Source: a virus. Taken from it: a DNA stretch of 64,000 nt. Of the stretch, positions 1 to 64,000 are shown piece after piece. Within the stretch, counting starts at the first letter, position 1. Each line of letters opens with the position of its first letter. The position numbers were made by a program, and so were the translations under genes. A model generated the notes under the pieces. It saw nothing but the letters and a program-made list of their open reading frames with translations, ran no database searches and was not told the DNA's origin. The stretch lies in IMG/VR virus record IMGVR_UViG_3300031521_000009, one strand, 5' to 3'.

Positions 1-3000
1 TATTGAATTGATTGCAGCTTCTTGTTCTCCCGTTTCTAATGGTGTATTTGACTCATTAGTAAATATCATTTTTCGTATCTTGAACATATCGTTCATACTG
101 TATTTACTACCTATCCAGATAAGCGTATTCAAGTGTTCACGTAGTCGGGTAATATCATTTGCATTTGAACTTGAAAAATTGTATTTACGCTTAGTAACAC
201 CACCAATACTTTGCATAGTGAATAATGGATTACGTGCATGTAGTTCACGAGTAGAATTAGTCAATGAACCATTCTCTCCAATGTGTGAAGCTGAATCATC
301 GGCATGTAATAAAGTTCCTTCTGAATTAAGTACTTTCCCATCTTCTCCAATAGAATCATTAGTAACATAAAACTCACGGAATATCTCAAACAATAAGTCT
401 TGATTATCTTTAGAAAATAATTCAGAATTTTCTTTATTGTATTCTACATTCATTTCAGAAAGGATATTGTTTACTATATTCTCTCTTTTTGATAACTGAG
501 TAAGTTGTGATTCGGTAAGTTGTCCTTTAGTATCAAGAATAGATGGATCAAGTTCTCCAATAGCATTTAGTTCTTCAATCAAGTTCTGACTGATTATTTG
601 TGTACCATCAGAACGTCTTAATCCTAGAGTAGTAAATAACTGAACACTCTTGAATGTATTCTCATGAATAATAACACGACTATGCAAACGTAACATTTGA
701 TTAGCTAAGTCAGCACCATCAATCTTACTTGCTAGTTCATCGGCCATACGTAATGCATCGCGTAATTGAAGTTCGTACTCATTATCACCATTAGCATTCT
801 TACTTGCTAATTCAGAGACAAATTCTTTTTCTTGTAATGACTGATGATCATTTACTTTCTTTTCATTAGCGATACGTTCAGACGTCTTAAATGTATAAAG
901 GAAGTGTTCATTCTCTTTTATCCGAGTAATCTCTTGACGAATAATCTCAGAACCATTAGTACCATAGAATTTACCATCCGGATATTCTTTTTTATAAGTT
1001 TCTCCCTGGTCAGTAAGAACTGAATCAATCCATGTTTCAGCTTCTTTCATTGTATCTTGTAATTCAGTGAAGTAATTACTCAAAAATGTTTTACCATTAG
1101 GAGTATTCTGTTCACGCATTAGTTCAATACGTTTATTAAATTCTTCGGGAGTTTCATTAGCATGTTCTAATGTTTGTCCATCAATACGCATAAATGGTAA
1201 TTTACCTTTACCACTAAATGAAGAGTATTGATTGTTTACGTTTTCAAGTCCTAATGCACGTGCAACAGCATTCAATTGATTATCATGAGAGAACTGTTCA
1301 TCATCAAAACTTTCAATAGTACGTTCAGCTTTGCCTACTTCTTCTGCAGCAAGTTGTGATTCTTGTTGGTAATGATTTAATTCATTCTGAATAGAAGTAA
1401 GTTTATCAGTCTGTTCTTGACGTTGTTCATTAGTAGCTTCTACAGGTAATGAATTGATAACTTCTAGTTGAGAATCATATTCAGATTGCTTAGTAGTAAT
1501 AAATGGTTCCAGTTCTGCAACACGTTTAGTATATGTATCAACCTTTTCATTTGCCGGAGTAAGAATCTTACCTTCTGCTTGCTGAGCAATATTAGAAGTA
1601 AGTCCTTTTGATGAATCATATAACTGACCCCATTTATTTTTTATCTCATCAAGTTTAGTATTATCCATTACACTACCAAATACCTTACCGGTTTGGTCAT
1701 TAAATACAGATAACTCTTTTGCTAAACGATTAGATAATCCAGCAATATCAGTAATAAGTGATTTATGTTCTGCCTCATCATACGATTTGGTAAGAGTATT
1801 ACCTATTCGTTGTTGTAAGGTATCTAAATCAGACGATAATGTTGAGTAAGTAGTTTGGTTGTCTATATCACTAATAATGCCACTAGCAGTACTCTGTTGC
1901 GCTTGTGCAGCTTCATCTACACGTTGACGTAAGTTCTCAATGTTTTCATATGTAAAGTTCTTCTTAATGACATTCTCCCATGAAGCAGTATATTGACGTT
2001 GAAAGTTAGGATCGTTCTTCATCTCACGAGTAAACTCTTTTGAATTAGTAAGACCTTGCATTTCCATTTCAACTTGTTTCATAACGGTAATGTTACGTTT
2101 CATCAAGTCATTGGCCGCTTTAGAGTTTTGTGTTCCCTCTTCACGTTTAGTATAATACTCGTATTCAGCAAGAGCTTTATTATACTTATCTACTAATGGT
2201 TGTTTAGCTTCTTCATTTTCTTTTTGAAGTTGAGCAATCTGTTCATCAGTAGCAGTAGCACCCGCTTCTTTTGGTTGGAATGATTCAATAGCAGCTTTAC
2301 TATCGCGCATATCTATGAAAGCTTGTCCGGATTTATTCAATGATATTTGACTATCAAAGCCTGCCTGAGAAAGAATGTTTCTGTCAACATCATTCAATCC
2401 CATACTTTCATTCAACTCTTTATATGAATCCACTAATTGCACAAATTCGACATACCTCATTTCAGCGAAGTTGTCGATTAGTTGGCCCTCTTGATATCCC
2501 AATTTTTGTAAGGATGGACTTTTAGGTACTACAAATAAATTAGGATCAAATTGTTCTCCAATAGTAGCATCTTTAATAAGGATATCTTTCACTCCCCACA
2601 TACCACCATCAGGTTTCTGAATATGATCAGTGGCTATGTTGATAAGTTCATCACCTTGCCCTTTTAGTACTTTCCATTTCAAAAGTTCTTTTTGTTGAAC
2701 TTCTGTTTTACTATCGGGAATGCCTTTAATCTTTTTGATTACGTGAGGAACGGCACCAGTGATAGCAGTCATTAAAGTAGTAGCGAAAATAGTACCTAAA
2801 GAAGTATCTGAAAATCCTTCAAATACACCAGTAGTACCTATCTGTCCATTACCAACTTCGGAATATGCTGGAGCAGTTTTATCAACTTGCATTTGAACAG
2901 TATTATATAATGCTTGTTCAAAATTTTCTTGAAAGACTTCACTAACATTTGCTTTAGCTACATTAGCAAGATAGCTTTCATTGTCAACAATACCTTTAAT

Positions 3001-4629
3001 AAATTTGCTATTATATATTTTAGAGAAACTATCGTAAACAGCTTCTTTAATAGTCTTGTCAGTAAGTGTACCGGCAGCTTCTTTAGCAGCTAATTTTTGA
3101 GCCATTGGAGCATAGATTTCTCTCATAGCCTTTTCAGCAATATTTGGTCCTAGTTGTTCACCAATCCATTTATTTGTAAAATGTTCAGTAACGTATGTCA
3201 ATGGTAAAGCAAAGAATCCAAATTTAGCAGTTGTTTCCGGACTAACACCATTTTCATCAGCTACACGTTGAAATGAACTATAAGACTGTGAAGTACCAAT
3301 AGCATTTACTAGAAACTCAGTACCATACTGCAAAGCTTTTGTTGCAACACTTTTACCGGCAAATGCAGCAGTTCCTTCTAATGCGGACATAGCACCACCC
3401 GAAGCCATACCTACAGCTATCTGAGGAAGAAGATAACCAAGTGTCGGAGCTTGACGTACCATCCAATCAATAGCACCAGTTCCTTGTTCTGTTGATGCTG
3501 ATTGTTTAAACTCTGCTTGTTTCCATTCATTGAAATAATCTTGTAGTGCTTTGTCACCTTTCGCCCAATTCAATGGTTGTGCTTCTCTACGTAATGAATT
3601 ACCTACATTGGATGGAAGTGAACTATAAGAATAATTGAATGCTTGATTCATGGCGGTATAATCTCCTGATTCAAATGCTTTATCAAGTTCTTCTACAGCT
3701 TTTGTATTACCTTGCGCTAGGTTAGCAGCACGTACCTTATCATAATGCTTTTGAATGGCTTCATTACCTTGTTTATAAAGATAAGTTTCATCATGATTCA
3801 TTGCATTATTAAAAAGAGCACCAACAGAAGAAAAGGAACTCATAGTACCGGCGGTTGCAGCACTGTAAGCTCCTACAAAGAAATCTTTAATAGAACTACC
3901 GAATGTTTCTTTTGGACCCCACTTAGTTGAATACTGTCTATCTCCTGCAACAAAAGCATCTGATGGTAGTACATCAAATACTTCACGTCCATTAGTAGGG
4001 TCAATAGTAGTTGTTACAACTGCTTTACCATCACCAAACATTTTATCCATTCCATCCTTACCTGGGTTAGGAATACGTTTACCATTCTTTAAAATATATG
4101 GAGCAGCAGAAGCACGTTCTTCACCGGTACCACGTTCATTATCTTCATTACGAAAAATATCATGATAAGGTGCATAAGAAGGTGTAAGGTCTTTTACATT
4201 GCCAAGATACTTATCAGACATTGAACGACCACTTACTTCCGGTGATTGTACATCATTCTGAAATTTTAATGCGGCCAAATCAACACCACGTTTATTTAAA
4301 CTTACTTTCTTAGCATTTTGTATTTTTGCTTGATTATAAGTTTTTACTATTTGACTTGCTGGTATAGCGTCTGTATCAAGAGGATTTTTTTCTTTTGAAT
4401 ACTTGTCTACATAATAGTTTACATCGTTGAAAATAGGCTGTTCAGAATGCGCCATAGAGGTAAGTATATCTGCAGTGGATTGCTTATTCTTTAAAGCATC
4501 TCCAACTACATCAACTGTTCCTTGATAATTTCCTTCTTGATCTACAAATGCATCACTAGACTGTGCTTGATATTTTTCTTCAAGTGTTGGTACTACTGGT
4601 TGTGTTTGTTCTTGTTCTTGGTTAGCCAT
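1..4629 (-). CDS. Giant virion cargo/ejection protein, 3'-truncated by the window edge (>1543 aa; may be related to crAss-like giant virion proteins including the virion RNA polymerase)
   Basis: ATG at 4629 (MANQEQEQTQPVVPTLEEKY...). The parts I translated by hand (start region and left edge) are open and the ORF track shows no stop-terminated minus-strand ORF here. Gly/Ala hydrophobic segments (PTLGYLLPQIAVGMASGG, LGTIFATTLMTAITGAV) and a SEVFQENFEQ motif resemble ejected polyvalent proteins. No RNAP catalytic motif noticed in the parts read. Confidence 0.8.
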   Translation of the reverse strand, partial: MANQEQEQTQPVVPTLEEKYQAQSSDAFVDQEGNYQGTVDVVGDALKNKQSTADILTSMAHSEQPIFNDVNYYVDKYSKEKNPLDTDAIPASQIVKTYNQAKIQNAKKVSLNKRGVDLAALKFQNDVQSPEVSGRSMSDKYLGNVKDLTPSYAPYHDIFRNEDNERGTGEERASAAPYILKNGKRIPNPGKDGMDKMFGDGKAVVTTTIDPTNGREVFDVLPSDAFVAGDRQYSTKWGPKETFGSSIKDFFVGAYSAATAGTMSSFSSVGALFNNAMNHDETYLYKQGNEAIQKHYDKVRAANLAQGNTKAVEELDKAFESGDYTAMNQAFNYSYSSLPSNVGNSLRREAQPLNWAKGDKALQDYFNEWKQAEFKQSASTEQGTGAIDWMVRQAPTLGYLLPQIAVGMASGGAMSALEGTAAFAGKSVATKALQYGTEFLVNAIGTSQSYSSFQRVADENGVSPETTAKFGFFALPLTYVTEHFTNKWIGEQLGPNIAEKAMREIYAPMAQKLAAKEAAGTLTDKTIKEAVYDSFSKIYNSKFIKGIVDNESYLANVAKANVSEVFQENFEQALYNTVQMQVDKTAPAYSEVGNGQIGTTGVFEGFSDTSLGTIFATTLMTAITGAVPHVIKKIKGIPDSKTEVQQKELLKWKVLKGQGDELINIATDHIQKPDGGMWGVKDILIKDATIGEQFDPNLFVVPKSPSLQKLGYQEGQLIDNFAEMRYVEFVQLVDSYKELNESMGLNDVDRNILSQAGFDSQISLNKSGQAFIDMRDSKAAIESFQPKEAGATATDEQIAQLQKENEEAKQPLVDKYNKALAEYEYYTKREEGTQNSKAANDLMKRNITVMKQVEMEMQGLTNSKEFTREMKNDPNFQRQYTASWENVIKKNFTYENIENLRQRVDEAAQAQQSTASGIISDIDNQTTYSTLSSDLDTLQQRIGNTLTKSYDEAEHKSLITDIAGLSNRLAKELSVFNDQTGKVFGSVMDNTKLDEIKNKWGQLYDSSKGLTSNIAQQAEGKILTPANEKVDTYTKRVAELEPFITTKQSEYDSQLEVINSLPVEATNEQRQEQTDKLTSIQNELNHYQQESQLAAEEVGKAERTIESFDDEQFSHDNQLNAVARALGLENVNNQYSSFSGKGKLPFMRIDGQTLEHANETPEEFNKRIELMREQNTPNGKTFLSNYFTELQDTMKEAETWIDSVLTDQGETYKKEYPDGKFYGTNGSEIIRQEITRIKENEHFLYTFKTSERIANEKKVNDHQSLQEKEFVSELASKNANGDNEYELQLRDALRMADELASKIDGADLANQMLRLHSRVIIHENTFKSVQLFTTLGLRRSDGTQIISQNLIEELNAIGELDPSILDTKGQLTESQLTQLSKRENIVNNILSEMNVEYNKENSELFSKDNQDLLFEIFREFYVTNDSIGEDGKVLNSEGTLLHADDSASHIGENGSLTNSTRELHARNPLFTMQSIGGVTKRKYNFSSSNANDITRLREHLNTLIWIGSKYSMNDMFKIRKMIFTNESNTPLETGEQEAAINSI

Positions 4630-4647
4630 AATTATATTGAGTATTTA

Positions 4648-6915
4648 TTATTGAATTGATTGTCTACTTCCAAAATTGTAATTATCATTTGGATTTGATT
4701 GTTCTTGTTTTTGTTTATCAAGCATATTGATATACTGTTCTTTTTCTCCCGGTTGAAGTTTACCGGATGTTTCAAGATTATTGATAATATTCAAACTTTT
4801 CATATATGACCTTTGAGGATCACTTTTGAAATCAATATTATTTTTTGCTTGTATATCAACAAGTCTTGCTTGTGGTGTTTTACCAACATAAACTTTATTA
4901 GTTACTTGGTCATCAATAAATCCATTCTTAGAATATTTGTTTTGAAGATTACGTGTTCTTGCTAAGTTTGTTTCACGTTGAGCATTATTCATAACAGATT
5001 CTCCACCGGCAATAAGATTACCTTCTGCCATAGCTTCTTTCTGTTTATTGATATTATACTTATTGATAGCATTACGTCCTTCCTGTGCTGCCGTAGATGG
5101 TCCCTCAGCTTGTAATGGTACTTCATATATATCTTCTCCAAATCCGAAACCAAAACCAGGTGCATCACTTACTTTCTTTATATGATTTTTTGGATTCTTT
5201 GCTAACTGAGAAATAGGTGTAAGAACAGGATTTTTACCATCTACTGCAAAAGGTAACTTAGTATCACCAGTAGCACGTACCATAGTAGTTACATAGTTCT
5301 GAACAATAGGTTGACCATTAGCATCTGTTTGAATACGTGAAAGCAAATAACCTCCTTGGTCTTTCGGTGTTTTATCAAAACGTATTGTTTTTATCAAATC
5401 AGAATTGATACCCATAATCTGCGCATTTTTATCATCGCCAAATACAACATCCGGTTTAAATGCAATACCATTAAACATAGCCATAGGAAGATTGGTAACC
5501 TTTTCTGTTTTCCCTTGTACTCCTAATTCTGGGAATAATGAATTTTCAAGAACCTTACGTTCATCACCAGTAATCTTACTACTATAAACTGTTGGGTTAT
5601 TAAAGTTCAACATACCATCTTTAGGATTCTCAGTAAAGAAACTACCGGTAGTTGGATTAGTAGGTTTAGAATAGATAATATCAATTGCTGAAATAGCATT
5701 TTTATCTTCCGCTTCATCATGTTTAAGTAATTCGGAAATACCAGATTTATTACTAGAATTAAAATCACGTAATCCTTTAGTATCATTTGCAGCAGTAGCG
5801 TAAACATAACGTTGTGCTTCTGTCATAATAGCATCAGCTAATCGTTTTTGTTCTGCTAAATTTTTATCACGAGCTTCTACATCTGATGTAGGTATTCGTT
5901 TTGCTTGTTGCTTAAGCAATTCAATACTTGCAACAACTTGCTCACCACTAGCACGAGTATAATCATTCTTAGTAATAGGTCTGCCCTTTGCATCTTTAGC
6001 AACTGATGTGGTACCTGTAGGAACTATTAAAGTACCATTTAATGCTGAGCTCATAGCATAAGCACGCGCATCTTCCGGTAAGTTTTGCCACATACTACTA
6101 GCAGCACTTTTCATATTATTATAGTTATCTGAACGTGACCAGTCCCAACTTCTTAAACCATCATCTTTATTACCAGCATAAGCCATTTGTTTAGCTGAAG
6201 CAGTATCTATTCTACCTTTAATCTCTTTACTAAAATCAAGTGAGTTCATCATCTTTAATGATGGGTCTAATGTATGACTAGGAGCAATGCCACCAGTACC
6301 ATCAGGAGTAATGCCAGCATCCCATGAGTTACGTTCTTGAAGAGTATTGTAACTATGAAGTTTTACTGCATTACGACCACTAGGTGTTTTACTAAAGTCT
6401 AAAGCAAATGGTCTATCCAATTGTAAGAAGTCCTCAGCACTTTGAGCCTTACCTAAATTTGGATTAGTAACAGCTATTTCTTGTCCAATACCTTTTTTAT
6501 TTATTTCAGTATTTAAACCTTCCCATTGAGATTTAGCAAACTTAGCTTGTTGTTCTGCAACTCCAAATTGTGATTTCTTTTGAAACAAATCTTGCAACTC
6601 AGCATCATAAGCAGTTTCATATTGTTTTAGTTTCTCTGGATCAGATTCATTCTTTATCTTTTCAGTATAAATACTTGGAAGCATATTGATACGATTAGTA
6701 ATTTGATTACGATAATCATATAATGCTTTTGTATGACCAGGTAATAGTTCTTCCATCTTATCATCACTTGCTGCTTTAGGAGTAGAAGTTCTTGCTCTAC
6801 TGGCTTTATTACCCTCATTAGCTAATAAGATACGTGGGTCAAGAGATATACCGGGACCTGTTTGATTCTGTGCCGCATATCCAACCGGATTAATATTGTT
6901 TCCCCATATTGACAT
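4648..6915 (-). CDS. Putative virion cargo (internal/ejected) protein, 755 aa
   Basis: Long ORF between the muzzle and the giant cargo gene; position matches crAss-like cargo genes. Confidence 0.6.
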   Translation of the reverse strand: MSIWGNNINPVGYAAQNQTGPGISLDPRILLANEGNKASRARTSTPKAASDDKMEELLPGHTKALYDYRNQITNRINMLPSIYTEKIKNESDPEKLKQYETAYDAELQDLFQKKSQFGVAEQQAKFAKSQWEGLNTEINKKGIGQEIAVTNPNLGKAQSAEDFLQLDRPFALDFSKTPSGRNAVKLHSYNTLQERNSWDAGITPDGTGGIAPSHTLDPSLKMMNSLDFSKEIKGRIDTASAKQMAYAGNKDDGLRSWDWSRSDNYNNMKSAASSMWQNLPEDARAYAMSSALNGTLIVPTGTTSVAKDAKGRPITKNDYTRASGEQVVASIELLKQQAKRIPTSDVEARDKNLAEQKRLADAIMTEAQRYVYATAANDTKGLRDFNSSNKSGISELLKHDEAEDKNAISAIDIIYSKPTNPTTGSFFTENPKDGMLNFNNPTVYSSKITGDERKVLENSLFPELGVQGKTEKVTNLPMAMFNGIAFKPDVVFGDDKNAQIMGINSDLIKTIRFDKTPKDQGGYLLSRIQTDANGQPIVQNYVTTMVRATGDTKLPFAVDGKNPVLTPISQLAKNPKNHIKKVSDAPGFGFGFGEDIYEVPLQAEGPSTAAQEGRNAINKYNINKQKEAMAEGNLIAGGESVMNNAQRETNLARTRNLQNKYSKNGFIDDQVTNKVYVGKTPQARLVDIQAKNNIDFKSDPQRSYMKSLNIINNLETSGKLQPGEKEQYINMLDKQKQEQSNPNDNYNFGSRQSIQ

Positions 6916-7898
6916 TATTTACGTCCTCCCCAAGTTCGTTTATAAAATGATTGTTGACTGGCCTTAGCTTTAGTAAGATTATCATATATTACTTTTCGTC
7001 TTACCGGATTATCTTCTGTTGCTAATTGATTCTCTAATGAAGCTACTGTATCATCTTCTATAGATTGATTTTTTACTGCACTAATACTAGCATTATCAAT
7101 TATTGATTTTAAACCACTTGTAAGGTCATTTTTAATCTGACTGATACCTTGACCTATCACACCCGATTTAAACCTGTCAGCCTCGTTCTGAATAGATGTA
7201 TTGGCCGCATTACGTTGTGCTAATGATTGTGCATTTATTGCACCAGTCTGATTATCTGTTTGAGCATTGATTTGTGTTTCTTGATTCTTTATCTTACTTA
7301 TCTCTGATGATATTTGATTAGCACCATAAATACCTTTTGTAGCAAGTGATGGGTCTACTAAACCAAAACGACGATTAGCTTCTCTAGCACCACTCAATTG
7401 ACTATTCATACTATCAGTCATTGCTTGTTTTTGTTCTGCATCCATAAGAGATACATGTGTTGCTTCAATAGGTGCTTGATAAGGAACAAATGCCGGTTTA
7501 TAATCACTAGCTCTATTTACTCCTATAAGGTCTGTAGCGATATTTAAAGCAGTATTGACACCAGTAGCTATGTTAGCCCATTTAGATAGTCCATAGATAC
7601 CTTTCTTATCGCCAGGGACTACAGGTTTAGTAGTATTATTTGCAAGTACTTCCGATGAATTATCAATATATCTTGTATTTGATAATGCATCTAATGGTTT
7701 TGAACTTACTGATACCGGTGCCGGAGTTGGTAATGGTAATGCACTAGGAGTTTGTTCTGTTCTCAATGCTAAACGTTGTTCGTCATTCATTAAAGGAACA
7801 AGTGGATCAACTTTCTTTTTCAATAACATATTTAGTCCATTATCCATAGTAGTATATGGTGGAGTAAATGATAATTTGGGATTAAATAATTTAGCCAT
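6915..7898 (-). CDS. Putative virion cargo protein, 327 aa
   Basis: N/Q/A-rich helical segment (INAQSLAQRNAANTSIQNEADRFK) typical of ejection proteins; position in cargo cluster. Confidence 0.55.
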   Translation of the reverse strand: MAKLFNPKLSFTPPYTTMDNGLNMLLKKKVDPLVPLMNDEQRLALRTEQTPSALPLPTPAPVSVSSKPLDALSNTRYIDNSSEVLANNTTKPVVPGDKKGIYGLSKWANIATGVNTALNIATDLIGVNRASDYKPAFVPYQAPIEATHVSLMDAEQKQAMTDSMNSQLSGAREANRRFGLVDPSLATKGIYGANQISSEISKIKNQETQINAQTDNQTGAINAQSLAQRNAANTSIQNEADRFKSGVIGQGISQIKNDLTSGLKSIIDNASISAVKNQSIEDDTVASLENQLATEDNPVRRKVIYDNLTKAKASQQSFYKRTWGGRK

Positions 7899-7902
7899 AA
7901 TA

Positions 7903-8304
7903 TTAAGTTAGTCTTTGATTTATAATTCCTGTACCACCACCTGATGGAACTTGATTAGAAGGATTGACCATTTGATTAATCGACTTCAAACTTTGACTTA
8001 CACCTTCTTGTGTGTACATCATTCTATTTTGTTCTGATACTTGTTCCGAAGAAGCTAATTGATTTTTTTCACCTACTATTTGATTTTGATAATCTTCTTG
8101 ATAAGCTAGTTGTCTTTCTTCTTCTTTTTTCTTAGCACTAGCTCCAAATAAACTAGCGATACCACCAATACCAGCAATTATTGCTCCTGGTACTGCACCA
8201 ATACCTGTAGCAGTTAAAGTGCTACCAAGTGTCATTAAACCAGAACCACCGGCAGACAAAGTGTCGCCAGTGGAATTTCTTTTAGGGGGTTGATAAACGG
8301 CCAT
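7903..8304 (-). CDS. Small ejection/pilot-like protein with Gly-rich hydrophobic segment, 133 aa
   Basis: TGIGAVPGAIIAGIGGIASLFGASAKKKEEERQ pattern typical of podovirus internal virion proteins. Confidence 0.6.
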   Translation of the reverse strand: MAVYQPPKRNSTGDTLSAGGSGLMTLGSTLTATGIGAVPGAIIAGIGGIASLFGASAKKKEEERQLAYQEDYQNQIVGEKNQLASSEQVSEQNRMMYTQEGVSQSLKSINQMVNPSNQVPSGGGTGIINQRLT

Positions 8305-11300
8305 TACGAATAAGATATTATAAAGTTAGTAATTACATTTTTAAGATAGAAATACTTAGGAATATATGATTTATCAACATTACCTAATAAACGTTTTCCT
8401 TTATATACTATCTTTACTTTAATCCATTGCCCACGCATCTGTGATTTTGCTTCAAAGGTATTAAAAGTTTGAGTACTTAATGGTCCAAAATTATTTTTAT
8501 TAGTTGAAGGAATTATAGGTATATTCCATGCATGTTCTTTATATTCAGGATTAGTCCAAAATTCTGCATTATTAATAAAAGCCTTTTTTTCCGATTCTTG
8601 ATATTCTGTTTTCCAACTAATATTTTCTATTTCTTCTGGACACATTACCATTAAGTGAGAACGAAATTCTTTTTCAAATGAACTTACATCTTGTTTCTCT
8701 GCAGAACCATTAATAATAAATTCAAGTTCAAAATTATTAGGAATAGTATTATTATAAAAATATTGATAATCTCCTTTGTTATGTTCCCAAATAGTAAACC
8801 GATTTGCATCTATTCCATTAGAGAATGAAAATAATCTTGAATCAAGTTTCATATAGAAATTTGTATCATAAGAATAGAATCCACTAAAGAAATCAAGTTT
8901 TTCATTAAATACTAAAGTAAAGTAATTACCATTACCTAGTTTAAAAGTAAACAGTATTTCTTTGTTCTCTTCATCAAAGACACTTATAATACCTGTTTGT
9001 TCTTCTGAATATAAATCTTGTGGAAGTTTAGTAATTATACCTTTAATGAACTTGAAAATATCAGTTACTTGTTTACTAGTTACTAAATCTTCTGCACCAA
9101 AAAGAACATTACCACTAGTTGTTGATGCGCCGGCAATTCTCCATATCTTTTCATTATCCCAATCAACACCATAACATCCTTTATCACCACTACAAATACT
9201 TTCTTTATGAGTAGTTCCAAAGTCAGCAATTTTCTTTGACTGAGAAGAAAGAACAGTTTTATCACCAAGTACTATCTCAGAACTATCTTGACTCGATTGA
9301 AGTTTCGTTGAACCATACAATTGGATAATATTCTTTCTTTGGATAATAAATAAAGTAGAATTGATAGTAACTAATTTTTTTATCTCTCCACCTTCAAAAT
9401 TAAAGTCTTGATATTGTCCTATTGGTAACTGTCTATACTGATCTACAAAAGCGCCATCAACATGTACATTACTAAAGTAAATTCTATTTGCTGCAGTATT
9501 ACTTTTCATAGTAAATATCTCATCAAATGGCAATAATGTATATGTTCCTTTTGTTTCATTATATCCACCATTTATCTCCCATGACTCTTTAAAGAATTGA
9601 TTTGTTTTGTTTCTCCATATAAAATCTTGCACTATGGTATCATAGTTTGCTTCTAAGGCATTTTTAAGTACGTATGGATAGAATGTATCATCTGCACTAG
9701 GAACTCTCAAATTTGAGTTGGTAAATGACTGTAGATACATATTAAACGCTATACCACATTGCCATGAACGTTCCCAGTTAGTAATATTTTCAGGAAAGGT
9801 ATTCCATCGAATACAACGCATAAATGTATTTTGAGAAAACAAATCACCTTTATAAAATTTCTTTGCAACATAATTTTCTTCTGCAAACCACGAATTGTCA
9901 TTATCTATTATTGAATAATTTTCATCAAGAATATTATATGAATTTTTTATAGAATCAATGTATTCTTGAATTGTAGCATATTTACATATATCAACAATAG
10001 CACTATTCAAATTACGATAATCCGGATTATCCGTTGTAAACACAGTTGCTTCTGAATGATACTTTCCAACTTTTGTTGTTGTACAACCAAAATAAGGTGT
10101 TGCAGTCATTGATAAGTTAGTCGCTACTACTGGTAATGAATTTGAATCAAGATTATTCTCAAATGGTGAAACAAGACGTGATCCAAATGGCCATTCAATA
10201 TCAATATTTTCAAAACTTATTATAACTGGACGTACATCTACTTCATTGTCAGTTGTGCTTTTTTTTGTTCTATTAATAAGAATACCGGCATCTTTTAATT
10301 GATCTCTAGATTGATCAAAATAATTTTCAATTACTTTTTGTGGTGGATCATTACTACCATCCCATACTTCATCACCAAAAACATCTAAAATACTTTTCAT
10401 TCTACTTGAAAAACCTGTAGTAGATAATACTTGATTCTCTTGAATAATATTTGCAGTTATCTTTATTGCAATTGGATTTGATATTATATGATAATTGTTT
10501 GATATACTTGGTTCAATAAGACGTTCTGATAAATCTTGATAAGCTATTATTGAACTAGTATGTGGTTTATATTTATTTTCTATATTATTATCAGTTACAA
10601 GAGGATTAAAACCTTGACCAAGTGCATCAATCTTTACTTTTGGTCGTAAATAATAATCTCCAACAATAACTAATTTTTTATTGAGTAAAAGGTCAGGAGT
10701 AAATACACTATATTTATTAGTTTTTAATCCAAGAAAATAATCCCTATGGTCATAATATCTTGCCCACATATCATTTGCAGTTGGATTATTATAATATGTC
10801 CATTTTTGACTAGCATCAGTTTCTTGTTCGCGAACTAATATTTCTTCTTTATTCATTACCTGTAACTCAGTAACACCCCATTTAGTAATACTCCATCCTT
10901 GAGAATATCTTTCGATTTTAATTACTGGAAATAACTTTCTATCACCACCTAAAAATGGAAAAGCAACATCAATATTATGAGTTCCTAGTTTAGTTGATTG
11001 ACTAACTTCTCTATCCCCTGCAGTTGTTGGCGATACTCCACGATAACATTCAAAGGTATTTTTAAAACCAACAGCTTCTACCATAGCACAACTATAACCT
11101 TGGCATACGACATTCTCTTGTCGGTTACCTTGTACAAAATAAATAGTAGTTATATTGGGAAGTAATGCTTTATTAGTTTGATAATATTCATAAGCAAAGT
11201 CACGAATAAATTCTACACCCATAAGTTTAAAATGAAGTTGTTTTAAATCATCAGCATTTGTACTATGACTTATTACTCCTTTTCTTGGAAACTTATAAAG

Positions 11301-12683
11301 ACCATTATAGTTATCAATCGTTTTAAGTGTGTCTGCGGGACTTTCATTGAAGTACTGATGTCTATTATCAATATAGGTACGAAAGTCTGTATAATTCATG
11401 TCTGGTATTGTTCCATTGGCATTAGTAAGTGTTACTCCTTCATACCAACCACAAACAGGAAATACTGGTGTTTTATATTGACCATCAATTAAAAATGAAA
11501 CACCCATAGGATAGATTTCATCTTCCATATATTCAAAGTCTTTTGAATCTTGGTCATAGACTTTATCAATATTATTTTCATTTTTAATAACAGCATGAGG
11601 AATAATAAGAGAAGCCATTTCTTTAAGCATATTATAATCAATAGCGCGACCTTTCCAATTAGCACCATAATATCTATCTTCATGTTGTACCTCAGTTTCC
11701 GCAATATCAAAAGCCATATTATCTTTAAAGAGTTCTTCAAATGTAATATCTTGAACTCCATTATTACCATTGAATATAATATTGACCGAACCATTTATAA
11801 TCTTTGTAGACTTAGTAATAAGTTGCATTGACTTACTCAAAGTATCTGAGGTTCCATAATAATGGACAAAACCGACAGAAACCTTTTTATAGTTTGAGTC
11901 GGTATTTGTAATCTGTAATTGTACTTGTTTTGATACTCTTTGTTCACCAGTGTTCAATACTCCTGAAGAACTATTAAACTCTTTCGAACCACTATGAATA
12001 TAAAATGGACCAACTTCTTTTATGAATGGTGTTGTATTTAATGATTCATCTTCATAACGAATATAGAAAAAATAAGTACCTGGTTTAATTGAACCATTGT
12101 CTTTTACTTGTCCTTGAACATCCGGAACTTTAGTAATACTTTTTTGATGAACAAACAATACAATATCATCAAGATTAGTATATGAACGAAGTGTTTTTTT
12201 ACCATCTTGGTCAATACCGGTATTGATAATAATATTCTTATTAAGTCCATCACAGATATATAAATCAACAGAACCATCATAACTATTTTTAGCAATCATT
12301 TCAAGTAATTTTCCTTTTGTAAAACCAAGTACTGATTGATTAATAGAAAGTCTATCATTTGGCCCATTAGGAATAATAAGAAGTGTTTCTTCTACCCATA
12401 TAGTACCATTACTTCCTTTGAATGAATAAAAATTTATTTTTTCATTATCGAAATCATGAGTTACAATATAAATGATGCCATTGAATGATACACATCCAAT
12501 AGGAACTTCATTAGTACCAAAAGAAGCAATGTTTTTTGTACCACGGATATTGGTAATAGTAAACCCATGATCGTCCTTAGAAACAATACTTCCATTAAGC
12601 ATATAGGTATAACTATTCTGTGGCATCAACGTATTATCAATACCTCTTTTCATACCACCTAGAAATGTATTATTATGTTGCAT
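8304..12683 (-). CDS. Tail muzzle / stabilization protein (P22 gp10-like, crAss-type), 1459 aa
   Basis: N-terminal NTFLGGMKRGIDN...SYTYMLNG and C-terminal TLVFNEKLDFFSGFYSY ... MRGQWIKVKI motifs; follows a ring protein gene. Confidence 0.8.
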   Translation of the reverse strand: MQHNNTFLGGMKRGIDNTLMPQNSYTYMLNGSIVSKDDHGFTITNIRGTKNIASFGTNEVPIGCVSFNGIIYIVTHDFDNEKINFYSFKGSNGTIWVEETLLIIPNGPNDRLSINQSVLGFTKGKLLEMIAKNSYDGSVDLYICDGLNKNIIINTGIDQDGKKTLRSYTNLDDIVLFVHQKSITKVPDVQGQVKDNGSIKPGTYFFYIRYEDESLNTTPFIKEVGPFYIHSGSKEFNSSSGVLNTGEQRVSKQVQLQITNTDSNYKKVSVGFVHYYGTSDTLSKSMQLITKSTKIINGSVNIIFNGNNGVQDITFEELFKDNMAFDIAETEVQHEDRYYGANWKGRAIDYNMLKEMASLIIPHAVIKNENNIDKVYDQDSKDFEYMEDEIYPMGVSFLIDGQYKTPVFPVCGWYEGVTLTNANGTIPDMNYTDFRTYIDNRHQYFNESPADTLKTIDNYNGLYKFPRKGVISHSTNADDLKQLHFKLMGVEFIRDFAYEYYQTNKALLPNITTIYFVQGNRQENVVCQGYSCAMVEAVGFKNTFECYRGVSPTTAGDREVSQSTKLGTHNIDVAFPFLGGDRKLFPVIKIERYSQGWSITKWGVTELQVMNKEEILVREQETDASQKWTYYNNPTANDMWARYYDHRDYFLGLKTNKYSVFTPDLLLNKKLVIVGDYYLRPKVKIDALGQGFNPLVTDNNIENKYKPHTSSIIAYQDLSERLIEPSISNNYHIISNPIAIKITANIIQENQVLSTTGFSSRMKSILDVFGDEVWDGSNDPPQKVIENYFDQSRDQLKDAGILINRTKKSTTDNEVDVRPVIISFENIDIEWPFGSRLVSPFENNLDSNSLPVVATNLSMTATPYFGCTTTKVGKYHSEATVFTTDNPDYRNLNSAIVDICKYATIQEYIDSIKNSYNILDENYSIIDNDNSWFAEENYVAKKFYKGDLFSQNTFMRCIRWNTFPENITNWERSWQCGIAFNMYLQSFTNSNLRVPSADDTFYPYVLKNALEANYDTIVQDFIWRNKTNQFFKESWEINGGYNETKGTYTLLPFDEIFTMKSNTAANRIYFSNVHVDGAFVDQYRQLPIGQYQDFNFEGGEIKKLVTINSTLFIIQRKNIIQLYGSTKLQSSQDSSEIVLGDKTVLSSQSKKIADFGTTHKESICSGDKGCYGVDWDNEKIWRIAGASTTSGNVLFGAEDLVTSKQVTDIFKFIKGIITKLPQDLYSEEQTGIISVFDEENKEILFTFKLGNGNYFTLVFNEKLDFFSGFYSYDTNFYMKLDSRLFSFSNGIDANRFTIWEHNKGDYQYFYNNTIPNNFELEFIINGSAEKQDVSSFEKEFRSHLMVMCPEEIENISWKTEYQESEKKAFINNAEFWTNPEYKEHAWNIPIIPSTNKNNFGPLSTQTFNTFEAKSQMRGQWIKVKIVYKGKRLLGNVDKSYIPKYFYLKNVITNFIISYS

Positions 12684-13326
12684 GGTAATGTCTTTTTGTA
12701 ATGAATTTATATTCCGGACTAATAATGAAATTATGAATCTCTTCTATATCATTGTTTGATAAATCACCCCAGCTAACATATGCAGCCTGTATTTCATAAT
12801 CAGAATCCTGACATATCTGTAGCCATCTCCATTGAGCAATACGAGGTGGAATAATACTAGCATCCTCTTCATGCATCTTCTTAATACAATAAGCATAACA
12901 TGCTGTTTCATATCCACGTTTTACAAGTGGAAAACCAACTTCATCAACCGGCAATGAATAGTAATCAATAAAACACTTCTGAGGGGTCTTAGTAGTACTA
13001 AACTGTACATACTGTCCTTGATAAGTACTATGTTTTATCTTCTGACCGGATTCATCAAAAACATTTTCTAATTTGAATACATCAGGTGGAACCAATGCAC
13101 GATTAGAACGAATGACTAATGTAGGATCATCAACAGAAGTAGGTTCTCCAATTTGAACTTTCTTATTCAAAATTAATCCTACTGGATCAGTAAGATATTC
13201 TGAAACAACTTCACTACACCATCGCATTATTTGTATCTTACTTATCTGAGTCCCTTTTATTGGAAACGCAGACAACAACCGAACATATATTTCGGCTGCT
13301 GTAAAGAATTTATTATTCGGATTCAT
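12673..13326 (-). CDS. Tail ring (tubular) protein, 217 aa
   Basis: IDYYSLPVDEVGFPLV...ACYAYC motif of crAss-like ring proteins; adjacent to muzzle. Confidence 0.7.
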   Translation of the reverse strand: MNPNNKFFTAAEIYVRLLSAFPIKGTQISKIQIMRWCSEVVSEYLTDPVGLILNKKVQIGEPTSVDDPTLVIRSNRALVPPDVFKLENVFDESGQKIKHSTYQGQYVQFSTTKTPQKCFIDYYSLPVDEVGFPLVKRGYETACYAYCIKKMHEEDASIIPPRIAQWRWLQICQDSDYEIQAAYVSWGDLSNNDIEEIHNFIISPEYKFITKRHYHAT

Positions 13327-13492
13327 CTTTATTAGATTTTAATTCTATATTTTGATAAGCAAAAACTCCATGTACATTCCTTGCTGTCTTTACATACAAC
13401 TCATTTGGTCTATACTCTTTATTGCTATCCTCTACTACCTCTTTCAGTTTCTGGTAGTACTCTTCGTCGTGTGCTGTCGAACGCTTATTCAT
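13313..13492 (-). CDS. Small hypothetical protein, 59 aa (below ORF-track cutoff)
   Basis: MNKRSTAHDEEYYQKLKEVVEDSNKEYRPNELYVKTARNVHGVFAYQNIELKSNKDESE*; fills the gap exactly, starting 2 nt after the upstream stop. Confidence 0.65.
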   Translation of the reverse strand: MNKRSTAHDEEYYQKLKEVVEDSNKEYRPNELYVKTARNVHGVFAYQNIELKSNKDESE

Positions 13493-13494
13493 AA

Positions 13495-13863
13495 TTATTG
13501 CATTGGTTGTTCTGTTACAGAAGTTGCTGTCTGTGGTGTTGCTTGTGATTGTCCTTGTGACTGTAGTTGATCAGTAGCTTGTTGAATCAACTGTTGTGCC
13601 TGTGCTTGTGGAATACCACCCTGTATTAGTTTAGCAAGAATATCTTCCGGCTTAGCACCTTGTTGTAACATTTTGATAATTTCTTGTATCATTTGAGCAG
13701 TTTGTTCTTCTGACATCTGTGTACTGGCCGGAGCCGATGTTTTAGCAGGAACAGATGATTTACCTTGTGCTTGTTGCACTTGTTCTTTAGTATAACCTTT
13801 AGAAGGTGTCGTTGTCTTAGCAGTACTTGCTGCAGCATACTTTGTTTTGTCAATTGTTGCCAT
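13495..13863 (-). CDS. Gln/Ala/Thr-rich hypothetical protein, 122 aa
   Basis: Tightly packed in operon; small helical core EQTAQMIQEIIKMLQQGAKPEDILAKLIQGGIPQAQAQQLI. Confidence 0.7.
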   Translation of the reverse strand: MATIDKTKYAAASTAKTTTPSKGYTKEQVQQAQGKSSVPAKTSAPASTQMSEEQTAQMIQEIIKMLQQGAKPEDILAKLIQGGIPQAQAQQLIQQATDQLQSQGQSQATPQTATSVTEQPMQ

Positions 13864-13865
13864 GA

Positions 13866-14369
13866 TTAAAATTTTATATTATTATCTTCTAATGAATGTA
13901 ATTTATTTTTATAAAACTTCCCAAATGATACATAAGGGAAACCATATCTTATCTTATCCGGAGAAAAAAAATAATCGCAATTAATACGAGTATAAAATCC
14001 TTTTCTCTTTGAACGTTCTTTGTCTTTCTGACGACCTTGGTATTTAGTACTTGATGTCAATGTCATCAAACTTAATAACCCAACTTTATTTATTTTTATA
14101 GTATTTCCTTTAAAGAGTTCTTCTACTATTATAGAAACATATGCAAAGAACACTTTATAGGCCATACCTCTTATAATTTGGCTTTTCGGATGCGTATTGG
14201 TAGAAAAGGTCACATGAGATAAACGAGGTCTAAAAAGGGTATCTATGTAAGCCGTTTTGCGTACGCCAAACTTATTGTTTTCATTAACCACATCATGATA
14301 ATCAAATTCCTCTTTCCTAAACTCTTTTACCTTTTTATTAATCCGAGTCTTCTTTGAAAATACTTCCAT
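13866..14369 (-). CDS. IHF/HU-like DNA-binding protein, 167 aa
   Basis: Basic; IIVEELFKGNTIKINKVGLLSL matches the HU/IHF helix-beta core; IHF-like genes are typical of crAss-like tail clusters. Confidence 0.6.
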   Translation of the reverse strand: MEVFSKKTRINKKVKEFRKEEFDYHDVVNENNKFGVRKTAYIDTLFRPRLSHVTFSTNTHPKSQIIRGMAYKVFFAYVSIIVEELFKGNTIKINKVGLLSLMTLTSSTKYQGRQKDKERSKRKGFYTRINCDYFFSPDKIRYGFPYVSFGKFYKNKLHSLEDNNIKF

Positions 14370-15321
14370 TTATATCTTTATGAGGATTTATACCATCACG
14401 GAACTGAGCCGAGTAATTCTCTTTCATATCAATACCAAAATACTTTTCAACCGGTTCAAAATATTCTGTTGTCTTATCCGAATGAGTACGATACTGATAC
14501 TCTCCAAATGGTATATTCTGTTCTCTAGTAAATCGTGGCGTCTCAATAGCTTTATCATCTGGAATGATATAATCAATATTATTATAAGTAATAATAAAAC
14601 CTTTAATATCATTTTGAATAAAATTATATACATTATTTTCATCATTATTATATGCTATAACTGCTCCTTCTATTCCAGCAAAATTACTACTAATTAAATC
14701 ACCATTACGATAATGTTTTGTTGCAAGATTTTGTTGTAACCATACTTGATTACCTATTTTAATAGTATTGTATATATTACCATCTATATCTGTAACTGAA
14801 CCTTCATTTATTTCATTATCTTTTATGCATCGAATACTAAAACCTATATCTAAATAACTAGTTTGGTTATGTCCAAAAACATCAGCATCTAATTGTACGC
14901 CACTAAAAAGTGCAAGATTAGTAGAATATCGAGAAGTAGACCACCATGAAGCATTTCCACGCATATTATAAGAACCACTAACAGTATCATATTGGCCACC
15001 TGGTAATGCAGTAAACCCACTTTCATTAGTAGTATTTGGGTCTTGCCATAACCAATGTTCATCTCCAAGTTCCTTTACTTTAGCACCCGCAACATATGTT
15101 CCTCCTAAATAATCAACTAAATTACCCCATTCAGCAATAGTTGGAATATGATATCCTTCTGGTGCAATTCCTCTATCATCTATGGCAGCATACCAATTAT
15201 AAAGTCTACCATATTTAATAGTTTTTGTTGTTTCAGGAACTTTATGATAATCTTTCCATGAAACACCTTCATAGAATAATTCACCGTCAACTTCTACTTG
15301 TTCTGTTATAACTAAATACAT
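14338..15321 (-). CDS. Fib_succ_major (FISUMP) domain protein with circularly permuted domain, 327 aa
   Basis: YGRLYNWYAA, PEGYHIPTIAEW, NESGFTALPGG, WWSTS, GFSIRCIKD, followed by TDIDGNIYNTIKIGNQVWLQQNL. Confidence 0.85.
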   Translation of the reverse strand: MYLVITEQVEVDGELFYEGVSWKDYHKVPETTKTIKYGRLYNWYAAIDDRGIAPEGYHIPTIAEWGNLVDYLGGTYVAGAKVKELGDEHWLWQDPNTTNESGFTALPGGQYDTVSGSYNMRGNASWWSTSRYSTNLALFSGVQLDADVFGHNQTSYLDIGFSIRCIKDNEINEGSVTDIDGNIYNTIKIGNQVWLQQNLATKHYRNGDLISSNFAGIEGAVIAYNNDENNVYNFIQNDIKGFIITYNNIDYIIPDDKAIETPRFTREQNIPFGEYQYRTHSDKTTEYFEPVEKYFGIDMKENYSAQFRDGINPHKDINGSIFKEDSD

Positions 15322-15323
15322 AA

Positions 15324-15980
15324 TTATTGTCCTCCATTATCTTGTTGTTGCTGTTGTTGTGGTTGCTTTACTGGAACATTCTTTGTCTCATCAACACCAT
15401 TATTTGCAAAGTCTACCGGCATACCTAATTTTGCAGCAATATGTTGAAAAGTAATTATCTCTAACTGCCTTTCATTATTCTCTCCAATAGGATATGCTGT
15501 TGTTTGATAGAAGTAACCTATAAGTGTATTTGGTTGCTCAAAAATAGCATGTATCTCTACAGGTCCTACTGCAGTAGTATTTAATTGAAGATAAGCACCT
15601 ACATCAGCAAATGCTATTTGACTACCACCAAATCGATGATATTCATAACTTGCCAATTCTTCAAAAGAACAATAATGATACTGTGGTTTATTAGTACCAT
15701 CCGGGCCAAAGTATCTTATATTACGTTTACCAATACCCTGCATCAATTTACAAGGTAAAGTCAATTTCTTATAATGTGCATCAAAATCAGTAGTTATACC
15801 AAAAGTAATTTGAAAGAATGCCGTCAATGGTTCTCCGGAAACATATAACGCACGTATAAGCGTAGCCCGGGAGAAGTTTATCATATCAATAATCCATTCA
15901 TCATGCAATATCTGATCATCGGTAAGATGTGGTTTTAATTGAAGTTTTAAACTCTCAACTATCTTTTCTAATGTTACCAT
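15324..15980 (-). CDS. Tail ring protein, 218 aa
   Basis: MVTLEKIVE..DDQILHDEWIIDMINFSRATLI and IHAIFEQP..AYPI motifs resembling crAss-like ring proteins. Confidence 0.65.
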   Translation of the reverse strand: MVTLEKIVESLKLQLKPHLTDDQILHDEWIIDMINFSRATLIRALYVSGEPLTAFFQITFGITTDFDAHYKKLTLPCKLMQGIGKRNIRYFGPDGTNKPQYHYCSFEELASYEYHRFGGSQIAFADVGAYLQLNTTAVGPVEIHAIFEQPNTLIGYFYQTTAYPIGENNERQLEIITFQHIAAKLGMPVDFANNGVDETKNVPVKQPQQQQQQDNGGQ

Positions 15981-15992
15981 ATTTCTAGTATT

Positions 15993-16027
15993 AAAAAAGG
16001 GTAAGTAGACATATCCTACCTACCCTT
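15993..16027 (-). terminator. Rho-independent terminator after the capsid operon
   Basis: Minus strand AAGGGTAGGTAGG-loop-TCTACTTACCCTT followed by a T run. Confidence 0.8.
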
Positions 16028-16052
16028 CTTGGATTTAATTGAAAGTTATTTA

Positions 16053-17000
16053 TTAAGGCGCTGTTTCCAATGCCACAACTCTTGCAGTAAGACTATCCAA
16101 TGGATTTACATTCAATGCAACATATCCATTAAAAGCAGTATCAGGAGCAGCAACAACATCTGCCATAGATGGTACAACACCAGCATTAGCAACAGCAATA
16201 GCAGCAAACAAATTATCATCTACTAAGGCCAATGGCATATAGAAATTATAAACCTGTTCTCTATCAGCAAATGCACTAGCAGAAACATTTTCATATCCTT
16301 CTGTTTTTGCAACAATAGTAAAACAACAATAATCAACTCCCTCAGTAGGCATAACAACACGTTGTCCTGCATTTTCTTCCTTAATCATAAAGATACGACT
16401 CAATTGATCATTTGTCAATGTATCTTTCTTAGGAGCAGTTGTAAGTACTTGTGTGAAGTTATCATCGAAAATACGAACAGTAACCGGTTGTCCTTTTTCT
16501 TTTGCAGTAAGAACAAGTGCAGAAGTACCAGCAGCACCCGTACGAGTAGCTACTACACAAGCACCACTGTTTACAGCATTTGAAGTTCTCATTACATCTG
16601 CATTGATTGCATCAACAAGACCATCAACAACAGATTGTTTATCCGCAGTCAAAGTAGCCGTATTGGTCAACTTATAACTATAAGTATGACTTACTGGGAA
16701 CTGATGATTTCCGGAACCATCATACAATGGTTGACGTGTAACCTCAATTTCAAATAATCGTTGATCACCGGTAGTCTTAGCAACGAATGCAGGGGTAAGA
16801 GTTATCACTGCAGCAGTACCAACAGCAGATGTTTTCTTTATAATACTTGTCTTACCATTAAACGGAATATCAATTCCATATTTTTTACATACAAGATGTT
16901 TGATACCAGTAGTCACATTACCTTCGTAATACATTCCAAAGTCTTTCGGACCAATGGTATTAAATAGGTAGTCTTGTCCACCTCTTATTAAATTACTCAT
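16053..17000 (-). CDS. Auxiliary (decoration) capsid protein, 315 aa
   Basis: Thr/Ala/Val-rich beta protein (VVDGLVDAINAD...ALVLTAKEKG); last gene before the terminator of the MCP operon. Confidence 0.6.
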   Translation of the reverse strand: MSNLIRGGQDYLFNTIGPKDFGMYYEGNVTTGIKHLVCKKYGIDIPFNGKTSIIKKTSAVGTAAVITLTPAFVAKTTGDQRLFEIEVTRQPLYDGSGNHQFPVSHTYSYKLTNTATLTADKQSVVDGLVDAINADVMRTSNAVNSGACVVATRTGAAGTSALVLTAKEKGQPVTVRIFDDNFTQVLTTAPKKDTLTNDQLSRIFMIKEENAGQRVVMPTEGVDYCCFTIVAKTEGYENVSASAFADREQVYNFYMPLALVDDNLFAAIAVANAGVVPSMADVVAAPDTAFNGYVALNVNPLDSLTARVVALETAP

Positions 17001-17012
17001 GATTTTTATTTA

Positions 17013-17696
17013 TTAATGTTTGAATTTTAATTCATTATTGAAAGTAGGATATCGACTATCTTGTATGCCCTCTAAATACATGCGAGAAGCAACTGTAACG
17101 ATTTCAGAACATACCTCTTTGTCAAATATACTTTCACTTGAATTAGTAGTATCCATTTCCGATATAACCGGAGGATTGATAACGTAATTCATCCTAAGTT
17201 TTGGATAACCAGTACCACTTGTTGAATAGGGCGCGTAAATAAATACTTTTTTTACAACAGCCCCATTCACTTCAAGGTTTTGTAAATTGTAATAACAATT
17301 AGTTGGTGTTGGCTTACTATAAATGCCATTTAAAATAGTAGTCTGCTCATTTAATGAAAGAGGATTACATTTACCTTCATTATTTGGAACAACCTCTATT
17401 ACCAACTTTGTTATCAATCTACAATCTTTTGGTAAATCAATTGTAAATGTTTTATACCTATAAACATCCCATTCTTCCAACCATACTCCAACAACTAAAT
17501 AAGGACCAACAGTAATAGGCAAAAGCTGTATTGCAAACTTCTTGTTTGTATCAAAGTTATCAATCTTGTTTGAAATAACTTCTTCTGTTGCTAAATTTAG
17601 AATAGTTGAAAATTCAAGTGGTAGAACAGTGCCTACACGTGACTTCCTAACAATAGTCAGAAAATCTTTATACATATCTACAATTAATACCGGCAT
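17013..17696 (-). CDS. Putative ring/neck protein, 227 aa
   Basis: EFSTILNLA...MNYVINP...EVCSEIVTVA pattern of crAss-like ring proteins downstream of MCP. Confidence 0.55.
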   Translation of the reverse strand: MPVLIVDMYKDFLTIVRKSRVGTVLPLEFSTILNLATEEVISNKIDNFDTNKKFAIQLLPITVGPYLVVGVWLEEWDVYRYKTFTIDLPKDCRLITKLVIEVVPNNEGKCNPLSLNEQTTILNGIYSKPTPTNCYYNLQNLEVNGAVVKKVFIYAPYSTSGTGYPKLRMNYVINPPVISEMDTTNSSESIFDKEVCSEIVTVASRMYLEGIQDSRYPTFNNELKFKH

Positions 17697-17700
17697 AATA

Positions 17701-18483
17701 CTATTTGTTACCTTCTGATTTGTCCAACATATCTTTCAATGGGACATACAGATTATTGTTTTTGTTATCGAAAATAAAAGCAGCAGCTTCTTTTTCATCT
17801 GCACCAAGAGTTACTTTGTCATACATGATATATCCATTAGCAACCGCGCGTTGTATCATCTTCTTTGAAAGAAGTTTTTTGATGAATACAATTTGTTGAT
17901 TAGCATCAAGATTTTCAAGATATGAAAGAACTTCTCCCGGACGTGATTCAACTAATTCAAATACTCTGGCCTCAGCAATTTTCGTTGATAGATTAGTAGC
18001 ATTCTCTCCAAAATAGAATAATAAATTATTCATATCTGAAAGAGCCAAGTCAAGTACTTTCGCACCGGCTTTTGCTTTTGTTCTTGAATCAACAATAGTT
18101 TTTTCTGCTTCTGCTTCGAAATTCTGAATATAGAATAAATGTTTACCTACTACTACTTCTTTACGGCTATGTGCTATCTCCGGCATTTCAAGAGCAAGAT
18201 TATAAAGTGCTAAATCTCTTGTTGGAAGATATTTTCCGTTTGTCTTTATTAAAACAAGTGTTTGGTTATGAACAATAGGATAATTCTCATCTTCTTTAAT
18301 TATCAATTCTTGTCTTAATAATTCAGTTGGACTCAAATCTTGTTGCCCTGTCAATAACTTTTTTGATACATTATCAGTAATAGGAGTCATTAAAAATGGT
18401 TTTTCCTTATACTTCTTATTGATCGCGTAGATTTTTATTTCTTCGCGTTCTTCACCTGTTTCGTCTTTGGTTGTCTTAGCCAT
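17701..18483 (-). CDS. Conserved head-associated protein downstream of MCP, 260 aa
   Basis: C-terminal TLGADEKEAAAFIFDNKNN motif; position immediately after MCP. Confidence 0.55.
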   Translation of the reverse strand: MAKTTKDETGEEREEIKIYAINKKYKEKPFLMTPITDNVSKKLLTGQQDLSPTELLRQELIIKEDENYPIVHNQTLVLIKTNGKYLPTRDLALYNLALEMPEIAHSRKEVVVGKHLFYIQNFEAEAEKTIVDSRTKAKAGAKVLDLALSDMNNLLFYFGENATNLSTKIAEARVFELVESRPGEVLSYLENLDANQQIVFIKKLLSKKMIQRAVANGYIMYDKVTLGADEKEAAAFIFDNKNNNLYVPLKDMLDKSEGNK

Positions 18484-18509
18484 TATCTATAATTTTTAAA
18501 AAGAATGAA

Positions 18510-19946
18510 TTAATATTTTACTGGACGATAAAGTTCAGCAATACCATTTACATCAAGTAAAGCTGCACCGGTTTCCCATAGGATGTGGTGGTGTTTACCA
18601 TCTACTGAGTTGGCCATGTCGCCACCTTTATTGATACCGTTTACTTCACCTTCTAACCAACCACGTTTACCAAGTTGCAATAACTCAATTGCTGGTTGAT
18701 TGATTTCAACATCTCCCAATGATACAAAGATAGCATTATGAGAACTATTACGGGTTCCATCAGCACCATAGGTAGTTGCACGCATTGGACTATCAAACCA
18801 AGGCACTACAGTAGGGATCATTTTTACTCCACCAAATTCGTAATACTCGTAATCAAGATTGATACCTTTCTTTCCATTACCACCCATCTCAACTGTTTTA
18901 GGGTCGATACCAGCCTGATCTCTCATTAGCTTAGCGAAACCCTTGTAAAACTGCATACCACAGATTACAGCTACCTCTTTACCCCATGAAGAAGAATAGA
19001 TAGAAATATTTTCCATGATATTATCAATGACACGAGTCGACATAACATTGTATGGTAATCTCCAAGCACCATCACCTTGGTTCAAAATACCATCACCGGC
19101 CATTACTTCGAATCCTTCATTTGTTTTTAATAGAACTTTATCATCTGCAGTAACAGTTGATTTTCCATTCAACAATTGTTTTTCACGATATGTAGCAGCA
19201 CGTTCAAGCATTTGAATTTGTGCATGGTCAGCCCACATAGAAACACCGTTATGTTCCATCCAAATAGCACTAGGACGATATTCATCAGCAGTACCAGAGA
19301 TAGACCATTTCAAACGTTGAATAGTCATGTGAGTATATGCCTTTTCATCAAAGGTATATTTTTCGTAAGCTGTTTCTGACATTTCTTCAAATGAAGTATG
19401 AGAAATACTTACTTCTTGGCCTATTGCAAGCAAATTTGGATTTACAAAATCACCTGACACATTAGTCATGATTTTTACACGATAATGGAAAATTCCGGCA
19501 TCAATTTCTTGTGGAAGTGTAGAGTCGGAAACGTGTACGTAAGTTTGATTATCGGCAAGTTCAAGAACATCTTTTGGAGAGAACCAGTTAGTATCAAGAT
19601 ACAAGTCAATCCATGTTTGATTACGACCCGGTTCATTAGGGAATGCATCACATTTGAATGCAGCAATAACGCGAGCTTTACGGTCTGGATAACCTTTGAC
19701 GTTCCACATTACTTTACGGTTACCAACGATTTTGTATTTTCCTGATTTTGGATTCAAAGGATCAGCAAGTTTACCCGAAAACATATTACGTCCGGCAAGT
19801 AACGAACTAAAGGCAGTAGAACTTTTAGAAAATAAAGTAGTTACTTGAGCAAGCATATGTGGACTTGCAATCAAGTATTGTGACATGTGTTTTGATGTCG
19901 GAGTTTGATTAGCGAACTCTTGTGGTGCGCCAGGTAAAATTCTCAT
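18510..19946 (-). CDS. Major capsid protein (crAss-like HK97 fold), 478 aa
   Basis: Size; position after scaffold; motifs LYLDTNWFSPKDVL, REKQLLNGKS, AGDGILNQ, YEYYEFGG, MANSVDG. Confidence 0.88.
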   Translation of the reverse strand: MRILPGAPQEFANQTPTSKHMSQYLIASPHMLAQVTTLFSKSSTAFSSLLAGRNMFSGKLADPLNPKSGKYKIVGNRKVMWNVKGYPDRKARVIAAFKCDAFPNEPGRNQTWIDLYLDTNWFSPKDVLELADNQTYVHVSDSTLPQEIDAGIFHYRVKIMTNVSGDFVNPNLLAIGQEVSISHTSFEEMSETAYEKYTFDEKAYTHMTIQRLKWSISGTADEYRPSAIWMEHNGVSMWADHAQIQMLERAATYREKQLLNGKSTVTADDKVLLKTNEGFEVMAGDGILNQGDGAWRLPYNVMSTRVIDNIMENISIYSSSWGKEVAVICGMQFYKGFAKLMRDQAGIDPKTVEMGGNGKKGINLDYEYYEFGGVKMIPTVVPWFDSPMRATTYGADGTRNSSHNAIFVSLGDVEINQPAIELLQLGKRGWLEGEVNGINKGGDMANSVDGKHHHILWETGAALLDVNGIAELYRPVKY

Positions 19947-19973
19947 GATGAATTTGATTAATAGAGTTGATTA

Positions 19974-21020
19974 TTATTCTGGTTGTTCAAGCAATTTGAC
20001 TTCTGACTCAAAGTCTAATGATTGACCAGTCTTTCGAGCGCTAACACCAGCAAAATTAGGAGTAATACTTAATGACTTAAGTAATGCTTCTTTTCCACCT
20101 TCACGCCCCTTAGTAATTGTTTCTATTACTTTTTCTTCTCCAAACTTAGCAACCATTACAAACATTTTGTATAATGTCATATTGTCTGACAATATTTCAT
20201 CTATTAAACGTTCACCGGTTTCTTTATTTGGAACAACAACTCTCTCAAATTCTGCTAAAAACTGATTATGGGTTTCTTGATTGACAGGAATACCATAAAT
20301 AGAATCAACTTTTGAAAGACTTTCTTTAAGGGTATTCAATTCGCCTTTTGTTTCAGCCAACATTTGATTGTACTGAGTTTCATAAGTAGCAGATTGACTT
20401 TTCTTATATTCTTTTACAAGATTATCATTGTAGTTCTTGATATTTTCATCAATTACTAAAGCAGCATCTTGCTTTTGTATTTTAGTCATTCGACCAATCT
20501 CTTGTACAATATCATCATCAGTCAAACCACTTGGATTTTTTTCTGAATCATAAACACCATAACGAGTTTTTAAATCAAATGCAATTTTTTCATCAACAGT
20601 AAATTTACTTGCATCAACATACTGTTCTGATACATTTGTTACTAAATCATTAATCGTAAGATTAGGATTAGTAGCAGTCATATCTTGTATCTGTTGTGCT
20701 AATGGATGAAGAACCGGTTTCTCTAAACCAAATTTCTGTGCAATAAATGGACGAAGTAAATCATTCTCTGTTTCGGCAGTAATCTTTTCAGGCATTTTAA
20801 AGCCTTCTAAATCTTTAAATGAATCCCACAAAGGAGAAGGAGTGTAAACTGTCTCTACGGTATCTTCTGTTGTTTCCTCGGCAGTCTTTTCCACTTTCAT
20901 AGGTTCATCATATGTACCAGCAGGTGCTTCTAACCTTTGAAGTTCTTCAGCAGAAAAGCCACCAGAGGTATCTTGACCTTCGGTAGCTTCTTGCATTTTA
21001 AAAAATAATGGCTTATACAT
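19974..21020 (-). CDS. Putative capsid scaffolding protein, 348 aa
   Basis: Acidic helical protein directly upstream of MCP. Confidence 0.6.
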   Translation of the reverse strand: MYKPLFFKMQEATEGQDTSGGFSAEELQRLEAPAGTYDEPMKVEKTAEETTEDTVETVYTPSPLWDSFKDLEGFKMPEKITAETENDLLRPFIAQKFGLEKPVLHPLAQQIQDMTATNPNLTINDLVTNVSEQYVDASKFTVDEKIAFDLKTRYGVYDSEKNPSGLTDDDIVQEIGRMTKIQKQDAALVIDENIKNYNDNLVKEYKKSQSATYETQYNQMLAETKGELNTLKESLSKVDSIYGIPVNQETHNQFLAEFERVVVPNKETGERLIDEILSDNMTLYKMFVMVAKFGEEKVIETITKGREGGKEALLKSLSITPNFAGVSARKTGQSLDFESEVKLLEQPE

Positions 21021-21432
21021 TGATTAAATTATTAAAGTTAGTATCAACACCTAAAAGATATGAATCACTTACTACTAAAGCAAGAGCTCCTTTTACAATG
21101 ATTTGGTTTGCAGCATTAGCCATTGATGGATTATAATAAACAATATCACTAGCTTTAAATTGACTACTTCCACTTTCCATTACAACAGCTAAATGTGGAT
21201 GAACACCTTTAAATCTTTCTAAAGTTGGTTTCTCATTATTTACAATGATGATCTTTTCGGCAAATGGAACTGTAATAGGGCAAAGAAGAATATCACCACT
21301 ATTATTTATTGTTCTACACTTGAAACCAGTTTGACCCGGATCACATACTTCAATAAGACTTAGATAACTTTTAATCCCATTGTTCTTAGATTGAATTTCC
21401 TCAATCGCTTTTTCTAATCTGTCTTTAAACAT
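21013..21432 (-). CDS. groES: GroES/Cpn10-like co-chaperonin, 139 aa
   Basis: PFAEKIIIV...AVVMESG..FKASDIVYY...ALVVSDSYLLGV aligns by eye with Cpn10 PLxDRVIV...GEVLAVG..VKVGDxVIF...LIMSESDILAI. Confidence 0.6.
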   Translation of the reverse strand: MFKDRLEKAIEEIQSKNNGIKSYLSLIEVCDPGQTGFKCRTINNSGDILLCPITVPFAEKIIIVNNEKPTLERFKGVHPHLAVVMESGSSQFKASDIVYYNPSMANAANQIIVKGALALVVSDSYLLGVDTNFNNLINV

Positions 21433-21461
21433 AAGTGTTTGATTTGATTAATAATATGATG

Positions 21462-21469
21462 CAAATATA
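21462..21469 (-). promoter_or_regulatory. Bacteroidota -7 promoter element (TATATTTG) upstream of groES-scaffold-MCP
   Basis: Matches TAnnTTTG in the portal-groES intergenic gap. Confidence 0.65.
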
Positions 21470-21484
21470 TGAATAATTTAATTA

Positions 21485-24007
21485 CTATGAGTCTTTTAAA
21501 TTTACTTTATTCCTCATGTTTTTTTCATGGTCAACAGTAGTCTTTCGAATTGATTGTAATTCACCAGTCTTTAATTGTGCTTCTGAAAGTATCGCATTCA
21601 TCTTAATTTCAAACTGTTTCATCATTTCTTGTACTCTATTAGCACGTCCTTCTTCTTGTAAATAGGCAGATTCAATTTCATTATTTGCCATTATTTTAAA
21701 GTTTTCAGTTTTCTCTTTAACAACAAGTTCTCGTTCTTTAAACTCTGATTCCCATTCATAACGTTTTTCATCAAGTTGTAAACGTGCTTTATCAATTTCT
21801 CTTGAAGCTAAATCAAATTCATCTTTTGTTTTCAAAAGTTGCATATCAATCTGAGCTTGTAAATTCATTGTTTTTTGTTTAGCTTCTTCTTTGGCAGTTT
21901 CGGTAGCAACATTATTTTGTTGTCTGATTGCTTCGGCCTCTTTTGACATCTGAATAAGTTTGTTTTCCATTTCAGTCAAATCATCAATCTTAAACATACT
22001 CACTACAGAAGTAAAAGGAAGTTCAGCGCGACCCCATGATTGCATTGCTGCAGTACGTAAATCTTCAAGACGTGATTCCTCTTTTACATTATTGGAAGAA
22101 TAGATTCTAAAATCTGAACCATTCAATGAACCTTTTGGTATTTGAATAAGAACTTCTTCCAGGTCCTTATCAAGAAAGTTTAATACTTTACCATCTTTCC
22201 ATGTATAACGTATTTTCAAGTTTAGAAATAATTCAATTGCTTTATCAAAAACTGTATCATTTTCTGAGAACTGTATTTCAGTAATAAGAGAAGATTGTTC
22301 TCGCGACATGTTTACATTACTTACTGGATCAGAAGAAACAAATTGACCAAGTGAAGCATCAGTAATACCAATAAGTTTACCTATTAATGAATCAATGCCA
22401 TTAAGGACATTATCAATAAAAGCAATACTCTGAGTAATCGTATCATCATAGTTTTGAAATTGATTATATGAAGCCGGTGTTTTACGACCTTTCTTCATTG
22501 TCTCAATCCACATAGTTCCAAGTTTACGATAGTACATCCATTTACCGGCAGTCATATTATCCGGTTTCTGACTCTTATCCATTATCATACCTTTTACTCC
22601 GGATAAAGCAATAGTAAGTTCTTTCTTATAATTTACAATATCATAAAGTTCTATTAATTCGCGAACTCTCCATATAAGAGAATATGGTTTTTCAGACGCT
22701 GTATTGAACGATCTTGCAACAAGTGGGAGTGTAGGTAGTCCGGGCATATCAATTGGTCTAAAAACATTGTCCTGTTTACCCATGTTGATATGAATAACAT
22801 TTCCAATAACAACCATATGATAAATATCATAAATGACAACACGATTACGTATTTCATCTTTTTTTAGTTTAGCATCTTTTGTTGTAAGATGTACAAAATA
22901 TTCATCTTCACGATATTTGTTTGGTGTCTTTTTCCAAAATATTTCACGTGGTGCCAAAAACCATATACGTGATACTTCAATAGCATTGTGTTGGTCATTG
23001 AAGTTTTCACTGTTATCAAAGTATGCAGTATTACCAACATAATTTTTTATTGTAGCACTATCACCTATTGAATAAGCAGAGATAATTTGTTCTTCTGATT
23101 TAGATAATTCAAATTCAGAAAATATCTGACTTTTATTCATATACTCTTTGGTAAAACACCATTCACTATTCTGAGTCCAACGATTACTTCCACCTTTAGA
23201 ATAACATGCAGTATTTGCATCTACTTGTTTAAAAACAATATCTTTTGTTCTTGGATTATAATAAGTAATATATGTTGGTTTACCAGTTACAATTTTTTCA
23301 CGAAGCCCTACATTCCAATGCTGTTTTAAATCCTCTGTTTGAATAGCAGATTTTAATGCGGCATTGGCAACCTGTTGCATTATTTCAACATCAGTATTCA
23401 ATAAGAAATAATCAATACGTTTTTGCATTTCATTATTGTCTAATGAAACACGTGAAAGATTTCGAATAAGTTTCTGCATCTCTAATTGAATCATTGGCAT
23501 ATTCTTTTTCAGTTCTTCCATCTGAGTTTGTGCTTGTTCATTATCCGGTTGGACTTCTAACTGTTTCTGCATATCACTCATTTTATCTTGTACTTGTTGA
23601 ATCTGTTGTTGAACAATTGCATCACGTTCTTTATACATCTCCAATTTCGCATTTAGACTAGCCTTAATGCGATTTTCATACTTCAATTGAAGAGTACGTT
23701 CATCCATAGCAATTGCTTTGCTTTTAAACGACCTACGTGCTTGTTTAGATTCAAGTATATTCAACTTACTTCTTACAATCTCATTACCTATATTTCTGAA
23801 CTTAGCCGGATAAGTAAAACCTTCAACTTTTGTCAAGTATTCAAATTTTGTATTATCAATAATACCATGATAAATATTCCAACATTTTCTGTCTTTTATA
23901 TTATCATCATGGAAATCAGAAGAACCAGATGATAAAATATACCTTGCTACTTCTTTGAAATAGTTATCATCTTTATTTTCACTATTAATTAATTTTTCTG
24001 GAAACAT
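21485..24007 (-). CDS. Portal protein (about 840 aa; start at MFPEKLIN)
   Basis: Follows TerL; YLTKVEGFTYPAKFRN motif, long coiled coils; start moved to the ATG 10 nt after the TerL stop. Confidence 0.85.
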   Translation of the reverse strand: MFPEKLINSENKDDNYFKEVARYILSSGSSDFHDDNIKDRKCWNIYHGIIDNTKFEYLTKVEGFTYPAKFRNIGNEIVRSKLNILESKQARRSFKSKAIAMDERTLQLKYENRIKASLNAKLEMYKERDAIVQQQIQQVQDKMSDMQKQLEVQPDNEQAQTQMEELKKNMPMIQLEMQKLIRNLSRVSLDNNEMQKRIDYFLLNTDVEIMQQVANAALKSAIQTEDLKQHWNVGLREKIVTGKPTYITYYNPRTKDIVFKQVDANTACYSKGGSNRWTQNSEWCFTKEYMNKSQIFSEFELSKSEEQIISAYSIGDSATIKNYVGNTAYFDNSENFNDQHNAIEVSRIWFLAPREIFWKKTPNKYREDEYFVHLTTKDAKLKKDEIRNRVVIYDIYHMVVIGNVIHINMGKQDNVFRPIDMPGLPTLPLVARSFNTASEKPYSLIWRVRELIELYDIVNYKKELTIALSGVKGMIMDKSQKPDNMTAGKWMYYRKLGTMWIETMKKGRKTPASYNQFQNYDDTITQSIAFIDNVLNGIDSLIGKLIGITDASLGQFVSSDPVSNVNMSREQSSLITEIQFSENDTVFDKAIELFLNLKIRYTWKDGKVLNFLDKDLEEVLIQIPKGSLNGSDFRIYSSNNVKEESRLEDLRTAAMQSWGRAELPFTSVVSMFKIDDLTEMENKLIQMSKEAEAIRQQNNVATETAKEEAKQKTMNLQAQIDMQLLKTKDEFDLASREIDKARLQLDEKRYEWESEFKERELVVKEKTENFKIMANNEIESAYLQEEGRANRVQEMMKQFEIKMNAILSEAQLKTGELQSIRKTTVDHEKNMRNKVNLKDS

Positions 24008-24017
24008 AGTATTTATT

Positions 24018-26054
24018 TTAAGAAGCAAATTTAATTCCTTGATTATTCTCTGATACATAACCACCATATGTATCTTCTTCTAGTTCTTCTCCTTCTGAAT
24101 AAGCAGCGAACTCTTGTGTCTCTAATGCACTTGCAATATTTAAAGCACTTGCTATAGTAATATCACAATTGTATTTTGGTGATTTTTTAAATTTTGCAAA
24201 AGCTTCGATTTGTCGTATATCATACATCTTATCGATAATAGCAAAATCATCTTGTTTCATCTTATCTCTCCATATATTTAAAGCATGAGGGATAAATGAT
24301 TGTTCTACTCCATAACGTTGTGCGGCCTTACCATCTTGTACATATTGACTAATTACCATTTGTGGACGTTCTTGCAATAAAAACTCACAACCGGCCCGTT
24401 TATAATAATCAAATATCAATACATTTGAATACTCAATAAGATTTTCACTTTCGCCATATAGATAACAGAGTTTTACTGTATCCTCATAGAACTGATAATT
24501 TCCACCTTCATCTTCTGTTGGTCGTTCCGTTACTCTAGCAACCCAATGGTCAAAAGTATGATGTGAATCAATAGCACCTTTCCAAATTGAACAACTACCT
24601 AATGAGAATGATGTTTCACTCTCTACCTTATCATAACTGTCCGTAGCGGCACTATAAAGATTTTTCCATACTTTCCCATACCCATCAACTTCCGGTGCCT
24701 GTATGATAAGAAAACGACCTAATTCATCTGGAACAAGTTCAACTCCTTTACCCCAATCAAATGGATCAATCCAATTAATCTCTGCATTGTAAGCAATCTG
24801 TTGTTCTCGGTGTGTAAGTAAATAACGTTTTCTATCATTCAATTTTTGATTAGCTGTTTCTCCAAGGAAACCACCAGTGGCTACCATGAACATCTGAGAT
24901 AAATAAAGTGGTTTAGCTGTAAGAGCAATGTATCGTTCAGAAGAGTTTTTACTTGATAATTCTTTTTGAATAGAAACAATACTTTCTTCTATTAAACTAT
25001 TACCATCTTCATCAATTATTTCAAATTCATAAGCTGGAACAAAAGCCGCGACTTTACCAGTTGAAGAGATTTCATCTTCTTCCCATATATTGTCAAACTC
25101 GAGCAAATCAAATTTAGCCGGATTATATGCCATTTCTTCGACATCAGCAACAGACTCATCCATATCACCACCAGTTCCAATATACATTTGATAACCGGTC
25201 TTATCACCTTCAGCAAGTAAAGATGGTTTAACGAACTCTGCTGTTTGCTTAAGAGTATCTTTTTTCCATTTACCAATTTCTTCATAAAGAATCCAAAAAG
25301 GAGTAAGACCTGATACAGCTTGTGTATTATCTTTTGCAGTAATACAATAAACTTCACTACCAAAACCAAGCATAAGAGTTCTTTTCTCTCCGGTTTCTTC
25401 ATTGACTACCTCTTCACGATAAGAAGACTTAATATAGTCACTTCTGTTTGGTGATCTACGTTTATAAAACTCACTATCTCCAAGCCAATCAAGTCCGCGA
25501 ACAACATTAGTCATTGTATGCTCAGCATAGTTTCCTTGGCCGGCAACAATTACGTTTTGAGAACCAGGGATAAAAATAAAATTATAACCGATATTACTTG
25601 CTGCATATTCAGAGAATCCTTTCTGTCTTGACTTAGGAAATAACAAATCTTTTGCATTTAAAAACATAAGTTCTATACACATGAATTTGAAATAATCTAA
25701 AGAAGTAAATTTAGGATGACGTTTATCCTTTCTTTTTACATTATCCAATTTTGCAAGAATAACCCAAAAATTCAAATAGAAATACATTCTACCGGGAATC
25801 CAAATATCATGACCACGTTTTGTTGCATTAGGAACAATATATCCTTTTATACAACGACGATATTGCTCATGCCACCATGCTTGATAGTTTGGACTATCTT
25901 TATCAGGTTGCATTTCATCTTTATTATAGATAACTGGACTGAAACGCTTAGTATCTTTAAAATCTCTTGTTAGACACATATTATCAATGTCCGGAACAAG
26001 TGTTCTATCCATTGATAATACATCATCTAAATATGTAAGTTTAATATCAGCCAT
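24018..26054 (-). CDS. terL: Terminase large subunit, 678 aa
   Basis: GRMYFYLNF, Walker A-like KSRQKGFS, Walker B ILYEE, GTGGDM, nuclease-domain TDSYD...SLGS and NCDITIA motifs. Confidence 0.92.
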   Translation of the reverse strand: MADIKLTYLDDVLSMDRTLVPDIDNMCLTRDFKDTKRFSPVIYNKDEMQPDKDSPNYQAWWHEQYRRCIKGYIVPNATKRGHDIWIPGRMYFYLNFWVILAKLDNVKRKDKRHPKFTSLDYFKFMCIELMFLNAKDLLFPKSRQKGFSEYAASNIGYNFIFIPGSQNVIVAGQGNYAEHTMTNVVRGLDWLGDSEFYKRRSPNRSDYIKSSYREEVVNEETGEKRTLMLGFGSEVYCITAKDNTQAVSGLTPFWILYEEIGKWKKDTLKQTAEFVKPSLLAEGDKTGYQMYIGTGGDMDESVADVEEMAYNPAKFDLLEFDNIWEEDEISSTGKVAAFVPAYEFEIIDEDGNSLIEESIVSIQKELSSKNSSERYIALTAKPLYLSQMFMVATGGFLGETANQKLNDRKRYLLTHREQQIAYNAEINWIDPFDWGKGVELVPDELGRFLIIQAPEVDGYGKVWKNLYSAATDSYDKVESETSFSLGSCSIWKGAIDSHHTFDHWVARVTERPTEDEGGNYQFYEDTVKLCYLYGESENLIEYSNVLIFDYYKRAGCEFLLQERPQMVISQYVQDGKAAQRYGVEQSFIPHALNIWRDKMKQDDFAIIDKMYDIRQIEAFAKFKKSPKYNCDITIASALNIASALETQEFAAYSEGEELEEDTYGGYVSENNQGIKFAS

Positions 26055-26057
26055 AAA

Positions 26058-26699
26058 TTATTTTGCTATAAAATATCCTCCAATTGCACCGGCGCCCAAA
26101 TAGAACCAAATATTATTTTTACTCCACCAACCAGTTGAACGTTTTAATGCAGTAGTCAAATCTTTCTTTTCTTTTTGTAATATAAGATTTTCATTTTTAC
26201 ATTGTTCTGTTTCCTCTGTTTGTAAGAAGTATTTTTTAGTAGCATCAGTCAAACTAAGTTCAGTACTAATTAATTTCTTTTCAGTAGTTTTTATAATAGT
26301 ATCTTTCTGCTGCAGTGATATATTTTTCAATACTAAAAGACTATCACAATTCGCTAAAGTATGCTTTGTAGTATCTGTATTATAATCATTTTCAAACTTA
26401 CTTATCTTTTTTGATAAAACTACATTTTTATCTTTATAATTAGAAAGCGTTTTACTTGATTCTAAACGATCCTTTTTTCGTAAAGCATTGATACTATCAA
26501 TCGACTTAATTGATTGCTTACGATAGTTACTAGAAGCTGTATTAAAGCCATCACGATATGCAGATGATACATCTTGTTTTGTAATCAATGTTTTTGCCTG
26601 TTTTGATTGACATGATTTTACCACACCACCAATAAACAGTAAAAGCACGATAGTTATTATCGCGCTTATTACCAAGTTTTTCTTTATAAATTGTATCAT
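26058..26699 (-). CDS. Putative spanin (N-terminal hydrophobic segment ending VKSC, coiled coil, C-terminal hydrophobic tail), 213 aa
   Basis: LVISAIITIVLLLFIGGVVKSC ... NNIWFYLGAGAIGGYFIAK; overlaps the holin-like gene. Confidence 0.5.
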   Translation of the reverse strand: MIQFIKKNLVISAIITIVLLLFIGGVVKSCQSKQAKTLITKQDVSSAYRDGFNTASSNYRKQSIKSIDSINALRKKDRLESSKTLSNYKDKNVVLSKKISKFENDYNTDTTKHTLANCDSLLVLKNISLQQKDTIIKTTEKKLISTELSLTDATKKYFLQTEETEQCKNENLILQKEKKDLTTALKRSTGWWSKNNIWFYLGAGAIGGYFIAK

Positions 26700-26917
26700 A
26701 CTTCTCTAGTCCCTCCGGTGACATCACTATCTTTATCAAAGAACTTACCAATACCAAGAATGATAGGAGTAGAGATTACTAAATATTGACCAGTGTCAGT
26801 AATAGTAATTGTTTTTAGATAGACTAAAAATAAACATATAAACACATTTACTAAACAGACAATTCCGAATAGTGATGTTTTCCATGATTTGCGTTTGTAA
26901 GAAGTTCTTGTTTTCAT
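26696..26917 (-). CDS. Putative holin, two TM helices, 73 aa
   Basis: KSWKTSLFG...ILGIGKFFDKDSDVTGG pattern of small phage holin-like proteins; start at MKTRTSY. Confidence 0.6.
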   Translation of the reverse strand: MKTRTSYKRKSWKTSLFGIVCLVNVFICLFLVYLKTITITDTGQYLVISTPIILGIGKFFDKDSDVTGGTREV

Positions 26918-26944
26918 AATAATTAATATCAAATTGTTTTATAA

Positions 26945-28234
26945 TTAAACTAATATAGAAGTACCATCAATCCAAATAGTGCCTGTGTCATAATGTCCTT
27001 CACCTACAGCACCTATAAGCATCGCCTTGGTACCTATTTCAGAAGATAAATTATAACATCCTTGTAAGTCTGTTCCACAAATGTTAGCAGACCTAAGGTC
27101 GGTATTATTTAGATTACAGTTTTTCATTAAAACATTAGTTAGATTAGCAGAAACGAAGTTAACATAAGATAGATCACTATCCATAAATTGACTTCTTTCA
27201 AATGATGCGTTTGGAGCAAACATACCTCGTAGATATGAACCTGTAAAATCACATTCTTGAACAACAGCGTTTGAAAAATTAGTCTCAGCAAACTTAGAAA
27301 ACTTGAAACTACATCTCTCAATATAGGAATAAGACATTTCAGCTCCTGATAAATCTCCGGATTGTAAATCACAATCTCTCATTATTAGGAATCTCATATA
27401 AGACCCTATTAATTTTACTCCTATTAGATTATGATTGACAATATTAGGTGCAATAGGAACATATTCTTGACCAACTCTTTTATAAAGCATTCGATTACGA
27501 CCATCAACATTTCGGTCTCCACCACATTGAATTACATTAAAAGGTCCTAATTGTCTGTCCCATGGAATTGTCAACATTTCTTCATAATCTGCTACCGTGA
27601 AATAAGCCTCATCTAATCCTCCAAAATATACACTATTCAAATTAAGAGGTAAAGGAAACTTTAATTTAAACTCTTGTCCTCTGTATGCATTAAATGCTAT
27701 ACCCATAAACATCTTATCCATAGGATTACGTATAGTAAATCCTTCATCATAGTTCTCACATATATTACGTAATCCCATTGGATACCAATCTATATCTTCT
27801 TTAAAATTTATATAAACATAAGCAGGCCATAGAATCTCACCTTTCCATAAATTCCAATTTATAGTTTTTGAATGATTATAAAAATTTATGATAATTGGGT
27901 TTTCAGCAGTTGCTTCACTACATAATTCTAATTTATCGATAAGATATTCTCCCGGTTTCATATCTATAACATTGCTTGTGCCCCCACTACTGGAGGCATC
28001 AACAAAAAAACTACATGTCGCTGTTTCATATGCTGATAAATCACTATAATAATTTCCATTTATATCTTGAAATTCTGTTGGCATTAATCCATCTGCATAA
28101 TTTCCATTACCTTCTTCTTTTACAATAGTAATTGCTCCTGTAATTGAATTGGTAATTTCAACACAAGAACCTGATGGTATTCCAGTATTGTCGCCAATAA
28201 CCCATTTCCCATTTTGTTTTTTATAGAATTTCAT
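26945..28234 (-). CDS. Pentapeptide-repeat protein, 429 aa
   Basis: C-terminal run of A(D/N)LXX-type repeats (GDLSG AEMSY ... ANLTN ... TDLRS ANICG TDLQG). Confidence 0.8.
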   Translation of the reverse strand: MKFYKKQNGKWVIGDNTGIPSGSCVEITNSITGAITIVKEEGNGNYADGLMPTEFQDINGNYYSDLSAYETATCSFFVDASSSGGTSNVIDMKPGEYLIDKLELCSEATAENPIIINFYNHSKTINWNLWKGEILWPAYVYINFKEDIDWYPMGLRNICENYDEGFTIRNPMDKMFMGIAFNAYRGQEFKLKFPLPLNLNSVYFGGLDEAYFTVADYEEMLTIPWDRQLGPFNVIQCGGDRNVDGRNRMLYKRVGQEYVPIAPNIVNHNLIGVKLIGSYMRFLIMRDCDLQSGDLSGAEMSYSYIERCSFKFSKFAETNFSNAVVQECDFTGSYLRGMFAPNASFERSQFMDSDLSYVNFVSANLTNVLMKNCNLNNTDLRSANICGTDLQGCYNLSSEIGTKAMLIGAVGEGHYDTGTIWIDGTSILV

Positions 28235-28263
28235 GACATTTTAATTTATTGTGTAAATACAAC

Positions 28264-28293
28264 ATTAGGGAATGAACTTAATCACTCCCTAAT
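28264..28293 (-). terminator. Hairpin / weak terminator
   Basis: ATTAGGGA...TCCCTAAT inverted repeat downstream of the 23-aa ORF; poor U tract. Confidence 0.5.
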
Positions 28294-28305
28294 AGATAAT
28301 AATTG

Positions 28306-28377
28306 TTAGCAAGATTTCTTACTTGACATCGGTTTCTTCTTTCCAGAAGAAGATGGTTTTTGCTTTGTTGCAGCCAT
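28306..28377 (-). CDS. 23-aa Lys/Ser-rich peptide MAATKQKPSSSGKKKPMSSKKSC
   Basis: Clean ATG..TAA, A-rich leader (AAAACTAATCATT ATG), followed by a hairpin. Confidence 0.55.
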   Translation of the reverse strand: MAATKQKPSSSGKKKPMSSKKSC

Positions 28378-28402
28378 AATGATTAGTTTTAAAGATTAGT
28401 AA

Positions 28403-28873
28403 TTATAGTTTTAAATTGTTTACTCGATTAATCCATCCCTTTTTAAATTTTGCATTTTTGCCAATACCTATATTAGTGTAAAATGCTATACGAGCATTCT
28501 TATAAGCATTGAGATAATTTCCAGAATTTACTTTTTGAAGAGTTTGATTACCAAAAATTCCATCAGTTAAAACTCCTATAACTGATTGAAGAACTTCTAT
28601 TGCTCTATGGACACCAGAGGTAACTGCAAAATCAAAAACATGTAAAGCTAAAAATTCATCTTTGATTAAATCTATCTTGCAAGGATCACAATACAGTTTT
28701 TTATAAATTGCAATTGCTTGTACTTCTGTTAGATTTTTAATATCTAGATTTGGAAATGCTTTTTTAGAAATACCATATTTAGTTTCACCTCCCGAATCAT
28801 TAGGGTCATTAGTATATTTACTACCACCCTCTGCAAAAAGTATTTTAGGTATAAATTTATTTGCTCTTTCCAT
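28403..28873 (-). CDS. Endolysin, glycoside hydrolase family 108 with peptidoglycan-binding C-terminus, 156 aa
   Basis: EGGSKYTNDPNDSGGETKYGIS, FDFAVTSG, DGIFGNQTL, KFKKGWINRV. Confidence 0.92.
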   Translation of the reverse strand: MERANKFIPKILFAEGGSKYTNDPNDSGGETKYGISKKAFPNLDIKNLTEVQAIAIYKKLYCDPCKIDLIKDEFLALHVFDFAVTSGVHRAIEVLQSVIGVLTDGIFGNQTLQKVNSGNYLNAYKNARIAFYTNIGIGKNAKFKKGWINRVNNLKL

Positions 28874-28875
28874 AA

Positions 28876-29256
28876 TTATTCTTGTTTGTTTTCAATATCT
28901 AAAGCACGCATTTTAATTGCTACTGGACAATTATCCGTATTGTCTTTGTTATGTTGACAACTTTTATTAGAACTTACAATCATTCGATAAGCAGAAATAA
29001 GTCTTTGTGAACGACTATCTTTTTTTAAAAGTTTTTCAACATCCAATTCAAGAGTTTCAATTTTTTTTTCTGCTTCTAATTTCCATTTAAGAAGAAGATT
29101 TAATGAAGTCTCCCATGATTGATTTTCTTTGATAATAGCATTACTTTTTCGAATGCTAATAGAAGATGGAGAAAAGTAAGAAACAATACTCATTACTCCA
29201 CCAATAGCACCAAGTGTTCCTCCAGTGCCAATTAAGGCAATTAAAATATTATCCAT
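28876..29256 (-). CDS. Membrane-anchored coiled-coil protein (holin/antiholin-like), 126 aa
   Basis: N-terminal Gly-rich TM helix, coiled coil and a C-x9-C tail; directly upstream of the endolysin. Confidence 0.5.
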   Translation of the reverse strand: MDNILIALIGTGGTLGAIGGVMSIVSYFSPSSISIRKSNAIIKENQSWETSLNLLLKWKLEAEKKIETLELDVEKLLKKDSRSQRLISAYRMIVSSNKSCQHNKDNTDNCPVAIKMRALDIENKQE

Positions 29257-29420
29257 CGTTTTCTTTTTATGTAAGTTTCGTCAATTTTCTTAGACTCTTC
29301 AAGTAATCGTATTAGATGATCTATTTCTTTTGTTGTCATATTGTCACAGACTCCATTATCTATTGCTTTTATGACTCTTTTAAAGAGTCGTATGATTGTC
29401 TTTTTTACTGTAGCATCCAT
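29241..29420 (-). CDS. 59-aa protein resembling the N-terminal domain of the HTH protein at 40365
   Basis: MDATVKKTIIRLFKRVIKAIDNGVCDNMTTKEIDHLIRLLEESKKIDETYIKRKRWIIF*; below ORF-track cutoff. Confidence 0.65.
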   Translation of the reverse strand: MDATVKKTIIRLFKRVIKAIDNGVCDNMTTKEIDHLIRLLEESKKIDETYIKRKRWIIF

Positions 29421-29760
29421 TTTTATAATATAAGATTGAAGATAATATAATAGAGAATAAAGTCAATTTAATAATAGTATCAAAAATGTCAGGTAAAAAT
29501 AAACCTTTATTATTTAAATATTCTATAATTAAACAAATAGTCATATTTAATATTAAAACTTTATGCCATAAACAGAATCTAAATGATAAAGATGCTGAAA
29601 ATAAATATAGATTATATATTAAACTTTGTCCAAATCCAATATATAAATACATATCTCTTATTTTTGATTCATGCCAAAATACATAAATAAAAAGTAAAAA
29701 TAAATTTATTATAATTGGAATATACTTAGTTAGAACTACGTGTATTCTAATAAAGTTCAT
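29380..29760 (-). CDS. Multi-pass membrane protein, about 126 aa (start at MNFIRIH)
   Basis: 3-4 hydrophobic helices; SLSFRFCLWHKVLILNM motif. Confidence 0.7.
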   Translation of the reverse strand: MNFIRIHVVLTKYIPIIINLFLLFIYVFWHESKIRDMYLYIGFGQSLIYNLYLFSASLSFRFCLWHKVLILNMTICLIIEYLNNKGLFLPDIFDTIIKLTLFSIILSSILYYKNGCYSKKDNHTTL

Positions 29761-29848
29761 CGGTCGTAATAGGTCTAGTTCCACCACCAGTTCCGCCTCC
29801 AGTTCTTGGATTGTCATCTTTTTTTAAAGTGTCGTCTTCTTTTTTCAT
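29747..29848 (-). CDS. 33-aa peptide MKKEDDTLKKDDNPRTGGGTGGGTRPITTDELY
   Basis: ATG overlaps the upstream TGA (ATGA coupling); its stop overlaps the start of the membrane protein gene. Confidence 0.5.
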   Translation of the reverse strand: MKKEDDTLKKDDNPRTGGGTGGGTRPITTDELY

Positions 29849-30270
29849 TTTTTCCAATTTTTTTCTTGTGAAAAGTATTTAAGAGTAATTAAAGCATTCA
29901 TAGGTATTCCTTTTGTAGAACGTACTATTGATTCTTTAATCTCTACTAATGAAATTTTTCGTTCTATCTCAAAATCACTTTGTAATTTTTCATTTAAAAC
30001 TTTAAATTCATTTTGTTCTTCTAAAGATAATAACAAAATAGCATTGTCTCGGCTTATTTGATTTTCTTTATTCATCTCAACAAATTTGTTTTCAAATTCA
30101 ATTAATCTAGGACTAATCGTTTTTTGAATTTTGTTGTTTTCTTTTTCAAGAATTTCAAAATTATCTAGAATAAGACAATTCAATTCAGTATTATCAATAC
30201 CTTTTGAATTAAAAATATTCATTAGATTACTAATTTCAAAAAACTTTGATCTAATTTCTCCAATTTTCAT
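29845..30270 (-). CDS. Hypothetical protein following the tail fibre (possible fibre chaperone), 141 aa
   Basis: Helical, charged; common position downstream of fibre genes. Confidence 0.55.
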   Translation of the reverse strand: MKIGEIRSKFFEISNLMNIFNSKGIDNTELNCLILDNFEILEKENNKIQKTISPRLIEFENKFVEMNKENQISRDNAILLLSLEEQNEFKVLNEKLQSDFEIERKISLVEIKESIVRSTKGIPMNALITLKYFSQEKNWKK

Positions 30271-30306
30271 AACTTTTTATTTTTATATTTATTCTATTAT
30301 AATTAT

Positions 30307-33300
30307 TTAATACCCTTCTAAAACAACATATCCTGCTGATGTTGAACTTGCGTTTATAGTAATAGAAGTAGAACTGAGTGAAGTTATAGTTATCGCGCCA
30401 GTTATATAATATGATGGTTGTCCAAATGCAGTAAATGCAACTGGAAATGTATATGTAGCCGATCCACCAAATGGGCTTCCTTTTAATACTACCTTTTTGT
30501 AACTATTTGTCTGAAATGGCATAGAACAAATAACAGTCCCACTAACTGATCCATTTATAGATGTTTGTGTTTGATCTATTCCTATTGCACTTATATTTAC
30601 AACGCTCCCATCAGCTAGTAATAATTGAGAAGATGTTCCTCCTGATTTAATAAAACTACTAGCAGTAATATTACCATTAAAATAGCCACTACCACTAACT
30701 CCAATACCACCATCAACAACTAATGCGCCTGTGGTAGGTGAGGTTGAGAGAGTTGTTGAAAGTATGTCTATTTCCCCAGTATTTCGAATGTATAATCTTT
30801 TAGTTCCTGTTGAGTATAACCCAAGCCCATTATTTGAAAAAGAACCGATATAAGTATCATTATTTACTCCGTATTGCTCAATACCAAATTTACCATATAC
30901 AGCTCCTCCACTTCTTTTTAAATTAATACCCCCTTGATTGGCGTTTCCAATATAATAATATGCATTGTCTGACCCATCATCACTTATTAAACTATTTACC
31001 ATATTGCTACCATTCCATTTAGGAATGTAGTTTATTGTAAGTCCTGTAATTGCAGGTTGAAATGCACTAGTATTAGTATAAGCCGATGAACCTAAGCCTA
31101 ACCAAGATTTAATACTAGAATTATCAGCAACTCTAAACTTATTATCAGATACATCCCATGCAATCAATCTATTTACATTAACAGCTTGATTGAAATCTAT
31201 AGGATAACCTCCCCATTGATTAGAATTGCCTGCGCTGTTTGCATAGTTTACACTCTGAGCAGATATATTACCAGTATTAATAGCGCTACCTAATGGTTGA
31301 TATGTAGTACTATCCAAACTCCCATCACCTTTAAGAAATTGTGATGAAGTTCCACCAGATACTTTATATTGGGTTGCAGTTACATAATTTTTAAAAAATA
31401 CATTGTCAGACCCATCAATGTACATAGGAGTGGTACTATCGGTATAGTTTCTTATAGAAAATCCTATATTACTTACACCATCTATACTGTTTTTAATATT
31501 ATATTCCTTTGCACCTATTTGAGTTCCTTGAAAGGATATTAGTGCAGAACTTCCGTTTAAGTTTTGAAGGTACAAAGAATTAGATTGAACTATAGTGGAG
31601 TAGCTCTCAAATGTCAAATTATTAGCCCCTGCTGTCAATTTCAATCCAAGACCATTTGAATTATTTTTAAGATATCCACCATTTACAAATGAAATGCCAA
31701 GCCCCTGATTAAAACCAATATTGCCAGATTCTTGTCCGCCAGACAATGGTAAATAATTAGTCCACGGAGTATCAGTTATCCCATACCCAGATAAAGTAGA
31801 TGGATGATTGGAAGAATACCAATAACCAACTAATGTCCATGGAGTACCAGTTACAAATCCACCATAGTTACCTAAGTCATTTGTAAATTGTGATAATAAT
31901 GTAGGTTTAGAAGTTATTTCTGAATAAGTATAACTAGGTTTTGTAGAAGTTTTAGCCCAATTATAAACATCTGATGCAATACGAGAATCACTTAATCTAC
32001 TATCAGTATTTACTACCCAATTACCATAATTACCAAGATCATTGGAAAATTGAGAAAGTAATGTTGGACGATTACCAATTTCGGTCCATACATAAGATGG
32101 TTTTACTGATTCTTTAGCCCATAAATATACATCACTTGCCGGCAAAGTAGTAGGATAATTTGGAAGTCCATAACCACTTGTTGTTGTTGGATGATTATCA
32201 GTACTCCATTGTAATACATTAGAGACGTTTGAAAGACCTATATCAGACTTATTTAATACAACAGTACCTACATAACCATTTACAGAACTTACTGCATCTG
32301 TGTTATCTACCTTGCCCCATACAGAACCATTTGCTATCAACCAATCTCCTACTTTCCATTCACTAATTGAACCCATAGTAGTAGAACCGGCTACAGATAC
32401 TATATAATAATCACCATTTGAAGTTGGGGTTGATGGTAATGATGGTAATCCAGTTGACGCATCCCATAAACCTTTATAGTTTACTTGGCCCAATAAAGAT
32501 ACTGGTATTTGAGATAATGGAATTTTTGTATCACTTCCTAATGTAGCTAATCCATTAGCAACACCCATCAATGAACTTGATAATTTATTATTAAAAGTAT
32601 TCCAATCAGTAAAACTTAATGAACCTGTAGAATTTGTAGAAGAAAGTCCTAAAGATAATTCTTGTTCATCCAATGTAAGGCCATTAGAAGAACCCAAAGT
32701 AAGTGGATTATGGTTTTTATAACTAAGCTTCTCTATTGCGCTTAAAACAGTGTCAGATGCGTTTACATTACCATCTGTTGCCACATACCCATTCAAGTAA
32801 GTTCCAAGAACTCTATTAGTAGTAAAATAAAGATTATCTTCTTCAGTCACTTCGATAGTTGTATAATAAGGTTTAGAAACAGAAAGAGCCCAAGTAGGAA
32901 TATTTGTTATTCCATAACCTTGGACTGTTGTTGGCTTATTTAATAAACCGGAGAATGATAATTCATGTACGTTACCAGTAGACTGAGAATGGTCATAAGC
33001 TATCTTACCTAAGTCACCATAATAAGCATTAGTATGTAATTCACCAAGAAGAAGATTTTGTTCCGGAAGTAATAAAACCCATTGACCATTTTTACGACCA
33101 TAAACTTGTTCATCAGGAGCATCACCGATACCACTAGTAAAAAATATATTTGAAGGTTCAATTAAGTATGAAATTTTAGTATCATGAACATCAATATCAT
33201 AATGTGGTGTAGACTCATCAATTATTACTTGATAAGTAACTACAACATTATTTAGATTCAATTCAAAAATTGATTCTTTTACATTAATATCCTCGGTGTT

Positions 33301-33342
33301 ATTACCACCAGTATTATTTACTAATATATCAAAAGTATCCAT
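30307..33342 (-). CDS. Tail fibre / receptor-binding protein, 1011 aa
   Basis: Gly/Ser/Thr/Asn-rich; fibre motifs KPTTVQGYGIT, GVANGLATLGSDTKIP, GGTSSQFLKGDGS, STSPTTGALVVDGGIGVSG; foldon-like DAPDEQVYGRKNGQWV. Confidence 0.85.
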   Translation of the reverse strand: MDTFDILVNNTGGNNTEDINVKESIFELNLNNVVVTYQVIIDESTPHYDIDVHDTKISYLIEPSNIFFTSGIGDAPDEQVYGRKNGQWVLLLPEQNLLLGELHTNAYYGDLGKIAYDHSQSTGNVHELSFSGLLNKPTTVQGYGITNIPTWALSVSKPYYTTIEVTEEDNLYFTTNRVLGTYLNGYVATDGNVNASDTVLSAIEKLSYKNHNPLTLGSSNGLTLDEQELSLGLSSTNSTGSLSFTDWNTFNNKLSSSLMGVANGLATLGSDTKIPLSQIPVSLLGQVNYKGLWDASTGLPSLPSTPTSNGDYYIVSVAGSTTMGSISEWKVGDWLIANGSVWGKVDNTDAVSSVNGYVGTVVLNKSDIGLSNVSNVLQWSTDNHPTTTSGYGLPNYPTTLPASDVYLWAKESVKPSYVWTEIGNRPTLLSQFSNDLGNYGNWVVNTDSRLSDSRIASDVYNWAKTSTKPSYTYSEITSKPTLLSQFTNDLGNYGGFVTGTPWTLVGYWYSSNHPSTLSGYGITDTPWTNYLPLSGGQESGNIGFNQGLGISFVNGGYLKNNSNGLGLKLTAGANNLTFESYSTIVQSNSLYLQNLNGSSALISFQGTQIGAKEYNIKNSIDGVSNIGFSIRNYTDSTTPMYIDGSDNVFFKNYVTATQYKVSGGTSSQFLKGDGSLDSTTYQPLGSAINTGNISAQSVNYANSAGNSNQWGGYPIDFNQAVNVNRLIAWDVSDNKFRVADNSSIKSWLGLGSSAYTNTSAFQPAITGLTINYIPKWNGSNMVNSLISDDGSDNAYYYIGNANQGGINLKRSGGAVYGKFGIEQYGVNNDTYIGSFSNNGLGLYSTGTKRLYIRNTGEIDILSTTLSTSPTTGALVVDGGIGVSGSGYFNGNITASSFIKSGGTSSQLLLADGSVVNISAIGIDQTQTSINGSVSGTVICSMPFQTNSYKKVVLKGSPFGGSATYTFPVAFTAFGQPSYYITGAITITSLSSTSITINASSTSAGYVVLEGY
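31861..32139 (-). repeat. Two 117-nt (39-aa) internal repeats in the tail fibre
   Basis: 32023-32139 ASDVYLWAKESVKPSYVWTEIGNRPTLLSQFSNDLGNYG and 31861-31977 ASDVYNWAKTSTKPSYTYSEITSKPTLLSQFTNDLGNYG. Confidence 0.85.
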
Positions 33343-33344
33343 TA

Positions 33345-33701
33345 TTATCTTATTGTACTAATTGGCAAGACTTCTCTTCTTCCTGGTGCAAAACCAGTAA
33401 TTTTTTTACCTGTTGAAAGAATGATATTAAAATCAAACTCATAATCTGCCGGTTCAGCAGTCATTTCATGTTCAGGAATAGTAATGATATTATCTGCTGT
33501 AGTAATAGTATTATCTGCTGTAGAATATTGTTTTCCTAATACATTACCATTCATCAAATTCATAACTATATTAGCGCCATCTAATACTACCGGTACACGT
33601 ATTTTTTGCCCAACATTATCTGGATCATCTATTAACGCATTTACTTCAATAGTCATTTCTGGAACTGTAGATTTATAATAAACTGGGTCAAGTACTAACA
33701 T
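33345..33701 (-). CDS. BppU-like Ig-fold fibre-attachment protein, 118 aa
   Basis: VVLDGANIVMNL...ADYEFDFNIILSTGKKIT...G...VLP pattern; upstream of the fibre gene. Confidence 0.55.
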   Translation of the reverse strand: MLVLDPVYYKSTVPEMTIEVNALIDDPDNVGQKIRVPVVLDGANIVMNLMNGNVLGKQYSTADNTITTADNIITIPEHEMTAEPADYEFDFNIILSTGKKITGFAPGRREVLPISTIR

Positions 33702-33706
33702 AATAA

Positions 33707-34381
33707 TTATTTGTTTGCTCGTGGAAATTCATCAGTAATCGTAATCTTTGATACTTCTTTTTGGTTCTCAAACATTGTGGCCGAAGAACGTTTCTTAATG
33801 GCATCTTTATTTACATTTGCCAAAACCTTATTATAATAATCATACAAATCACTGGCTTGTTTTAAAGCATCAAGTCGTTCTTTTGTATTTGGGATTTCTA
33901 TCTCAACATCATGAACTCGGTCAATCATTGACTCACCATCTTCATCAAGTTCTTTATGTGTAACCTTAATTTTCTTTTTAATCATATGAGGCATCTTTTG
34001 TACTACCTCAGAAAACATATCAATATCTTCTTTTAGTGTATCAAGTAATATCTCATTACGTGTTCTTGAAAATTTAAGGTACCCGGCAATACATTTTTGT
34101 ACCCATTCATTCTCTTCAAAATCACTTACTTTTTTATAAGTCCCGGTATGACTTTTTACCGCTTGTGACCTACGTTGTTGCAAAGGTTGATTATGAAGGT
34201 AGGAACGCTCTTCTCCAAAGACTTTGTATACATAATAGATATAAGCCATGGCCTTATAAAAAAAGACCTTATTTGTACTTGTATCATAACGTTTAAAATC
34301 TCTAAACTCTGGCATTTGCATTGCCATATCAGTAACTTTTATTACCGATTCTTCAAGATATAAAAAATCTTCTACTTGCAT
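33707..34381 (-). CDS. Conserved crAss-like late protein (terminase small subunit candidate), 224 aa
   Basis: PEFRDFKRYDTSTNK...KAMAYIYYVY motif resembling a conserved gene near crAss-like terminases; the function is an inference. Confidence 0.45.
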   Translation of the reverse strand: MQVEDFLYLEESVIKVTDMAMQMPEFRDFKRYDTSTNKVFFYKAMAYIYYVYKVFGEERSYLHNQPLQQRRSQAVKSHTGTYKKVSDFEENEWVQKCIAGYLKFSRTRNEILLDTLKEDIDMFSEVVQKMPHMIKKKIKVTHKELDEDGESMIDRVHDVEIEIPNTKERLDALKQASDLYDYYNKVLANVNKDAIKKRSSATMFENQKEVSKITITDEFPRANK

Positions 34382-34384
34382 TGT

Positions 34385-34672
34385 TTAATATGTTTTATAA
34401 ATTCCTTCTCGATTAATAAACATCATAGATTCCAAAACACCTTTTAAAGCAACATCTAAAGGTATAAGTTCTTTTGAATGCATTATTTCTGTCTCAGTAA
34501 TATTATTAGAAACATGTTTTACTTTAATACCTATTAATCTACTTACACGAATAGAACTTCCATTCTTATCTTTTATCTCTTTGCTTTTGAAAATAGCATG
34601 GTCAACTACAAAGACTTTTTCTAAATTTGTGATATTCACTACAGGAATACCTGGCTTTATCCAATTTGACAT
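34385..34672 (-). CDS. Hypothetical protein, 95 aa
   Basis: ORF downstream of a promoter, coupled to the next gene. Confidence 0.65.
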   Translation of the reverse strand: MSNWIKPGIPVVNITNLEKVFVVDHAIFKSKEIKDKNGSSIRVSRLIGIKVKHVSNNITETEIMHSKELIPLDVALKGVLESMMFINREGIYKTY

Positions 34673-34696
34673 ATATTAGTTTTTAAATGTTATGTG

Positions 34697-34704
34697 CAAA
34701 GATA
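34697..34704 (-). promoter_or_regulatory. Bacteroidota -7 promoter element (TATCTTTG) at the head of the late arm
   Basis: TATATCTTTGCAC on the minus strand, just after a terminator. Confidence 0.7.
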
Positions 34705-34718
34705 TAAATTGTTTTTGC

Positions 34719-34755
34719 AAAAAAGAGAAGATAGTATTTAAACTACCTTCTCTTT
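34719..34755 (-). terminator. Rho-independent terminator
   Basis: Minus strand AAGAGAAGGTAGT-loop-ACTATCTTCTCTT plus T run. Confidence 0.75.
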
Positions 34756-34761
34756 AACATG

Positions 34762-35190
34762 CTAAAATGGAAGGTCCGAACCTTCACCACTACCTACTGG
34801 AATACCACCAGTAACAAATGGTTTTGCTCCACCACTATTTTCATTAGGATAAATAACAGCACCGGCCGGTGGCATCATACTATTACTTTCTGGAATAGGC
34901 ATACCAGGAACATCTGCCGGCACTTCCGGTTTCTGTATGGAAACAATAGTAAGTTCATTGAAATACTTATCTTGCCATGGCTTACCCTTTGTCTCAATCT
35001 CACAATCAATATGCAATGTAGGATTGGCCAAGAAATATTCATGGATGTCAGTAAAACACTTTACACTAAACTCAACATTGTCAATCACACTTTTCACAAT
35101 CCATGTACCAATTGTATAAGGACCATTTTGACCTTCTCCATCATAATTATGGAAATTCTTTACCAACGCTATTCTTTGTACTACTTTCAT
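34762..35190 (-). CDS. DUF3127-like single-stranded DNA-binding protein, 142 aa
   Basis: OB-fold-like IETKGKPWQDKYFNEL; Pro/Gly linker; acidic C-terminal SDLPF tail. Confidence 0.7.
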   Translation of the reverse strand: MKVVQRIALVKNFHNYDGEGQNGPYTIGTWIVKSVIDNVEFSVKCFTDIHEYFLANPTLHIDCEIETKGKPWQDKYFNELTIVSIQKPEVPADVPGMPIPESNSMMPPAGAVIYPNENSGGAKPFVTGGIPVGSGEGSDLPF

Positions 35191-35936
35191 CTCTTTGTTC
35201 TATTTGTTCTCCTTTTGGTTCTATTTTGAAATACCATTCTTTTCTCACCATTCTCAACTACCGTATTCCATTCCCAACGATAACGCATTACTTCATAACC
35301 ATAGTTTACTGACAGAAGCAAATGGAATAGCCTATAAGCCTCGATTGGAACCGAAACAGTACCATGGTTCAATAAAGTAATCAACCACGTAGAAAGCATG
35401 TGTGAGTTGTTTATCTGACGTTCATTATCCTTATCAATATCACTCATTATTAAATCAGGGACAAATACCGGAGTAGTCAACAAACCACTAATGATTTGTT
35501 CTTTTTCCAATAAGTTTTCAGATAATGATAAGTTAGTTGCAAACGCCTCAGAAAACTGCCTTTGAGAAGTAGATAATAAATTCTGCAAACTCAATAGAAC
35601 CTTACCTAAATCATCTCTTGAAAAATAAACATCTCCTTTTTTGATACTGTCAATAAAATCTTCTACAGATTCTTTTATAGAAAGAAGACCATCTTCACTA
35701 CTAGAATAAAATTCAATTCTTACACGATAATCAGTAAACTTGATTAAACGAATACCATTAAACTTTTTTACAAAAGTACTTTCAGTAGAACTAAATACTC
35801 TACCACACTTTTGACAACTATACAAATAACTCTCATTACCCCGTGCATCTACTATACTACCATGGAACAATGAACCTCGCGTATCACAACGCCTTACTAA
35901 GCACTTAATAAATGCTCCTAATGAACGATCACTCAT
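35187..35936 (-). CDS. Hypothetical protein with N-terminal Cys cluster (CQKC), 249 aa
   Basis: First gene after the promoter at 35963; ATGA overlap with the SSB gene. Confidence 0.6.
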   Translation of the reverse strand: MSDRSLGAFIKCLVRRCDTRGSLFHGSIVDARGNESYLYSCQKCGRVFSSTESTFVKKFNGIRLIKFTDYRVRIEFYSSSEDGLLSIKESVEDFIDSIKKGDVYFSRDDLGKVLLSLQNLLSTSQRQFSEAFATNLSLSENLLEKEQIISGLLTTPVFVPDLIMSDIDKDNERQINNSHMLSTWLITLLNHGTVSVPIEAYRLFHLLLSVNYGYEVMRYRWEWNTVVENGEKRMVFQNRTKRRTNRTKR

Positions 35937-35962
35937 AAATTATTCTCTTTAAAATTATACCC

Positions 35963-35970
35963 CAAAGATA
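35963..35970 (-). promoter_or_regulatory. Bacteroidota -7 promoter element (TATCTTTG)
   Basis: TAnnTTTG match 26 nt upstream of the ATG at 35936. Confidence 0.65.
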
Positions 35971-36185
35971 ACTAATAAAAAAACAACTACCTAGTAATAA
36001 TACTATTATAAATTACCATTAACATCACAACCATTCCAACGAAGAACATATCCTACACTACCATATACAATATACAAGCCCCCCGTATACCCACTACCAA
36101 ATTACGAAAGCCTTGGATACTCTCTGCTAACTCCCCCCGGTTAGACGTATAAAAAAATTAATTACAAATTAAAAACAAAATTATT

Positions 36186-36548
36186 ATGAGCAAATTATTG
36201 TACAAAGCAGACAAAGCTGCTGAATTGAAATTCGACCTTAGTGACATCGTGCCAACATCATTTGAAATCGTTGGACAATTCTATCGTGACGGAAGTCAGA
36301 AGACTGCTGCCGGCAAGTTGGTAAAGATTGAAGCAGATGATGCTGATGTATCTAATCCAAACTTACGCATCTGGTGTAACATGGCTATCGCAGGAATGAC
36401 TGACAACTTCTCTCAAGAAGTGACACGCATGAACTCATGTGGGTTCGAGTCAGTGATTGACAAAGATCAAGCTGCTAATGGTATCATTAAACTTAAAGCA
36501 GGTGCTAAGATTAGCTGCTTAGGTGGTGTAATCAAATACAGCATGTAA
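36186..36548 (+). CDS. Hypothetical protein, first gene of the rightward arm, 120 aa
   Basis: A-rich leader; followed by a strong terminator. Confidence 0.75.
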   Translation: MSKLLYKADKAAELKFDLSDIVPTSFEIVGQFYRDGSQKTAAGKLVKIEADDADVSNPNLRIWCNMAIAGMTDNFSQEVTRMNSCGFESVIDKDQAANGIIKLKAGAKISCLGGVIKYSM

Positions 36549-36555
36549 GAACAAC

Positions 36556-36585
36556 AAAGGGAGATGTAATGTCTCCCTTTTTTTT
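36556..36585 (+). terminator. Rho-independent terminator
   Basis: AAAGGGAGAT-gtaat-GTCTCCCTTT plus T run. Confidence 0.85.
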
Positions 36586-36696
36586 AAATACTATTACCTC
36601 GAAATACTTACTTGCTAGAGTTGTTGCGGACTGGCTTGTTTAAGTGATTCCTACGCACGCATTACTATTATTATACACACACTAATACTTATCATT

Positions 36697-36870
36697 ATGA
36701 AACCTTCTAAACATATCATTGAGCATATTATATATGCCTTTATATTCGGTGTTGCATTTATATTCTTTGCTACTCATACATATATATATGGTAGAGCAAT
36801 TCTTATTGGTGCATTGTTCTTCTTTGTACTACATGTGCATGAAGCAATAGAACATTATAAGAATAGATAA
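36697..36870 (+). CDS. Small two-TM membrane protein, 57 aa
   Basis: MKPSKHIIEHIIYAFIFGVAFIFFATHTYIYGRAILIGALFFFVLHVHEAIEHYKNR*. Confidence 0.55.
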   Translation: MKPSKHIIEHIIYAFIFGVAFIFFATHTYIYGRAILIGALFFFVLHVHEAIEHYKNR

Positions 36871-36876
36871 TACTAC

Positions 36877-36963
36877 TAATTGATGGCGTTACTCGTGAGA
36901 GTAGATGCATTTGATTCTATCGGTACCTCATTTCACCCAACAAGGTGCAGAAGCCATCAATTA
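36877..36963 (+). ncRNA. Candidate structured RNA (branched hairpin)
   Basis: 11-bp closing stem TAATTGATGGC/GCCATCAATTA; inner TACTC-GTGA-GAGTA GNRA hairpin; TGCA/TGCA arm. Confidence 0.4.
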
Positions 36964-36971
36964 AATCTATT

Positions 36972-37460
36972 TCAATAACCTTGATTATCTTTTAATATCT
37001 TACCAAAGTAATCAATCCATTTAAGTCTATAAGGTTTGTTGATATGTTTATTCTTATACATTGTCAACTCCTCATATGTCTTAGTAGAATAGAACTCTTT
37101 GTATTGACTCATTGCTAATGTATCATCATCTAATTTTTCTTCTATTGGTTGAATAACAACTTGGTCGTTATTTGTCATTATGACAATATTATTGGCTATT
37201 TGTTGTCTAGGTTCATCAATAGACTTATTTATCACTGGTGGAATAGCATCATGCTTATAGTTCTTTTCTTTATCGGATTGATAGTATTCAACACCTACAT
37301 AGATAGTATAAATACCTGATTGATACATTCCTATATCATTGTATTTACGTATTACAGTACTCAATGATACTTCTAAGAATAATGCTAAGTCTGTTTTAGA
37401 TTTAATACAGACGGCTATATTCGTTTCTCTGTGAATTACTATTGCCAATTTCTTTGCCAT
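36972..37460 (-). CDS. Hypothetical protein with N-terminal HTH-like segment, about 162 aa (start MAKKLAIV)
   Basis: SKTDLALFLEVSLSTVIRK; has its own minus-strand promoter. Confidence 0.6.
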   Translation of the reverse strand: MAKKLAIVIHRETNIAVCIKSKTDLALFLEVSLSTVIRKYNDIGMYQSGIYTIYVGVEYYQSDKEKNYKHDAIPPVINKSIDEPRQQIANNIVIMTNNDQVVIQPIEEKLDDDTLAMSQYKEFYSTKTYEELTMYKNKHINKPYRLKWIDYFGKILKDNQGY

Positions 37461-37488
37461 AATGAAATGTTTTAATGGATTTATTACG

Positions 37489-37496
37489 CAAAGATA
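37489..37496 (-). promoter_or_regulatory. Bacteroidota -7 promoter element (TATCTTTG)
   Basis: TATCTTTGCG 28 nt upstream of ATG 37460. Confidence 0.65.
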
Positions 37497-37528
37497 ATTA
37501 TTATTATTCATTCATAAACTATACAATC

Positions 37529-37807
37529 ATGCAAACATTTAATTCTAGAACAACTCAAATACTGTTGTTATTTTCATTGATAATAATACTTATTATCACT
37601 TTTGTATCAGTAACTTACAAGGTAGAAACACCACGTAAACAACCTCTGAGAATCGTACAGAACATTGTAATAGACATTGTGCCTTCAAATATAGAAAAGG
37701 ATATGTCATACATTATTATCCAAGATAAGCGCTCTGGACAGCTAAATATAGAGTCTGTTGGCAACGAACAACTACAATATTTCAAGGTAGGTGATACGCT
37801 ACAATAG
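37529..37807 (+). CDS. Membrane-anchored hypothetical protein, 92 aa
   Basis: N-terminal TM helix; C-terminal FKVGDTL motif; start at MQTFNSR. Confidence 0.6.
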   Translation: MQTFNSRTTQILLLFSLIIILIITFVSVTYKVETPRKQPLRIVQNIVIDIVPSNIEKDMSYIIIQDKRSGQLNIESVGNEQLQYFKVGDTLQ

Positions 37808-38116
37808 GCTACAGTAAAGGGTTTCAGAGCTTTTGAACACCCTCTGTACACTCCTATTCTCTGCTATTGCTATCTATAGTCTCTCTTAGTATATAAAGCT
37901 TATAATGCGTTGAATTCGTCGTTATATGTATTAGTACGGTTTATTGAGATATAGTGGTGGCATTGGTGAGTTGGTTGTATTCCTTAAGTATTCATTTCTT
38001 ATAATAGAGTATAGTGTGTTGAATCTATTGGTCTACATTATATTAGATTATTTGATAGTGGTTGTGATTGGTGTAATCCGGTGTATCAGATACTATATAA
38101 TATTGTAAGATTTGAT

Positions 38117-38124
38117 TACTTTTG
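38117..38124 (+). promoter_or_regulatory. Possible -7 promoter element (TACTTTTG)
   Basis: TAnnTTTG in the long non-coding gap upstream of the early cluster. Confidence 0.4.
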
Positions 38125-38289
38125 CGGGCTTGTTTAAGCTACTTTCTTTTATTGATATGATACATAGTGTCATTCTATTGCTATTCGTTCAACAGTGAGC
38201 TTTCTATGCGTTGAAATGACGTGTGTGGTTAGTGTGAATGATAGCTTATTTGCTATATATATAATTTAAAACTACAAAAACTTATTATA

Positions 38290-38763
38290 ATGGAAAAAAT
38301 AAATACAATAATTGAAATAAAGCATTTTATTGAATGTCCATATTGCCATAATTCAAAAAACAGAATCGACCACTTATTTAATGAAGAAGGAAAAGAAATT
38401 AGTTGGGGATATTGGTATTGCGATGAATGTGGTGGTGGTTACAAAGGAATAGTAAAAGGTAAAGAAGTTTTTATTGAAAAAACAATAAAAAGAAAAGACG
38501 ATTCTATTATTTTTCTTAAAAATGGAAACATATTACTTGCTATAAAAGGAATGTATTTTAATGGTAATCATGATATAGAAAATGATAGATATTTTTATGA
38601 AGAACATACTTGTCCAATAAATTATTTAAAAAATGTAGAAATGATTATTAATTTAGAAGATGATAATATTGATCCACATGGTATTTTTAAATTTATTACT
38701 TCTATACCATATATTAATTTAGAAAACGTTGAAGATATTAAAACATTATTACCCTCTTTTTAG
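38290..38763 (+). CDS. Zn-ribbon hypothetical protein, 157 aa
   Basis: CPYC...CDEC; very AT-rich. Confidence 0.7.
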   Translation: MEKINTIIEIKHFIECPYCHNSKNRIDHLFNEEGKEISWGYWYCDECGGGYKGIVKGKEVFIEKTIKRKDDSIIFLKNGNILLAIKGMYFNGNHDIENDRYFYEEHTCPINYLKNVEMIINLEDDNIDPHGIFKFITSIPYINLENVEDIKTLLPSF

Positions 38764-38843
38764 CATAAATATAGCTCATTTCTATTATTGTCTATTTATT
38801 CCTTTATATAAACTATTTATTATTCATTTAAAAACAAATTCTT

Positions 38844-39086
38844 ATGAAAACAGGTGACTTAATTATTTTGAAAGAAATCTACATCAATGGATGTGGTAGA
38901 GATTATCCAGCAAATTCTATTGGTACATTAGCTAGTGTAGTACCAGATAGTGATGGTGATTTACGTGTTGTATTTGCAATACATAGTAATGGTAATTATA
39001 CTTATGTTCCAGCTGATAAAGTAAAATTAATCCCAGAAGATAGTATTACAAAAGCTAAAGATATTTGCGAGAATGCTGTGCTCTAA
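38844..39086 (+). CDS. Hypothetical protein (SH3-like), 80 aa
   Basis: MKTGDLIIL...GTL...YVPADKVKLI. Confidence 0.65.
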   Translation: MKTGDLIILKEIYINGCGRDYPANSIGTLASVVPDSDGDLRVVFAIHSNGNYTYVPADKVKLIPEDSITKAKDICENAVL

Positions 39087-39435
39087 CGACCCAATCATTA
39101 TGCTACTGTATCTCCTTATGGGATTTGCAGTAGCTGCTCTTGCTCTTTGCTTTCAGCATATACAAGAGCCTGGAATGATATTCGACTGGTATCATGACTG
39201 GTTATACAAATACGTGCGATATAAGCGACTTTTATCTAAGTATGGTAAGAATATACGTTTTATATCTTTTATGGCCTATATAGCAAAGCCATTGGGCTTA
39301 TGTCCCTATTGTAATGGGATATGGATTGCTATCATCACTTACTTGATTGCTTTTGGATTCTATTGGGATATATTTCTATTCATTGGCATATCATGGTTCT
39401 TTATTCGATTTATTCAACAAAACAAAATCATTTGA
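39073..39435 (+). CDS. Membrane protein with CPYC motif (DUF1360-like), 120 aa
   Basis: KPLGLCPYCNGIWIA between TM helices. Confidence 0.6.
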   Translation: MLCSNDPIIMLLYLLMGFAVAALALCFQHIQEPGMIFDWYHDWLYKYVRYKRLLSKYGKNIRFISFMAYIAKPLGLCPYCNGIWIAIITYLIAFGFYWDIFLFIGISWFFIRFIQQNKII

Positions 39436-39436
39436 T

Positions 39437-39652
39437 ATGATCATTAATAATATACAACAAGTTTATGATATTGTTGGTAATGAAATAATGTTATCCGGGT
39501 TAAGTAATAGTCAAATAGCAACGAAAGCTGGAGTAACTGAAAGTATGGTTAGTTCAGTAAGAGGTGGAAGATATATACAAGTTAGTTTTGAAAAATTCAT
39601 TGTGATTTGTAAAGCTTTAGAAATTGAACTTCAAATTAATATTAAAAAATAA
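39437..39652 (+). CDS. XRE/Cro-type HTH protein, 71 aa
   Basis: GLSNSQIATKAGVTESMVSSV...ICKALEI. Confidence 0.8.
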   Translation: MIINNIQQVYDIVGNEIMLSGLSNSQIATKAGVTESMVSSVRGGRYIQVSFEKFIVICKALEIELQINIKK

Positions 39653-39656
39653 TAGT

Positions 39657-39935
39657 ATGCTTGAAAATAAAGGAATAGAAGATAAAATCTTCTACATGCA
39701 CAATAACAAGATTGAACATAAAGCAATCTTAGGTATATCAACATATGTTGGTAAATGTGAAGTATTAATGAGTAGCAATAAAATTGTTCCAGAAGGTGAA
39801 TTTCTTGTTATTTATCACATGGGTTCATATCAAGAAATTGATGCAATAAATGCTTATGATACTCTTGATGATTTAATGCAAAGTCTAACAACACCATTAA
39901 ACTTACCAGATGGCATACAAAGTAGAGAATCCTAA
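39657..39935 (+). CDS. Hypothetical protein, 92 aa
   Basis: ORF in a tightly packed operon; start MLENKG. Confidence 0.6.
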   Translation: MLENKGIEDKIFYMHNNKIEHKAILGISTYVGKCEVLMSSNKIVPEGEFLVIYHMGSYQEIDAINAYDTLDDLMQSLTTPLNLPDGIQSRES

Positions 39936-40176
39936 AGGATTTAAAGTAATAAACACTACAGCTGTTGAATGCCTAAAATGGGGTGGATTTGGTGTATGTG
40001 ATCATTGTAATCAATCTTCTAATGAAGGTCGATTTATTGCAGTTCTAAATCATTGGGTATGTCCTGAATGCTTTGATAAATGGCTTAAACGTGCTGTTGT
40101 CTATGAAGAGGACAAACCTTATGAGACTAAAGTATTTAATCGCTATGCCAAATTGCTTGGCTTACCGATTGAATAG
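39910..40176 (+). CDS. Zn-binding hypothetical protein, 88 aa
   Basis: CDHC...IAVLNHWVCPEC. Confidence 0.7.
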   Translation: MAYKVENPKGFKVINTTAVECLKWGGFGVCDHCNQSSNEGRFIAVLNHWVCPECFDKWLKRAVVYEEDKPYETKVFNRYAKLLGLPIE

Positions 40177-40258
40177 TGATTGGAATAGCTTGGATAATTA
40201 TCTCGTATCTAGTCGTGTAGAATAATGACAAATAATTATTAGGTAGCTAACAATTACA

Positions 40259-40339
40259 GGGAGTGTAGCTCATCAGATAGAGTTTACTGCATAGAAATAT
40301 GTGTTGTAAGGGTCGGAGGTTTAAGTCCTTCCACTCCCA
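40259..40339 (+). ncRNA. tRNA-like RNA with abnormal anticodon arm (no assignable anticodon)
   Basis: Acceptor GGGAGTG/CACTCCC-A; D arm GCTC/GAGT; T arm GGAGG-TTTAAGT-CCTTC; anticodon arm TTAC/GTAA closes TGCATA-GAAA-TATGTG. Confidence 0.7.
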
Positions 40340-40364
40340 CAAATATTAATAAAAACTATTTATA

Positions 40365-40658
40365 ATGAGAAATTTGAATAAGATTGTTTCTATTGTATTA
40401 AAAATGATAGAGAATAATGAATGCGAAGATTTGACTAATGAAGAATTAGAACAAATATCAATACTCATTCATAGACCTACCACAATGGGTCGAGAAGATG
40501 CTGCTAAGTTTATGGGAGTATCTTTGACTAGGTTTCATGAATTAAAAGATTATGGTATAATACCTGAACCACGTAAAGTAAAAGGATTTCGTGAAAAATC
40601 ATATTATGTTTCAGATTTAAAAAAAGCATTAGAATTAAAGAAACAACTAAAGCTATAA
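40365..40658 (+). CDS. Excisionase/AlpA-like HTH DNA-binding protein, 97 aa
   Basis: MGREDAAKFMGVSLTRFHELKDYGIIPEPRKVKGFREKSYYVSDL. Confidence 0.8.
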   Translation: MRNLNKIVSIVLKMIENNECEDLTNEELEQISILIHRPTTMGREDAAKFMGVSLTRFHELKDYGIIPEPRKVKGFREKSYYVSDLKKALELKKQLKL

Positions 40659-40688
40659 AATTCATTAGTCCTAGATTACAGTAGTATA

Positions 40689-40696
40689 TAATTTTG
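40689..40696 (+). promoter_or_regulatory. Bacteroidota -7 promoter element (TAATTTTG) upstream of the CCC-protein operon
   Basis: TAnnTTTG 40 nt upstream of ATG 40737. Confidence 0.5.
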
Positions 40697-40736
40697 AGGT
40701 GTCAACAATTCAGTTGGCAATTAAAAACTATATATT

Positions 40737-41480
40737 ATGGCTTTAACGTTAGACGGTATGTTGCCAGCTGCTTCATTAGGCGGTGGTAGTTCAATGGGTT
40801 CCGGAGTAGGTCTTGGAGCAGTAGGTGGTGGTGTTGCAGGTTTAGTACTTGGTTCACTTCTTGCAAGTAATGGTAATGGTGGTTTATTTGGTGGTGGTAA
40901 CAATAATGCAAATGTTGCTGAATTTGGTGCTATCAACAATCAATTACAATCATTAGGTGGTCAAATCAATGGTACAGCATTGACAGCTCAAATTCGTGCT
41001 GATACTATTGACCTTTCTCAAAGTATTAGTACTGTAGGTACACAAATAGGACAATTGGCAACTGCTCAAGCTGCAGCTAATTTTACTACTTTGGATTCAA
41101 TCAATGGATTGGGAAGAGATATTACCGCTTCTCAAAATCAGAATGCTCTTCAACAATTAAACAGTTTCAACAACCTTACCACAACTACATTGCAAGGCTT
41201 CAATAGCTCAGCAATGCAAGTACAAAATGCTACGAATCAAATCATAGCACAAGGTACAGCTTCTGCAGCTGCAATGGCTCAATGCTGTTGTGAGATTAAG
41301 AGTACTATTCTTGCCGATGGTAATGCAACACGCGCACTTATCAATGATTTGAATGTTCAAAATTTACGTGATCAACTTGCTACTGCAAATGGTAAAGTAA
41401 GTAACAACGAACAAAATCAGTATTTGTTGAGTACTATTTTGCATCACATTACTCCTACGGTTGGTAGTACAATAGTTTAA
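40737..41480 (+). CDS. Gly-rich-leader, N/Q/T-rich coiled-coil protein with CCC motif, 247 aa
   Basis: Hydrophobic Gly-rich N-terminus, heptad region, MAQCCCEIK...ATRALI...LRDQL...QNQYLL. Confidence 0.8.
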   Translation: MALTLDGMLPAASLGGGSSMGSGVGLGAVGGGVAGLVLGSLLASNGNGGLFGGGNNNANVAEFGAINNQLQSLGGQINGTALTAQIRADTIDLSQSISTVGTQIGQLATAQAAANFTTLDSINGLGRDITASQNQNALQQLNSFNNLTTTTLQGFNSSAMQVQNATNQIIAQGTASAAAMAQCCCEIKSTILADGNATRALINDLNVQNLRDQLATANGKVSNNEQNQYLLSTILHHITPTVGSTIV

Positions 41481-41491
41481 TCCTTATAATC

Positions 41492-41770
41492 ATGTCTAGT
41501 CCATTAACTGTGGGAGCCACTGCAATAGTTGCAGTACCCGCAAACAGACATAGAGTTGATGTAAGGTTTCAGAACACTGGTGCTACTATTCTTTATTTAG
41601 CAAGAGCGCCAATTGTTCCGACAGCATTAAATTATGAAATCATGTTAGCTATTCCAACAGCAGGTGAAATTAATGAAGCATTCATCAGTACTAATAGTAC
41701 TGCTCAATTCAATGTATTAAGTTCTGCTGCAGCCGGTGTATTAGCTATTTATGAAACTAACAGAGTCTAA
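41492..41770 (+). CDS. Small beta-sandwich protein, 92 aa
   Basis: ANRHRVDVRFQNTGATILYL pattern seen in small phage jelly-roll proteins. Confidence 0.7.
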   Translation: MSSPLTVGATAIVAVPANRHRVDVRFQNTGATILYLARAPIVPTALNYEIMLAIPTAGEINEAFISTNSTAQFNVLSSAAAGVLAIYETNRV

Positions 41771-41789
41771 CCTTTAAAATTAGAATAAA

Positions 41790-41975
41790 ATGGAAGAAAT
41801 AACATTGCATTTGCCTCTTATTAAAGTTATAGAACTTGTTAGGCAAGAAGAAAGAATGATGATTAAAAAGTTTTTAGCTACAAATGTAGGTCAATCAACT
41901 GCTGATATTATAGATCAATATATACCAGTTGAATCTGAAGTATTGGCTATGTTTACATGTCCTGGTATTGGATAA
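41790..41975 (+). CDS. Hypothetical protein, 61 aa
   Basis: Last ORF before a terminator. Confidence 0.6.
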   Translation: MEEITLHLPLIKVIELVRQEERMMIKKFLATNVGQSTADIIDQYIPVESEVLAMFTCPGIG

Positions 41976-41992
41976 ACTTTGTAGTACTATAT

Positions 41993-42029
41993 AAAAAGAG
42001 TTATGATTAATTTTGTAACTCTTTTTTTT
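41993..42029 (+). terminator. Rho-independent terminator (possibly bidirectional)
   Basis: AAAAAGAGTTATGA/TTGTAACTCTTTTT plus T run. Confidence 0.8.
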
Positions 42030-42053
42030 GTTTAATTTATAAATAATATTGAT

Positions 42054-42371
42054 ATGGAAAATGAAAAATTACCTATTGCAGATTTAGGTGTAAAACAAGT
42101 ACCTGCAAGTGAAGCTATAGATGGCGGTAATCAACCTTTAGCTGGTACAGCTACTACTAAGCCAGTGCTAAACTATCCACGTAATGAAGAGCTTGTTATT
42201 CAATGTGTGATTAATAGTGAAGCCGAAGGATATGCTCTTTTAAGGGCATTACAAATCGTTGTGAATACATTTGGTGCCACTACATGTACTCAGCTTGTCA
42301 CTAAGCTTGAGAATAAACCTCAACTTGCTGATACTGTAAGAAAGTATATTCCTATTGTACTAGCAATGTAA
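42054..42371 (+). CDS. Hypothetical protein, 105 aa
   Basis: Clean ORF with AT-rich leader. Confidence 0.7.
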   Translation: MENEKLPIADLGVKQVPASEAIDGGNQPLAGTATTKPVLNYPRNEELVIQCVINSEAEGYALLRALQIVVNTFGATTCTQLVTKLENKPQLADTVRKYIPIVLAM

Positions 42372-42380
42372 TAATGGAAC

Positions 42381-42604
42381 GATCTAATGGCGGAATTGGT
42401 AGACGCAAGTAGAATGTAACTGATTGGGAGCTCAGATAATAGCCTAATAGGAAATGATTAGGTAGGAGAATGGAATATTCGATAAATGATTATCTAAGAA
42501 GTCTGAAATAGAGCTTCGACACTTAAAAGAGTGGGAATGAAACACTACGGCTCCAACGATACGAAAGTAAAACAATCATCCTGGTTCGAATCCGGGTTAG
42601 ATCA
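42381..42604 (+). ncRNA. tRNA-framed RNA (Leu-type D arm) with a 173-nt structured insert replacing the anticodon and variable arms
   Basis: Acceptor GATCTAA/TTAGATC-A; D arm GCGGAATTGGTAGACGC; T arm CCTGG-TTCGAAT-CCGGG. Confidence 0.75.
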
Positions 42605-42668
42605 CAGACCAGTCTGTACACTGGTAGTATTGAAGTTTAGTTACTCAATCGAACAAATGTATGGGATC

Positions 42669-42819
42669 GGTCTATTAGTGTAAATGACGCACAATCTGGA
42701 ATGAAACAATCAAGCAACTAGTGATCACTAGTGACAGACATTTCAAGGTAATTCTTGACTGAATAGCATGTTAGTAATTCAATTTAAGGATAGAGAGGGT
42801 TTGATTCCCTTATAGATCA
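42669..42819 (+). ncRNA. tRNA-framed RNA with a 102-nt structured insert replacing the anticodon arm
   Basis: Acceptor GGTCTAT/ATAGATC-A; D arm GTG-TAAATGACG-CAC; T arm GAGGG-TTTGATT-CCCTT. Confidence 0.65.
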
Positions 42820-42845
42820 CAAACTAATAATCAAATAACAAATTT

Positions 42846-43160
42846 ATGAATGAAACTATTTTTACTCAACCTGCTGTATTTCCACAAGCAACATTAAACA
42901 CATATACTCCTAGTCCAATATATGTAGAACAACAATCTAATTGTTGGCATCAAGAGGATTATCATAATGGTTATCCTAATACATGTAATCCTTATTGGCA
43001 TGTTGCAGGAAGATGTTGTCAGCATGGTTGTAGTCTTTGTTATGACAAGCCTTGGAATACAGTGCCAGTTGGTGATGGAACGTTCATCCTTGCCCTGTTT
43101 CTGACAGTTTATGCGCTATTCAAATACTTTAAAAGACAATCTCATGAAACTAAAACGTAA
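42846..43160 (+). CDS. Cys-rich small protein with PID-CTERM-like C-terminal sorting/TM tail, 104 aa
   Basis: Six Cys, then VPVGDGTFILALFLTVYALFKYFKR. Confidence 0.6.
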   Translation: MNETIFTQPAVFPQATLNTYTPSPIYVEQQSNCWHQEDYHNGYPNTCNPYWHVAGRCCQHGCSLCYDKPWNTVPVGDGTFILALFLTVYALFKYFKRQSHETKT

Positions 43161-43296
43161 AAAGACATTTATGTTATTATTTGTATTGGTGGTATTGATA
43201 GGACTTATGTTCTTCTCTGGTGCTATCATTGAGATATTTGATATTGAGTTAAGCAAACCTGCTCGTGTTTATTATGAACCCGACGAAAATAAATAA
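43144..43296 (+). CDS. Single-TM small protein, 50 aa
   Basis: MKLKRKKTFMLLFVLVVLIGLMFFSGAII. Confidence 0.6.
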   Translation: MKLKRKKTFMLLFVLVVLIGLMFFSGAIIEIFDIELSKPARVYYEPDENK

Positions 43297-43297
43297 A

Positions 43298-43879
43298 ATG
43301 AAGAAACTATTACTATTAATTGTCCTATTACCTATAATGGTAGTAGGACAATCTTTTTTATCTATTACAGGTGCTATTATTGCTCCAAAAACAGATACCG
43401 GTAATGAAACTGGTGCCAGTCTATCCGCTTCATTCAATCATATCATTGGACCAGTAGTAATACAACCAGTAATGGCTATTACTATGATGTCCGGGATAGA
43501 TAATGAACGACGTAGAGAACGCCAATACTCATATAATGTAGAGATGGCTTCAATAGGTATCAATCTGCTTAGCACTGGTGTGTTCTATGGTGTTGTTGGA
43601 TTTCATTTAAATGGTAATACTTTAAGCAATCAGTTTAAATTAGTTCCCAATCAATTTGATCGTACCTCGCGTAATAATCTATTCTTTTCTGAATATATTG
43701 GCATTGGTTATCGTACTTCTGTCAATATTGAATTTGGTCTTATGTATGCCAATACAAACTATATGGAAGGATATTGGCCTATTACTTCAAAGCATAACGA
43801 TATGTACTTGCAATTTAAAGTATCGTATGATATTCCGCTTCATAGTAAATGTAATTGCGAACATAGAAATTATTATTAA
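43298..43879 (+). CDS. Putative outer-membrane beta-barrel protein with signal peptide, 193 aa
   Basis: MKKLLLLIVLLPIMVVGQ signal peptide; alternating beta strands (YIGIGYR, NIEFGLMY, YLQFKVSYDIP); CxC tail. Confidence 0.65.
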   Translation: MKKLLLLIVLLPIMVVGQSFLSITGAIIAPKTDTGNETGASLSASFNHIIGPVVIQPVMAITMMSGIDNERRRERQYSYNVEMASIGINLLSTGVFYGVVGFHLNGNTLSNQFKLVPNQFDRTSRNNLFFSEYIGIGYRTSVNIEFGLMYANTNYMEGYWPITSKHNDMYLQFKVSYDIPLHSKCNCEHRNYY

Positions 43880-43889
43880 ATAAATAATT

Positions 43890-44177
43890 ATGGGAAATAA
43901 AAAAATACTAAAAGAAAAAGATGTATTTCCATTTGGTAAATATAAAGGATGTGTTATTGAAGAAATATTTAAAACCAAAGAAGGAGTATCTTATTGTTGG
44001 TGGTTTATGAAAAATATAGAAGGATATGAATTTGAACTTAAATTTACCAATTTAATTTATAAAGAATATAGTAGATATTTCATGAAAGAAAGCTCAAAAA
44101 AATCATATGATTCAATTCATATGGGTAGTCATGGAAATGAATGGGCTTCTGAAAATGGATATATGGAACATTTTTAA
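43890..44177 (+). CDS. FGKYKG-motif small protein, 95 aa
   Basis: FPFGKYKGCVIEEI...YCWW. Confidence 0.7.
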   Translation: MGNKKILKEKDVFPFGKYKGCVIEEIFKTKEGVSYCWWFMKNIEGYEFELKFTNLIYKEYSRYFMKESSKKSYDSIHMGSHGNEWASENGYMEHF

Positions 44178-44201
44178 TATTATTACTAAAACTCAAATAA
44201 A

Positions 44202-44531
44202 ATGAAAAAAGAAAAAGTATGTGTAGGTAATACTATCGTAGTCGATGTGTGTCAACCGAAGTTCGGTAAGTTCCTAATAGGGCGTTTTCAGGAGATGATA
44301 TGTAAACTTACCTATCCGGATGGTCTGAAAAGATTAGAATACGGATGTGTGATAACAGCAACAGTACTTGTCATTAAAGATAAGTCGTTATCTGTTCTTG
44401 TGGAAGAAGTAATAAAGAGTGCTGCTGCAGTAAATGCTGAATTAAGCAAATCAATCACTTCTCTTGCTACTTTATGGAGTAAACCAAACAATCATACAAA
44501 GAAAGATAAATCTATCATTAGAACGCTTTAA
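44202..44531 (+). CDS. Hypothetical protein (OB/TRAM-like), 109 aa
   Basis: Beta-rich N-terminal part. Confidence 0.6.
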   Translation: MKKEKVCVGNTIVVDVCQPKFGKFLIGRFQEMICKLTYPDGLKRLEYGCVITATVLVIKDKSLSVLVEEVIKSAAAVNAELSKSITSLATLWSKPNNHTKKDKSIIRTL

Positions 44532-44541
44532 AATCGATATT

Positions 44542-44718
44542 ATGAACGAAGAAAATAAATATATAGGTGATGGCGTATATGCTTCATTTGATGGTTATCA
44601 AATATGGTTAGCTGTAGACAATCACCACAATAAAGTTGTTGCATTAGAACCAGAAGTTATGCAAGCTTTAATAAATTACCACAATAGTCTTTTATTAAAA
44701 CAAAATAACGAGATATAA
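44542..44718 (+). CDS. Hypothetical protein, 58 aa
   Basis: YIGDGVYASFDGYQIWL...VALEPEV motif; start MNEENK. Confidence 0.7.
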   Translation: MNEENKYIGDGVYASFDGYQIWLAVDNHHNKVVALEPEVMQALINYHNSLLLKQNNEI

Positions 44719-44720
44719 TT

Positions 44721-45740
44721 ATGGACTTAGAAGAAAACATAAGTAAACTTGAATCATTGGCTAAAGAATTTCTTCTTAGTAAGAATATTATCACTGTCGG
44801 AAATACAACTACCGGCAGTGAGGTAGACTTGTCTAATGTACTTGCATTATTTGTTGAAAAGATGCAAAAACCACAACCAATGCATAATCTAATGAAAATG
44901 TTTAAAACTGCAGAAGGAATACTTGTAGTAAAACCACCAAAAGATATAGATTTCGATAAGCTTGTTGAATTGATAAAAGGTATCAGTAAGAAACCTACAT
45001 TTGTTCAAGAAAATGAATCTGGTCTTGGTTTACATGGTATGCCTTTTAATGTTGAGTTTTCAAAAGATTATCTTTGGAATGAACCGGTTATTATGACAGG
45101 TTTCAAAGAATACAAAGAATACATGCGCGATTGTCCTGACCCATCTTTTAATTTTGAAGATTGGAAAGATATGATGGATAAATACAATCAAGTAACCAAA
45201 GAAGCATTAGATGAAGTTATTGAACCATTTACATGGATTGATAAAGATAGTTTTGATGTATTATCTGGTAAGAAAGAACCAACACGTATTGGTATCATTG
45301 GTAATGTAGATAATGGTAAATCAATAATGATGCATAGATTGGGTGCTCGTAACATAGGAAAGACTTTAATGGCTTCTATTGAACAAATACCATTTGAATT
45401 AAATGGATTAGGACAAGCACATCATAAAGGTATTATTGCTATTGTTCCTGATAAAGCTACAATGGATTATGCCAGTGAAATTACTCGTATGATTGCTAAA
45501 GATACATCTATTAAAAATATAATAGTTGTTACTAAAGAACAGTATGATGCACAAGGAAAAGATTCTTTATTGAAAGCCAGTTCTATTGGTATTACTCAAC
45601 AAATGAATGAAGTTCCTGTATTTAATTATGATATAATAAATAAAGATTCTGTAATATCAGGATTAAAAGAATTATGGGATAAATCATGGGACACTAAAAA
45701 GCAAAAACGTAACAATTATAAAAAGAAAAGGAGAAAATAA
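44721..45740 (+). CDS. Hypothetical protein with two isolated P-loop-like motifs, 339 aa
   Basis: IGIIGNVDNGKS and GARNIGKT; basic C-terminal tail. Confidence 0.65.
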   Translation: MDLEENISKLESLAKEFLLSKNIITVGNTTTGSEVDLSNVLALFVEKMQKPQPMHNLMKMFKTAEGILVVKPPKDIDFDKLVELIKGISKKPTFVQENESGLGLHGMPFNVEFSKDYLWNEPVIMTGFKEYKEYMRDCPDPSFNFEDWKDMMDKYNQVTKEALDEVIEPFTWIDKDSFDVLSGKKEPTRIGIIGNVDNGKSIMMHRLGARNIGKTLMASIEQIPFELNGLGQAHHKGIIAIVPDKATMDYASEITRMIAKDTSIKNIIVVTKEQYDAQGKDSLLKASSIGITQQMNEVPVFNYDIINKDSVISGLKELWDKSWDTKKQKRNNYKKKRRK

Positions 45741-45742
45741 TT

Positions 45743-46276
45743 ATGAAAACTTTATTTACAAAACAAGAATTACTTTCAAGAAAAGGATGTTATTCATCTA
45801 ATGATATTGAAACATTATTTCCAAATAATAATGATGTTACAATAAAAGAGATTTTGTCAATTGAATCAGTAAATATTAAAGATAAGCGTTGGTTTATATA
45901 TAATAGTTGTGAACTAACTTTAGATGAAAAGAAAGAACTATCATTATTATTATCATGGGCTGTTTTACCAATATTTGAAAATAAATATCCTGATGATAAA
46001 AGAGTTCGTGAATGTTTAGATGGAATTGTAAAATTTAATAAAAATCTAATTACTAAAGATGAATTAATTATTCTTAGAAAAGCTGCTTATGCTGCTTATG
46101 CTGCTTATGCTACTACTGATGCTTATGCTGCTGCTGATTATGTTGCTTATGCTGCTGCTGCTACTGATGCTTATGCTGCTGCTGCTGCTGCTGCTGCTTA
46201 TGCTGCTGATTCTAAACAAAAATATTATTCTGAAAAATTAAAAGATGTACTAATAGCTTTTACTAATTCAAAATAA
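45743..46276 (+). CDS. Imm5-like domain protein with Ala/Tyr repeat, 177 aa
   Basis: AVLPIFENKYPDDKRVRECL followed by AAYAAY repeats. Confidence 0.65.
   Translation: MKTLFTKQELLSRKGCYSSNDIETLFPNNNDVTIKEILSIESVNIKDKRWFIYNSCELTLDEKKELSLLLSWAVLPIFENKYPDDKRVRECLDGIVKFNKNLITKDELIILRKAAYAAYAAYATTDAYAAADYVAYAAAATDAYAAAAAAAAYAADSKQKYYSEKLKDVLIAFTNSK
46082..46207 (+). repeat. GCT/GCTTAT coding microsatellite
   Basis: (GCTGCTTAT)3 and a run of eight GCT. Confidence 0.9.
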
Positions 46277-46280
46277 TTAT

Positions 46281-46288
46281 TATATTTG
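46281..46288 (+). promoter_or_regulatory. Bacteroidota -7 promoter element (TATATTTG)
   Basis: TAnnTTTG right after the stop of 45743-46276. Confidence 0.6.
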
Positions 46289-46292
46289 TATC

Positions 46293-46499
46293 ATGATACA
46301 ATCAATAATTCATCCCATCACCGGACAGACGTTTGCAATATGCAGCGACACACTACTATGCGTGATTACGGTTATTATTAGATTTGTTTCGGATATCAAT
46401 CACCTTTTTAAAAAGGTATATTGTCAAATTATACAAGAACTATCTAGTTCATATGGTTAGCTAATATATCTTTCAGTAAATAATAGATTGATATAAATT
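46293..46499 (+). other. Short stand-alone transcription unit: candidate sRNA or leaderless 55-aa ORF (46293-46460)
   Basis: Bounded by a promoter and a strong terminator; palindromes ACCTTTTTAAAAAGGT and GAACTA-TC-TAGTTC. Confidence 0.4.
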
Positions 46500-46540
46500 A
46501 AACGTCCAGATACTTTATTGTATCTGGACGTTTTCGTTTT
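46500..46540 (+). terminator. Strong rho-independent terminator
   Basis: 14-bp stem AAACGTCCAGATAC/GTATCTGGACGTTT plus T-rich tail. Confidence 0.85.
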
Positions 46541-46557
46541 AAATTAAAAATTAAATA

Positions 46558-46755
46558 ATGGCAACTGAAATAAATAAAGAAGCATTGGAATTAATAGATA
46601 ATTTTATTATGCTTAATCATCAACATGCTATTGATAGCAAAGAAGATTATGGTATGTCTTATTCTTATCATATCAAATGTGCATTATTAGTAGCTGAGAT
46701 TCAAAAAAGAAATGATTTACTAATTGAATTAAATAATATTTTAAAAAAGGAATAA
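46558..46755 (+). CDS. Hypothetical protein, 65 aa
   Basis: KEALELIDNF...IKCALLVAE pattern. Confidence 0.65.
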   Translation: MATEINKEALELIDNFIMLNHQHAIDSKEDYGMSYSYHIKCALLVAEIQKRNDLLIELNNILKKE

Positions 46756-46756
46756 A

Positions 46757-47032
46757 ATGAAAACAATAAAAATGTTGTTCGTAAAAGAACCGGTAGCTAT
46801 CGTACCAACTATTGAGTTGCGTAGATACTCTTATGATACCAAAGAAGAACTAAAAGTTGGTGAAGTATATTCTTCTCCATCTTATCCAAAAAACTTCTTA
46901 CAAGTAGACTCTATTGAGCCGAAAGACGATAACCTTGCGTTGCCATATAAGATTAAAGAACTTGTTATTGGTGAACCGCCGGCGATTGCAGTAAGTAACA
47001 CAAACTTAGTATATCTCAAAAAAGTAAATTAA
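46757..47032 (+). CDS. Hypothetical protein, 91 aa
   Basis: RRYSYDTKEELKVGEVYSSPSY. Confidence 0.65.
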   Translation: MKTIKMLFVKEPVAIVPTIELRRYSYDTKEELKVGEVYSSPSYPKNFLQVDSIEPKDDNLALPYKIKELVIGEPPAIAVSNTNLVYLKKVN

Positions 47033-47033
47033 G

Positions 47034-47435
47034 ATGAAAAATCTCATTTATAGCATATTGTCGATAATTTTGTTTATCGGTATGTTCCTTGGTCTTGAAT
47101 ATGATTTCCGAACAAACAATAATCATGTTCTTGGCTTATTCTCACCTATTCAATGGATGGCAGTACTATTCCTATTTTGGATAACTATTGTACTTTTGAA
47201 TATATGCCTTGCTTATGCACTAAAACGTGTACATAAAGCTTCAAGCCTATTATTCTATATTGAATCAGATGATGAATGCCAGTTATATGTTATACCTTTT
47301 ATGCAAGTCATTGTGCTTATAAATAATTTATTTTGTTGGCTTGCTATTATCAATGGTCGTATAAATGACGAAGATCGAATACAAGAAGAGTTTGAAAAAG
47401 AGTTTCATAAAAAAACTATTGGTTCAAAAAGGTAG
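47034..47435 (+). CDS. Membrane protein, 133 aa
   Basis: Three hydrophobic helices. Confidence 0.65.
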   Translation: MKNLIYSILSIILFIGMFLGLEYDFRTNNNHVLGLFSPIQWMAVLFLFWITIVLLNICLAYALKRVHKASSLLFYIESDDECQLYVIPFMQVIVLINNLFCWLAIINGRINDEDRIQEEFEKEFHKKTIGSKR

Positions 47436-47733
47436 TTCTCTCCTTAATGGCTTTCGTTATTATCATATTTCTTCTTATACATCTTTCAAGAAACACTTTG
47501 TAGATTATTCTTCTTTCAATCGGAGCTATTCGTATGCACCGGTTGAATTTGTGTGTCTTGTATACTGATAATGTAAGAAAACCTCCACGCTTAATGATAT
47601 GGGAAATTACTTGACCATAATAGTTCAGTAGTCTTTCTATATCGTTACGCGTGACAGATTTAAAATTTACTGGATCCTGTTCTTTTACTTTGGCCAGGAC
47701 TCTTTTACTTATTTCCTTATTTGTAAATAGCAT
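47416..47733 (-). CDS. HU/IHF-like DNA-binding protein, 105 aa (start MLFTNKEI)
   Basis: NKEISKRV...TRNDIERLLNYYGQVISHIIKRGGFLTL; own promoter on the minus strand. Confidence 0.55.
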   Translation of the reverse strand: MLFTNKEISKRVLAKVKEQDPVNFKSVTRNDIERLLNYYGQVISHIIKRGGFLTLSVYKTHKFNRCIRIAPIERRIIYKVFLERCIRRNMIITKAIKERTTFLNQ

Positions 47734-47750
47734 ATCATAATGATTTGCGA

Positions 47751-47758
47751 CAAAGATA
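47751..47758 (-). promoter_or_regulatory. Bacteroidota -7 promoter element (TATCTTTG)
   Basis: 17 nt upstream of ATG 47733. Confidence 0.6.
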
Positions 47759-47782
47759 ACACTTTCATAAAACATAACGTAA

Positions 47783-48148
47783 ATGAAAACAAAATTAGTA
47801 AAACCAAATTTAAGCTCGTTTGAGCTATCTAAATTGAATTTCTATGCTGACTACTTAGGTTACATATTTAAGTTCAACAGAGAGAAGCAAAGCGCCCTTT
47901 TTGAAACCATAGAAAAAGAAGTTGCATACATACAAATGGATGAATACAATCATCTCTTTCTTGTGTGGAAAAATGATGAACGTATAGAATTTATTGATGA
48001 AAAGATAAATATTTGTATGAAACTACATGATATCAATATTTTCCCTGATGTATTTTCTACATTATCATTAATTATTGGTATGCATGTAATAACTGGAGAA
48101 ACAGTTTCAAAACAAAAATATAAAAAGCTATGTCTACACACTCTGTAA
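47783..48148 (+). CDS. Hypothetical protein, 121 aa
   Basis: ORF in replication cluster. Confidence 0.6.
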   Translation: MKTKLVKPNLSSFELSKLNFYADYLGYIFKFNREKQSALFETIEKEVAYIQMDEYNHLFLVWKNDERIEFIDEKINICMKLHDINIFPDVFSTLSLIIGMHVITGETVSKQKYKKLCLHTL

Positions 48149-48465
48149 CTACAACCTATGATGAGTTCTTAGATAAGCTTTATGTTCTTTGTCCTATTGG
48201 TAATGCTGAGGTAATATACCAGGTTATGCTTACCATATTGAATAAACCACTTCCTACTAAAGAATTGTTGACATTTGAATTACTATGCAAGCGATTCAAA
48301 GATTATCAGAACTTCATTAAGCCGTTCAATGCCGGCGAGAAACAGTTCATCAAAAAAGACAAAGAAGAGAAAGAACTTGGAGCATATATTCAATTGGAAA
48401 TGTACAAGAATGATTACAGTAAACAACACAACGATCCTAATGATTTTTATTTATTTGGAGTATGA
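48130..48465 (+). CDS. Hypothetical protein, 111 aa
   Basis: Coupled to the helicase start (ATGA). Confidence 0.65.
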   Translation: MSTHSVTTTYDEFLDKLYVLCPIGNAEVIYQVMLTILNKPLPTKELLTFELLCKRFKDYQNFIKPFNAGEKQFIKKDKEEKELGAYIQLEMYKNDYSKQHNDPNDFYLFGV

Positions 48466-49856
48466 AAGATAAACCTATTGATTTATTTAACCAACCTAAA
48501 GTAGTAAAACCAAAGAAAGAAAAGAAACCAAAGAAGTCAGCTGACCGGGACCCGAATGTTACTCTCAATAAAGAACAAGAAGAAGCCATTCAGCTATTAC
48601 GAGCTTTTTTGAAATCTGATACTGATTTTGATTTTACTATTGAAGGTAAAGGAGGAACCGGAAAATCCTTTCTGATTCAAGAGTTATTTAAACGCAAGAA
48701 ACAGAACTCAGATGAATGGTATGTTCCGAATACCGTAATTGGTGTATGTGTTACTCACATGGCACGTATCAACCTTATGAAGTCAATACCGAATACTACT
48801 ACTTATGCTTCTGCAGCTAATCTTACAGCAATGTATGATCCTAATGGAACATTGTATTTTGTAGAAAAGTATGGTGGTAGTCAGTTTTCGGAACTTATGG
48901 GATATAAGTACATCGTAGTAGATGAATGCTCTATGTTCTCAAAAGGTATGATTGCTATGCTTCGTAAGTGTTGCTCTAAAACAGCTAAGATTATATGGCT
49001 CGGTGATTCTAATCAGTTGCCACCAATTGAAGCTGATGGAGATAATGATAGTCCTACTTTTGATTTCAAGAACAAGTATCGACTTACCATTAAAATGCGT
49101 CAAGAGAATGAAGATCATATAGCAATTCTTGGTGACGAAATTTGTGAACATATTGCCGGTGATAAAGATGTTTCTTTCCTTTCTACTATGACTCAGCAAT
49201 GGGATGCAGTAAAAGGTAAAGGATATTCAATTACAACCATGGACAAAGCCATAGACAGCTATGTAAAGAACTTTCAGGCTGGAATGGATATTCGTATCAC
49301 TGCATACAGAAACAAGCGTATAATCGAACACAATAAAGTAATTCGGAATATGCTTTGGGTGGAGAACTCAAATGAAATGTATGTTCCCGGCGAACTTATT
49401 GTTATGAATGAACAGTATGCACCACACATGAATATTATCGCGTACAATGGACAATCATTCCGTATTCAAAATCTACATATTGAAATGGTAGAGTTTGTTG
49501 AATGTTTTGTCATATCAGTTCCAAAAGTTGGAAGAAAACCTAAATCAAAAGAGACAGTGCAATTGCTTGTTCCTACTGAAAATGGTTATCCTCTTTACAA
49601 AAACCATTTGGATAAGCTGAAACGTACTGCGATAAAAACGCATGAATGGTCCGAACATCAAGCTTTCAAAGGAAAGTTTGCCAATATATCGTATGGCTAT
49701 GCTATGAATAACTATAAGATACAAGGTAGTACCATAAAGGGATGCTATGTAGATTTAAGTGATATCATGAGTGTAAAGCCTATATCAAACAAACGTAAGT
49801 TACAAGCTTTTTATGTCGGAGTAAGTAGGCCGACTTCATTTTTAGCAATATTTTAA
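48462..49856 (+). CDS. Dda/RecD-like SF1B DNA helicase, 464 aa
   Basis: LNKEQEEA, GKGGTGKS, VVDECSM, GDSNQLPP, MRQ, YKIQGST, YVGVSR. Confidence 0.92.
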   Translation: MKDKPIDLFNQPKVVKPKKEKKPKKSADRDPNVTLNKEQEEAIQLLRAFLKSDTDFDFTIEGKGGTGKSFLIQELFKRKKQNSDEWYVPNTVIGVCVTHMARINLMKSIPNTTTYASAANLTAMYDPNGTLYFVEKYGGSQFSELMGYKYIVVDECSMFSKGMIAMLRKCCSKTAKIIWLGDSNQLPPIEADGDNDSPTFDFKNKYRLTIKMRQENEDHIAILGDEICEHIAGDKDVSFLSTMTQQWDAVKGKGYSITTMDKAIDSYVKNFQAGMDIRITAYRNKRIIEHNKVIRNMLWVENSNEMYVPGELIVMNEQYAPHMNIIAYNGQSFRIQNLHIEMVEFVECFVISVPKVGRKPKSKETVQLLVPTENGYPLYKNHLDKLKRTAIKTHEWSEHQAFKGKFANISYGYAMNNYKIQGSTIKGCYVDLSDIMSVKPISNKRKLQAFYVGVSRPTSFLAIF

Positions 49857-49859
49857 ATT

Positions 49860-50015
49860 ATGATAATATCAATATTTGATTACAACATCAGTGGTATTCC
49901 ACCAGTTGTCGGCCCTATTGATTACCAACCTCATATGCAAGGTCATATTCATTTCGAAGAACGTAAGTTTCCGATAAGTGATATTACTCTTGAATTTATT
50001 TATGTAGGATTTTAA
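49860..50015 (+). CDS. Hypothetical protein, 51 aa
   Basis: Fills the gap between flanking genes (MIISIFDYNISG...). Confidence 0.5.
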   Translation: MIISIFDYNISGIPPVVGPIDYQPHMQGHIHFEERKFPISDITLEFIYVGF

Positions 50016-50025
50016 AACAAATAAA

Positions 50026-50325
50026 ATGAAAAAATTAATTCATAGTCCAGCACCTTGGTATCCTATTCAATTTGCAGGAATATATATGCTTAATGATTCT
50101 GATAATTACGAATCAAAAGTATTATTATATTGTGATGAAGTAGGTGAAGATATTGCTGAAACAAATGCTATAATAGCATCTAAGGCACCAGATATGTATA
50201 AAGTATTATTTCAAGTAATACATCATGATGATAATGTAAAAGAATATTTTAGATTGCCTGATCCTGTAAGAGAAATAATTGATAATATTTTAAAAGATAT
50301 TGAAACATTAAAAACAAAAACATAA
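50026..50325 (+). CDS. Hypothetical protein, 99 aa
   Basis: HSPAPW...NAIIASKAPDM motif common in small phage proteins. Confidence 0.7.
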   Translation: MKKLIHSPAPWYPIQFAGIYMLNDSDNYESKVLLYCDEVGEDIAETNAIIASKAPDMYKVLFQVIHHDDNVKEYFRLPDPVREIIDNILKDIETLKTKT

Positions 50326-50577
50326 ATGATTAAAATTGGACTAAAAGCAAATGCTCAATGGTCTTTTGAAGCAATGAATGGCAATACGCTTGGTGGTGAA
50401 ACTGATACTTCACGACAATTTAGTAGTATTATGCATCTTAGTCCGGAACAGTTCTTTGATTATAAAGAACTTCTTGACCAACATGGATTTGATAGTATTA
50501 AGTCACTGACTGAGCTTACAGAGAATCAAAAAACTGAGTATAAATGTGACTATATATGTCATGTAATTAAAAAGTAA
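50326..50577 (+). CDS. Hypothetical protein, 83 aa
   Basis: Coupled ORF. Confidence 0.6.
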   Translation: MIKIGLKANAQWSFEAMNGNTLGGETDTSRQFSSIMHLSPEQFFDYKELLDQHGFDSIKSLTELTENQKTEYKCDYICHVIKK

Positions 50578-51075
50578 ATGGCAAAAATTTGTAAACACGA
50601 AACATGTACGTTTCCAATATTCTCTCACAACTATTGTCGTAACCATCAACACCTACGTACTGATGATAAAGCACAAAAAGTAAGAACAGCAATAACTACT
50701 TCTATTAATACAAAGAGTAAAGCTATAAAGCCTAAGTTTCGGCAGCCGACTGGTGAACTTGAATTATTCAAAGAAGTATGGAACGAACGCCCACATGTTT
50801 CAGAACTTAGTGGTGATAAACTATACTTCTTTGATATCAATAATTTCCACCATTTGCTTACTAAGAAAACGTATGAGCAATTTCGGTTGTATAAACCAAA
50901 TATCATTCTTCTTACAAAAGGTGAACACTTTCAAATACATAATGTAGCTCAAAGTGTGCTTGTATCACAAGATAGTAGATGGCAGAAAGTATTTGAGAAA
51001 TATCAACAACTAAAAGAGAATTACAACTATGGCCGAGAAACGGAATTACAACAGAAAACCACCATTACCGGCTAA
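50578..51075 (+). CDS. HNH-fold (NinG/Ref-like) nuclease, 165 aa
   Basis: N-terminal C-x4-C...C..H; FHHLLTK...NIILLT..EH...H. Confidence 0.65.
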   Translation: MAKICKHETCTFPIFSHNYCRNHQHLRTDDKAQKVRTAITTSINTKSKAIKPKFRQPTGELELFKEVWNERPHVSELSGDKLYFFDINNFHHLLTKKTYEQFRLYKPNIILLTKGEHFQIHNVAQSVLVSQDSRWQKVFEKYQQLKENYNYGRETELQQKTTITG

Positions 51076-52534
51076 TGATTTTGGTAAACTCCCACCACAA
51101 GATATTGAATTTGAAAAAGCAATTCTTTCAACAGTCATTAATTATCCTGATAGTTTGGGTTTTGTGCTTTCTATTATTAAACCTCAATGTCTTTATAAAG
51201 TAACACATCAAAAGATACTAGAAACATTAATGGGAATGTCTGAACAGGAGGTTCCCATTGATAATACTACTCTTGTGCATGCTTTACGTAAGAATGAAAT
51301 GATTGATGATGTAGGTGGTCCATATGCAATAATAGTACTTGCCGGTGAACCTCATTCACAACAAAACTTGGAATACTATTGCTATGTGATATTTGAAATG
51401 TATGTTCGACGTACTATGATTGAACTGTTCTCAAATGAAATCAATAACTTATACAAATACGATGTAGATATTAAAGAAATCTATGAACGTGTTTATGAAG
51501 AGTTAGAAAAGATATTTGAGAACTTCAATGATAAACAGATTAAGCACATGAAGAACTCAGTTGATAAGGCTATCAATGAAATTCAGAACTACTCAAGTGG
51601 TAAAGATATTTCATACCTTAGAACTGGGTTTAAATTGCTTGATGAACATGTATATCTTGCTCCAAAGTTTATCCTTGGTATAGCAGCATCACGTGGTGCC
51701 GGTAAGACTAGATTTCTTATTGAACTTATGCGTTCGATATTTGAAATCAATCCGGAAGATGTAGCTGCTCTATGGTATTCAATGGAAGATAGCGATACAA
51801 AGATCATTAGACTGTTCGCTGCAAAGAAAACAGGACTTACTGAGGCACAAATGCAAGGTAAAGGGTACAAACTATCCAATGACGAATTAAAGTCCGTTAC
51901 AGGAGAGATAAACAAGTTTTCTAAGTATGATATAGATTTTGTAAATGAGCAAGAAACAATGTCAACCATATCACGTACTTTCAATCGATTCATAAAGAAA
52001 AGAGAAAAGAAAGTATGTTTTCTGATTATTGACAATATCATGCTTATTGATGATTTGTATAACAGCCCAGCCGGTTCCAACCAAATTCAAATTGAAGATA
52101 AGGTTGCGGCCAGCATTCGCGCTATCGTAAACAATGCCGATAAGAAAGGACATAAAGCTATTGTGATATTCTTGCACCACATGACAAAGGAAATGGAGAG
52201 TAAGAATAATTTCGAAGAAGCCTATCGTCCTAAGCTTAGTCACATGAAAGGAACCACTCGTTTTGCTGATGTTGCCAATGGTATTATTCTATTGAATAAC
52301 CCGGGCATGCATAAAGATCTTATCAAAAAGCATTCTTCTCTTCCGGATATCAATTGTATCAATTCAAATGGTACTTCTATGTTTGTAAAAAGAGAAAAGC
52401 TTTTAAAGAATATGCTTATTGCTGAGGTAGCAAAGAATAGAGATGGTGATATGTCTGACGACTCTAAAGCTATCCAACGATGGATAGTTGATTTCGGTAC
52501 TATGAAGTTTAATGAATTAAATACTCAAAAATAA
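51029..52534 (+). CDS. dnaB: Replicative DNA helicase (DnaB family), 501 aa
   Basis: DnaB N-domain LPPQDIEFEKAIL; Walker A ASRGAGKT; YSMED; IIDN; RPKLSHMKGT; VAKNRDG. Confidence 0.92.
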   Translation: MAEKRNYNRKPPLPANDFGKLPPQDIEFEKAILSTVINYPDSLGFVLSIIKPQCLYKVTHQKILETLMGMSEQEVPIDNTTLVHALRKNEMIDDVGGPYAIIVLAGEPHSQQNLEYYCYVIFEMYVRRTMIELFSNEINNLYKYDVDIKEIYERVYEELEKIFENFNDKQIKHMKNSVDKAINEIQNYSSGKDISYLRTGFKLLDEHVYLAPKFILGIAASRGAGKTRFLIELMRSIFEINPEDVAALWYSMEDSDTKIIRLFAAKKTGLTEAQMQGKGYKLSNDELKSVTGEINKFSKYDIDFVNEQETMSTISRTFNRFIKKREKKVCFLIIDNIMLIDDLYNSPAGSNQIQIEDKVAASIRAIVNNADKKGHKAIVIFLHHMTKEMESKNNFEEAYRPKLSHMKGTTRFADVANGIILLNNPGMHKDLIKKHSSLPDINCINSNGTSMFVKREKLLKNMLIAEVAKNRDGDMSDDSKAIQRWIVDFGTMKFNELNTQK

Positions 52535-52731
52535 TGGAAGAAGAAAAATTAGGACAAAAACCAATTTGTCCATCATTAGGATATGGTCTTGGAATGTCTC
52601 AAAGATTATTTATTGCTACAATGGCAATGCAAGGATTTCTTAGAGGTGATGATACTTTAATACATTCAGAAGATGTTGCAAAATTATCATTTGAATATGC
52701 AGATGCTCTTTTAAGACAAGAAAATGAGTAA
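52534..52731 (+). CDS. Hypothetical protein, 65 aa
   Basis: GMSQRLFIATMAMQG...ADALL, a widespread small phage protein pattern. Confidence 0.75.
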   Translation: MEEEKLGQKPICPSLGYGLGMSQRLFIATMAMQGFLRGDDTLIHSEDVAKLSFEYADALLRQENE

Positions 52732-52942
52732 GATTGATGGTAATGTACCAAAACGTTTTCCTAATACTAAAAAGGATTACGTAAAGTATCTGAATGAGCT
52801 TGGTGAATCTCTCGGGGATGATGAATTTATCATTGCCGGCATAATGCGAAAGAGAAGAGATAACTATGGATAACTATTAAAAGACAATGATCCGGTTGCT
52901 TTCAACCTTGGTTACAATGAATGGAAATTAAATCAAAAATAA
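52724..52942 (+). pseudogene. 72-codon ORF interrupted by an in-frame TAA at 52871-52873
   Basis: ...RRDNYG*LLKDNDPVAFNLGYNEWKLNQK*; the frame continues with a protein-like motif after the stop. Confidence 0.65.
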
Positions 52943-52946
52943 ATAA

Positions 52947-53138
52947 ATGGAAAACGCGTATAAAATTGTAGTAAGCAAAGTGTATTACATATCTCATGAA
53001 GAAGCACGTCAACGTAAAGCAAATGATGAAACAGAACGTGAATGTGCAAAACGTCTTGCTCTACGTAATATGGAAGAAGATGGACGTAATGGGTTCCTAG
53101 AGCCTTGTGAAGATAATTTTCAAGTTCATATAATATGA
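52947..53138 (+). CDS. Hypothetical protein, 63 aa
   Basis: Coupled ORF. Confidence 0.6.
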   Translation: MENAYKIVVSKVYYISHEEARQRKANDETERECAKRLALRNMEEDGRNGFLEPCEDNFQVHII

Positions 53139-53380
53139 ATAATGCAATAGAAATTAATTATTCTCTTTTTAAAGATGGATTGGGAATGGATGAAATTAGA
53201 AATATGTTTTATTCATATTGGGAATCAAACACATTTCAAAATGATGCAGTATCAAAAGGACTTCTAGAATTTACAAAAGGAAGTAAATTTATTCAAATTA
53301 AAAATGAATCAAATGAAACTGTAAAAAGTATCTTAGTTGATAGTAATACAGGTTCAATAATAAAAATAAATCATGAGTAA
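53135..53380 (+). CDS. Hypothetical protein, 81 aa
   Basis: Coupled ORF. Confidence 0.6.
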   Translation: MNNAIEINYSLFKDGLGMDEIRNMFYSYWESNTFQNDAVSKGLLEFTKGSKFIQIKNESNETVKSILVDSNTGSIIKINHE

Positions 53381-54266
53381 AATATTCGATTTTAAATCAA
53401 ACAATGTTCAAGAAATGGAACTTGATGTTCTAAAACAAACATATCATGAAAAAAACTTCGATGGTAAACCCTCTTTCAATGGTATCTATCACTATGAACT
53501 TATTGAACGTATTGCTGCTATAATAGCAAAAAACAATATCAACTTCAATATTGAGTCAATCTTTGCCGCTAACAACAAAAAGGCCGGTCGTGATGGTGTA
53601 TCAGTATCAAAAGAATTAGAAGCTCAGTATGGAGATAATTCTATTCAAGCGCATGTTCTTCGTCGCGTATTTACTACTATCCGGATTAATGATTTGGAAG
53701 ATGATGAAACGAACACCGGTCTTGCAGTTGCATTTCACCAAGATGGAATTCAGATAGCTATTGGCCCTAACGTAAAGATTTGTCATAACCAATGTATTCT
53801 TGCAGCTGACAGAATGATTTCTACTTATGGTGGAGATGGCAAGATTAAAGACCTGGACAAAGTATTTCAAATCATTGATGATTGGATGCAGAACTTTACT
53901 GAGCAACGTTCACATGACCAAAAGGTAATATCGCGCATGAAAGCAATTGAAGTGTCTTACAACGATACTATGGCGCTTATTGGCCGGTTGAATACTATAC
54001 GTGTTGTAAAAGATTCTTCTGAAAAATCATTGAAGAAACTTGAAGCAAATGTAGGTAGAAATTATCCTCTTAATCAAACACAGATTTCAACATTTGTTGA
54101 GAACTATCTATTGGAATGTATTAAGCGTGATTCTACGAATATGAGTTTGTGGGATATCTACAATATCTCTACTGAATTGTATAAGCCCGGGCAAACTGAT
54201 TTTCCAAATATTATTGGACAGAACATTGCTTGGTCTGAGTTCTTAGTAAAAGAATATAATCTTTAA
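53373..54266 (+). CDS. DUF932-like protein, 297 aa
   Basis: IAIGPNVKICHNQC and SLWDIYNISTE motifs. Confidence 0.65.
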   Translation: MSKIFDFKSNNVQEMELDVLKQTYHEKNFDGKPSFNGIYHYELIERIAAIIAKNNINFNIESIFAANNKKAGRDGVSVSKELEAQYGDNSIQAHVLRRVFTTIRINDLEDDETNTGLAVAFHQDGIQIAIGPNVKICHNQCILAADRMISTYGGDGKIKDLDKVFQIIDDWMQNFTEQRSHDQKVISRMKAIEVSYNDTMALIGRLNTIRVVKDSSEKSLKKLEANVGRNYPLNQTQISTFVENYLLECIKRDSTNMSLWDIYNISTELYKPGQTDFPNIIGQNIAWSEFLVKEYNL

Positions 54267-54276
54267 AAATATCATT

Positions 54277-54735
54277 ATGGAATTTGTTGTAAAAATAGAA
54301 GATAATTGGATTGAAAATATTTATATTGTTGATGAAATAAAACATCAAATTATACAAAGTCTTTCAAAACAAATCACAGAAAATTTATTAGAAGGACATG
54401 TAAGATTAGTTGGTGAAATTGCAAGTAAAAAAGTTATTGAATCATTTGATGCAATGGCAAATAAAGCAACTGCTGATTTTATTGAAACTGGTAAATTAAA
54501 ATCAAGTAGAAGTTCGGCAATGATTAGTGTTGCAGAATATATTGCTGAAAAATTTGAGTATAATTCAAATTACAATAGTCAAAAAGAATTGATTGAAAAA
54601 CTTGCTAATAATTATTCTGTTGAAATGAAAAACAGATATGATATGATGTTTGCTTCTCAACTCGTTATAAAAATGAGTGAACAAGGTTTATTGAAAGAAG
54701 GAGTATTTGATTCATTGATGAAAAAGGATGAATAG
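54277..54735 (+). CDS. Hypothetical helical protein, 152 aa
   Basis: ORF in operon. Confidence 0.65.
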   Translation: MEFVVKIEDNWIENIYIVDEIKHQIIQSLSKQITENLLEGHVRLVGEIASKKVIESFDAMANKATADFIETGKLKSSRSSAMISVAEYIAEKFEYNSNYNSQKELIEKLANNYSVEMKNRYDMMFASQLVIKMSEQGLLKEGVFDSLMKKDE

Positions 54736-55342
54736 CATGAAAGACGTAAATATTGAAAATGCTTTTGTAGTATTGAAAGGTAATCACATGTCAAATGACA
54801 TTGAGCTTGGTAGTATCTTTCTCGAATGTAAATGCGAACGGTTCAAATTGAAAGTTCTTTCTTATGAACGTAAATTTAAAGATGGGAATACTATTTTTGA
54901 ACTCGATATTGAAAATCCACATGATTTCAAAATGGCTGTATTTATCAATAATGAAGTGTCATTGAGTTATTGGACAAAGAAACGTTCTGATGTGTTTATC
55001 ATTGGTATGATGCCAGTTATCTTAGCTGATGGAACAATTCGATATTTTGTATTCAATCAGTTTGCAGAAGAAAAATTGTACATTGCTCCAGGTAATCATT
55101 TAGGAATGGAACTAACAGTAGTAAAATACAAAAGTTGTACTGCTACATTTGGTGAAGGACCTGGTTGGGCGACTATCTACAGTATCGATAGCCATCAAGA
55201 AGGACAAGGACATGCTCAGGAACTACTTATTCAAGCAAAAGCGTATTATTCCTTACTTGATAAAGAAATGGCTTCTACAGTAGCTTTAAACCCTACTGTG
55301 GAGCATATCTTGGAAAAACTTTCTATTAAAGAATACAAATAA
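54728..55342 (+). CDS. Protein with C-terminal GNAT-like acetyltransferase motif, 204 aa
   Basis: IYSIDSHQEGQGHAQELL resembles the GNAT acetyl-CoA-binding motif A. Confidence 0.5.
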   Translation: MNSMKDVNIENAFVVLKGNHMSNDIELGSIFLECKCERFKLKVLSYERKFKDGNTIFELDIENPHDFKMAVFINNEVSLSYWTKKRSDVFIIGMMPVILADGTIRYFVFNQFAEEKLYIAPGNHLGMELTVVKYKSCTATFGEGPGWATIYSIDSHQEGQGHAQELLIQAKAYYSLLDKEMASTVALNPTVEHILEKLSIKEYK

Positions 55343-55387
55343 TTAGCGAATTGTTTGGTAAACTTATAGAATTGTCTTTTCTTTGCA

Positions 55388-55483
55388 GTGTTCAATCGGA
55401 GTGACTATCGAATGAACATTCGGTAGTACCCTTTTGATACACTTAAGACCCCGAAGGAATGTCACTCCCTTTCGGGGTTTTTT
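55388..55483 (+). promoter_or_regulatory. Two-hairpin leader with loop-loop complementarity ending in an intrinsic terminator (attenuator-like)
   Basis: Hairpin 1 GTGTTCA/TGAACAT carries GGAGTGAC; the loop of terminator AGACCCCGAAGG/CTTTCGGGGTTT carries GTCACTCC. Confidence 0.65.
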
Positions 55484-55497
55484 GCGTTTAATAATTA

Positions 55498-56283
55498 ATG
55501 AATATGCGTACAATAAAATTATCTATATCACAAGCTAAATTGGCAGTACAATCTAAGAGTAGATTGGAAGCTTTAGCATTTGCTATTCAGATAAAAGGTA
55601 TGTATGTTTCATCTTGTCTAATGGATTGCTCTTCTAGTGATAAAAGTATAAAATACTCTAAGCTAAAAGAGCAATTTCATTTAGGACATGACAAGATTAA
55701 GAGAATAATAAAAAATGGTATTGAATATAAATATATTCGATTTGAAAATGGAAAATTAATAGCTAATAAAATGTATTCTGAAAAAGAATTAATTATTCGT
55801 CTTGATTTCAATTCAAAAGAATCTCTTTATAACAATAATCAGATAAAATCTCTTATTCAAAAAACAGTTATTATTGACCATATCAATAAAATTTCATTTA
55901 TCAATGATACAATATATACGGTGAAGAATTGTAAAGTTTCTTATAAACAAAGAAAAACAGCAATGAAAAAATTATATAAGTATGCAGTGAATATTCCAAA
56001 TGAATTAATAGGATTGAGTTATGATAGCATTTCTAAAATTGCAAATGTAAATAAAAACAAAGCCATTTTTTATATCAAAGAGTTAGTGAGTAAAAATGTA
56101 ATAAATAAGTCAGTAAATCTTATTTTTACTGGTATTAAAGCTAAATCAAAAGATAAATCAATTCAAATTGAATATAAGAAAAATGGTAATAGTGGCTATT
56201 TAAGAAAAATAAATTATATGTATTACATACAAAGCAGTAATATATATTCTATATCCAATTTTAGTTTAATTAAGTATGCATGA
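55498..56283 (+). CDS. Putative replication initiator / winged-HTH DNA-binding protein, 261 aa
   Basis: Very basic; two HTH-like segments (YSKLKEQFHLGHDKIKRII; LSYDSISKIANVNKNKAIFYIKEL). Confidence 0.45.
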   Translation: MNMRTIKLSISQAKLAVQSKSRLEALAFAIQIKGMYVSSCLMDCSSSDKSIKYSKLKEQFHLGHDKIKRIIKNGIEYKYIRFENGKLIANKMYSEKELIIRLDFNSKESLYNNNQIKSLIQKTVIIDHINKISFINDTIYTVKNCKVSYKQRKTAMKKLYKYAVNIPNELIGLSYDSISKIANVNKNKAIFYIKELVSKNVINKSVNLIFTGIKAKSKDKSIQIEYKKNGNSGYLRKINYMYYIQSSNIYSISNFSLIKYA

Positions 56284-56327
56284 TTTCTTCACCCAAATAT
56301 ATGTGTAATAAAATAGGAGAGTAATAT

Positions 56328-56648
56328 ATGTCAATGAATAAAGAATTAATTGATAAATATGTTTTCAATTCAATTAAATATGGTTCTAAAGCAGAACAAC
56401 TTTTATTGAGTAAATTAATGATGTCTAATATTGATTTTAAATATAAATATAAAGTGCCTAATGATATAACTTATTACATGGCAAATTTTTATATTCCACA
56501 TAAAAATATAATTATCAATATTAGTCTTTCTATAAATGTCAAACAAGCAGAAATTGTCAAAGATGATTTTTGTAAAAGCAAAGGTTTTAAAGTCATTCGT
56601 ATTTTAGAATCAAACATTTCCTCATTTGATATTTCCTCTGTGCTATAA
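56328..56648 (+). CDS. DUF559/Vsr-like endonuclease-fold protein, apparently catalytically degenerate, 106 aa
   Basis: SKAEQLL...FKYKY..YYMANFYIP...IIINIS...DDFCKSKGFKVIRI. Confidence 0.65.
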   Translation: MSMNKELIDKYVFNSIKYGSKAEQLLLSKLMMSNIDFKYKYKVPNDITYYMANFYIPHKNIIINISLSINVKQAEIVKDDFCKSKGFKVIRILESNISSFDISSVL

Positions 56649-56678
56649 CTGCACAAACAAATCTATATTTATTTTATT

Positions 56679-58349
56679 ATGAATGAAATTGTTCAAATTC
56701 CATTAGTGTATATTGTTGCGTCCAAGTTAAACCCTCGGAAAACAATAAACCAAGACTCTATAATTGAGTTATCACAAAGTATTAAATCAGTAGGGTTGTT
56801 GCAGCCTATTACTGTACGTAAAATTGAAGAAGATGATTATCCAACAAATGATGTTTATGAAGTAATCATGGGTTATCGTCGTTATTGTGCATGTAGTCAT
56901 CTTGGAATGACAACAATGCCATGTATCATTGTAGAAATGGATGATGAAGAAGTACTGGATGCAATGATCATTGAGAACTTACAACGCCAGGATATCGAAC
57001 CTATGGATGAAGCGCGGGCATTTGCTAACCTCAATAACAAAGGTTGGACTGGTGAAGATATTGCTGTAAAGGTTGGTAAGCCGGTTCTATTTGTAATGCA
57101 TAGAATACGCTTGCTTGAGCTTATTGCTGAGTTTGTAAAAATGTTTGATGAAAATGAATTATCCATTTCTCATGCTTATGAATTATGTAAGCTTGACAAA
57201 GATATTCAGTTAGATATTTACAAAACTCGTTATAGCGAAGAAGCCAGTGATTACTATCGGTGGAATGATCTTAATCTAAAAGATTTAAAATCGAAAATAC
57301 AAAATCTTGCAAAGAACTTAGACAATGCTTCTTTTAGCTTGGCTGAGTGTATTACTTGTCAGTTTTGTACTTCTATCCATGGTTCTTTATTCCCGGACTA
57401 CAAAATCAATTCTTGTACTAATAGCTTCTGTTATGATGATAAAATCTTTGAACATCGTATGAACAATATTATTCTTGCACATGAAGAAGATACTACTATT
57501 ATGATTCGTTCATTAGGTACAAGTAATCGGGTTCTTGATAAGCTGAAAGAATTGCATATACCAGTTGTAGTGTTTAGTACCGAAGAATACGATTTTGAGC
57601 ATGATAAGAGCGATGATCTATCCTTTCATGATAAAATGGTCAAGAAAGGATTTGAAGCTGTTTACGGGCTTGATACATGGTCTGGTGGTGATAAGATGTT
57701 TTATATAAAAGCAAAGATTACCAAAAAAGATATTGCTGCTGCAGGAACAGTTCATCCGGAACTTATAAAGCTTGACAAAGACCTTGTTCGTAAAGAGGAA
57801 ATCAAAGAGGAAAAGATTAATGCTGATCTTAGAAGTCTTATTTCCGGTAGTAACTATCGTGAGATAAGTACACCACTACTTCCTATTGAAGAAACTGCTT
57901 TTATGGCTGTCATATTCTATATGGCTTCTAACAGTAAATTAAAAGAGATAAGAACAAAATTCAAGAAAGATTTGTCTTACATGGAAAACATACAAAACAT
58001 GTTACCCGAGGATATTATTACATTGAAACGCTGCTTTATCAAACAATGTATTGTTGGAACAGAAGTAACTCATGATGCAGATGTACAGAATATCCTTTCA
58101 AACATTTCTAATGTCTTTTACTCAGATAAGTTTGGGGAGATTGTCGAAGAACATACGGCTACATGTAACAAACGTAAGGATCGTATTGCTATTCGTAAAC
58201 AAGTCATTCTTGATGAATTGAATCCAGTAAAGAAAGAACTTGTTGAAAAGAAAACAGTATCATTAGCTGATGCTGATGCACAGGTACCTTATATCCCTAA
58301 GCAAAAAGAAGAAAATGAATATGTCAAATTTGGTAACATTGGAGAATAA
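56679..58349 (+). CDS. parB: ParB/RepB/Spo0J family protein, 556 aa
   Basis: NPRKT...ELSQSIKSVGLLQPITVR...YEVIMGYRRY...IIENLQRQDI, HTH; Cys-rich CxxC region. Confidence 0.88.
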   Translation: MNEIVQIPLVYIVASKLNPRKTINQDSIIELSQSIKSVGLLQPITVRKIEEDDYPTNDVYEVIMGYRRYCACSHLGMTTMPCIIVEMDDEEVLDAMIIENLQRQDIEPMDEARAFANLNNKGWTGEDIAVKVGKPVLFVMHRIRLLELIAEFVKMFDENELSISHAYELCKLDKDIQLDIYKTRYSEEASDYYRWNDLNLKDLKSKIQNLAKNLDNASFSLAECITCQFCTSIHGSLFPDYKINSCTNSFCYDDKIFEHRMNNIILAHEEDTTIMIRSLGTSNRVLDKLKELHIPVVVFSTEEYDFEHDKSDDLSFHDKMVKKGFEAVYGLDTWSGGDKMFYIKAKITKKDIAAAGTVHPELIKLDKDLVRKEEIKEEKINADLRSLISGSNYREISTPLLPIEETAFMAVIFYMASNSKLKEIRTKFKKDLSYMENIQNMLPEDIITLKRCFIKQCIVGTEVTHDADVQNILSNISNVFYSDKFGEIVEEHTATCNKRKDRIAIRKQVILDELNPVKKELVEKKTVSLADADAQVPYIPKQKEENEYVKFGNIGE

Positions 58350-59298
58350 TCAATTAGATAAGGATTTAATAAAAGAACACAATGAATTAATCAAATCAAA
58401 AAGCAAATCTCCTAGGATATATGAAATTCGAATGGCCATTTTTAAAAAATATAAATGTACATGGGATGATGAAACCGGATTAATTTATTTAGACCTTGAT
58501 TATAATCCAATTAAAGAAAGTTCAAACAAAAAAGAACAAGTAAAAAAACAAATAAGTGAAATTTCTATGAATGCAAAAAACATATTATTACAATGTACAG
58601 TAGTACAAAATCGCGTATATCTACCGGACGAACAAATCGACCGTAAGCTTTATATGGAAGTTGCAAAAGCGTTAGAACTTATCGGTGGTAAATGGACTGG
58701 TGGTAAAATAAAGGCCTTTGTGTTTGCTGAGGACCCAACAGATTTATTAGCCGAGATAGCTAGTGGTGAAAAACGTAATCTAAAGAAAGAACATCAATTC
58801 TTTGGTACTCCGCCAGAACTTGCTGACAGACTTATAGAACTTGCTCAATTAAACAACTTTGATCGTGTTCTAGAGCCTAGTGCCGGACAAGGTGCTATCG
58901 TTGAAGCAATGCAACGCAAATGGCATAATATCGTGCCTACATGTGTTGAGAATATGGGACTCAATTCTATTGTTCTTACAAAGAAACAGATTACCCATTT
59001 CTTTCAAGACTTTCTTACTTCAGAATGTAGTAAGCCATTTGATAAGGTTATCGCTAATCCACCATTCACAAAGAATCAGGATATTGATCATATCTATAAA
59101 ATGGTAGAAGTCTGTAAACCCGGGGGAATAGTGGTATCATGTGCTTCTAATCATTGGAGAGAATCAAAGAACAAGAAAGAAACTGAGTTCAGAGCTTTTC
59201 TTGATGGTATGGGTGCTGTTATCGAAGAAATACCAGCCGGTACCTTTAAAGAAAGTGGAACTATGATTGCAGCTTGTATTGTAATCATTCATGTATGA
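58321..59298 (+). CDS. N6-adenine DNA methyltransferase-like protein, 325 aa
   Basis: QFFGTP, motif I VLEPSAGQGAI, motif IV NPPF, FKESGT. Confidence 0.85.
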   Translation: MSNLVTLENNQLDKDLIKEHNELIKSKSKSPRIYEIRMAIFKKYKCTWDDETGLIYLDLDYNPIKESSNKKEQVKKQISEISMNAKNILLQCTVVQNRVYLPDEQIDRKLYMEVAKALELIGGKWTGGKIKAFVFAEDPTDLLAEIASGEKRNLKKEHQFFGTPPELADRLIELAQLNNFDRVLEPSAGQGAIVEAMQRKWHNIVPTCVENMGLNSIVLTKKQITHFFQDFLTSECSKPFDKVIANPPFTKNQDIDHIYKMVEVCKPGGIVVSCASNHWRESKNKKETEFRAFLDGMGAVIEEIPAGTFKESGTMIAACIVIIHV

Positions 59299-59504
59299 CA
59301 AACGATAGTACCTTGAATAATGACCTATTTGCTATGTATCAAGAGCAAGAAGCCCTTGAATTTAGTAGATGGGTCAATTCGGTAGAGAAGCATGTAAGTA
59401 CGCTTAAAACGAAGCTATGTAAGTCATGCAACAAAAACAAATTAGAAGTAGTAAGTATGTATAAAGCAGAATGTACAAATTGTCTAACATTAAACTCATT
59501 TTAA
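59295..59504 (+). CDS. Zn-ribbon small protein, 69 aa
   Basis: CKSC...CTNC; start MTNDS. Confidence 0.6.
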   Translation: MTNDSTLNNDLFAMYQEQEALEFSRWVNSVEKHVSTLKTKLCKSCNKNKLEVVSMYKAECTNCLTLNSF

Positions 59505-59505
59505 A

Positions 59506-59769
59506 ATGAAAAGAGAAAATATAAAACGTGCTTCTGAATTAAGTTCTGAAATAACTGGACTTGAACAATTGCTAGAAGATATAAAACTTCAAGAAAAAAC
59601 CAAAATTGTAAGTGGATTTTCAATTATGATTCCAGCAAATAGAAATTCATCTGGAGTTTCTATTACTAGATATATATCAAAAGAAATGAGAGATATATTA
59701 GTAATTCTAGCTAAAAATGAAGTAGAAAGAATTATTGCTGAAAAAGAAAAAGAAATCGAAACACTTTAA
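59506..59769 (+). CDS. Hypothetical protein, 87 aa
   Basis: Coiled-coil termini. Confidence 0.65.
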   Translation: MKRENIKRASELSSEITGLEQLLEDIKLQEKTKIVSGFSIMIPANRNSSGVSITRYISKEMRDILVILAKNEVERIIAEKEKEIETL

Positions 59770-59779
59770 ATAACACAAC

Positions 59780-60064
59780 ATGTCACAAGAAATAGAAAAG
59801 TTTATATCATTAATTAGAGATTCGTTTGTTGGTTCTCAGCAAGTATATACAAATGGAAGTTGTTATCATTTTTATCTTATACTTAAAAATATATATCCAA
59901 GTGCAAAATGTTGGTATGATGAAAGTCATATTATTACAGAAATTGATGGTAAGTTTTATGACATTACTGGAGAAGTACAAAAAAATTCAAATCTTTTAAT
60001 TATGGATCATCCAGCTCATTATAGTTTAAAAAATCCATTTAATATTTACAATATACAAAAATAA
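59780..60064 (+). CDS. Hypothetical protein with papain/transglutaminase-like Cys-His-Asp signature, 94 aa
   Basis: YTNGSCYHF...HIITEIDGKFYDITG. Confidence 0.6.
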   Translation: MSQEIEKFISLIRDSFVGSQQVYTNGSCYHFYLILKNIYPSAKCWYDESHIITEIDGKFYDITGEVQKNSNLLIMDHPAHYSLKNPFNIYNIQK

Positions 60065-60068
60065 AAAT

Positions 60069-61544
60069 ATGTCAGAAATTAAAATTCATATCAAGAATTA
60101 CAAACTTCTCAAAGAAGGAGAATGGGATTTATCAAATGGTACTATCTTCTTCGCACAAGGCGGAAACAAAAAAGGTAAGACTTCTTTCTTGAATCTTATC
60201 CAAGCACTCATGGAAGTAAAAGATACTACTGTCAATCCAGTAACTTTTGGTGAGAAAGAAGGATTTGCTACCGGTACAATACCTGGCGCTGATGGTTTAC
60301 AATACCAATTTCGTTACGACTTTAATATTGATGGTAAGAACAAATTTCAGTTCATTGCTCCAGACAATAAAGTTGTCAAAGGAATTACTGAAATGCGCGC
60401 TATCTTCAATTATACTCATTTTACATTGGAAGAGTTCTTTGAATGGAGTAAAACAGAACCGGGCCGTGCTAAACAACGTGCTATCTTCATGAACTTACTT
60501 TCAGAAAAAGAACGTGAAGAGATAATGAAAATAGATGCTGAGATTCATCCTACAAAAGGAACAATGATCGATTCGCGTAAAGAATTGAATAAGTCAGTTG
60601 ACTTCTTGAAAAAGAGTATTGACAATATCGTATTCAATCCGGAACAACAAAAACTTATTACTGATGCTCCGGCTATTCAAAAGTTGTTTACTGAACTTAC
60701 TGCTCGTAAAGAAGAGATTGATGAAACAATTAAAGGATTCGATACTTATCAAGTGAAGTTGGATGCAGAAAATGAAAAACTGGATCCACTAAAAAAATCA
60801 CATAATAAGCAAGTGGAAAGTCTTACTAACTCCATTCGTTTTGCCAAAGAAGAAATTGACCGTCTTACCAAAGAATTGGCAGCCGATGAAAAGAAACTGG
60901 AAACTGAGAATGCTGAGTACGAAACTTCTGAAAAAGCAATCACTGCAGCAATCACTGAATTGAATACTAAGTTCGATGTGAAAGTACTTGAAGCTGCAAA
61001 ATTAGAATTAGATGGTGATGGTACTGAAAAGAATATTGGTCTTGCCAAACGATTAGAGATTGGCCAGACAAAAATCAATCAGTATAATCAATTGGATGTA
61101 TTAGTAAAACAAAAAGCAAAGAATGAAGAAGATCATAAAAAGAAGGAAAGTGAAGTTAGTGAGTTGGACGAGAAGATTACGACTCTCCGCACCAAGAAAA
61201 AGGAAATCATCAAAAACAGTCAGAACATGCCGGTTGGTTGGTCGATTGATGATGATTATGTTACTATCGATAATATTCCTTTTCTGGAAACTGATATTTG
61301 TAAGTCGGAAGCGACTGCTGCTATTGCTCAATTGATGATGCGCGTAAATAAGGCTCCATTGATGCTTATGGGCGATGCTGAGGCCTTGGGATATGAAGTA
61401 CTCAATAAGCTTGAGGAAACAGCTAAGAGTCTTGGTAAGGTAATGCTATTCGCTGAACATGTTCGTTCTGCTGATGAAATGCAGTTGGTTGGTTATGATC
61501 AAATCGACCATGAAGTAAAGAAAGAAGATAAAGAATTATTTTAA
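60069..61544 (+). CDS. SMC/Rad50-like ATPase with long coiled coil, 491 aa
   Basis: IHIKNYK, Walker A GGNKKGKTS, coiled coil, C-terminal Walker B-like LMLMGDAE. Confidence 0.8.
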   Translation: MSEIKIHIKNYKLLKEGEWDLSNGTIFFAQGGNKKGKTSFLNLIQALMEVKDTTVNPVTFGEKEGFATGTIPGADGLQYQFRYDFNIDGKNKFQFIAPDNKVVKGITEMRAIFNYTHFTLEEFFEWSKTEPGRAKQRAIFMNLLSEKEREEIMKIDAEIHPTKGTMIDSRKELNKSVDFLKKSIDNIVFNPEQQKLITDAPAIQKLFTELTARKEEIDETIKGFDTYQVKLDAENEKLDPLKKSHNKQVESLTNSIRFAKEEIDRLTKELAADEKKLETENAEYETSEKAITAAITELNTKFDVKVLEAAKLELDGDGTEKNIGLAKRLEIGQTKINQYNQLDVLVKQKAKNEEDHKKKESEVSELDEKITTLRTKKKEIIKNSQNMPVGWSIDDDYVTIDNIPFLETDICKSEATAAIAQLMMRVNKAPLMLMGDAEALGYEVLNKLEETAKSLGKVMLFAEHVRSADEMQLVGYDQIDHEVKKEDKELF

Positions 61545-61545
61545 T

Positions 61546-61579
61546 AACTAGAACCTTCTCACTGGTATAGGTAAAGTGA
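61546..61579 (+). promoter_or_regulatory. Conserved leader motif, copy 1 (AACTAnAACCT-n-GGTATAGGTAA), pseudoknot-like
   Basis: ACCT/AGGT stem; loop TCACT pairs with 3' AGTGA; ends 9 nt before ATG 61589. Confidence 0.6.
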
Positions 61580-61588
61580 TATTCTATT

Positions 61589-61957
61589 ATGAGTGAAAAT
61601 ACTGGTTCAAGACCTGCAAGTATTGCAGAAGTTATTGCTCCTATTTGCTATCAAGCAAATAAAGCATTTTGCGAAAGTTATGGTGATTATTCTCAAAAAG
61701 ATTGGTATCAAGCCGATGATTGGCAAAAACAAAGTGCTATTAAAGGTGTACAATTTCGTATTGAAAATCCGGATGCTGGACATGATGCACAGCATAATTC
61801 ATGGATGGCTGAAAAAGTTGCTGATGGATGGGTATATGGAGAAAGTAAAAATGCAGAAGCAAAAACTCATTCATGTATTGTTTCTTTCGAACAATTACCT
61901 ATTTTCCAACAAAAGAAGGATGCATTATTCTGTGCTATTGTAGATTCTTTGAAATAA
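61589..61957 (+). CDS. Stand-alone RyR-domain protein, 122 aa
   Basis: HNSWMAEKVADGWVYG...KTHSCIVSFEQLP..QQKKD. Confidence 0.85.
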   Translation: MSENTGSRPASIAEVIAPICYQANKAFCESYGDYSQKDWYQADDWQKQSAIKGVQFRIENPDAGHDAQHNSWMAEKVADGWVYGESKNAEAKTHSCIVSFEQLPIFQQKKDALFCAIVDSLK

Positions 61958-61990
61958 AACTAAAACCTAGTGCGGTATAGGTAAGCCAAT
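61958..61990 (+). promoter_or_regulatory. Conserved leader motif, copy 2
   Basis: AACTAAAACCTAGTGCGGTATAGGTAAGCC upstream of ATG 61999. Confidence 0.6.
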
Positions 61991-61998
61991 CAATAATT

Positions 61999-62325
61999 AT
62001 GGATTTTATACAAGCTATCAACACTTATCCAATGATTCAAAGAATTGGATGGAATGGTAACGGACTATTTGTATTTCAACAAATACCTTCTGAAATACCA
62101 ATTTTTGTTGTCCTAAAAATGCAATCATTACCTGAAGCAGTAAAAGATGAATTTGCACGTCGTTTTGAAGTTCCAATGACAAAAGAAGAAGCAAAACCAT
62201 TTTTGTCTATTCGTTACAACAATCAATTAGCAATAGTTGATAAGGAAAACAATATCAATGGATGGGCACCTTCTGTTTCTGATGCATTGGCCGAGGATTG
62301 GATTGGATATATACCGGAGGTTTAA
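61999..62325 (+). CDS. tad2: DUF2829 / Tad2-family anti-defence sponge protein, 108 aa
   Basis: MDFIQAI...RIGWNGNGLFV...GWAPSVSDALAEDW. Confidence 0.82.
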   Translation: MDFIQAINTYPMIQRIGWNGNGLFVFQQIPSEIPIFVVLKMQSLPEAVKDEFARRFEVPMTKEEAKPFLSIRYNNQLAIVDKENNINGWAPSVSDALAEDWIGYIPEV

Positions 62326-62326
62326 A

Positions 62327-62692
62327 ATGGGAAAAGTATCAACAATTGATACCAAACGCAATCTTTGTGGTAATTGTAAAAGCAGCTACCCTGATTGCAC
62401 TGGTCAGCCGGAATTTGGCGATAATGTCGGAAATAATAATGTTATCCGATGTAAGAAGTATGTAAAGAAAAAAACAAATGTTGTTCGCGTATCAGTAGGT
62501 GAAGAGTATTTTGTTTATATTTTGAAAAATCAAAATGTTTCTATGAATGATTTCATTTCAAGAAAAAGAGTAGAAACAAACAACACTACAGATAATCTGT
62601 ATTATGAAGTTGGAAACTATTTTCTGACAGAGGGAGATTGCAAATCAGAGATTGAACGAGTAACAAAATTGAAACGTAATGGCACAAGGTAA
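62327..62692 (+). CDS. Hypothetical protein with N-terminal Cys cluster, 121 aa
   Basis: NLCGNCKSSYPDC...NVIRC; GNYFLT C-terminal motif. Confidence 0.65.
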   Translation: MGKVSTIDTKRNLCGNCKSSYPDCTGQPEFGDNVGNNNVIRCKKYVKKKTNVVRVSVGEEYFVYILKNQNVSMNDFISRKRVETNNTTDNLYYEVGNYFLTEGDCKSEIERVTKLKRNGTR

Positions 62693-63302
62693 ATTAATCA
62701 GTTTCGTACCACTGATGAAAAATGGCGTACAAGATACATATAGTGGAAGTAATGGTATGCTTTATAAGTTTACTGTTACTCTTGATAATGCCGGTACACA
62801 AGTAACCGGAACAGCAAATAGTAGCAAACAACAACCATCATGGAAGATTGGTGAAGAATATACTTATGAAGTAGCAATACAAGGAAACTATACCAATATC
62901 AAAAATATGAAGTCTATAAATCAGGCTGGTGGTTTTGGTGGCAGTGGTGCTCGTGTTCCTAATCCTAGCTTTGTAGTACAGAAATGTCTTGAAGCTTCAT
63001 TGGAATGTACTTTCAAATTCTTTGAACTTAATCCGGATGTGTACAAAAGTCAAGCTGCAGAAGATGGTGTATTGAATTTGTTCTATACATTCACATTAAA
63101 AGGTGATGAACAACAACGATGGATGAATATTGCCGGACTTCGCTTTGCCTTACAAAAGATGCAAGCGAATGGTATGTTTGATAAAGCAGAAGGAGTAACA
63201 CTTACTGCGTGGACTATTGAAAAGGCTAAAACTATTGCAGCTTCTATGTCCTCAGTAGTAAAAGCTCAAGTAGAATTTGAAAAGGCTAATCCACCCAAAT
63301 AA
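62679..63302 (+). CDS. Putative OB-fold ssDNA-binding protein, 207 aa
   Basis: YKFTVTLDN...GTANS...WKIGEEYTYEV...NIK followed by a Gly-rich linker. Confidence 0.55.
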   Translation: MAQGKLISFVPLMKNGVQDTYSGSNGMLYKFTVTLDNAGTQVTGTANSSKQQPSWKIGEEYTYEVAIQGNYTNIKNMKSINQAGGFGGSGARVPNPSFVVQKCLEASLECTFKFFELNPDVYKSQAAEDGVLNLFYTFTLKGDEQQRWMNIAGLRFALQKMQANGMFDKAEGVTLTAWTIEKAKTIAASMSSVVKAQVEFEKANPPK

Positions 63303-63305
63303 TTT

Positions 63306-63452
63306 ATGCCAGATAGATATTCAATTAAAAAGAATAAAGAGAATGGATTATTTAATGTTTATTTTGGAACAATGTATTGTTTTACTTATGATACTTATCA
63401 AGAAGCAAAAGACCATATTCAAAATATGAAAAAACGATATAAAAATGAGTAA
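63306..63452 (+). CDS. Hypothetical protein, 48 aa
   Basis: MPDRYSIKKNKENGLFNVYFG...; fills the gap. Confidence 0.5.
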   Translation: MPDRYSIKKNKENGLFNVYFGTMYCFTYDTYQEAKDHIQNMKKRYKNE

Positions 63453-64000
63453 GACATATATCAATCAGTCATTAATAAAAAAGTTCTTCTACAAAGGAGA
63501 AAAACGTGATTACTGTGCTATGGCCATAAAGGCTAATACTATTGATAAAACAGTAAGTCGGGAATCACTATCAATGACATGTGGTAATTATTTTGAAACA
63601 CAATGTCTGGGTGCTTCTATTGGTGGCAAGAAAACACTTGATTTGCCAAGAAAGAAACTTACTGCTAAGCAAATTCTTGCCGGTCAAACAATAGGTGATA
63701 AAAAAATTGATCAGATACGTATTGACCAGCAAGTGATGATGTTCAACAAACTCAAAACTGAATATCAGATACCAATAGAGAAAGAGATGAATACCCAAGT
63801 CGGTGTAAAGAAAATATGGAGTAAGAATGACAATATTATCTTACAAGGTGAGATTGATATATTCCCTGCTTCTATTGCATTACCGACACGTGGTTTACGA
63901 CTTTGTGCTATTGATTTAAAGCTTACTGGTACATTCTCTGACTATGGTGAGTTCTGTTGGGGTTCTCCAACTAATTTAGACGGCATACAAGGCAAGATGT
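63445..64000 (+). CDS. PD-(D/E)xK exonuclease (RecE/Cas4-like), truncated by the window edge
   Basis: MSKTYINQSLIKKF...GNYFE...LQGEIDI...IDLKLT...W...Q; no stop before 64000. Confidence 0.75.
   Translation, partial: MSKTYINQSLIKKFFYKGEKRDYCAMAIKANTIDKTVSRESLSMTCGNYFETQCLGASIGGKKTLDLPRKKLTAKQILAGQTIGDKKIDQIRIDQQVMMFNKLKTEYQIPIEKEMNTQVGVKKIWSKNDNIILQGEIDIFPASIALPTRGLRLCAIDLKLTGTFSDYGEFCWGSPTNLDGIQGKM

Follow-up and report, generated by a model that had tools for sequence, protein, structure and literature searches.

Near the end of a stretch of viral DNA of 64,000 nucleotides (IMG/VR record IMGVR_UViG_3300031521_000009; the whole stretch is called the window hereafter), a gene for a RyR-domain protein is followed by a gene for a Tad2-like protein, and the short gap before each of them carries the same motif. 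This study investigated what this motif is, how it folds, which genes it accompanies in related phages, and at which step of gene expression it may act. The first-pass annotation had described two leader copies with a pseudoknot-like arrangement, and both were found in the window exactly as described. The 11-mer GGTATAGGTAA occurred exactly twice in the 64 kb, at 61564 and 61974, both times in a leader gap. When one mismatch at most was allowed, five sites were found against 1.0 expected, and the other three were located on the minus strand inside coding sequence. Looser matches were no commoner than chance predicts and were likewise in minus-strand coding DNA. The box AACTARAACCT was also confined to the leader gaps of the RyR and Tad2-like genes.

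The same annotation had not seen the motif before any other gene of the window, and our searches agreed. A covariance model found just the two copies, and neither this model (next best match, 20 bits, E = 0.43) nor a descriptor scan revealed a third copy in the window. In L124, a near-identical 20-kb locus that reaches approximately 8 kb beyond the window end, the covariance model likewise matched just the two copies. Each gap in the window starts directly 3' of the stop codon of a co-directional upstream gene, and the distance from the structured part to the ATG is 9 nt in copy 1 and 12 nt in copy 2 (Table 1). The plus-strand gene block otherwise has short A/T-rich gaps, in which Shine-Dalgarno sequences are mostly absent. 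RNA-library coverage of the stretch consisted of a single contig (62284-62434), which is silent on transcript ends; the RNA-labelled sequencing runs yielded scattered contigs that derive mostly from relatives and are probably DNA.

Table 1. Positions of the two leaders, their structural parts, and the adjoining genes in the window.
Feature	Position	Strand	Context or pairing partner	Basis
Backbone gene, 491 aa, Walker-A and coiled-coil ATPase-like	60069..61544	+	cassettes inserted after it	phrog_1499
Leader copy 1	61545..61588	+	entire gap from the 491-aa ATPase-like gene (stop 61542-61544) to the RyR gene	covariance model, 67.7 bits
Copy 1, A-rich 5' box AACTAGA	61546..61552	+	family consensus ACUARAA before S1	alignments
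Copy 1, S1 5' arm ACCT	61553..61556	+	61569-61572	
Copy 1, S2 5' arm TCACT	61559..61563	+	61575-61579	
Copy 1, loop L2 GGTAT, conserved (R)GUAU	61564..61568	+		alignment columns invariant or near-invariant
Copy 1, S1 3' arm AGGT	61569..61572	+	61553-61556	
Copy 1, S2 3' arm AGTGA	61575..61579	+	61559-61563	
Copy 1, A/U-rich spacer before ATG, 9 nt	61580..61588	+		9-12 nt in 20/20 parsed instances
RyR-domain gene, 122 aa	61589..61957	+	cargo of cassette 1	PF02026, E 6e-9
Leader copy 2	61958..61998	+	entire gap from the RyR gene to the Tad2-like gene	covariance model, 58.9 bits
Copy 2, S1 5' arm ACCTA, 5-bp variant	61965..61969	+	TAGGT, 61978-61982	
Copy 2, residual S2 5' arm GC, 2 bp	61972..61973	+		L151 version: 3 bp, GGC/GCC
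Copy 2, S1 3' arm TAGGT	61978..61982	+	61965-61969	
Copy 2, residual S2 3' arm GC	61985..61986	+		structural parse
Tad2-like gene, 108 aa	61999..62325	+	cargo of cassette 2	PF11195, E 4e-10

Fold of the leader

The elements of the leader follow one order among the 20 instances that we parsed: an A-rich box, the 5' arm of helix S1, (A)CC(U), loop L1 of 0-3 nt, the 5' arm of helix S2 with 4-5 nt, loop L2 with the sequence (R)GUAU, the S1 3' arm AGG(U), loop L3 of 1-3 nt, the S2 3' arm, the spacer, and the AUG. The spacer is A/U-rich and measures 9-12 nt in every one of the 20. L2 rarely reads GCUU, GUGU, or GUAC, and its length of 4-5 nt is unusual among classical H-type pseudoknots. The invariant core GGUAU-AGGU-AA proposed earlier turned out to be true within this phage only; the part that stays constant across relatives is G-Y-R-Y-AGG, mostly (R)GUAUAGG.

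The S2 helix is established. Its columns were paired in 98.4% of the cells among 14 sequences and in 97.7% among 20 distinct sequences, two-sided changes occurred in all five pairs, and at least 10 different stem sequences were observed (UCACU/AGUGA, ACACU/AGUGU, ACGAU/AUCGU, ACGGU/ACCGU, AUGGU/ACCGU, GUGGU/ACCAC, UCGGA/UCCGA, CGAC/GUCG, UGGU/ACCA, and GGC/GCC). The compensatory change that had been noticed between the two window copies in the stem flanking the loop thus belongs to a helix that covaries across at least 10 versions in the relatives. The covariation score was reached by none of 500 shuffles, a figure in which independence is overstated because many of the sequences are close relatives, and sliding the partner columns by 1-3 positions reduced the pairing to 14-45%. 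RNAalifold independently predicted the same helix. In one relative (L147), the sense strand has a U.G wobble at one S2 pair, where the opposite strand would have a C.A mismatch.

The pseudoknot-forming helix S1 is likely but thinly supported, because its support consists of conservation and one compensatory event only. The earlier annotation had proposed an ACCT/AGGT stem at this place. Its core of two C-G pairs held, being paired in 20/20 sequences and showing one clean double change in L143 (AUCU/AGAU against ACCU/AGGU, that is, C-G to U-A), whereas its outer pairs did not, being unpaired in 6-10 of the 20. A wastewater contig with a loose end at 61996 hints at another version of S1, AAC/GUU. 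S1 measures 4-5 bp, through an extra A-U pair, in the leaders in which S2 has only 2-3 bp (copy 2, L129, and L151b); this relation looks like a stability trade-off between the two helices. Minimum free energies of single sequences ranged from -3 to -9.5 kcal/mol, S2 was not always chosen in these predictions, and each helix is weak alone. A candidate outer helix, P0, between the A-rich 5' box and the U-rich spacer, was 67% paired with one lone covarying cell, and this pairing is probably an effect of composition. The leader was identical to that of L131 at 84 of 85 nt and the flanks were 92.5% identical, revealing that the leader is better conserved than the flanking coding DNA.

Cargo genes and cassette structure

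The comparison of upstream regions of Tad2 and RyR genes that the first-pass annotation had proposed revealed a covarying family in sense orientation at a fixed distance from the ATG. Approximately 16 more distinct versions were found in related metagenomic phages, all of them sense-oriented and 9-12 nt 5' of an ATG. The cargo of these leaders comprises Tad2-like, Tad3, and RyR genes and small genes without an assigned family (93, 57, and 37 aa). The proposed link to anti-defence genes was strengthened by L151, in which a 278-aa gene of the Tad3 family (PF25185, E 1.4e-21), a family of Thoeris inhibitors, bears the leader and shares the slot with Tad2. Tad3 has been reported to bind ThsB directly (PMC13728456). 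The earlier restriction to sponges is too narrow, since Tad3 and the 93-, 57-, and 37-aa genes carry the leader too.

The relatives that share the phage backbone have the gene order ParB, methylase, YunG-like, ATPase-like of 484-502 aa, and Tad2, and their Tad2 gene is preceded by a leader of this kind. Downstream of the ATPase-like gene, the slot is occupied by Tad2 alone in some of them, by RyR and Tad2 in the window and in L131-L134, and by a 65-aa ORF followed by the motif and Tad2 in L141 and L259. The leader stays with Tad2 in L141 rather than with the upstream backbone gene. A second copy was found in L143 and L259, 3' of Tad2 and 5' of a gene of 93/94 aa, the two proteins being 52% identical. 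Every motif-bearing cargo gene in these backbone relatives has its own leader copy.

The leader also moves with its gene into unrelated neighbourhoods. It precedes a 172-aa Tad2-like gene 3' of an HU gene (L178), a 117-aa Tad2-like gene 3' of a Q-rich 292-aa gene (L176), and a 57-aa ORF (L275). On a 129-kb contig (L121), it precedes an RyR homologue and, separately, a 37-aa hydrophobic ORF 3' of GroES.

The window DNA was present in many peat metagenomes, and such metagenomes also supplied most of the 52 contigs that encode the exact Tad2-like protein. Among genome assemblies, the closest Tad2 homologues were those of Bacteroidota. A descriptor that required an ATG 7-14 nt from a complete pseudoknot returned 17 distinct matches in approximately 2 Mb of fetched phage DNA, 16 of which were family members, and no match on the reversed sequences of the same DNA. 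Most Tad2 and RyR homologues elsewhere lack the leader (at least 110 Tad2 loci and 80 RyR loci checked). A model search of 30 IMG/VR and 7 genome-assembly Tad2 loci and of 80 IMG/VR RyR loci revealed no new strong members except L121/L321 and L275. The exact pattern of AACCT, 3-9 nt, and GGTATAGGTAA was found at more than 113 IMG/VR loci, nearly all of them chance matches in coding DNA; after filtering for S2 pairing, L106 alone was left, which is roughly the chance expectation. BLAST of the region against GenBank phages yielded distant RyR coding matches only and no relatives. Among the IMG/VR queries, the backbone ATPase gene returned one truncated contig and Tad3 returned nothing.

Four relatives (L129, L130, L135, and L136) have flanks 90-95% identical to the window and lack the RyR gene. 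Their single leader consists of TAACTAGAACCT followed by AGTGCGGTATAGGTAAGCC and is a hybrid, with its 5' part from window copy 1 and its 3' part from copy 2. The same junction, of 61545 with 61958, was seen in a contig of run X22, which skips the RyR gene. The breakpoints of this presence and absence are therefore inside the motif, as in a mobile cassette of the PeSL type. The lack of the RyR gene together with a single hybrid motif in these relatives indicates that each gene travels as a cassette of motif plus ORF, and such a unit is portable because the motif fills the whole intergenic gap. Recombination between motif copies would add or remove cassettes.

Known classes and models of action

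We compared the leader with known classes of elements. A cmscan with Rfam 15 (E up to 10) of window positions 60500-63000 and 61530-62010 and of L143 positions 4940-5400 gave no match overlapping the leader. The Bacteroidota promoter (-7 TAnnTTTG, -33 TTTG) was absent in and near both gaps, the nearest TAnnTTTG being at 58127 and 62966. No plus-strand sigma-70 promoter (TTGACA, 16-18 nt, TATAAT) was found at the motif, and the count of sigma-70-like sites in the region matched that of shuffles (47 versus 45.9). No intrinsic terminator was found at the motif either; the sole terminator-like site in 55000-64000 was at 55464-55478. A terminator would have a G+C-rich stem, a short loop, and a U tract, whereas the 4-5 pairs of S2 are mixed or mostly A-U and its loop measures 11 nt. 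With no host-type promoter or terminator at the motif and the nearest upstream terminator-like site so far away, the motif is inside a long operon.

Several elements of other kinds were also considered and rejected. A readthrough or frameshift stimulator would be expected 5-9 nt after a leaky stop or slippery site, which the 7-8 nt observed after the stop would suit, but the frame is closed immediately by another stop (TAA TAA at 61542-61547; TAA AAC TAA at 61955-61963). The recoding reading is also disfavoured by the position of the motif after unrelated upstream genes. Sequestration of a Shine-Dalgarno sequence, in which ACCU would mimic the anti-Shine-Dalgarno and hide AGGU, does not fit an AGG at 16-19 nt from the AUG or the AGAU of L143. 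Sequestration is further disfavoured by the absence of a Shine-Dalgarno sequence from most genes of the phage. A CsrA-type GGA loop site was rejected because half of the copies carry GGU rather than GGA, and a palindromic repressor operator because the arms differ between copies in one genome and are free to vary while pairing. A full-text literature search found no paper on an RNA motif before Tad2/DUF2829 or other phage anti-defence genes. Small cis-acting leader pseudoknots are a known kind of element; no catalogue lists the present family with its sequence or its exclusive association with counter-defence cassettes that can be swapped.

We propose, with slightly better than even confidence, that the element acts in cis as an RNA pseudoknot bordering the ribosome-binding region, where it sets or gates initiation. 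The copies are all directly 3' of the stop codon of a co-directional gene, and none heads a transcription unit. Together with the strict sense orientation and the constant distance of 9-12 nt from the AUG, this operon-internal position points to a structured RNA in the translation initiation region. The active form would thus be RNA rather than DNA, and the action would be on translation. A DNA hairpin would give identical Watson-Crick covariation; the evidence specific to RNA consists of one wobble and the fixed spacing to the AUG.

In the proposed mechanism, a small structured mRNA element would be located directly 5' of the ribosome-binding stretch of each cassette gene, within a long co-directional operon. 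S2 would form a 5-bp hairpin with an 11-nt loop, and AGG(U) of the loop would pair back to ACC(U) 5' of the hairpin as S1. The predicted result is a compact H-type pseudoknot of approximately 28 nt, in which the unpaired (R)GUAU and the linkers of 1-3 nt are constant. Because the 3' edge of the fold is 9-12 nt before the AUG and most phage genes lack a Shine-Dalgarno sequence, the fold would be placed at the mRNA exit side of the initiating 30S subunit, where it may set or gate translation initiation of the downstream gene. The Bacteroidota ribosome has been described as not using Shine-Dalgarno pairing (PMC7797042). Two modes of action are conceivable: the fold may be a self-contained module that insulates initiation from its context, so that the A/U-rich spacer is left free irrespective of the upstream sequence, or a trans factor (ribosome, protein, or small molecule) may bind the fold by recognising the constant bases of the loop.

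Two known leader elements resemble the proposed pseudoknot. The operator in the gene 32 leader of phages T4 and RB69 acts on translation through a trans-acting protein. Like the element proposed here, it is an H-type pseudoknot of small size in the 5' leader of a phage message, and the A/U-rich sequence between it and the AUG is unstructured. However, the gene 32 operator serves one gene and responds to the product of that gene, whereas the present leader is common to at least six unrelated cargo families and is just 9-12 nt from the AUG. The preQ1-I riboswitch aptamer (RF00522) is the smallest H-type pseudoknot riboswitch that adjoins a ribosome-binding site. Both it and the leader measure approximately 30 nt, have a 5-bp hairpin whose 11-nt loop pairs with a flanking strand and an A-rich flank, and are located directly before the initiation region. 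In contrast to preQ1-I, in which the flanking strand is 3' of the hairpin, the strand is 5' in the leader; the two share no sequence likeness, and their contexts are queuosine and phage anti-defence, respectively.

Because compensating mutations preserve its base pairs and no catalogued RNA family matches it, the leader is a good candidate for a new element in the control of anti-defence genes of phages. Little is known of how phages control the amount and timing of counter-defence proteins, and here counter-defence cassettes that are otherwise unrelated have one RNA fold in common, which accompanies them from one phage backbone to another. If the leader controls translation, it would constitute a dedicated anti-defence expression module in hosts without Shine-Dalgarno-led initiation, and it could be used as a portable expression part for Bacteroidota. 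As a marker, the leader makes the RyR-domain protein, the 93-aa family, and the 57- and 37-aa ORFs priority candidates for immune inhibitors.

Covarying stems around a constant loop are also what a structure-read promoter would display, and early production is expected for anti-defence genes. The leader could accordingly be a structured DNA hairpin promoter with a conserved single-stranded loop, read by a putative virion RNA polymerase that the phage would inject, with transcription of the counter-defence genes starting immediately on entry, in parallel to the virion polymerase of phage N4. A promoter had been named earlier as the alternative to an RNA element; the host-type form of it is ruled out by the sequence, and we regard the structured form as unlikely. 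The two copies per genome are both in a tight co-directional operon and never head a gene block. Neither S1 pairing nor a constant distance of 9-12 nt to the AUG would be expected of a promoter, the U.G wobble is located on the sense strand, and a start after the hairpin would leave a leader of less than 10 nt. The hairpins of phage N4 have stems of 5-7 bp and 3-nt loops, whereas a 5-bp stem with an 11-nt loop makes a poor cruciform. As far as the sequence of the leader reveals, it resembles the N4 hairpin promoters in covarying stems and conserved bases, as expected of structure-dependent recognition. The N4 hairpins differ in their 3-nt loop, in their place at the head of early operons, and in being recognised on the template strand, whereas the leader has an 11-nt loop, an operon-internal site, and a sense-strand wobble; on the basis of its loop, we rejected membership in the N4 class. 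The virion polymerases of crAss-like phages transcribe early genes, their promoters are undescribed, and no common motif was found in phi14:2 (bioRxiv 10.1101/2020.03.07.982082). The giant ORFs near the window had no match in PHROG. If the structured promoter were nevertheless the correct reading, a promoter of a crAss-type virion polymerase would have been described for the first time.

We consider it just as improbable that the leader is an element of RNA processing or stability, that is, a cleavage mark for a host or phage endoribonuclease or a protective 5' structure that remains after cleavage at the A-rich box. The level or timing of the cassette mRNA would then be uncoupled from the rest of the operon, and T4 RegB, which acts on early messages, would be the model. 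The structural evidence for a translational element applies equally here; in addition, the motif is between cistrons of a long operon and a conserved A-rich single-stranded box is directly 5' of the fold. However, processing needs no fixed distance to the AUG, yet 9-12 nt were observed in all copies, and no nuclease candidate is known.

A ligand-sensing riboswitch, which the first-pass annotation had raised as a possibility and which is a special case of the translational element, is very unlikely in our judgement. The pseudoknot would bind a TIR/Thoeris-linked molecule (a gcADPR isomer, ADPR, NAD+, or a relative) and switch translation, and this candidate aptamer would tune the translation of the Tad2, Tad3, RyR-domain, and small genes to the state of host immune signalling. 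In size and topology it is comparable with the smallest riboswitch aptamers, the constant unpaired (R)GUAU and AGG could form a pocket, and three cargo families (Tad2-like, Tad3, and RyR) are Thoeris-related or sited among such genes. Nevertheless, no expression platform and no mutually exclusive alternative helix were recognisable (P0 being 67% paired), the leader has no likeness to models of NAD+ or other riboswitches, and the cargo also includes the 37-, 57-, and 93-aa genes of no assigned family. Sponges, moreover, must precede the rise of the signal, which argues against signal-driven induction. A riboswitch of this kind would be the first found to read an immune second messenger.

The least probable of the readings weighed here is that the motif is a DNA-level recombination module, a repeat of approximately 40 nt kept for the swapping of accessory genes without its own role in expression. 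The presence and absence of RyR between genomes 90-95% identical, the hybrid leader of L129, the junction in X22, and the different cargos in the same slot of relatives are all in agreement with it. However, recombination needs identity and not pairing, and the two copies per genome always differ in S2 yet stay paired; the fixed ATG spacing and the strict sense orientation are also left unexplained. The exchange of cassettes more probably results from the repeat than explains it. A precedent is the PeSL of T4-type phages, a short conserved intergenic stem-loop motif flanking small non-essential genes (PMC2839356, PMC4122927). We rejected the leader as a PeSL, because PeSLs hold a strong early promoter of the sigma-70 type and an efficient terminator hairpin and the leader has neither; it also differs from them in its conserved loop and its second, pseudoknot-forming pairing. 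The two are alike in that recombination between copies accounts for gene gain and loss between close relatives.

Cargo of the backbone slot and its flanking gene

The cargo that follows the 491-aa backbone gene was compared among relatives of the window phage, and the features discussed here are located in the table below. In locus L151, the slot occupied in the window by the RyR gene was filled by a Tad3-family gene that carried its own copy of the leader, the pseudoknot-like element found shortly before the ATG of such genes. Tad3 homologues were also identified in L137 and L143, where they lay three genes further downstream and had no leader. The two genes of the 93/94-aa family, whose proteins are 52% identical, were both preceded by the leader with differing stems. 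The family had no match in Pfam or PHROG, and its ESM Atlas matches were confined to unnamed viral clusters. Its association with Tad2 and the leader makes it a candidate new counter-defence gene.

Alignment of the backbone protein (alignment A3) revealed an N-terminal region with a Walker-A box, a long variable coiled coil in the middle, and a conserved C-terminus that includes DAE. The sole database match was phrog_1499, a family of unknown function; judged by eye from its sequence, the protein resembles an SMC/Rad50-like ATPase.

Features of the window and of related loci
Feature	Location	Details
Backbone gene	window:60069-61544	491 aa
Tad3-family gene	L151:2120-2956	278 aa; PF25185, E 1.4e-21
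93/94-aa protein family	L143:5386-5667; L259:4393-4677	3' of Tad2
Different leader common to RyR homologues	L116:2950-2997; L117:2910-2961; L118:1225-1273	other IMG/VR phages
Gap 3' of Tad2	L127:2586-2718; L137:2560-2677; L260:1855-1985	119-133 nt; C-type relatives
Motif look-alike	L106:6037-6097, minus strand	AACCU uu GCGGU gGUAUAGGUAA AACCGC; 23 bits

Other structured elements near RyR and Tad2

The different leader shared by the RyR homologues comprised a short covarying hairpin (stems AGCC/GGCU, AGUC/GACU, and GCC/GGC) followed by UUYGUAAAAC or UUAAUUAAAAAC, approximately 15-25 nt upstream of the ATG; in L117, a box resembling that of this leader was again present 3' of the gene. In the gap after Tad2 lay an A-rich run and a long hairpin with perfect pairing, TTCGTAAGA...TCTTACGAA, possibly forming a terminator or a different kind of structured element.

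Outlying matches to the motif

The L106 phage uses Shine-Dalgarno sequences, and its look-alike was located 23 nt upstream of a holin-like gene; a second related hairpin, approximately 150 nt upstream, preceded a Lys/Gly-rich 16-aa ORF. The look-alike may be a distant member of the motif or a chance match. In a wastewater contig from sequencing run X21, with its loose end at window position 61996, the hairpin helix S2 of the leader (TCACT/AGTGA) was identical to that of copy 1, before the window RyR gene. Within the 30 letters visible of this contig, the loop read GTAAAGTTA, and in front stood ...AC G TC, a sequence that might provide an AAC/GUU version of the S1 stem.

Accessory genes and genome form

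More small accessory genes, varying in presence among near-identical relatives, were observed at window positions 59506-60064 and 63303-63441. L129 lacked two of them, one of 87 aa and one YunG-like, and a 48-aa ORF (window 63306-63452) was missing from L131 and L135. The longest contig bearing the window's Tad2 protein was 172,319 bases, and the record probably consists of two copies of an 86-kb genome joined head to tail. The segments 40300-40365 and 42790-42845, each directly preceding a gene (at 40365 and 42846, respectively), carry T-arm-like sequences (GGTTTAAGTCC / GGTTTGATTCC) and look like candidate tRNA 3' halves.

What the first reader, a model, noticed from the sequence alone, without database searches (positions are those of the whole stretch)
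61589..62325. Stand-alone RyR-domain protein paired with Tad2: candidate new immune-signal sponge
The DUF2829/Tad2 family is established as a sponge for Thoeris gcADPR, and some members also bind cyclic dinucleotides. Its immediate upstream neighbour is a small single-domain RyR protein (seen), a domain found in bacteria fused to signalling proteins and proposed to bind nucleotides. The shared leader motif implies co-regulation. Inference: the RyR protein is a second anti-defence factor that sequesters a nucleotide second messenger.
Basis: partly seen in the sequence, partly recalled or inferred. Interest (0 to 1): 0.75.

Follow-up and report, generated by a model that had tools for sequence, protein, structure and literature searches.

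The report
Phage RyR-domain sponge beside Tad2

Summary
ORF 61589-61957 (122 aa) is a stand-alone Pfam RyR/R12 domain. ORF 61999-62325 (108 aa) is a Tad2-like protein by sequence, motif and fold. The window is a crAss-like tailed phage.

Two 2026 preprints (PMC13232231, RyDEP; 10.64898/2026.06.04.730250, RyR Tad) showed that phage RyR-domain proteins sequester 2'/3'cADPR, or in one case hydrolyse it, and defeat Thoeris. The window protein is 48% and 44% identical to two tested sponges. It keeps all six ligand residues (H69, W72, K87, H94, K110, D111). It is predicted as a four-helix protein that forms a dimer through helices a1 and a4. No NARP1 genes are present, so a sponge is more likely than the glycosidase type.

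What I add:
- RyR and Tad2 form a recurrent module. Ten of 28 longer relatives are RyR-Tad2 fusions, in both domain orders, and others are fused to Acb2/Tad1-hairpin domains.
- RyR is a present/absent cassette among relatives.
- The shared leader is a real, covarying hairpin element: box AACTAAAACCT, then a stem whose loop carries GTATAGG. In another phage it also precedes RyR and an Acb2-like gene.

Within this scan, only notes on this same stretch existed before.

The parts
61545..61588 (+). Leader 1. It has the box AACTAGAACCT (61546-61556) and stem arms TCACT (61559-63) and AGTGA (61575-79) around the loop G-GTATAGG-TAA. The ATG follows 10 nt after the stem.
   Evidence: Covariance model R1 scores it 47.9 bits. 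It is 44/44 identical in relative L105, where the RyR CDS is 92% identical.
61589..61957 (+). RyR/R12-domain protein of 122 aa, a member of the RyDEP / RyR Tad anti-Thoeris family. Ligand residues are H69, W72, K87, H94, K110 and D111.
   Evidence: Pfam and PHROG matches. PDB hits include 35TM, the RyDEP-3'cADPR complex. Alignment with gp78, gp68 and H4. AF2 pLDDT 89.5 with four helices. Foldseek top hits are RyR R12 domains. Dimer prediction.
61958..61998 (+). Leader 2. It has the box AACTAAAACCT (61958-61968) and the loop GGTATAGGTAA (61974-61984). The stem is degenerate here, only GC/GC. The ATG lies 14 nt after the 11-mer.
   Evidence: R1 scores it 54.1 bits. It is 40/41 identical in L105, where the Tad2 CDS is 83% identical.
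61999..62325 (+). Tad2-like sponge of 108 aa, of the long-insertion HgmTad2/SptTad2 type. The gcADPR motif is kept: W18-N19-G20 and W89, S92, S94, D95.
62327..62692 (+). Cys-rich ORF of 121 aa that abuts Tad2 with a 1-nt gap. It has no family match and is context only. It may belong to the same transcription unit.
   Evidence: Its dN/dS against L105 is about 0.40, similar to RyR at 0.46 and Tad2 at 0.64 and unlike orf207 at 0.08.

Best explanation
The 122-aa protein is a stand-alone, sponge-type member of the phage RyDEP / RyR Tad family. I infer the following mechanism. It is made early in infection. It forms a back-to-back homodimer through helices a1 and a4. Each protomer binds one ADPR-derived Thoeris signal (3'cADPR or 2'cADPR, possibly cADPR) in the pocket lined by H69, W72, K87, H94, K110 and D111. 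This keeps ThsA-type effectors from being switched on. The neighbouring Tad2 is a second sponge, with its own gcADPR pocket and probably a cyclic-dinucleotide pocket. Together the pair widens or reinforces cover against signalling immunity. Each gene carries its own copy of a conserved hairpin leader. Shown here: family membership, residue conservation, the predicted fold and dimer, and the genomic linkage. Inferred: the ligand, sponge rather than enzyme, timing, and the role of the leader.
For: - The Pfam RyR match is above the cut-off.
- The protein is 44% identical over 111 aa to CB1 gp68, the RyR Tad crystallised with 1''-3' gcADPR at KD 43 nM. It is 48% identical to Ruegeria H4, a nanomolar sponge active in vivo.
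- The invariant residues H69, W72, H94, K110 and D111 correspond to gp68 H129/W132/H154/K170/D171 and RyDEP H75/W78/H100/D117 at identical spacing. K87 corresponds to gp68 K147.
- The a1-a2 segment (CExxGDxSQxxW...WQKxSA) is of the H4/H7 sponge type and not the DyoEdafos type.
- The AF2 model has four helices at pLDDT 89.5. The Foldseek top hits are all RyR R12 or B. thetaiotaomicron RyR-like structures.
- Homodimer prediction: ipSAE 0.74 against 0.01 for the best of 3 controls. The mark was reached by 20 of 30 proteins solved as pairs of one chain and by 1 of 23 solved as single chains. The runs agree in at least 96% of contacts and the partner pLDDT is at least 89. The counts hold only roughly, because I used my own alignment and ADP-ribose rode along. 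The interface is residues 15-30 and 109-121, that is a1 and a4, as in both crystal structures. Similar dimers are solved, so this pass shows likeness, not binding.
- No NARP1 genes lie in the window or in the 10 kb beyond it.
- Linkage to sponges: 10 of 28 longer relatives are RyR+Tad2 fusions and 2 are RyR+Acb2/Tad1-hairpin fusions. In the 80 IMG/VR loci there is 1 Tad2 fusion and 5 Acb2-hairpin fusions. Six of 112 distinct immediate neighbours are Tad2-like or Acb2/Tad1-hairpin, against 0 of 112 distant ORFs from the same loci (Fisher one-sided p about 0.015, my own arithmetic).
- RyR is present in some relatives and absent in others.
- dN/dS is 0.46, so the gene is constrained but evolving fast.
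Against: No biochemistry exists for this protein. Two of the eight homologs tested in PMC13232231 did not bind the signals, so membership does not guarantee binding. The catalytic dyad of the glycosidase (H69/D111 here) is also intact. The host is unknown, so it is not shown that it carries Thoeris. Two gcADPR binders side by side look redundant, which could mean that the RyR protein has another ligand. The Foldseek E-values are modest, 1.2e-3 at best, although the probability is 1.00.
Confidence: 0.75

Rival explanations
1. The protein is a glycosidase-type RyDEP. Like DyoEdafos gp78, it hydrolyses the ribose-ribose bond of 2'/3'cADPR to linear ADPR rather than merely sequestering the signal.
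For: The H/D dyad (H69/D111, corresponding to H75/D117) and the other pocket residues are intact. It hits PDB 35TM directly at E 1e-7. With a Tad2 sponge next door, an enzyme would be complementary rather than redundant.
Against: Only DyoEdafos RyDEP cleaved the signals; none of the eight tested homologs did, although the dyad is conserved. The window protein is 26% identical overall to gp78 (37% over 67 aa), against 44-48% to the proven sponges. It has no NARP1 partner genes to use the ADPR product.
Confidence: 0.13
2. The protein is a RyR-domain nucleotide binder with another target. The target could be a different ADPR-derived or adenine nucleotide signal (His-ADPR, N7-cADPR, cyclic oligoadenylate, ATP/ADP), or the role could be outside counter-defence.
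For: Animal R12 domains bind ATP/ADP (PMC12627627). RyR Tad binds several ADPR-type molecules. Two of eight homologs did not bind gcADPR. Tad2 already covers gcADPR.
Against: All six gcADPR-contact residues of the crystallised sponge are kept. Close relatives are fused to Tad2 or Acb2/Tad1 domains. The gene behaves as an accessory cassette.
Confidence: 0.1
3. The adjacency with Tad2 is accidental, and the two genes act independently with no functional coupling.
For: None of 10 other RyR-bearing phage records carries a Tad2. The closest RyR relatives at 80% identity (L096, L099) have a different neighbour. A relative has Tad2 without RyR.
Against: RyR+Tad2 fusions occur in both domain orders and with Tad2 domains 26-51% identical to the window's, in unrelated phage contexts. 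RyR is followed by Tad2 in L068, and Tad2 is followed by a RyR-Acb2 fusion in L042. The leader is shared.
Confidence: 0.2

Closest known systems
RyR Tad (Pectobacterium phage vB_PatP_CB1 gp68; 10.64898/2026.06.04.730250), which is RyDEP homolog H7 of PMC13232231
   Same: The R12 domain is 44% identical over 111 aa. All six mutagenised ligand residues are conserved. The dimer forms through a1 and a4. The gene is phage-encoded and lies in a region of accessory and replication genes.
   Different: gp68 has an extra N-terminal beta domain (residues 1-70) that is absent here. gp68 sits in the N4-like primase-vRNAP hotspot, whereas this gene is in a crAss-like phage between an ATPase gene and Tad2.
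RyDEP homolog H4 (Ruegeria phage, identical to DSS3phi2 orf53; PMC13232231)
   Same: It is a stand-alone R12 protein of about 122 aa, 48% identical to the window protein. It is a tested sponge with nanomolar affinity for 3'cADPR and defeats type I Thoeris.
   Different: Its phage family (Schitoviridae) and host (Alphaproteobacteria) differ. It has no Tad2 in its genome.
RyDEP (Mycobacterium phage DyoEdafos gp78, PDB 35TM)
   Same: It has the same fold, pocket residues and dimer architecture.
   Different: It is only 26% identical overall. It is a glycosidase embedded in a NARP1 NAD+-resynthesis operon, which is absent here.
Tad2 / DUF2829 (HgmTad2/AcrIIA7 8KBI-8KBK, SptTad2 8WJD, SPO1 Tad2, ModTad2)
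   Same: The neighbouring ORF has the fold (TM 0.61-0.68) and the gcADPR motif WNG...W.xS.[ST]D. It also has the long insertion that carries the cyclic-dinucleotide pocket in HgmTad2. Of the HgmTad2 pocket residues, S47 and N85 are kept as S43 and N87, and F70 is replaced by the aromatic Y73.
   Different: HgmTad2 R31 is Q28 here, so cyclic-dinucleotide binding is uncertain. Identity to the solved Tad2 proteins is only 25-29%.
Sponge fusions such as Acb4-Sequestin (Ab09 gp59; 10.64898/2026.06.04.730250)
   Same: Two signal-binding modules are combined to cover more than one signal. Relatives of this RyR protein are fused to Tad2 or to Acb2/Tad1-hairpin domains.
   Different: The two modules are separate genes here. 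A text search found no mention of RyR-Tad2 or RyR-Acb2 fusions in either preprint.
Repeat12 (R12) domain of animal ryanodine receptors and the B. thetaiotaomicron RyR-like protein (3NRT, 6UAG)
   Same: The window protein shows sequence and fold homology to them and shares the conserved adenine-ligand residues.
   Different: The animal domain is a tandem repeat inside a 5000-aa Ca2+ channel. The phage protein is a single repeat that dimerises.

Membership tests
RyDEP / RyR Tad (phage R12-domain anti-Thoeris proteins) | Pfam PF02026 RyR domain above the curated threshold | tested here: met
   The match scores 36.4 bits against a cut-off of 27.4. The precomputed PF02026 annotation is present on all close homologs.
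RyDEP / RyR Tad (phage R12-domain anti-Thoeris proteins) | Ligand-pocket residues: His and Trp on a3, a phosphate-binding His, and Lys-Asp at the start of a4 (RyDEP H75/W78/H100/D117; gp68 H129/W132/K147/H154/K170/D171) | tested here: met
   H69, W72, K87, H94, K110 and D111 align with identical spacing (residue roles). H69, W72, K87, H94 and K110 are invariant in 25 relatives and D111 is nearly invariant at 90% or more.
RyDEP / RyR Tad (phage R12-domain anti-Thoeris proteins) | Four-helix R12 fold | tested here: met
   The AF2 model has pLDDT 89.5 with helices at 12-29, 44-59, 67-78 and 105-121. The Foldseek top hits are all RyR R12 or B. thetaiotaomicron RyR-like, with probability 1.00, best E 1.2e-3 and TMq up to 0.63.
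RyDEP / RyR Tad (phage R12-domain anti-Thoeris proteins) | Homodimer through helices a1 and a4 | tested here: met
   This is a prediction only. ipSAE is 0.74 against a best control of 0.01. The mark was reached by 20 of 30 proteins solved as pairs of one chain and by 1 of 23 solved as single chains. Contact agreement is at least 96% and partner pLDDT at least 89. The interface is residues 15-30 and 109-121. The pass may be from memory of solved dimers.
RyDEP / RyR Tad (phage R12-domain anti-Thoeris proteins) | Binds (or cleaves) 2'cADPR/3'cADPR and rescues phage from Thoeris | not testable with these tools
   This needs EMSA, SPR or HPLC and plaque assays.
Glycosidase-type RyDEP (DyoEdafos subtype) | Embedded in, or co-occurring with, NARP1 (Adps/Namat) genes that recycle ADPR to NAD+ | tested here: not met
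   tblastn with DyoEdafos gp77 and gp79 found no significant hit in the window or in L013, the 10 kb beyond it.
Glycosidase-type RyDEP (DyoEdafos subtype) | Catalytic His/Asp dyad | tested here: inconclusive
   The dyad is present (H69/D111), but it is equally present in the non-catalytic sponges H4 and H7.
Tad2 (PF11195 / DUF2829), for ORF 61999-62325 | Pfam match, Tad2 fold and gcADPR-binding motif (HgmTad2 W21/N22/G23, W87, S90, T92, D93) | tested here: met
   The Pfam match scores 40.7 bits. All Foldseek hits at E 3.4e-2 or better, best 2.5e-6, are Tad2 structures. W18/N19/G20, W89, S92, S94 and D95 align to the motif (alignment; residue roles). R15, W18 and D95 are invariant in 35 relatives, and G17, N19, G20, W89 and S92 are nearly invariant at 90% or more.
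Tad2 (PF11195 / DUF2829), for ORF 61999-62325 | Tetramer that binds gcADPR, with or without cyclic dinucleotides | not tested

The most novel reading that the evidence does not exclude
RyR and Tad2 are two cassettes of a mobile pool of anti-signalling genes. Each cassette travels with a dedicated, structured leader: box AACTAAAACCT, then a 4-6 bp covarying stem, then a GTATAGG-containing loop, all 8-12 nt before the start codon. This leader would be a so far undescribed expression signal (promoter, operator or processing site) shared by unrelated Bacteroidota-type phages. In that case it would flag further, still unknown counter-defence genes, namely the small no-family ORFs that follow it in other phage contigs. 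The frequent RyR-Tad2 fusions would mean that the two sponges work as one unit.
Probability: 0.3. Interest if true: 0.7.

Novelty: new member of a known kind. Interest (0 to 1): 0.4.

Why it matters
The protein extends the newly described RyDEP / RyR Tad counter-defence family to a crAss-like phage lineage that is abundant in metagenomes. It also shows that the family is tied to other sponge families. RyR-Tad2 and RyR-Acb2/Tad1 fusions are common among close relatives, which points to selection for multi-signal or high-capacity sponges and gives natural constructs to test. The conserved hairpin leader, found in front of RyR, Tad2 and Acb2-like genes in unrelated phages, could become a practical handle for finding new anti-defence genes and for studying how phages time their expression. 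The core claim, that a RyR domain acts as an immune-signal sponge, is already published, so the protein itself is confirmatory.

Tried and rejected
- Megablast of 59000-64000 against GenBank phages gave no match.
- No whole genome is held for this window.
- A Tad2 (PF11195) search in 10 other RyR-bearing phage records found none. The pairing is therefore lineage-specific and not universal.
- Single-sequence folding of the two leaders gave no energy better than shuffles (z 0.55 and -0.10). On that basis I first discounted a structure. It was later supported by covariation across 33 distinct instances.
- A sigma-70 promoter and terminator scan showed nothing informative at the leaders.
- An Rfam search of 61400-62400 gave only chance-level hits.
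- The strict leader pattern in IMG/VR gave 61 hits, about the number I estimate by chance from rough arithmetic. Only about 25 of them have the full architecture.
- An ESM Atlas look-up for the 121-aa and 207-aa downstream ORFs gave no usable lead.
- A search for NARP1 genes found none.
- My first dN/dS value for the ATPase 3' end was computed in the wrong frame and is discarded.
- I did not build a phylogeny of the nine tested homologs. Pairwise identities were judged sufficient.

Full report
**What is in the sequence**

Two + strand ORFs occupy the stated interval. ORF A runs 61589-61957 (122 aa) and ORF B runs 61999-62325 (108 aa). ORF A matches Pfam RyR (PF02026) at 36.4 bits against a gathering score of 27.4, and PHROG 5154 at 4.8e-42. 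ORF B matches Tad2-like (PF11195) at 40.7 bits against 25.

The window is a tailed phage. Large terminase, portal and major head protein genes lie on the minus strand. GC content is 32%. The terminase is distantly related (27-29% identity) to those of crAss-like phages of Bacteroides, Flavobacterium and Cellulophaga. This agrees with an earlier first-stage note of a giant RNAP-bearing virion protein beyond the window end.

The exact RyR protein, followed by the same Tad2, occurs on many metagenomic contigs: 100 index blocks, with contigs up to 172 kb.

**What the RyR protein is**

A literature search found two 2026 preprints that define the family.

- PMC13232231 (Lopez Rivera et al.) identified Mycobacterium phage DyoEdafos gp78, named RyDEP. 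It is a glycosidase that opens 2'cADPR and 3'cADPR. Its structure is PDB 35TM, and its key residues are H75, W78, H100 and D117. Six of eight other phage homologs bind the signals without cleaving them. Two of those, H4 from a Ruegeria phage and H7 from a Pectobacterium phage, are nanomolar sponges that defeat type I Thoeris.
- 10.64898/2026.06.04.730250 (Fedorova et al.) independently found Pectobacterium phage CB1 gp68, named RyR Tad. It is a dimeric sponge crystallised with 1''-3' gcADPR. Mutations of H129/W132, K147/H154 and K170/D171 weaken binding about 100-fold.

I fetched these genes from their GenBank records and aligned them. The window protein is 48% identical to H4 (which equals DSS3phi2 orf53), 44% identical over 111 aa to the gp68 R12 domain (E 9e-32), and 37% identical over 67 aa to gp78. 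H69, W72, H94, K110 and D111 are invariant in the four-way alignment, with exactly the published spacing. K87 matches gp68 K147. PDB 35TM is hit directly (E 1e-7).

The AF2 model (pLDDT 89.5) is a four-helix protein. Its best Foldseek matches are all RyR Repeat12 domains or the B. thetaiotaomicron RyR-like protein.

A two-copy complex prediction gave ipSAE 0.74 against 0.01 for the best of three controls. The mark was reached by 20 of 30 proteins solved as pairs of one chain and by 1 of 23 solved as single chains. Contact agreement was at least 96% and partner pLDDT at least 89. The counts hold only roughly here. The interface is residues 15-30 and 109-121, that is helices a1 and a4, as in both crystal structures. 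Similar dimers are solved, so this result shows likeness rather than independent proof.

**Sponge or enzyme**

The catalytic dyad is present, but it is also present in the non-catalytic homologs, so it does not discriminate. Three things favour the sponge type:
- sequence proximity to H4 and H7 rather than to gp78;
- the a1-a2 segment, which is shared with the sponges;
- the absence of NARP1 genes that would use the ADPR product.

I put sponge at about 0.75 and glycosidase at about 0.13.

**The Tad2 neighbour**

ORF B hits the HgmTad2/AcrIIA7, SptTad2, ModTad2 and SPO1 Tad2 structures by sequence. Its AF2 model (pLDDT 89.4) has only Tad2 structures among its significant Foldseek matches, with TM 0.61-0.68 to the long-insertion, cyclic-dinucleotide-binding subtypes. 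The HgmTad2 gcADPR residues (W21/N22/G23, W87, S90, T92, D93) align with W18/N19/G20, W89, S92, S94 and D95. Of the HgmTad2 cyclic-dinucleotide residues, S47 and N85 are kept as S43 and N87, F70 is replaced by the aromatic Y73, and R31 is Q28. A second pocket is therefore possible but uncertain.

**Is the pairing meaningful**

The pairing is not universal. Ten other RyR-bearing phage records carry no Tad2. The nearest RyR relatives at 80% identity have another neighbour.

The link does recur, however.
- Among 28 longer relatives (51-73% identical in the RyR part), 10 are RyR+Tad2 fusions, 2 are RyR+Acb2/Tad1-hairpin fusions and 3 are RyR+PF13876 fusions.
- The RyR+Tad2 fusions occur in both domain orders. 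Their Tad2 parts are 26-51% identical to the window's Tad2, and they sit in unrelated phage contexts.
- P0098, a RyR-Tad2 fusion, is itself followed by an Acb2/Tad1-hairpin gene.
- Among the best 80 of 375 IMG/VR loci there is one Tad2 fusion and five Acb2-hairpin fusions.
- L068 has RyR followed by Tad2. L042 has Tad2 followed by a RyR-Acb2 fusion.
- Of 112 distinct immediate neighbours, 4 are Acb2/Tad1-hairpin and 2 are Tad2-like, and these are two of the three commonest families. None of 112 randomly drawn distant ORFs from the same loci belongs to either family.

A text search of the two preprints found no mention of RyR fusions.

Within the phage's own lineage, relative L105-L108 keeps the pair. 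Relative L109/L110 has the ATPase gene followed directly by the leader and Tad2, with no RyR. RyR is therefore a present/absent cassette.

Against L105, dN/dS is 0.46 for RyR, 0.64 for Tad2, 0.40 for the next ORF and 0.08 for orf207 (a single pair with small counts). This pattern fits fast-evolving but functional accessory genes.

**The leader**

Both genes are preceded by AACTARAACCT, then 7-9 nt, then GGTATAGGTAA, then 14 nt, then ATG. The motif is unique to these two sites in the window.

In relative L105 the leaders are 44/44 and 40/41 identical, while the two coding regions are 92% and 83% identical. Under a simple binomial, this is about 2e-4 by my own arithmetic.

An IMG/VR pattern scan returned about the chance number of hits overall. 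About 25 of them share the full architecture and carry different, complementary stem arms around the GTATAGG loop: TGGT/ACCA, CGGT/ACCG, ACGAT/ATCGT, ACTGT/ACAGT, TCTGT/ACAGA, TTGGC/GCCAA and TCAAT/ATTGA. The window's leader 1 has TCACT/AGTGA, and leader 2 keeps only GC/GC.

A covariance model built from 22 instances found 35 instances in the fetched loci. On that alignment all 5 pairs show double-sided changes. The covariation score is 0.422 against 0.159 +/- 0.028 in shuffles (0 of 500 reach it) and at most 0.139 in slid controls. The caveat is that the alignment is fitted to the model.

One result is independent of the training set. The model hit three sites in L081, a 129-kb complete phage genome. 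There the leader precedes a RyR gene, a small membrane ORF and an Acb2/Tad1-hairpin gene.

In large phage genomes the element occurs 1-5 times, clustered on one strand. It matches no Rfam family. The phi14:2 study reported no common early-promoter motif for crAss-like phages. Whether it acts in DNA or in RNA is unknown.

**Verdict**

The finding is therefore a new member of a known kind.

Three points are incremental additions: the RyR-Tad2 (and RyR-Acb2/Tad1) module, the cassette behaviour of RyR, and the conserved hairpin leader.

Noticed in passing
window 61545-61588 and 61958-61998; L081 3775-3821, 4646-4693, 4932-4977; L117, L119, L121-L123, L131, L134, L139, L142, L145, L146, L151, L154, L155, L157, L162, L166, L168, L169: A conserved leader element lies 8-12 nt before start codons of small phage genes. 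It consists of the box AACTAAAACCT, a 4-6 bp stem with compensatory changes, and a 9-11 nt loop containing GTATAGG. It occurs in 1-5 clustered copies per genome. It matches no Rfam family. In two unrelated phages it precedes RyR, Tad2 and Acb2-like genes, and elsewhere it precedes ORFs with no family.
   Followed up: partly
L081 3818-4321 (IMGVR_UViG_3300025913_000022): The RyR gene of this 129-kb phage has one in-frame TAG at 4088-4090. It aligns with the conserved Gln of the WQ[RK]xSA motif, which suggests TAG=Gln recoding in that phage rather than a broken gene.
   Followed up: partly
L109 2216-2585 and L110 (ENA contigs), compared with window 61545-62325: A relative of the window's phage has the ATPase gene followed by one leader and Tad2 (77% identical), with no RyR gene. 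RyR plus a second leader copy therefore behaves as an inserted or deleted cassette.
   Followed up: yes
P0139, P0140, P0147 (proteins): Three RyR relatives are fused to PF13876 (the N4 gp49 / Sf6 gene 66 family), a domain of unknown role. It may be another candidate partner for signal-binding modules.
   Followed up: no
L042 3489-4564: Three sponge-type domains lie in a row: a Tad2-like gene (3489-3764) followed by a RyR-Acb2/Tad1-hairpin fusion (3932-4564).
   Followed up: partly
window 62327-62692: A 121-aa Cys-rich ORF (CGNCK...C...C) abuts Tad2 and matches no family in Pfam, PHROGs or the Atlas. It is conserved in gene order in L105 with dN/dS of about 0.40. It could be a further accessory or counter-defence gene.
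   Followed up: partly
window 56679-59298: A ParB_N/HTH_ParB protein (556 aa) overlaps the start of a DNA methyltransferase-like gene (342 aa, NPPF motif; PHROG 9133 at 2.4e-56). This looks like a ParB-methylase anti-restriction style pair a few kb upstream of the sponge genes.
   Followed up: no
window 60069-61544: A 491-aa protein with an N-terminal Walker A (GGNKKGKTS) and a long coiled coil (PHROG 1499, function unknown) lies immediately upstream of the RyR leader. It is conserved in all relatives, including the one that lacks RyR.
   Followed up: no
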